A DNA stretch of 25,127 nucleotides. Source: Octopus sinensis. Lineage: Eukaryota. Of the stretch, positions 1 to 25,127 are shown piece by piece. Each line of letters opens with the position of its first letter. Position 1 is the stretch's first letter. The position numbers and the translations under genes are program-made. The notes beneath the pieces are model-generated. The model worked only from the letters and a program-made list of their open reading frames with translations, was not told the DNA's origin and searched no databases. The stretch is from positions 1 to 25,127 of the forward strand of contig NW_021836121.1 in assembly GCF_006345805.1 (NCBI RefSeq). Reading direction: 5' to 3'.

Positions 1-11
1 ATCTCATTCTT

Positions 12-75
12 TCATCCTACCCCTCTCTCTCGCTCTCTCTTTCTTTCCCTCTCTCGCTCTCTCTTTCTTTCCCCC

Positions 76-107
<32 letters not shown>

Positions 108-130
108 TTCACCTCTCTCTTTCTCTCTCA
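12..130. repeat. (CT)n-rich polypyrimidine microsatellite
   Basis: Direct reading; explains ORF 12..212 (ERER...). Confidence 0.95.
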
Positions 131-231
131 CTTTCACCATTGAAGCAGATTTGGATGCAATTGCGTTGTTTCTCAATGACATTCTTTTACCTTGATTGTT
201 CCATAATTTCACATCTTCACATCACTCTCTC

Positions 232-310
232 CATACATACATAAATACATACATACATACATACATATATACATACATAAACAAACAAACATATATACAA
301 ATATATATAT

Positions 311-344
<34 letters not shown>

Positions 345-596
345 AACACATGCATATACACATATATACATGTAAATATGCATGTATATATATATATATA
401 TATACATATATACATACACACATACACACACAACACATACACAGACACACACACACATACACATATATATATAAACATATACATATATATATATATATAT
501 GCATATATACATACACATACACTATATGCATATACATAAATACATGCATATATACATATATATATAAATACATATATATACATGTGTATGTATGCG

Positions 597-647
<51 letters not shown>

Positions 648-725
648 TGTGTATGTGTGTGTGAGTATGTATATGTATATATGTATGTATATATATGTAT
701 ATATATATATATATATATATACATA
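232..725. repeat. Compound (CATA)n/(TA)n/(CA)n/(TG)n microsatellite
   Basis: Direct reading; source of the [12 protein letters not shown] ORFs. Confidence 0.95.
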
Positions 726-889
726 TTCCTCTCTCTGTACTTCTCTCCCCCCCACACACACACACCTCTCTCACTCTTCCCTCACCTCTCCGTATCTTTC
801 GTTCTCTATCAAAATCTATCTGTCTATCTACCTATCTATCTGTACATCTGTCAGCCTGTCTGTCTGTTTGTCTATCTCTAGCCTTTCTG

Positions 890-2188
890 CCTCCTCATCC
901 TCCTCCTCATCCTCCCCTTCTCCTCCTCCTTACTCCTCCTCCTCACCCTCTTCCACCCCACCTCTATACCTCTACAACACCAATCTGTGACAAAGCTAAA
1001 TTCTATGCGATTTACCAGTGAATACAAAAGAAACCGTTGTCGTCTGCTAATGTATTTCTGGAATGATAGATTACCACCAGCGCAGTCAGCATCATCATCA
1101 GCATCCTCATCCTCCTCCTCATCGTCATCATCATCTTCATCATCAACATCACAGTCATCACCTCCACTACAACTACCTACCGACCTACCCACCCACCAGC
1201 CACTGCAACCAAAATCATCATCCTCGTCGTCGTCGTCGTCGTCGTCGTCGTAGTAGTAGTAGTAGTAGTAGTAGTAGTCTTCGTCGTCACCACCACCACC
1301 ACCACCACCATCGTCTTCGTGGTGGTGGTGGTGGTGGTGGTGGTCGTCGTCGTCGTCGTCATCATCATCATCGTCAGCATCAACACTACCAGAATCACCG
1401 CCGCCACAGCCACGCCACCACCACTGTTATCGTTTTCATCAACGTCAGCATTCATCTTCAGCATCATCTCCATCATCATCACATCATCAATCATCATCAT
1501 CAAAGACACCACAGTCATCCTTATCATCATCATCATCATCACATCGTCATGAACTTCGTCGTCGTCGTCGTCCTCACTCTCACCATCACCCTCCTCATCA
1601 TAATCGTCATCGTCGTCGTCGTCGTCGCCGTCATCATCATCGACATCATCATCATCGCCGTCATCATCATCATCATCATCATCACCACGATCATTATCTT
1701 TATCAACTTCATCATTGTCACCTTCATATTCCTTCTTCGCACCAACATCATCTTCATCATCACCACCACCACCACCACCACCCATCATCATCACCGTTGA
1801 GATCATCAACAAGATGAGTCTTCATCTTCGTCAACGCCATCATCATCATCACGATCGCCACCATCATTACGCCACTATCACCATCGCCACCATCAGCGTC
1901 ATCATTATCGTCACCGCCATCCCCATCACCGCCACCATCACCACCACCACCACCATCACCACCACCGCCCCATCATCATCATCATTATCCAAAACCGTCA
2001 TCCTCACTCATCGCCAACGTCATCATCGCCAGCACCACCGCCACCACTCTCCCCGCTATCACCATGTTACATACATCCAGCTTCATCAGCTTCATCGCCA
2101 TCGACATCAATACGAAACGCCATCGAGAGCTGTAACAACAGTTATAGCGGCTGCTGCAGCAGTTGGCTGTGTTGGTGATAACAACAGC

Positions 2189-2223
<35 letters not shown>

Positions 2224-2293
2224 CTGCAGCAGCATCAGCAGCAACAACAACAACAATAACTGCAGCCGTAGCAGCAACAGCAGCAGCAGCAGC
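890..2293. repeat. Mosaic trinucleotide low-complexity tract (CCT, CAT, CGT, AGT, CAC, GGT, CAA, CAG)
   Basis: Successive runs of related triplets; long ORFs here are homopolymeric in several frames and on both strands. Confidence 0.9.
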
Positions 2294-2596
2294 ATAAGAG
2301 CAGGTAGAGCTACGGCTTCATCTGCTGTATATAGAAATGAAACAAGAGGCGGATGTCAGAAACTGTTCAGTCAAACCGACGGTGAGAGAGAGGATGAATA
2401 TGGCGGAGTGCTGATGAACGATGAACTAATGAATTGGCATATGCACATTGTGGATAGAGAGAGAGAGCGCGCGCGTGCGAGCGAGCGAGCGAGCGAGCGA
2501 AAGAGAGAGGCAGATAACAAGATGGTGGAGAAGAAATAGGTGGAGGGGAAAATGGGCGGGAAGAAGATATTCGAGCGAACGAGTGAACGAACAAGC

Positions 2597-3155
2597 TGTC
2601 TGTGGAAGAGAGTGAGCCAACAGATTGTCTGTTGGAGGCAGACGATAAGAGAGAAATGGCGATTTGTAGAAGGCAGACGATAAGAATAAAATGGACCGTT
2701 CGAAGAAGGCAGCCGATAAGAGAGAAATGGACGATTTGTTGAAGGCAGGATTTGAGACAGAAATTAACAATTTGTGGAAGGCAGACAGATATTAAAAGAA
2801 CCATGGGCGGTTTGTGGAAAGCTGAAACAGAAATATGAATAAATAACGTCGCTATTTGTGGAGAACGGCTAGGTAGGTGTTTGTGGAAGACATGATGATG
2901 AGATGAATCAGCAGTTTGTGGAAGACTGTAAGAGAAAATAGGTTAACTACATGCCTAATTGTGGAAGATTATGAGAGGGGTGTACGTTGGAAATTTGTGG
3001 AAGATAATGAGAGGGGTGTACGTTGGAAATTTGTGGAAGATAGATATTTGGAAAGATTGGAAATTTAAGGAATACCATGAAAGAAATGCAGCTTATCAAT
3101 ATCTCTGTATGCGGAAGGTAATGCGAGAGAGACGAACTAAGAGTTGTGGAAGACA
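2597..3155. repeat. Degenerate ~36-bp minisatellite with conserved TTTGTGGAAG core
   Basis: GGCAG recurs at 2637, 2672, 2708, 2744, 2780; GTGGAAG at 2961, 2997, 3033 (period 36); further cores near 2811, 2855, 2880, 2914, 3143. Confidence 0.8.
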
Positions 3156-3729
3156 TACAACAAGAAGACCGTGAAGTACAGAATCCTGATAAAAGGAGAA
3201 TTCATCACTGTTTTGGACATTTTTTTCAAGAGAAGAGAGAAATTAAAACGATAAGAAGAATGAGCATTTTATCTAAGACTTCTAAGTGTTAAATATTTGC
3301 GAGATGAAGAGAGACTGTATGTGAGAAAGAGAGTGAGCGAGAGAAGAGAGAGGGAGATGAGTTAACCATTTGTAAAAGACAAGGCTGTCATCTTCACCAC
3401 GAGAGAGAAAGGTGTAGTTTTCAAAAGATCACGACAGGCATGTAATTGAAGACTGTGAAAGTAATGGCGAGACTGGTTTTCTTTGTTTCGCTCGATTATT
3501 TGTATTTGTTTTTGTTTTATTTTACATGGTTGGAGCCGGAACAATTAGATAAACGTGGAGAGCATTTTTGGAATGCAATGTGAGGAATAAACTAATTGTA
3601 GAAGGGAGTAACGAAACGTCAATTAATTAATTAATTGTGGAAGCAGACGAGAAGGAGATAGACAATGCGTAGTTCACAGTCTGAGATTAGTTGGCCATTA
3701 TGAAAAATGGCGTAGATGGACAAATTATT

Positions 3730-3733
<4 letters not shown>

Positions 3734-3776
<43 letters not shown>

Positions 3777-3792
3777 GAGAGAGAGTGAGAGA
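3734..3792. repeat. (GA)n microsatellite
   Basis: Direct reading. Confidence 0.95.
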
Positions 3793-4258
3793 AACAAAGA
3801 GCGGGGATTAACTGAGGTGTTTCGAAAGACATTACGGGAGAAAGAAAAGAAAAACAAAAAAGAAAATACGCAAAGAAAAGAGGAGAGAGAAGGTAAAAAA
3901 AAGAAAGAAAGAAAATCTATATCTGGACTTCGATAACAAACTCTCATTAACAATGTATTAACGGTGATATAAACGCAAAAGTGAAGTAGATCGAACATTC
4001 ATTCAGTCGAGAAGAACCATGATGGAGAGGGAACGAGAATTATAGCAGAGATATGGGCTGAGGAGAAGAGGGAGAACGTGATGGAACTTTCACCTATCAC
4101 CCTTAATTTGAATAAACAGTTTGTTCATGGTAAAGTTAGTGGTAACATATTTAATGCGATTTGTGCATTTAAAAGACTTTTTATTTACTGACAAAGTTCG
4201 TATTAACGTATTTAAAACAACGGGTCATTTATAAGGCTGACTTGAAATCAATGTGAGG

Positions 4259-4425
<167 letters not shown>

Positions 4426-4487
4426 CGTTTGTGTTAGCATATTTAAATAAAGGAGCGTTAAATAGCTAACTAGAAATAATTATGCGA

Positions 4488-4648
4488 TGGTCCTTACGTT
4501 CTGAGTTCAAATCCCGCCGAAGTCCACTTTGCCTTTCATCCTTTCGGGGTCGATAAAATAGAGTACCAACTGAACGCTGAGGTAGATGCATTCGGTTTAT
4601 CCCCTTCCCTGAAATTGCTGGCCCTGGGTGAAAATTTGAAACTAATAT
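4488..4648 (+). mobile_element. SINE family A, 5'-truncated diverged copy
   Basis: ACGTTCTGAGTTCAAATCCCGCCGAAGTCCACTTTGCCTTTCATCCTTTCGGGGTCGAT matches copies at 8310 and 5486 (rc); B-box-like GAGTTCAAATCC. Confidence 0.85.
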
Positions 4649-4677
4649 CAATTTCATTTTTTCTTTTTTAAAAAAGC

Positions 4678-4822
4678 CAAGCTTGGCAGAATCGTTTGCA
4701 AGCTGGGGCAAAATGCTTAGCGCCATTTCATGCGTCCGTACGTCCTGAGTTCAAATTCAGTGTAACCGCCTTTACACCCTGCCCCGAACTTGCTGGCCCT
4801 GAGCCAAAATCTGAAACCAATA
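4678..4822 (+). mobile_element. SINE family A, internally deleted diverged copy
   Basis: Head (TGGCAGAATCGTT...AAAATGCTTAGCG...CTGAGTTCAAATTC) joined to a tail like 4600-4648. Confidence 0.75.
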
Positions 4823-5388
4823 TTAATTTCATTGTTCGTAAGTACGGGGGAAGAAATCTGAGCGTGTTTTTCTGTTATTCTGACCACATTAGCGAAACAT
4901 AGCCTATTCTTTATTTGCGGAATTAAATATGGATGGCTCACGAAGCGCAAGATTGTACATTTGTTGGTAAATTTGTGAACGAAAACAGGATGGGTTGGGA
5001 ATATTCCCAGCTTGTCAACAGTCTGAAAGCTTACTGAAGCGTGGCGTTGCAATTTCCATATTGACCAACGTGTATTTATTTAGTTATATACTCAATTTAA
5101 GTGTCCGTTTGAAGCCAGAAAAGCATGACAGACTTCAAAGGAGTATCTAATAGCCATCGTCTATATGAAAAAAAAATGAAAAAAAAAAGAAGGAAAGGAA
5201 GGAAGAGGGAAGGGAAAAAAAGAAGGAAAGAAAGAAAAGAGGGTGAAGACAAAGAATAGCTAAATGTTTTTGGTTGTAAATAAATCTATTTTTAGCCTCT
5301 GTGAATTGAAAGATCTTTTGGCCAGCAGATCATTCAGGACAAATTCTACCGTCAGGCCTTGATAACGTTTTGAAAACCAATTCCACAA

Positions 5389-5430
<42 letters not shown>

Positions 5431-5485
5431 CTGAGGCTATTCTTTCATTCATTCTTATACTCTCAACACAAACCGTAGAGATGCC

Positions 5486-5710
5486 TATTTCTTTACTACC
5501 CACAAGGGGCTAAACACAGAGGGGACAAACAAGGACAGACAAACGGATTAAGTCGATTATATCGACCCCAGTGTGTAACTGGTTCTTAATTTATCGACCC
5601 CGAAAGGATGAAAGGCAAAGTCGACCTCGGCGGAATTTGAACTCAGAACGTAACGGCAGACAAAATACGGCTACGCATTTCGCCCGGCGTGCTAACGTTT
5701 CTGCCAGCTC
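5486..5710 (-). mobile_element. SINE family A (tRNA-derived head), near full length
   Basis: Reverse complement closely matches 8310-8543 along its whole length. Confidence 0.92.
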
Positions 5711-5888
5711 ATGCCGTCGTCGAATACGGCGTGTCTCAGACATTTTTAAACTTGGCAGAGCCCATCCCTGTACAGGTCGAATAACAGCCGATTTCTTCCC
5801 GAGATAGTAAAGATAAGAGAGAGAGAGGAAAAGGAGAAGCCAATCCCGCAGTATTGGACTAGTATAGTCTCTTGCACAGACATGATCT

Positions 5889-6339
5889 TGTAGTTAGTTA
5901 ATAAATTTACATATGCTGAAGGTGGGTTGATCCAAATTATGACCAGTTTATATCAGTCATCGTATTATAAAGAGTATTCACCTTCCGTGAGTTCCTAAGT
6001 ATTCACTTGCCGTCGGCATCACTCGCGTCCGAACTTCGGTTATCTGGTGCCTCCGTGATGCTTAAACCTGACATGGAACAGTCTCAGGCTTTGATCGCAT
6101 GGTCTTGGTTGGAGCTGCCGAGCCTTGCGTTGCATTCTTTTTGCTTCTTCTTCAGTCTTTAACACGATCGTTAATTTTAATACAATGGCCTAAAGTCAAG
6201 GTACAAAGCAGAAAACTTCACACACCTATGACCTACGTCCACACGAAACGACTGTTGCAACGGAACTGGAGAGAAGTTCACACACCCGTTCTCTTTATAG
6301 TCAATGCGGAACCTTAAGATATTACTTAATTCTACTACA
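5889..6339. mobile_element. Candidate solo LTR or LTR remnant
   Basis: 451-bp complex segment bounded by TGTAGT...ACTACA inverted termini; no TSD seen and no second copy in the window. Confidence 0.3.
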
Positions 6340-6619
6340 ACTTGGTATACAACCTTTTAAGAGTACTATAGTTAATGTGCTGCGTTCTACTATGTAGAAA
6401 TCTGTATTTGTTACGATTTATAATCCATGAAATACAAAACTCAGCCAAAAATAGCAATTTTTGAAAATTTCAATTGCGTTGCGGAGCCTGAAAAAATATT
6501 TAACCACAAAGTTTTTTATAACCTTTTCTTCTAACCCTAATTTACAACAAAATATTGGGTCTTAGTTACCAATTTCGAAAGTTACATTTTTCACTCCACC
6601 CTAAAACCTATGCCATAAC

Positions 6620-7065
6620 ACACATGCATACATACATACATACATACATACATACATACATACATACATACATACATACATACATACACAGCTGAGATTG
6701 AAATAGGCTGAACCATTTTCTGGAAAAAGTCAATGAAAAGACTAATAGTATCTTTCGTACATACATACATACATACACACATACATAGATACATACACAC
6801 ACATTAATACATACATACATACATACATACAATACATACATAATACATACATAATAATACATACATACTAATACATACATACATACACAACACACATACA
6901 TACATACATACATACATACATACACATACATACATACATAACACACATACATACATACATACACATACATACATACATACATACATACATACATACACAT
7001 ACATACATACATACATACACATACATACATACATACATACATACATACATACATACATACATACA

Positions 7066-7096
<31 letters not shown>

Positions 7097-7111
7097 GTAC
7101 ATACACACACA
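6620..7111. repeat. (CATA)n microsatellite interrupted by a duplicated ~71-bp unique segment (6687-6757)
   Basis: Direct reading; 6687-6757 is a near copy of 7112-7184. Confidence 0.92.
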
Positions 7112-7132
7112 CACAGCTGAGATTGAAATAGG

Positions 7133-8066
7133 CTGAACCATTTTCTGTAAACAGTCAATGAAAAGACTCTAATAGTATCTTTCGATGTGTAGTGAAGGCG
7201 CATGGCTTAGTGGTTAGGGCATTCAGCTGACGATTGTAAGGTCGCGAGTTCGATTCCCGGCGATGCGTTGTGTCCTTGAGCAAGACACTTTATTTCACGT
7301 TGCTCCAGTCCACTCAGCTGGCAAAAATAAGTTGTACCTGTATTTCAAAGGGCCGGCCTTGTCACACCCTGTGTCACGCTGAATCTCCCTGAGAACTACG
7401 TTAAGGGTACTCGTGTCTGTGGATTGCTCAGTCACTTGCACGTTAATTCCACGAGCAAGCTGTTCCATTGATCGTATCAGCTGGGACCCTCGTCGTCGTA
7501 ACCGACGGAGTGCTCCTATATATATATCTTTCGATGTAGTAACTCATTTATTCAAACATCCCTCGCGATTCAGGAATGAAGCCATTAAATTCTGATTTGG
7601 ATAATTACACGGATGAACCTCCTCAAACGTAATAACAAAAATAATTCATGATAGAAGGACTAAGATTTATTCTAGACGATAACTACTTTATGTTCAATGA
7701 CAACCTTTTCCGTCAAAAAAAAATCTGGGACTGCGATGGGAACGAAAACAGACCCTTCCTTTTCAAATCTACTTATGGGCTATCTAGAACTTACAATTTG
7801 CCAAAATTCGCTGCGAAAATATGGACGCCCTTTCTTCAAATATACAAAAGAAAACGGGAAAGGATACCTCGACAATTGCTTCATTCTATAGAGAATTCTA
7901 TAAAGGAATTTGAAACATTCCTCGATGGAATTAATAAAAATATAGAATTCGCCATAGAATATAGCCATAAGCAATTCTCAATTTTTGGCATTCTAATAAA
8001 GAAAATCAATAACCAAATTGAGACAAACATATACCTACAGATTCTAAACAATATCTTCCACTTAGT
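7133..8066 (+). pseudogene. Decayed Penelope-like element reverse transcriptase fragment (GTAMG type), split by a SINE
   Basis: Peptides LNHFL*TVNEKTLIVSFDV | EAIKF...EGLRFILDDNYFMFND...RQKK-SGTAMGTKTDPSFSNLLMGYLE...YLDNCFIL...IETNIY..TDSKQYL follow PLE RT motif order; several frameshifts and stops. Confidence 0.85.
7194..7524 (+). mobile_element. SINE family C (tRNA-derived) with TSD
   Basis: A-box TGGCTTAGTGG, B-box GAGTTCGATTCC, (TA)n tail; TSD TATCTTTCGATGT(GT)AGT at 7176-7193 and 7525-7540; body similar to 10490-10610. Confidence 0.92.
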
Positions 8067-8094
8067 AAGTAGTAGAAAATCCCCAGCTGGCGAC

Positions 8095-8275
8095 TGGAGG
8101 GGGAGGATGACCTCACAACCAATACGCTGCTGTCAGTGCCGCTGGATGACTGACTCTGGTGATGATGTTATTCCACGCTTTCCGATCCATGGCGCTAGAT
8201 TTAGCATGCTTGAGGTCGAGGCGCTCCGACTCTAGGTCCTCCTCAATTTGTTTTGCTCCAACTTATGCTCGGTAT
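8095..8275 (-). mobile_element. RTE-clade LINE 3' end remnant
   Basis: Minus strand reads SW..QIEEDLESERLDLKHAKSSAMDRKAWNNII, matching the RTE ORF C-terminal W...I..DL...A.DR..W pattern. Confidence 0.6.
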
Positions 8276-8285
8276 CATTCATATA

Positions 8286-8953
8286 CAGGCGCTGGAGGGG
8301 CTGTGTGGTAAGGCGGCGAGCTGGCAGAAACGTTAGCACGCCAGGCGAAATGCTTAGCAGTATTTTGTCTGCCGGTACGTTCTGAGTTCAAATTCCACCG
8401 AGGTCGACTTTGCCTTTCATCCTTTCGGGGTCGATTAAGTAAGTACCAGTTGCGTACTGGGGTCGATGTAATCAACTTAATCCGTTTGTCTGTCCTTGTT
8501 TGTCCCCTCGGTGTGTAGCCCCTTGTGAGCAGTAAAGAAACAAGAAGCTTGCTTCCCAACTACATGGTTCCGGGTTCAGTACCACTGCGAGGCACCTTGG
8601 GCTAAAGTCTGCTACCATAGCCTCGGACCGACCAAAGCCTTGTGTGTTAATTTGATAGCTGGAAACTGAAAGAATCCCGTCGAATATGTGTGTATGCGTG
8701 TTTATTTGTGGTGGGGGTGTCTTTGTGTATTGTGTTTGTCCCCATTACCACCTGACAACTGGTGTGGGTGTGTTTACGTCCCCATAACTTAGCGGTTCGG
8801 CAAAAGAGACCGATAGAATAAGTACTAGGCTTACAAAGAATAAGTCCTAGAGTCGACTTGTTCGTCTAAAAATAAAATCCTTCAAGGCAGCGCTCCAGCG
8901 TGGAAGCAGTCAAATGGCTGAAATCAATGAAAGAATAAAAGAATAAAAGAATA
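8286..8953 (+). mobile_element. SINE family B, full length, interrupted near 8312 by a family A SINE
   Basis: 8286-8312 plus 8545-8953 together match 18731-19121; (AAGAATAA)n tail. Confidence 0.9.
8310..8543 (+). mobile_element. SINE family A, full length, nested in family B
   Basis: AAGGCGGCGAGCTGGCAGAAACGTTAGC...GAGTTCAAATTCC...AGTAAAGAAA; matches 5486-5710 rc and 23102-23333. Confidence 0.93.
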
Positions 8954-9334
8954 TAATCTACTGAACGATGGCTGTATGACATGATAAAAATGAAGGCCAT
9001 TGTTTATAAATTGAGTTTATCATTTCATGGCCATCAAAGTCCGATTCTCTAAGCAATACCTTTTGATTTAGATTTAACTTCTTGTAACCGTTCCATCCTA
9101 TCAGTTAATCATCTCTTTTTTCATTTAAACTCACAGTGGTATCTGCAGTTACATCCTGATCATTGCATGGCAGTTTATCTTTCATTCCAAACCATTTTAC
9201 TACTGATGCCAATCTTCAAAAGCGCTTGCAAGCCATATGTTCAGATAAAGCATTCCATGTGACTTTAGACCAGATGGCAACAGAAACAAAAAGCGATGTT
9301 GTTGAGATTACTTCATGCAATTTGTATTTTTCTC

Positions 9335-9387
<53 letters not shown>

Positions 9388-9707
9388 TCTCTTTCTGTCT
9401 ATCTATCTGTCAATCTATCTATCTATCTATCTACCTATCTATCTCTGTTTCTGTTTCATTCACTGCTTTCACATTAGTGTTAGAGTTTCTGTTTGGTGGA
9501 TAGCATTTCCCGCAGATATCCAATAAGGAAAAGCAAGAGCCGATACAGCTTTGCACCATTGCCGTCAGAAAGCAAAGAGCTGGATCAGAAACGCGGTACA
9601 CCCCGTCCAATACTTTATCAAATTCACTGTTCCACTGCCCTTAACTAGTCCTATACCTAACCTTATACATACATATATACATACTTCAATATACATACAT
9701 ATATATA

Positions 9708-9897
9708 GATCGTTAGCCAATACACACATTTTTTCTCTCCTTCTTTCTCTCCTTGTTTTTTCTGTGTACCTTTCTGTAGAAGAGCGTAGGCTCGAAACGT
9801 AAAAGACTTTTTCTATTCCTGGGCGTTATACTAATACATCTGTTTGTTTTGTACACCACCTGTCTTCGTCTTTTGTTTTTATCGTGAACTTTCCCAA
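9708..9897 (+). mobile_element. Probable PLE terminal-repeat (pLTR) fragment between (TA)n tracts
   Basis: T-rich non-coding piece flanked by TA runs and containing a hammerhead-shaped motif; PLE assignment is inferred. Confidence 0.5.
9770..9805 (+). ncRNA. Hammerhead-ribozyme-like motif, type I, atypical core
   Basis: CTTT-CTGTAGAA-GAGC(GTAG)GCTC-GAAA-CG-TA-AAAG: stem I 4 bp, stem II 4 bp, palindromic ACGT stem III, GUA site; core departs from CUGANGA. Confidence 0.45.
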
Positions 9898-9958
9898 TAT
9901 ATATATATATGTAGAAGTTTGAAAAGGAACACACGAGTTGATATATATATATATATAT

Positions 9959-10128
9959 GGTAACGTAGATGTGACTGTGTGATAAGTAGCTTGCTTACCA
10001 ATCACATGGTTCCGGGTTCAGTCTCACTGTGAGGCACCTTGGGCAAGTGTCTTCTACGACAGCTTCGACCCGACCAAAGGCTTGTGAGTGCATTTGGTAG
10101 ACGGAAACTGAAAGAAGCCTGTCGTATA
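9959..10128 (+). mobile_element. SINE family B 5' half (second short head at ~10209-10260)
   Basis: Matches 18731-18880. Confidence 0.85.
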
Positions 10129-10147
10129 TATGTGTATGTATATGTGT

Positions 10148-10179
<32 letters not shown>

Positions 10180-10330
10180 CATGTATGAGTATGCATGTAT
10201 ATATCTATGACTGTGTAGTAAGAAGCTTTTTTTCCCAACCACATGGCTCCGGCATTCAAACCATTAATTTTACTTCCTTCAGAGAGGAATTTAGCCTCAG
10301 TGTTGATATCATTGAATCTATCTATGTTAG

Positions 10331-10819
10331 TGGGGGCGCAATGGCCCAGTGGTTAGAGCAGCGGGCTTGCGGTCGTAGGATCGCGGTTTCGATTCCCAGA
10401 TCGGGCATTGTGAGTGTTTATTGAACGAAAACACCTGGTGAACCCTGCTGTACTCTTTCACCACAACTTTCTCTCACTCTTACTTCCTGTTTCTGTTGTA
10501 CCTGTATTTCAAAGGGACCAGCCTTGTCACACTCTGTGTTACGCTGATTCTCCCCGAGAACTACGTTAAGGTTACACGTGTATGTGGAGTGCTCAGTCAC
10601 TTGTACGTTAATAAATGAGTTGCGACGTCACAGGTGCCAAGCTGTATCAGCCTTTACCTTTCCCTTGGACAACACTGGTGGCGTTGAGAAGGGAGGCTGG
10701 TATGCGTGGGCGACTGCTGGTCTTCCATACACAACCTTGCCCAGACTTTTGCCTCGGAGGGTGGCTTTCTAGGTGCAATCCCATGGTCATTCATGACCGA
10801 AGGAGGTCACACACACACT
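10331..10819 (+). mobile_element. tRNA-derived SINE (family C-related body) with TSD
   Basis: A-box TGGCCCAGTGG, B-box GGTTTCGATTCC, (CA)n tail; 12-bp TSD TATCTATGTTAG at 10319-10330 and 10820-10831. Confidence 0.93.
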
Positions 10820-11312
10820 TATCTATGTTAGCTTTCCTTCATTTAATAGAAATGGTGTTGTATAGCAATTTATCATATAAATTCTTATTAAATGTATACA
10901 GGTTATTAGTCTTATCAGAAAATGCAAAATTGTTTTTAGAACTTCTAAAATTTCTAATATCAGATTTTAGTTAAGCTTGCAAATGGTTACAGTACTTACG
11001 GAATCTTATATTAGTTACCAAATCAAGGAGGTCTGCCTCAAAAGAAGCTAAATATCTTATCTTAAATCCCAACCTTCCGTGAAAGTAGATGTTAGCGTCG
11101 CATCAAAAAATAAAACCTTCAATCTCATCTGTCTCACGAAGACTTCAACTTCCTCTAGAAGCATCCTAAGATAAATGTTATTCGTTGGTGTAAGTAAAAT
11201 TTTTATGAAGCATCCCGTATGATATAAATCCATAATAGTGTGTATAAATTTGCGGTAGAACCCCACGCATTTGGAGGTATATAGTTTATAGATCTAATAC
11301 TGGTAGACTCAG

Positions 11313-11637
11313 TGGGGGCGCAATAGCCCAGTGGTTAGGGCAGCGGGCTCGTGGTCGGAGAATCGCGGTTTCGATTCCCAGACTGGGCATTGTGCGAAAA
11401 CGCCTAAAGCTCCACGAGGCTCCGGCAGGGGGTGGGTGGCGACCCCAGCAGTACTCTTTCGCCCCAACTTTCTCTCACTCTTTCTTCCTGTTTCTTGAGT
11501 AACGCTCTTCCTGTTTCTTGTGTCCCCCCCCCCAGCTGGACTGGCGTCCCGTCCAGCTGGGGGGAACACATACACTATAGAAACCAGGAAACCGGGCCCA
11601 TGAGCCTGGCTAGGTTTGAAAAGGGCGCATAAATAAA
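11313..11637 (+). mobile_element. tRNA-derived SINE (same head as 10331, different 3' half) with TSD
   Basis: 14-bp TSD ACTGGTAGACTCAG at 11299-11312 and 11638-11651; A/B boxes; TGGACTGGCGTCCCGTCCAG resembles the V-SINE central domain. Confidence 0.92.
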
Positions 11638-12098
11638 ACTGGTAGACTCAGCAAAAATGTATTCTATCCATTGCGAGATAAATATCAATTTAATACGCAA
11701 CCGAAAGAGCTACGAATAGCTTCAGGCTTTTAAGATACTTTAACTAGGCATATTTATAAAAACACGCCATGTATCTGTAAGCTATTTTTCAGGATCTTTT
11801 TATGTGTTATATATGTTTTAAAAACAAGGATGGCGGATAGTGAGAAAATAAGAAGAAAAAAAAAACGAAAAGAAAACCGCGAAGAAAGTCGGTGCAAAAA
11901 TCAAAACGAGAAGGAAGACACAAAAGCAACAAAACTAAGATCTTGATCCTCTCTGGTTGCAGAAAGCACAATTAATGCAGCTGATATAGAAGAAAATAAC
12001 AAATAAAAATGTCAAAGTCTGCGAGACAGCAACTCGGTTTGGAGCGAGCGATGTCCTCCATTTTTATTAAAACAATATGTGTATATATATATTTATAT

Positions 12099-12250
12099 AC
12101 CGGAGTAAGCATATAAATGTGAAACAAGGTGGAAAAAAAGAGTACTCAAATACCTGAGGTAGAGTAATATGCTTTATTTAAAAGCAGCAGAAATATAACA
12201 AAAGCTGTTACTCGGAGTTTCATGTTCCCGTTCGTCGGACAGTTTTGTTA
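12099..12250 (-). mobile_element. Probable PLE pLTR fragment in (TA)n; related partial copies at 16428-16506 and 16567-16671
   Basis: ATAAATGTGAAAC...AGTACTC.AATA...GAGGTAGAGTAATATGCTTTATT occurs three times in the window; this copy ends in a hammerhead motif. Confidence 0.65.
12196..12250 (-). ncRNA. Minimal type I hammerhead ribozyme motif, U4C core variant
   Basis: Minus strand TAACAAAACTGT-CCGACGA-A(CGGGAACA)T-GAAA-CTC(C)GAG-TA-ACAG(C)TTTTGTTA: 12-bp stem I with one bulge, 1-bp stem II, palindromic stem III, GUA site. Confidence 0.7.
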
Positions 12251-12278
12251 AATATATTGCAGTGCTTTTAAATAAAGT

Positions 12279-12290
12279 ATATATATAATA

Positions 12291-12327
<37 letters not shown>

Positions 12328-12383
12328 ATATTATATATATATAATATATATATATTATATATATATATATATATATGTCTATG

Positions 12384-12438
<55 letters not shown>

Positions 12439-12525
12439 CATATATTATACATATCTATATAAATACCTATATATATATATATATACATATATATTATACA
12501 TATATATATATATATATATATATCT

Positions 12526-12590
<65 letters not shown>
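12279..12590. repeat. Long imperfect (TA)n
   Basis: Direct reading. Confidence 0.95.
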
Positions 12591-12592
<2 letters not shown>

Positions 12593-12734
12593 TGATGTAT
12601 TTTACCTGTTAACAATTAACACGGATAAATGAATGAATAGTTACCAGGGCAGCAAAAATCTCACAAGTAAAGATGTTGTAACTCCTTGTTTATAAGGTTG
12701 AAACTGATTCGTGTTTACGTTGAATATTTGAATA

Positions 12735-12854
12735 ATATGAATAAAAAATGGAGTTAACGCAGGTTTAAACAAGTATTTTTACTTTCTACATATGTTTCAA
12801 ACATATGTAGAAAGTAAAAATACTTGTTTAAACCTGCGTTAACTCCATTTTTTA

Positions 12855-12861
<7 letters not shown>
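12735..12861. repeat. Perfect palindrome, 63-bp arms, 1-nt centre (12798)
   Basis: 12735-12797 is the exact reverse complement of 12799-12861; lies at the end of a probable pLTR fragment (12591-12798) between (TA)n tracts. Confidence 0.95.
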
Positions 12862-12890
<29 letters not shown>

Positions 12891-12893
<3 letters not shown>

Positions 12894-14022
12894 ATAAAAC
12901 GGTAAGATAACAAAAGAAAGAAAGAGACCTCAATATTATGTAAATAGAGGAATTTATCTATACAATATGTTACATTACTCGGTAGTCAAGATAAAACTCT
13001 GAGTTTCAGATGCCGAAGTGGAAATCCACACACCATCTCTTCGGTTATCTGGCTATTTGAAAACGTTATGAAAAAATACCGTTAAAAATGAAGGGAAATT
13101 ACTCTGTTATAACTCTGCTTTACCTGCGTACTTATACATCGCTCGCATTTTTCGTCATAAAAATTATATAAAAATACATAAAAATATATAAAAATATAAA
13201 AATATATAAATCTTCTTGGGACATAACACAGAAAGCATGTTCTATCCGTTTTCTTTAGGGGACCAAAAACGTAACAGAAATTTAGTCACATGTGGGCATG
13301 ATCCGAAAAGCTCTGTCCTTGTATTTAGACATGTGGTAGGGTCTAAGCTGCTTTTCCAGATAAGCCATCTCTCCATGTCGCATAAACCGCACCTTCCGCT
13401 GCCGTTAGTGTAGGGCTTACATCTGGCCAAAATCTTCCATTGTATGTTATAATCGACACCTTTATCTCTTAAAGACCAAATATTTGGATAATTGTGTCGC
13501 TTTTCTTTTGTTCCAGTGCCTAAAGCTCAAAGTGTGGTTATTGAACCTGGCCTTGAAATTACTCTCTGTCAGGCCCACGTATTTCTCTCGTCGAAACGGT
13601 GTCTTTAGTGGTTATAGAGTTTACGGTAGCTTCATATATGATGGTCTTGGACATGCAAGCTCCATTTAGCGGGCACAATTCTTTATTCCTGCATGAACAG
13701 CCTGTTTTCTTCTTGTGTTTTTTGTATGTTATGATTGATTATGTTTTTAAAATTGGTAGTTGAACTAAAACTAATTTTTAAATTGTGTCTATTGAAGAGT
13801 TTCCTATAAGCATGGTTAACTGGAAAATGTCTATCTATCAGTGCTAGGAAATATTTACCTATATTGAAGGCCACCTCGGGTGAGTAAGGGGGCAACGCTA
13901 TTGAAGATGTCCTCATTAGATGAGAGGCTAGAAATCCTCTTACTAATATTTTAAACTAAATTTTTGAATACTATAGGGGGATGGCATGAACCTACATTAA
14001 TATAACTTAGTCTATCATTGGG
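12891..14022 (-). mobile_element. Penelope-like element, inverted 3' copy (RT thumb/linker, GIY-YIG endonuclease, 3' repeat)
   Basis: 12955-14022 is a near-identical reverse complement of 14301-15481 except for a 121-bp deletion; encodes ...ARCKPYTNGSGRCGLCDMERWLIW...LNTRTELFGSCPH. Confidence 0.93.
12989..13050 (-). ncRNA. Type I hammerhead ribozyme motif, U4C core variant, in the PLE 3' repeat
   Basis: Minus strand AGATAA-CCGAAGA-GATG..GTGGA(TT)TCCAC..CATC-T-GAAA-CTC(A)GAG-TT-TTATCT; 6-bp stem I, GUU site; one extra base before GAAA. Confidence 0.65.
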
Positions 14023-15481
14023 TTCATATGATGGGGCAGGCATCTGTGATCTAATTGGACTCTTTCTCCTAGATACCTTCGGTAAGACATTCCCTAACGT
14101 ACATTTCGCCATCTACAAGAGAGATGCCCTCGCCTTAACAGCTAATACAAATGACCAGCACAAGATCGTTTTAGGAAGGATATATCCAGTTAATGAAACA
14201 CTTCGGACTTAGTATAACTATAGACACTAACCTGACGGTTGTCAATTTTCTTAGACGTTTCCTTAGATCTTAATAATAATATTTTAAGCCTTATAGGAAG
14301 CCCAATGATAGACTAAGTTATATTAATGTAGGTTCATGCCATCCCCCTATAGTATTCAAAAATTTATTAAAAATATTAGTAAGAGGATTTCTAGCCTCTC
14401 ATCTAATGAGGACATCTTCAATAGCGTTGCCCCAGTTTATAATAAAGCTTTAAAAGATAGTGGTTTTAGCGAAAAATAAATTATACACCTATCACCAGCC
14501 CAACAGTAAGGAAAAGGAATAATGAAATAGGAAGGTCATCTGGTTTTACGCCCCCTTACTCACCCGAGGTGGCCTTCAATATAGGTAAATATTTCCTAGC
14601 ACTGATAGATAGACATTTTCCAGTTAACCATGCTTATAGGAAACTCTTCAATAGACACAATTTAAAAATTAGTTTAGTTCAATACCAATTTTAAAAACAT
14701 AATCAATCATAACATACAAAAAACACAAGAAGAAAACAGCTGTTCATGCAGGAATAAAGAATTGTGCCCGCTAAATGGAGCTTGCATGTCCAAGACCATC
14801 ATATATGAAGCTACCGTAAACTCTATAACCACTAAAGACACCGTTTCGACGAAGAAATACGTGGGCCTGACAGAGAGTAATTTCAAGGCCAGGTTCAATA
14901 ACCACACTTTGAGCTTTAGGCACTGGAACAAAGAAAGCGACACAATTATCCAATCATATTTGGTCTTTAAGAGATAAAGGTGTCGATTATAACATACAAT
15001 GGAAGATTTTGGCCAGATGTAAGCCCTACACTAACGGCAGCGGAAGGTGCGGTTTTATGCGACATGGCTTATCTGGAAAAGCAGCTTAGACCCTACCACA
15101 TGTCTAAATACAAGGACAGAGCTTTTCGGATCATGCCCACATGTGACTAAATTTCTGTTACGTTTTTGGTCCCCTAAAGAAAACGGATAGAACATGCTTT
15201 CTGTGTTATGTCCCAAGAAGATTTTATATATTTTTATATATTTTTATATATTTTTTATGTATTTTTATATAATTTTTATGACGAAAAATGCGAGCGATGT
15301 ATAAGTACGCAGGCAAAGCAGAGTTATAACAGAGTAATTTCCCTTCATTTTTAACGGTATTTTTTCATAACGTTTTCAAATAGCCAGATAACCGAAGAGA
15401 TGTGTTGTGGATTTTCACTTCGGCATCTGAAACTCAGAGTTTTATCTTGACTACCGAGTAATGTAACATATTGTATAGATA
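14017..15481 (+). mobile_element. Penelope-like element, 5'-truncated forward copy (RT C-terminal half + GIY-YIG), frameshifted
   Basis: GSYDGAGICDLIGLFLL...IYKRDAL (degenerate YRDD), VVNFLDV, CSCRNKELCPLNGACMSKTIIYEATV...KYVGLTESNFKARFNNHTLSFRH (GIY-YIG), C-terminal C..C/C.H. Possibly Nematis-type (inference). Confidence 0.93.
15386..15447 (+). ncRNA. Type I hammerhead ribozyme motif, U4C core variant (mirror copy of 12989-13050)
   Basis: AGATAA-CCGAAGA-GATG...CATC-T-GAAA-CTC(A)GAG-TT-TTATCT. Confidence 0.65.
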
Positions 15482-15530
15482 TATATTATATATATATATA
15501 TATTATATATATATATATATATTATATATA

Positions 15531-15610
15531 TTATATTCCCTACTGTTATGTATATATATATATTATATATAATATATATATATATATATACATAACAGTA
15601 GGGAATATAA
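15531..15610. repeat. Perfect 20-bp inverted repeat enclosing (TA)n
   Basis: TTATATTCCCTACTGTTATG (15531-15550) and CATAACAGTAGGGAATATAA (15591-15610). Confidence 0.92.
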
Positions 15611-15681
15611 AATTCCAAACTACAGGGAAAATTCAATTTAGCAATTGTAAATCAAATTTCACAATATATAACATATATATA

Positions 15682-15938
15682 TAATTAAGAGAAATAACCT
15701 CTATTAAGTAATTCAACAGATAGTGAAAAATATTTTCAATATTAAAACATATAGAAAAAAAATTTTAATATATCATATTAAATATTATTCTAAAATCACT
15801 AAATTAAATAAACGCTCGTTGTCAATTTAATGATTATTTAATTTAGTGATTTTTAGAATAATTTTTTCTATGATTTAATATAGATAATATCTTTCACTAT
15901 CAATTGAATTACTTAATAGAGGTTATTTCTCATAATTA
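15682..15938. repeat. Imperfect AT-rich inverted repeat, arms ~130 and ~105 bp, 22-nt spacer
   Basis: GAGAAATAACCTCTATTAAGTAATTCAA...ATCACTAAATTAAATAA mirrored by TTATTTAATTTAGTGAT...TTGAATTACTTAATAGAGGTTATTTCTC. Confidence 0.88.
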
Positions 15939-16094
15939 CATACATACATACATACACACATACACACAAACACACACACACACCCACACACACACACACA
16001 ACACACACGCACACACACACACCACGCACACACACACACACACACACACACAACACACACACACACACCACACATATATATATATATATATATA

Positions 16095-16138
<44 letters not shown>

Positions 16139-16179
16139 TATGTATATACGCAACCTTTTCCAAGTATATATATATATAA

Positions 16180-16320
16180 GTAGAACAAAAGCGCAATAGA
16201 GGACAATAAAACATCCGAACAGATAGACGATACAAGGCGGACAGGAAAAAAGGACGTTTCATTCATTCGTGGCCTTCTTTCGTCAGTCAAGTTACCAGAT
16301 GTCCATACAGTTTCGGACAA
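16180..16320 (-). mobile_element. Probable PLE pLTR fragment between (TA)n tracts with hammerhead half-motifs
   Basis: Minus strand has CGAAACTGTA at the truncated end and CTGACGA...GAAACGTC, but no closing stem I. Confidence 0.4.
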
Positions 16321-16354
16321 CATATATACATACATATATAATATGTATATATAA

Positions 16355-16398
<44 letters not shown>

Positions 16399-16686
16399 AT
16401 CTATATATATATATATACCAGAAATATACCAGAATAAGCGCATAAATGTGAAACAAGTTGGGAAAAATAGTACTCGAATATCAGAGGTAGAGTAATATGC
16501 TTTATTCTCCTTCCTACTTGTGGAGAGTCGCTCAAATTTTCTAAACAAAAAAAGGGAGTAGGTTACACCAAAGTAAGTACATAAATGTGAAACGAGGATG
16601 AGGACAGTACTCGAATACCGGAGGTAGAGTAATATGCTTTATTATTAAAGCTGCAAAAGCATCATAGAAATATCAGGAAAATCTCT

Positions 16687-16745
<59 letters not shown>

Positions 16746-16759
16746 GTGGCTGTGTGAAT

Positions 16760-16885
16760 TCGTGAGGCTTAGTGGTTAAGGTGTTGGGTTCACGGTTGTT
16801 AGATCGTTGTTTCGATTGCTGGATTGGGTGGTGCGTAGAAAAAACATTTCGTTTCATGTTGCTCCAGTTCGCTCGGCAGTAAATA
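16760..16885 (+). mobile_element. Degenerate SINE family C head
   Basis: GGCTTAGTGGTTAAGG...TTTCGATT...TTTCATGTTGCTCCAGT similar to 7203-7310. Confidence 0.7.
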
Positions 16886-17305
16886 TGTAGGTATGTATGT
16901 TTGTACATACATACATACATACATACATACATACATACATACACTGCCTAAATACCAATCTTGAGAAATTATGCTTCTCAAAACCAGAAAGGAGAAAGCT
17001 GATTCGAAGACTACAGATCCAGTCCATCACTGCAACTGTAAAAATCTGTAAAATTTTCGAGAAGTTTATCATTTAAATATATATGAGCATGTCTTGATAT
17101 GCAACTATATGCGTCAGAATACATACATAAAACAAAACATACAAATTTACACATATACATATATACATAGATACATGCATACGTACGTACGTACATACAT
17201 ACATACATCCATACATACATACATCCATACATACATACATACATACATACATACATACATACATACATACATACATACATACATACATACATGCATACAT
17301 ACATA

Positions 17306-17619
17306 AGCCTCCAGCTTCTATATCCAGACCATGAATTCATATTCATACCAATAATAACTGGAGCACTAGGATTTGTTAGTAAAATGCTTAAAGGAGAATC
17401 TGGATAACCTGGGATTTTCCGAAAGAGAAATCGACCGGCTAATTCGTACATTACAAGTGCAATCTGTGAGTGGAACAGTGTAAGTATGTAAGACTTTTCT
17501 CAAGTTCCAAATGTGAATTTGTCTGTGTTAACTACATCCCAAAATGGAGCCTTGTCTCTTTGTTGGAAACCGGCTCCCTTCTCAGTGGAAGATTTCTAAT
17601 AATTAAAAAATAGAAGAGA
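17306..17619 (+). mobile_element. R4/Dong-like non-LTR retrotransposon 3' end 2
   Basis: LQLLYPDHEFIFIPIITGALGFVSK/CLKENLDNLGFSEREIDRLIRTLQVQSVSGTV*VCKTFLKFQM*; PI..GALG is typical of the RLE C-terminus; flanked by (CATA)n on both sides. Confidence 0.75.
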
Positions 17620-17726
17620 CATACTTACATACATACATGCAAAATTAACCTGTTGATGTTCTTGAAATTCCAATGAAACAGCTTGGATCTAGGTTAGAAA
17701 CCAGCTCTTTTTCCATTGGCAAGAAA

Positions 17727-18098
17727 TCTCTCTATATATATAAACGGCAGTTTGTCTGTGTGTGTTTCTGTGTGTCTGTTAGCTTGTACCCTCACCCTGA
17801 CCACGGCTTTCAACCGATTCTGATGAAACTTGACACACACATAGCCCAATGTCATAATTCAAAAAAAGAACGCGCGAAAATTTTGAAAAGTTCCCCCAGT
17901 TCTGAAAAAATCGATAAATTCGACATGGGGTCGACAATCAGAAACACAAACCACAGACTGTCTAGGGGACGCAACTCACCTTTTTAACTAAAAAAAAATT
18001 TACCATCATTTTTTTTCCATTTTTTGGCTATAACTCTCTAAAAATGCTTTATAGTTATTTCCCTTACAAATCCGAGCAACGCCGGGCCACACTGCTAG
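17727..18098 (+). mobile_element. Non-autonomous Helitron
   Basis: 5' TC, 3' CTAG, GC hairpin CCGAGCAACGCCGG (18072-18085) ~10 nt before the end, inserted between A17726 and T18099 with no TSD. Confidence 0.88.
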
Positions 18099-18730
18099 TC
18101 TTGAAATAAAATTGAATAATGACATACATACATACATACATACATAGGATGTCCATACGTCCTGGTGTTCTCGACATCTTCACGCTGAAATATACCGGAA
18201 TATCAACGTTATGGATCAAAGACTTAAATTCTAAGAAAGAAAAAAAACACTACTTTTAGTTGAAATCGGCAAGAAGCCCTAATTCTGCGGTGCACAAACT
18301 AAAATACAAACTAACAAATATACTCATGCTGGAGCTCAGACTAAACCAGAGGACCAGCAGTTGTGTAATAAGCATACGTAATAGCACAAATAGGTAGGTA
18401 GTGTAGTTTTAAAATATTTTGAATTATCACTCGAAGACATATACTCAAGATTCAGAAGATGTTATAAATTATGAAAAGTTTGTGATTTGAAGACGCTTTT
18501 TCTTATAAATAATGGATTAGCATCTAAGCTTGCTCTAGCCCTCAAACTACTTGAAGTTTAGAATGTAATTATAAGAGAGAAAAGAATTCACATTGCACTC
18601 AAGAAAAATTAGGTTATGAAAGTTCTTCAAATAACAAGCAACTACATACCCATGGTGCCTAAAATTTGGAAACTATGAGTCCCAAAAATGATGGTAAACG
18701 TGTATGTATATATATATATATATATATATA

Positions 18731-19121
18731 CAGGCGCAGGAGTGGCTGTGTGGTAAGTAGCTTGTTTACCAACCACATGGTTCCGGGTTCAGTCCCACTG
18801 CGTGGCACCTTGGGCAAGTGCCGACCAAAGCTTTGTGAGTGGATTTGGTAGACGTAAACTGAAAGAAGCCCGTCGTATATATGTATATATGTATGTGTGT
18901 GTGTTTGTATGTCTGTGTTTCTCCCCCTTAGCATTGCTTGACAACCGATGCTGGTGTGTTTATGTTCCCGTCACTTAGCGGTTCGGCAAAAGAGACCGAT
19001 AAAATAAGTACTGAGCTTACAAAGAATAAGTCCCGGGGTCGAGTTGCTCGATCAAAGGCGGTGCTCCAGCATGGCCGCAGTCAAATGACTGAAACAAGTA
19101 AAAGAGTAAAAGAGTAAAGAG
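18731..19121 (+). mobile_element. SINE family B, near full length, in (TA)n
   Basis: A-box TGGCTGTGTGG, B-box GGTTCAGTCCC, (GTAAAAGA)n tail; small internal deletion relative to the 8286 and 9959 copies. Confidence 0.92.
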
Positions 19122-19447
19122 AATATATAATATATATATATATATAATATATATATATACTACAACACACACACACACACACAGAGGGATCAGATAGAAT
19201 CAGATACTTGAAAAGGTATGCACCAGGTTGGGTAATCTTTGTGCTTCCGTCCTATGATTGGTGAGGGTCGAAATATCGGATCTGATATTTCGGTTGTGTA
19301 CACAGAGAAAAACCAACCCTCTCAGATTTTTTAGCGCCAAAAGGGCTGGACCAAATTATGCGTTATTTTGAATTGTTGGTATACTCTAGGGTGTCCGACA
19401 AGTCGTAAATTCCCTTGGTGTATCCATCGTATGTTATAATTCATTTG

Positions 19448-19486
<39 letters not shown>

Positions 19487-19690
19487 CTACAAGAATGTTT
19501 TTGAGAGTTGACTTCGTCGGAAGATGGCTTCCAAATTGTCTTCACGTTCCGACTGCATTCAGCAAACCAGTCATCTCTGACAAGCAGTGTTTTTGACAGG
19601 GTGTGTTCAAAGTGCCGTAACAGCCGTTTCGTTGGTTGGATCTGGAATAACAAAAGTTGGCAGGTCAGCTTATTAGAAGTATAGTAATGG

Positions 19691-20001
19691 CTAGCTATTT
19701 TGACCCGTGCTTCGCTCGGGTTTTATGTGGTGGTGTTGTTTTGTGCGTGTTGTCTCCTTTTTCCCCTTTCTTCTTTTGTTCGTCTTCTTTGCCTTTCCGA
19801 TATTGCTCACCATGGCAACCAAACGGTAGCCCCGAGCAGCGACTTGCAACCCTCCTCACACCATTGCCACCCCATTTTACCCCCCAGTGTAAATTTTGGC
19901 GCCAATCCGACCCCATCTACCGCCCCTTAAACTGTTCCCATTCCAAAATGAGACAAATAACCAAGAAATCAAACAACTTTTTCGCATTTCAGCTTTATAG
20001 A
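19691..20001 (-). mobile_element. Non-autonomous Helitron, diverged
   Basis: Minus strand starts A|TCTATAAAGCTG and ends CCCGAGCGAAGCACGGG hairpin + 9 nt + CTAG; base after CTAG is C rather than the canonical T. Confidence 0.7.
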
Positions 20002-20176
20002 TACTGATATACATAAATTACAATAATCTAGGGCCGTTATAACTTCCTCTCGCAAAAAAGAAAACCTCAAATCTTTTGAAACAAAGATATATAGTACATC
20101 TCATGTATAGAGTTATATGAAGGGCTGCTACAGCAAAGTTCCCAGTGAAACGTACGTAAGGAAGAAACGACACAAA

Positions 20177-20243
20177 CTCTCTCTCTCCCTCACACATATA
20201 TATGTGCGTATATATATGTATATATGTATGTATGTATGTATGT

Positions 20244-20289
<46 letters not shown>

Positions 20290-20362
20290 TGACTGACAGA
20301 CAGACAGGCAGGCAGACAGACTGGCGGACGGACGGACGGGCGGGCGGACGAACAGACAGACT

Positions 20363-20429
<67 letters not shown>

Positions 20430-20465
20430 GATAGATAAATTGATAGATAGATAGATAGATAGATA
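20177..20465. repeat. Compound (CT)/(TA)/(TATG)/(GATA)/(GACA)/(GACG) microsatellite
   Basis: Direct reading. Confidence 0.95.
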
Positions 20466-20649
20466 CAAAGTTGAACACAATAGCGGTAACACCACTTTTA
20501 ATTAACTAATTTTCTACTGGCAATATGACAAATTAAAAAAAACTGTTCCAGTCTGTAAATGTGTGTGTTTATATGACTTGTACTTCATGACATAGCCATC
20601 TGTTTTTCTTTTTTTTTTTTTTTGTAGATATTTATATTTAAATTAATTA

Positions 20650-20890
20650 AAATGCGTAACCTTTCGGATTCTGATTTCCAAAGAGGATGAATTGTTGTAA
20701 CGCAGATGCTGAAGCTTCAGTTACTAAAACTTGTGAATTGGTTAATGCTTCGAGTGGAACAGTCTCTAAAATCATGTTGGCATTCCAAAAACTAAAGCCC
20801 AAAACAAGCCAACGGAAACATAATTCAACGGAAAGAAAAGAGGGATCGCAGAATAGTGAAACGTATTGTGTCTGAAAACCTGAAAACCAT
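20650..20890 (+). pseudogene. Decayed Tc1-like transposase N-terminus (HTH region)
   Basis: SDFQRG*IV..AEASVTKTCELVNASSGTVSKIMLAFQK...KHNS...RDRRIVKRIVSEN pieced across frameshifts. Confidence 0.7.
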
Positions 20891-21014
20891 CGCACTTCAA
20901 CAATACTCCGCAACTTTTTTTTCATTTGCGGTACCCTTATATTCTTTTCGAAATTCGGCGGCACACTTAAATTAATAATATAACTAAAAGTATGGGGGAA
21001 CAATTATGTTCAGG

Positions 21015-21086
21015 TTACGCTGCGGCACACCTAACACCATCTTGTAGCACCCCAGTGTGCCGCGGCATGCCGGTTGCGAAGCACTG
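21015..21086. mobile_element. hAT-like MITE terminus
   Basis: GC-rich end GTGTGCCGCGGCATGCCGGTTGCGAAGCACTG resembles hAT TIRs (CAGTG.TTC.CAAC); partner TIR not found. Confidence 0.45.
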
Positions 21087-21232
21087 CACTACAACAACAA
21101 AAGTGACAACAGATGTAAAACACCACCACAACCAGTCAGATTCTGTTGTGTTTGAGATTCTGTATCAATAGAATAGAACAACCTTAGGCCTCCTTTAGTA
21201 TTTTCTCTATCTTTCTGGCCGAAATATTACTA

Positions 21233-21798
21233 TTGGGTTGTCCGGAAAGTTCATGCAGATTTATAGCAGCTTACCTTTCGATTTATTTTAGAACATGGTT
21301 GAGTCCATAAAATAGGATTTGACTACACCTCCATTTAGAGCACAGTTCAAGCTATCTTTTCGTGGAAGAAGGTTTATGTTCCTATAACCTGTGTTAATTC
21401 TGTAACCCTTTAAAATGGAAGATAAGAAAGTTCATTTTCGGCACTTGATGCTTTGGGAACCAGACAAAAATTGCTGCAGCTCGGCTAGAATGTGTTACCC
21501 CACCCTCCATATTCACCAGATATTGCTCCTTCGGATTTCCACTTATTCAGGTTTCTGCAGAATAGTCTTAATGGTAAAAATGTCAATTCCTTGGATGACG
21601 TAAAAAGATACCTTGATGAATTCTTTGCCATGAAACCACCTCAATTCTGGGAAGAGGGTATTTTCAAGTTAAAGGAAAGATGGAGACATATTGTACAACA
21701 AAATGGTTCATATTTGGTTGATTAAAAATGTAATGGCAAGTATTTATTGACCTTTTTCTTGCCTTTAAAAATCAGCACGAACTTTCCGGACAACCCAA
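21233..21798 (+). mobile_element. Internally deleted mariner element
   Basis: 30-bp TIRs (21233-21262 and 21769-21798, 2 mismatches), TA TSDs; MEDKKVHFRHLMLWE fused near 21459 to RQKLLQLG*NVLPHPPYSPDIAPSDFHLFRFLQN...NGSYLVD*. Confidence 0.96.
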
Positions 21799-22004
21799 TA
21801 CAATTAAACTACACCACGCAACAAAACTTTTATTTTTGCTTGTCTTTGGTCAGTAAAAGCCGTTTGCTATTTGCTTCTATCTAGAAATCAAAGGAAATGG
21901 CTACTGTTTCCTTCACACTTTGTCTTTATGACCTGGGTATTAATGTTAGAAACTCACGTATTTTCCATTACATTTCAGACAGATTCAGCGTTGAGTTGCT
22001 GAAG

Positions 22005-22180
22005 CAGAAATATAGTTGTAGCAAATATTCTGCTCAATACCACAGGTTTGCTTGTCAGTTGCTTGACGTTCACCAGTTGAGCATGTCCTCAGAGGATGAC
22101 AATATGTGCATCTCTGATGATGAGCAGGAGTAGTGGGGGGGGGGAGCATTATATCCATGTGCTGAGAGGGATTCTTTGCG
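22005..22180 (+). mobile_element. Probable old SINE-like interspersed repeat fragment
   Basis: Sequence resembles a repeat I recall from cephalopod genomes; no second copy in the window to confirm. Confidence 0.35.
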
Positions 22181-22444
22181 GTTTTAGTAAATGTAATAAA
22201 AGCAAAATTTGAAGGAAATATTAGCCATTTTTCTTATTTTCTAAGGTAAGCGTATAGGAAATAATAGTTGCTATCCAAGGACAAAAATCGTGATGCACAA
22301 AATCAGCTATATTCATAATTTTATAATGATAATGAAGCATTTTTTCACACTTTGGCCCACTGCTCCAAAGTCAGGCCAGGGCGTAAAATCAAGAAAAACG
22401 ACATTTTTTGTGAAAAATCAAGGTAGTTTCTGTACAAAGATCCT

Positions 22445-23100
22445 GGCGTGACTGATGAAAACAAATAGCATATCTGGATTCACCTCAAAAATGTTCTTCA
22501 GAAACACGTATCTATTCAACAAAACCATTTCCGTCACCGGAGCTAATTTATGACTGAGGACAACCCAAAGAAGCCTTCAAACATGAATGTTTGGGCCCTA
22601 TCGCGAAGTATAGAGGTGGATCCAGTGCCATCTCAAGGCATGAGCAAATAAGGCAGTTGTCCAGGAGCCCAAGGGGTCTAGGAGCCCAAGAGTCTTGGAA
22701 CTCAAGGATTCTAGGGATCCAACTTTAATCTATGCTGTGGTTTGGTGTCAATAAATATTCACAATAGATCCATGTGCATTGATTTGCTCGGGAACCTATA
22801 AAGCTACTAGCACGGTTCTGGGTGGCTCTGTGATGATTTTGGCAGCCAAATCACGGAATTACTCTTGGCCTTTTAATTGTTCTACATGGAAGAGTTGAGG
22901 CCAAGGATTTTCTGAGTATTTCAGTTGATCATGTCCATCTTGAGATACAGAAATCATTCTTTGATGGTTGTGCGATCCACCAATGCAGTAATTAACTGTT
23001 TTACATGGCCAATGTTACTCAAAATTAGCACGAAGAATACAAAAATGAAAATCATAGAGTCTGGCTTCCACAATCACCGGATTTCAAAGTAATTAAATAT
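22445..23100 (+). pseudogene. Decayed Tc1-like transposase DDE region, split by a MITE
   Basis: QPKEAFKHECLGPIAKYRGGS|VMILAA is contiguous after removing the MITE and one TSD; ends VWLPQSPDFKVI (cf. WPxQSPDLNxIE). Confidence 0.78.
22623..22820. mobile_element. hAT-type MITE with 8-bp TSD
   Basis: GGTGGATC|CAGTGCC...CGGTTCTG|GGTGGCTC (TSD 7/8); imperfect CAG...CTG TIRs; internal ~16-bp GGAGCCCAAG repeats. Confidence 0.75.
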
Positions 23101-23101
23101 T

Positions 23102-23333
23102 AAGGACGGTGAGCTGGCAGAATTGTTAAAACGTCGGACAATATGCTTAGCGGTATTTCGTTTGTCTGAGTTCAAATTCCGCTGAGGTCGACTATAACCT
23201 TTCATCCATATGGGGTCGATAAAATATGTACCAGTTAAGCACTGGGGTCGAAGTAATCGAAAAACCTCCTCCACCCCAAACTTCAGGCCTTGTGCCTATA
23301 GTAGAAAGGATCATTATTACCATTATTATTATT
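23102..23333 (+). mobile_element. SINE family A variant with (ATT)n tail
   Basis: Similar to 8310-8470, with a different 3' end. Confidence 0.88.
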
Positions 23334-23421
23334 AAGGCGGCGAGCTGACAGAATCGTTACCACGCCGGTCAAAATGCTTAGTGGCACTTCATCCGTCTGC
23401 ATGTTCTGGGTTCAAATTCCC
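23334..23421 (+). mobile_element. SINE family A head, tandem after the previous copy
   Basis: AAGGCGGCGAGCTGACAGAATCGTTA...GGGTTCAAATTCC. Confidence 0.85.
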
Positions 23422-23507
23422 TGTGCCTTGTTTTATATATAAGTTACTTAAGTTGAGGCACCAGAGTTTAGTACGGTATTATCCATACAATTTCAAAGTA
23501 AGGTAAT

Positions 23508-23654
23508 TAAAATCAAAATAAGCAACAAGGATATCCAGAAATAATGCAGTACGATCGTTTCATGCAGCTCCATTTAATTGAACTTTAAATGGAGTTGTAT
23601 GAAACGATCGTACTGCATTACCTCTGGATATCCTTGTTGCTTATTTTGATTTTA
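23508..23654. repeat. Inverted repeat, 70-bp arms, 7-nt loop, 4 mismatches
   Basis: 23508-23577 versus 23585-23654; followed by (TA)n. Confidence 0.93.
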
Positions 23655-23714
23655 TATATATATATATATATATAATGGAATAATTACTATGAAGCATTGT
23701 GTAGAATATACTGT

Positions 23715-24048
23715 ATGTTAGTTAATTTTTTGGCTCAAAAAGCAAAAAGCAAGGCCATGCAGGGGGGCATGGAATTATGTACAGGGTGGTGTTCATGTAA
23801 AGAGTTCAGGCCACTTGTGGTCAAGGGAGACTTTGAACCGAACGGTCATCGGCATCTTCACCATCTCGTCCGGCAGCTTATTCCACGGATCCGCAACCCG
23901 GACGGAGAAAGCCCCTCTCCTTCGATTGAGATGAAATCGTCGCAGATAGAGCTTTTCGGAATGACCCCGCAGCCGACGCTCTAGAGCAGGAGTCAAGAAC
24001 AGCTCTTTCGAGAGGTTACACTTTCCGCTTATGATGTTGTGAGCAAGT
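23715..24048 (-). mobile_element. CR1/L2-group LINE 3' end
   Basis: RLRGHSEKLYLRRFHLNRRRGAFSVRVADPWNKLPDEMV...FKVSLD matches the ORF2 C-terminal RGH..KL...FS.RV...WN.LP motif. Confidence 0.85.
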
Positions 24049-24257
24049 ATTGTGGGTAAGGCCAGAACAGTGCGAAGTAAATCCCAAGAAAACAAATATA
24101 TGAATTAATGTAGACTTACCTTATATTCAATATTTCTTGAAAATGTAGTCATAACCCCGAAATATTGAATGCAAGGTAAGTCTACATTAGTTCACATATT
24201 TGTTTTCTTGTGATTTGCCTTGCATTTACTTCACATTGTTTTGGCCTTACCCACAAT
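24049..24257. mobile_element. Fold-back MITE-like inverted repeat
   Basis: Arms 24049-24136 and 24159-24257 (11-nt indel, several transitions), 22-nt spacer; TA on the left of TTGTGGG, TC on the right of CCCACAA. Confidence 0.75.
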
Positions 24258-24268
24258 CCTTTATACAA

Positions 24269-24290
24269 TGTGTGTGTGTGTGTGTGTGTG

Positions 24291-24327
<37 letters not shown>

Positions 24328-24456
24328 GTTAGGGTGTTTCCAGGGAAGCACTCGATCCGAATACTGGGCTATCAACATTGACGGGTTCCCGAGCAAAGCC
24401 AGAATTCTTCAGGTGTAGAAAATCCAAGTTTCACGACGATTATACCGTAAAATGGG

Positions 24457-24505
<49 letters not shown>

Positions 24506-24774
24506 CACGTGTGTGTGTATGTGTGCGTGCGTGTGTGTGTGTGTGTGCGTGTGTGTGTGTGTGTGTGTTGCTTCTCACCAGCAACAGTTTCTTTTTGCTC
24601 TTTGGTTATCTTCAACTGTCTCTTCTTGCCTTTAGCTATCTACCTCCCTTGCCCCTCCCTCCCTCCCTCTCTCATCCTCATACTGTCTTCTCTGTTCTTT
24701 TCTATCTCTTTTCTGCCGCCTTCTTTTCCTCCTCCCCTACCTCACTAGTCCCCACTCCTCCTCCCCTCTTTTGG

Positions 24775-24841
<67 letters not shown>

Positions 24842-25000
24842 TCCATACATCCTTTCTTTTTCTCTCACACATACACCCTTTCTCTTTCTCCATTCATATA
24901 ATAAATACCGTACATTTTTCATCTTTATACATTGACATTTACACTATCCAGATCGTCTGCAAACGTAAAAATCGCTTTCCTCTCCCTCTTCCTCTTACTT

Positions 25001-25031
<31 letters not shown>

Positions 25032-25127
25032 GCCATCTCCAAACTTTATCCCCCTTACACACACCTCTTAGTTACAATTCTGCCTCTCTCCCTCTCTTTC
25101 TCTCTCTCTCTTTTTCTCCACTTTCTC
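24269..25127. repeat. (TG)n/(CA)n/(TA)n microsatellites followed by a CT-rich polypyrimidine tract
   Basis: Direct reading; short unique islands at 24325-24458, 24569-24640 and 24890-24980. Confidence 0.9.

Follow-up and report, generated by a model that had tools for sequence, protein, structure and literature searches.

The hammerhead ribozymes of Penelope-like elements (PLEs) are minimal motifs with a tiny palindromic stem III, predicted to act as dimers, with low activity in vitro and many dispersed, truncated copies (Cervera and de la Pena, 2014, PMC4209133; Lunse et al., 2017, as reported in a review). Their consensus core is CUGANGA followed by H, with a G10.1-C11.1 pair, and the family-level core change described there is U3-A8 (PMC4209133). 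Elements of the Hydra clade are marked by a CxCX5C linker, CxxC and CxH motifs around a conserved E and N, RWK and DKT motifs and insertion into (TA)n, and they carry a type I hammerhead in the 3' UTR with a palindromic stem III and a 1-nt loop; all 26 Hydra rows of File S2 (25 families) read ctga, and the core descriptor was ^cuganga (Craig et al., 2021, PMC8557442). The hammerhead of the Anolis Poseidon PLE, from another clade, has a canonical core, lies near the tail region and overlaps the start of the ORF. It requires the element's protein, and its cleavage is dispensable for insertion in vitro (Frangieh et al., 2024, PMC11167929), which makes it a model for protein-assisted, dispensable cleavage.

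Substitution of the core U4 by C has been described as a single variant. In a viroid, U4C reduces in vitro activity considerably, with infectivity retained (PMC3088659, citing Ambros and Flores, 1998). The primer table of the same paper (Perreault et al., Table S1) holds a construct for an Aedes type I repeat copy with the core cCgauga; two of the entries in its figure of inactive RNAs are from Aedes, corresponding to two variant constructs, and to judge from the scrambled text of that figure the cCgauga construct probably belongs to the inactive set. In a deep scan of another hammerhead, every single substitution in the CUGA turn gave low activity (PMC9901934). The preliminary description of the DNA studied here held that CUGANGA-based searches would miss a C4 core; this is true of the descriptor of Craig et al. 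and of the final filter of Perreault et al., which rejects any core change (PMC3088659), but natural U4C variants were already published, as was a CYGANGA descriptor with observed C/T variation (PMC13481778). We found no report of family-level C4 in PLEs in the literature searched, although such cases may exist in Lunse et al. (2017), the likeliest place, or in one supplement file of PMC4209133. The substitution as such was known beforehand; here C4 is fixed at the family level in master elements, and reversible.

We analyzed a window of 25,127 nucleotides from Octopus sinensis (assembly GCF_006345805.1, contig NW_021836121.1, positions 1 to 25,127), in which the following features were annotated:

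12082..12280, minus strand: family-S insertion, severely 5'-truncated, in (TA)n
12197..12250, minus strand: motif 1, type I hammerhead of family S, subfamily S1c
12871..13893, minus strand: left (inverted) arm of a family-L insertion, with the endonuclease-coding 3' part and a 3' UTR containing motif 2
12989..13050, minus strand: motif 2, type I hammerhead of family L, youngest subfamily i
14019..15484, plus strand: right arm of the family-L insertion, 5'-truncated, with a frame-shifted RT-thumb/linker/endonuclease region and 3' UTR
14690..14974, plus strand: linker and start of the GIY-YIG endonuclease, with CxCX5C (CSCRNKELC)
15386..15447, plus strand: motif 3, counterpart of motif 2 on the opposite arm, the same family-L hammerhead

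The pattern CCGANGA-N6-34-GAAACTCNGAGT has three matches in the window and none in 200 Markov-1 resamples. Three CCGANGA motifs had been listed in the preliminary description, and their positions and core were confirmed; motifs 2 and 3, however, are arms of a single inverted insertion (12952-13184 and 15252-15484 are 97% complementary), so that the window holds two independent motifs and not three. Motif 1 has the core CCGACGA (C3 at 12238, C4 at 12237), a stem I of CUGU/ACAG with an extension, GAAA between stems II and III, a stem III of ACUC-C-GAGU and a predicted cleavage site after A12209 (H17=A). Its stem II, ACG-GGAA-CAU, has one of three pairs broken by a C.A mismatch relative to the ACG-GGAA-CGU of its subfamily, probably through CpG decay in the window copy. 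Motif 2 has the core CCGAAGA (C3 at 13044, C4 at 13043), a long stem II, a stem III of ACUC-A-GAGU and predicted cleavage after U12995 (H17=U); the corresponding positions of motif 3 are C3 at 15392, C4 at 15393 and H17=U at 15441, with predicted cleavage after U15441. Both family-L motifs have an additional pyrimidine (U) separating the GAUG/CAUC helix from GAAA, which is a second departure from the canonical core, absent from the preliminary description. The C4 at 15393 is unchanged in contigs from four of four other runs; relative to those contigs, motif 3 has a 1-nt deletion and a C>T in upper stem II.

Apart from position 4, where all three motifs have C instead of U, the strict hammerhead core (Perreault, 2011) is complete: C3, G5, A6, G8, A9, G12, A13, A14, the A15.1-U16.1 pair and H17 are present in the window motifs and invariant across subfamilies. 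The three helices are formed, with 91.6% of cells paired in an alignment of family L and its relative F, and one decayed stem II pair in window motif 1; the palindromic stem III ACUC-N-GAGU of minimal PLE hammerheads, able to pair between two copies, is also present. Neither family has the extra H after A9 together with G10.1-C11.1: family S has A-U at 10.1/11.1, later A.G and A.A, and family L has G-C with an extra base on the 3' side. Searches with the Rfam covariance models gave no hammerhead among the 150 of 166 rows listed for the window, and none among 125 of 125 rows for five loci with U4 copies included, so the Rfam models appear to miss the whole type.

In the family-S insertion the 3' end is present twice, first as a short inverted copy and again after the hammerhead, where a tail of about 70 nt follows; over 12082-12246 the insertion is 87% identical to a locus elsewhere (L135). 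The family-L insertion (12871-15484) codes for a broken 3' part of an RT-endonuclease ORF; its left arm, with an optional tail at about 12871-12951, and its right arm, which ends in (TA)n, are 97.9% and 94.9% identical to locus L132. The fragment at 14690..14974 matches Pfam GIY-YIG with E=0.0024, below the curated cut-off, and is followed by CxxC and CxH motifs in other frames, a region that is intact in L132. Open frames of 508 aa (L132) and 723 aa (L135) each represent a single ORF with RT followed by a C-terminal GIY-YIG endonuclease, for which Pfam gave a weak match in L only. Family L has a CSCRNKELC linker, CGLC and CPH; family S has CNCKSESSC, CKLC and CRH, as well as the RWK/DKT motifs (LRWK, SDKT), the recovered L sequence being without the N-terminus. 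Both families insert into (TA)n, and a protein tree places them in one small subclade with unnamed proteins. The family-L hammerhead lies about 200 nt past the stop codon and about 45 nt short of the 3' end. Assigned by these motifs, the hosts are PLEs with Hydra-clade features that carry the hammerheads in their 3' UTR. This bears out the earlier proposal of PLE-borne minimal type I hammerheads with a palindromic stem III, here ACUC-N-GAGU in the 3' UTR of RT/endonuclease elements, and likewise that of two distinct repeat families, which share 42% protein identity.

The motifs resemble the Hydra-clade hammerheads of Craig et al. in 3'-UTR site, type, palindromic stem III and 1-nt loop, and those of Hydra-2_aMil and Hydra-2_aJap match family S in the CTGT/ACAG stem I and in ACTC-N-GAGT-A (PMC8557442). 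They differ from Hydra-1_oBim, whose stem III is acca-a-tggt, and from the uniform ctga of the Hydra rows in File S2 by a C4 master state in four families. With the minimal PLE hammerheads they share the tiny palindromic stem III, predicted action as dimers and a large number of scattered, truncated copies; they depart from them in U4C, in the A-U at 10.1/11.1 (S) and in the extra pyrimidine on the 3' side of stem II (L). The viroid and Aedes sequences (PMC3088659) have the same substitution, reduced activity in vitro and, in the viroid, tolerance in vivo, but are single variants, whereas here C4 is fixed in masters with thousands of copies and its gain and loss can be traced. The position near the tail region is shared with Poseidon.

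To determine the state of position 4 genome-wide, we made exact pattern counts in the 2.72-Gb genome with reversed-pattern controls. CCGA (C4) was found in 8,471 copies (control 0), CTGA (U4) in 7,207 (control 4), CCAA in 755 (control 4) and C[AG]GA in 335 (control 11). Together with the four other runs, the 8,471 genomic copies rule out a copy-specific mutation or an assembly error as the source of C4. Because C4 and G5 form a CpG, decay of C4 copies should yield TG and CA about equally, and from the CCAA count roughly 750 U4 copies are decayed C4; CpG decay of C4 is therefore ruled out as the source of the U4 copies in general, most of the remainder coming from true U4 masters. Tallies by eye agree with this scheme. 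Among the first 100 listed of 1,385 copies of subfamily S1, 80 were CG, 9 TG, 7 CA and 4 other, a symmetric decay that indicates a C4 master; among the first 100 listed of 1,390 copies of older L subfamilies, 91 were TG, 3 CG, none CA and 6 other, a dominance of TG that indicates U4 masters. C4 is a true master sequence, fixed in elements that yielded thousands of copies, and, as the preliminary description had proposed to check, the subfamilies that include the window copies have it as their consensus. Its suggestion of a lineage-wide C4 variant did not hold: both families include large U4 subfamilies, switches go both ways, and U4 makes up 7,207 of about 16,800 pattern-matching copies.

The order of these changes is clearest in family L, for which we built a tree, ladder-like in shape, of 89 copies selected from 133 collected (101 columns, with many unresolved forks). 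Subfamilies a to e, with U4 and 5-7% from the column majority, are followed by f1 (U4, 3.1%), f2 (C4, 3.5%), g and h, and then by the youngest subfamilies i, j and k (0-2%); the C4 subfamilies overall lie at 0-4%, and the youngest of them contains long open ORFs (508 aa). Two sites of the motif region distinguish L-f1 from L-f2, and family L shows a recent switch from U4 to C4 between these two subfamilies. A stem I pair changed around the switch from G.A to G.U to A-U. Among the first 100 listed of 288 copies in the transitional group, scored by eye, 56 had U4 with A as the stem III loop base (L3), 31 C4 with A, 9 U4 with G, 1 C4 with G, 3 were other and none had CA, which places the G>A change of the loop base before C4. 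A-to-I editing was rejected as the source of C4, since the substitution lists between L subfamilies, compared by inspection, contain no wave of T>C.

In family S, C4 extends from the oldest, heavily decayed copies through S2, and the youngest subfamily, S3, has U4 and has also lost the 10.1/11.1 pair; C4 reverted to U4 at the transition from S2 to S3. When 30 S copies were chosen by their 3' flank alone, 21 of 24 with the S3 marker had U4 and 4 of 6 with the S2 marker had C4, the rest being truncated or decayed. The older family T (109 matches) is a mix of U4 and C4 subfamilies, and family F, the oldest relative of L (8 matches: 5 CG, 2 TG, 1 CA), had a C4 master, so that the C4 master state is found in four families (L, S, T and F). 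As an outgroup we searched 77 metagenome loci encoding relatives, with a descriptor that left positions 3 and 4 free; motifs were found at 25 loci, of which 24 (19 distinct) are CUGA and one is spurious, and none is CCGA. A tree in which L and S are held together was not rejected (p-AU 0.11), and the two families may descend from a shared C4 ancestor with later reversions rather than having acquired C4 independently. Position 4 changed by at least one gain (L, f1 to f2) and at least one loss (S2 to S3).

We asked whether the fold was kept after the switch by comparing structural sites with flanks. Between old and young groups within the C4 period of family S, none of 26-27 structural sites differed, against 26/116, 24/115 and 28/90 flank sites (p=0.002, 0.004 and 0.0003; groups of 2-5 copies, comparisons non-independent). 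In family L, f2 differed from i at 0/36 structural and 10/74 flank sites (p=0.015), from j at 0/36 and 15/70 (p=0.001; four of the 15 are one gap) and from k at 2/36 and 12/69 (p=0.077; both structural differences are gap placement). Groups in these tests were small throughout (2-13 copies). The sites that do vary within the S motif include positions that are free in hammerheads: N7, the GNRA loop and the L3 base. Two-sided changes were seen in 7 of 21 stem pairs among 16 L and F copies, against none in 500 shuffles and 0-2 in slid controls, a test inflated by the relatedness of the sequences. This agrees with the earlier observation that the stems differ yet still base-pair, with the exception of the C.A mismatch in motif 1. 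Since many of the loci had been retrieved by search patterns with an invariable core, subfamilies with a broken motif could have been overlooked; a partial check, in a flank-anchored sample, found none. That core and stems stayed fixed while the flanks drifted indicates that the hammerhead fold is still under selection, which could reflect recognition by a protein rather than catalysis.

Predicted folds bear on how such motifs might work. In co-folds of two copies, the double hammerhead, with intermolecular stems III and I, is the minimum for a C4 copy of S2a and for S3, and lies above the dimer minimum by a predicted 1.0 kcal/mol for S1c, 2.4 for L-f2 and 5.5-6.0 for L-f1, L-i and S2b. When L3=A, the monomer is predicted to pair the CUGA of its core with the UCAG of stem III. 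Replacing U by C changes the predicted penalty for freeing the core by -1.7 to -3.4 kcal/mol if L3=A and by +1.1 to +2.2 if L3=G, in 11 of 12 scaffolds. A lock of the C4 core by the CUUCGG of stem II, seen in short-window folds, was discarded, as it is not the minimum fold once the full stem I is included. Weakening features have appeared in the young subfamilies of both families: an extra pyrimidine before G12, H17=U and an eroding mid-stem II in L, and the course from A-U to A.G to A.A at 10.1/11.1 in S. Of the first 100 S2/S3 3' ends listed, no more than 2 terminate at this predicted point of cleavage, after H17, so there is no truncation peak and no clear genomic footprint of cleaved RNA. 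Neighboring motif pairs in the fetched loci were inverted in 65 of 77 cases and on the same strand in 10. Cis-dimers require tandem pairs on one strand, and such pairs are rare.

With modest confidence, we favor the reading that the C4 hammerheads, fixed in PLE masters with Hydra motifs, still self-cleave weakly as double hammerheads, possibly helped by a protein. Two copies would pair through the palindromic stem III and exchange stem I strands, forming two cores; U4C would reduce the rate of cleavage, and weak cleavage might be enough if insertion mainly uses uncut RNA as its template. If weak cleavage suffices, selection would retain the fold and accept either pyrimidine at position 4.

The main competing explanation, which we think unlikely without dismissing it, is that C4 motifs no longer cleave and that their shape is kept near the 3' end as a signal at which the RT/endonuclease binds or initiates, leaving position 4 free. 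The missing truncation peak among the first 100 listed S2/S3 ends fits it, as do the loss of 10.1/11.1 pairing in S2b and S3, the low activity of CUGA mutants (PMC9901934) and the probable inactivity of the Aedes cCgauga construct (PMC3088659). In another PLE, cleavage mutants insert normally in vitro and RNA-seq showed no ends at the cut site (PMC11167929), and Naiad PLEs thrive without canonical hammerheads (PMC8557442). Against it stand the retention of G5, G8, G12, A13, A14, the C3-G8 pair and an H17 of A, C or U in every subfamily, as would suit catalysis, and master states at position 4 that are limited to U and C and never A or G. Far less probable is that the motifs are dead relics in neutral drift, with C4 merely the first hit. 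Several weakening changes do pile up in young subfamilies, but the absence of change at 26-36 structural sites, against 14-31% in the flanks, largely refutes this account; compensatory stem I changes also coincide with the switch, and C4 was retained across the long history of S.

C4 might instead be positively useful. With L3=A, U4C would break the CUGA-UCAG misfold at some cost in chemistry, and the reverse would apply with L3=G. The predicted shifts in penalty depend on L3 in this way, the loop base changed before C4 in family L, in family T C4 is accompanied by L3=A, and U4 by either G or an AA loop, and a C4 master with L3=G was never seen. Against this, S3, the youngest and very abundant S subfamily, combines U4 with A, as do three outgroup loci (L239, L252 and L285); S1 and F have C4 with L3=U or C, where little gain is predicted; and later changes in L raise the penalty again. 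The events are few and the energies ignore tertiary structure. Because it agrees with the sequence of events in L and with the states seen in T, whereas S3, S1, F and the three outgroups do not fit, we rank this explanation as a rival and consider it improbable. A broader proposal, which we regard as doubtful, is that position 4 is an evolvable tuning site in the Hydra-type PLEs of this lineage, with several U-C flips coordinated with the loop base of stem III so as to avoid the CUGA:UCAG misfold, and that the C4 hammerheads are functional, protein-assisted ribozymes.

Searches that require the strict core would lose more than half of this hammerhead type in this genome. The near-identical sister subfamilies L-f1 (U4) and L-f2 (C4) are natural matched pairs for asking how much cleavage a PLE needs, and they bear on whether its hammerhead is an essential processing step, a passenger or a protein-binding signal. 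If position 4 is indeed a tuning site, epistasis within the core of a catalytic RNA would be documented by thousands of dated copies, and the number of retroelement hammerheads would be widely underestimated.

Family S, one of two Penelope-like element (PLE) families, has left remnants elsewhere in the window, where palindromes, a dispersed repeat and other PLE-like coding sequence also occur:

5488-5710 and 8318-8540, two inverted copies of a dispersed repeat (92%)
4494-4568 and 23101-23420, additional partial copies of this repeat
7645-8235, plus strand, open frame of 196 aa
10848-11203, minus strand, decayed fragment resembling the family-S ORF's N-terminal region (tblastn, 36-41%)
12732-12865, near-perfect 134-nt palindrome immediately left of the family-L insertion
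15674-15946, 23508-23654 and 24079-24216, palindromes similar to that at 12732-12865
16324-16506 and 16564-16658, two further remnants of the family-S 3' end/tail, 77-80% to L135 (another locus of the source genome, G000)

Neither 3' remnant contains a hammerhead match. The decayed minus-strand fragment probably derives from an older Hydra-type PLE of a family other than S. By eye, the 196-aa frame looks similar to a PLE-type RT fragment in its motifs; a Pfam search of this frame gave no relevant match. The 134-nt palindrome appears to have arisen by fold-back duplication of the DNA flanking the family-L insertion site.

The youngest family-S subfamily, S3, is present in G000 in thousands of near-identical copies and has an open ORF of 723 aa (for example, L135:3159-5327). 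Its hammerhead has the canonical U4, yet its stem II is just 2 bp, with A.A at 10.1/11.1.

Many family-S insertions open with an inverted 3' end, the junction falling exactly at the stem I 5' strand (loci L032-L058 and the window's own family-S hammerhead, motif 1). This arrangement suggests template switching directed by stem I complementarity.
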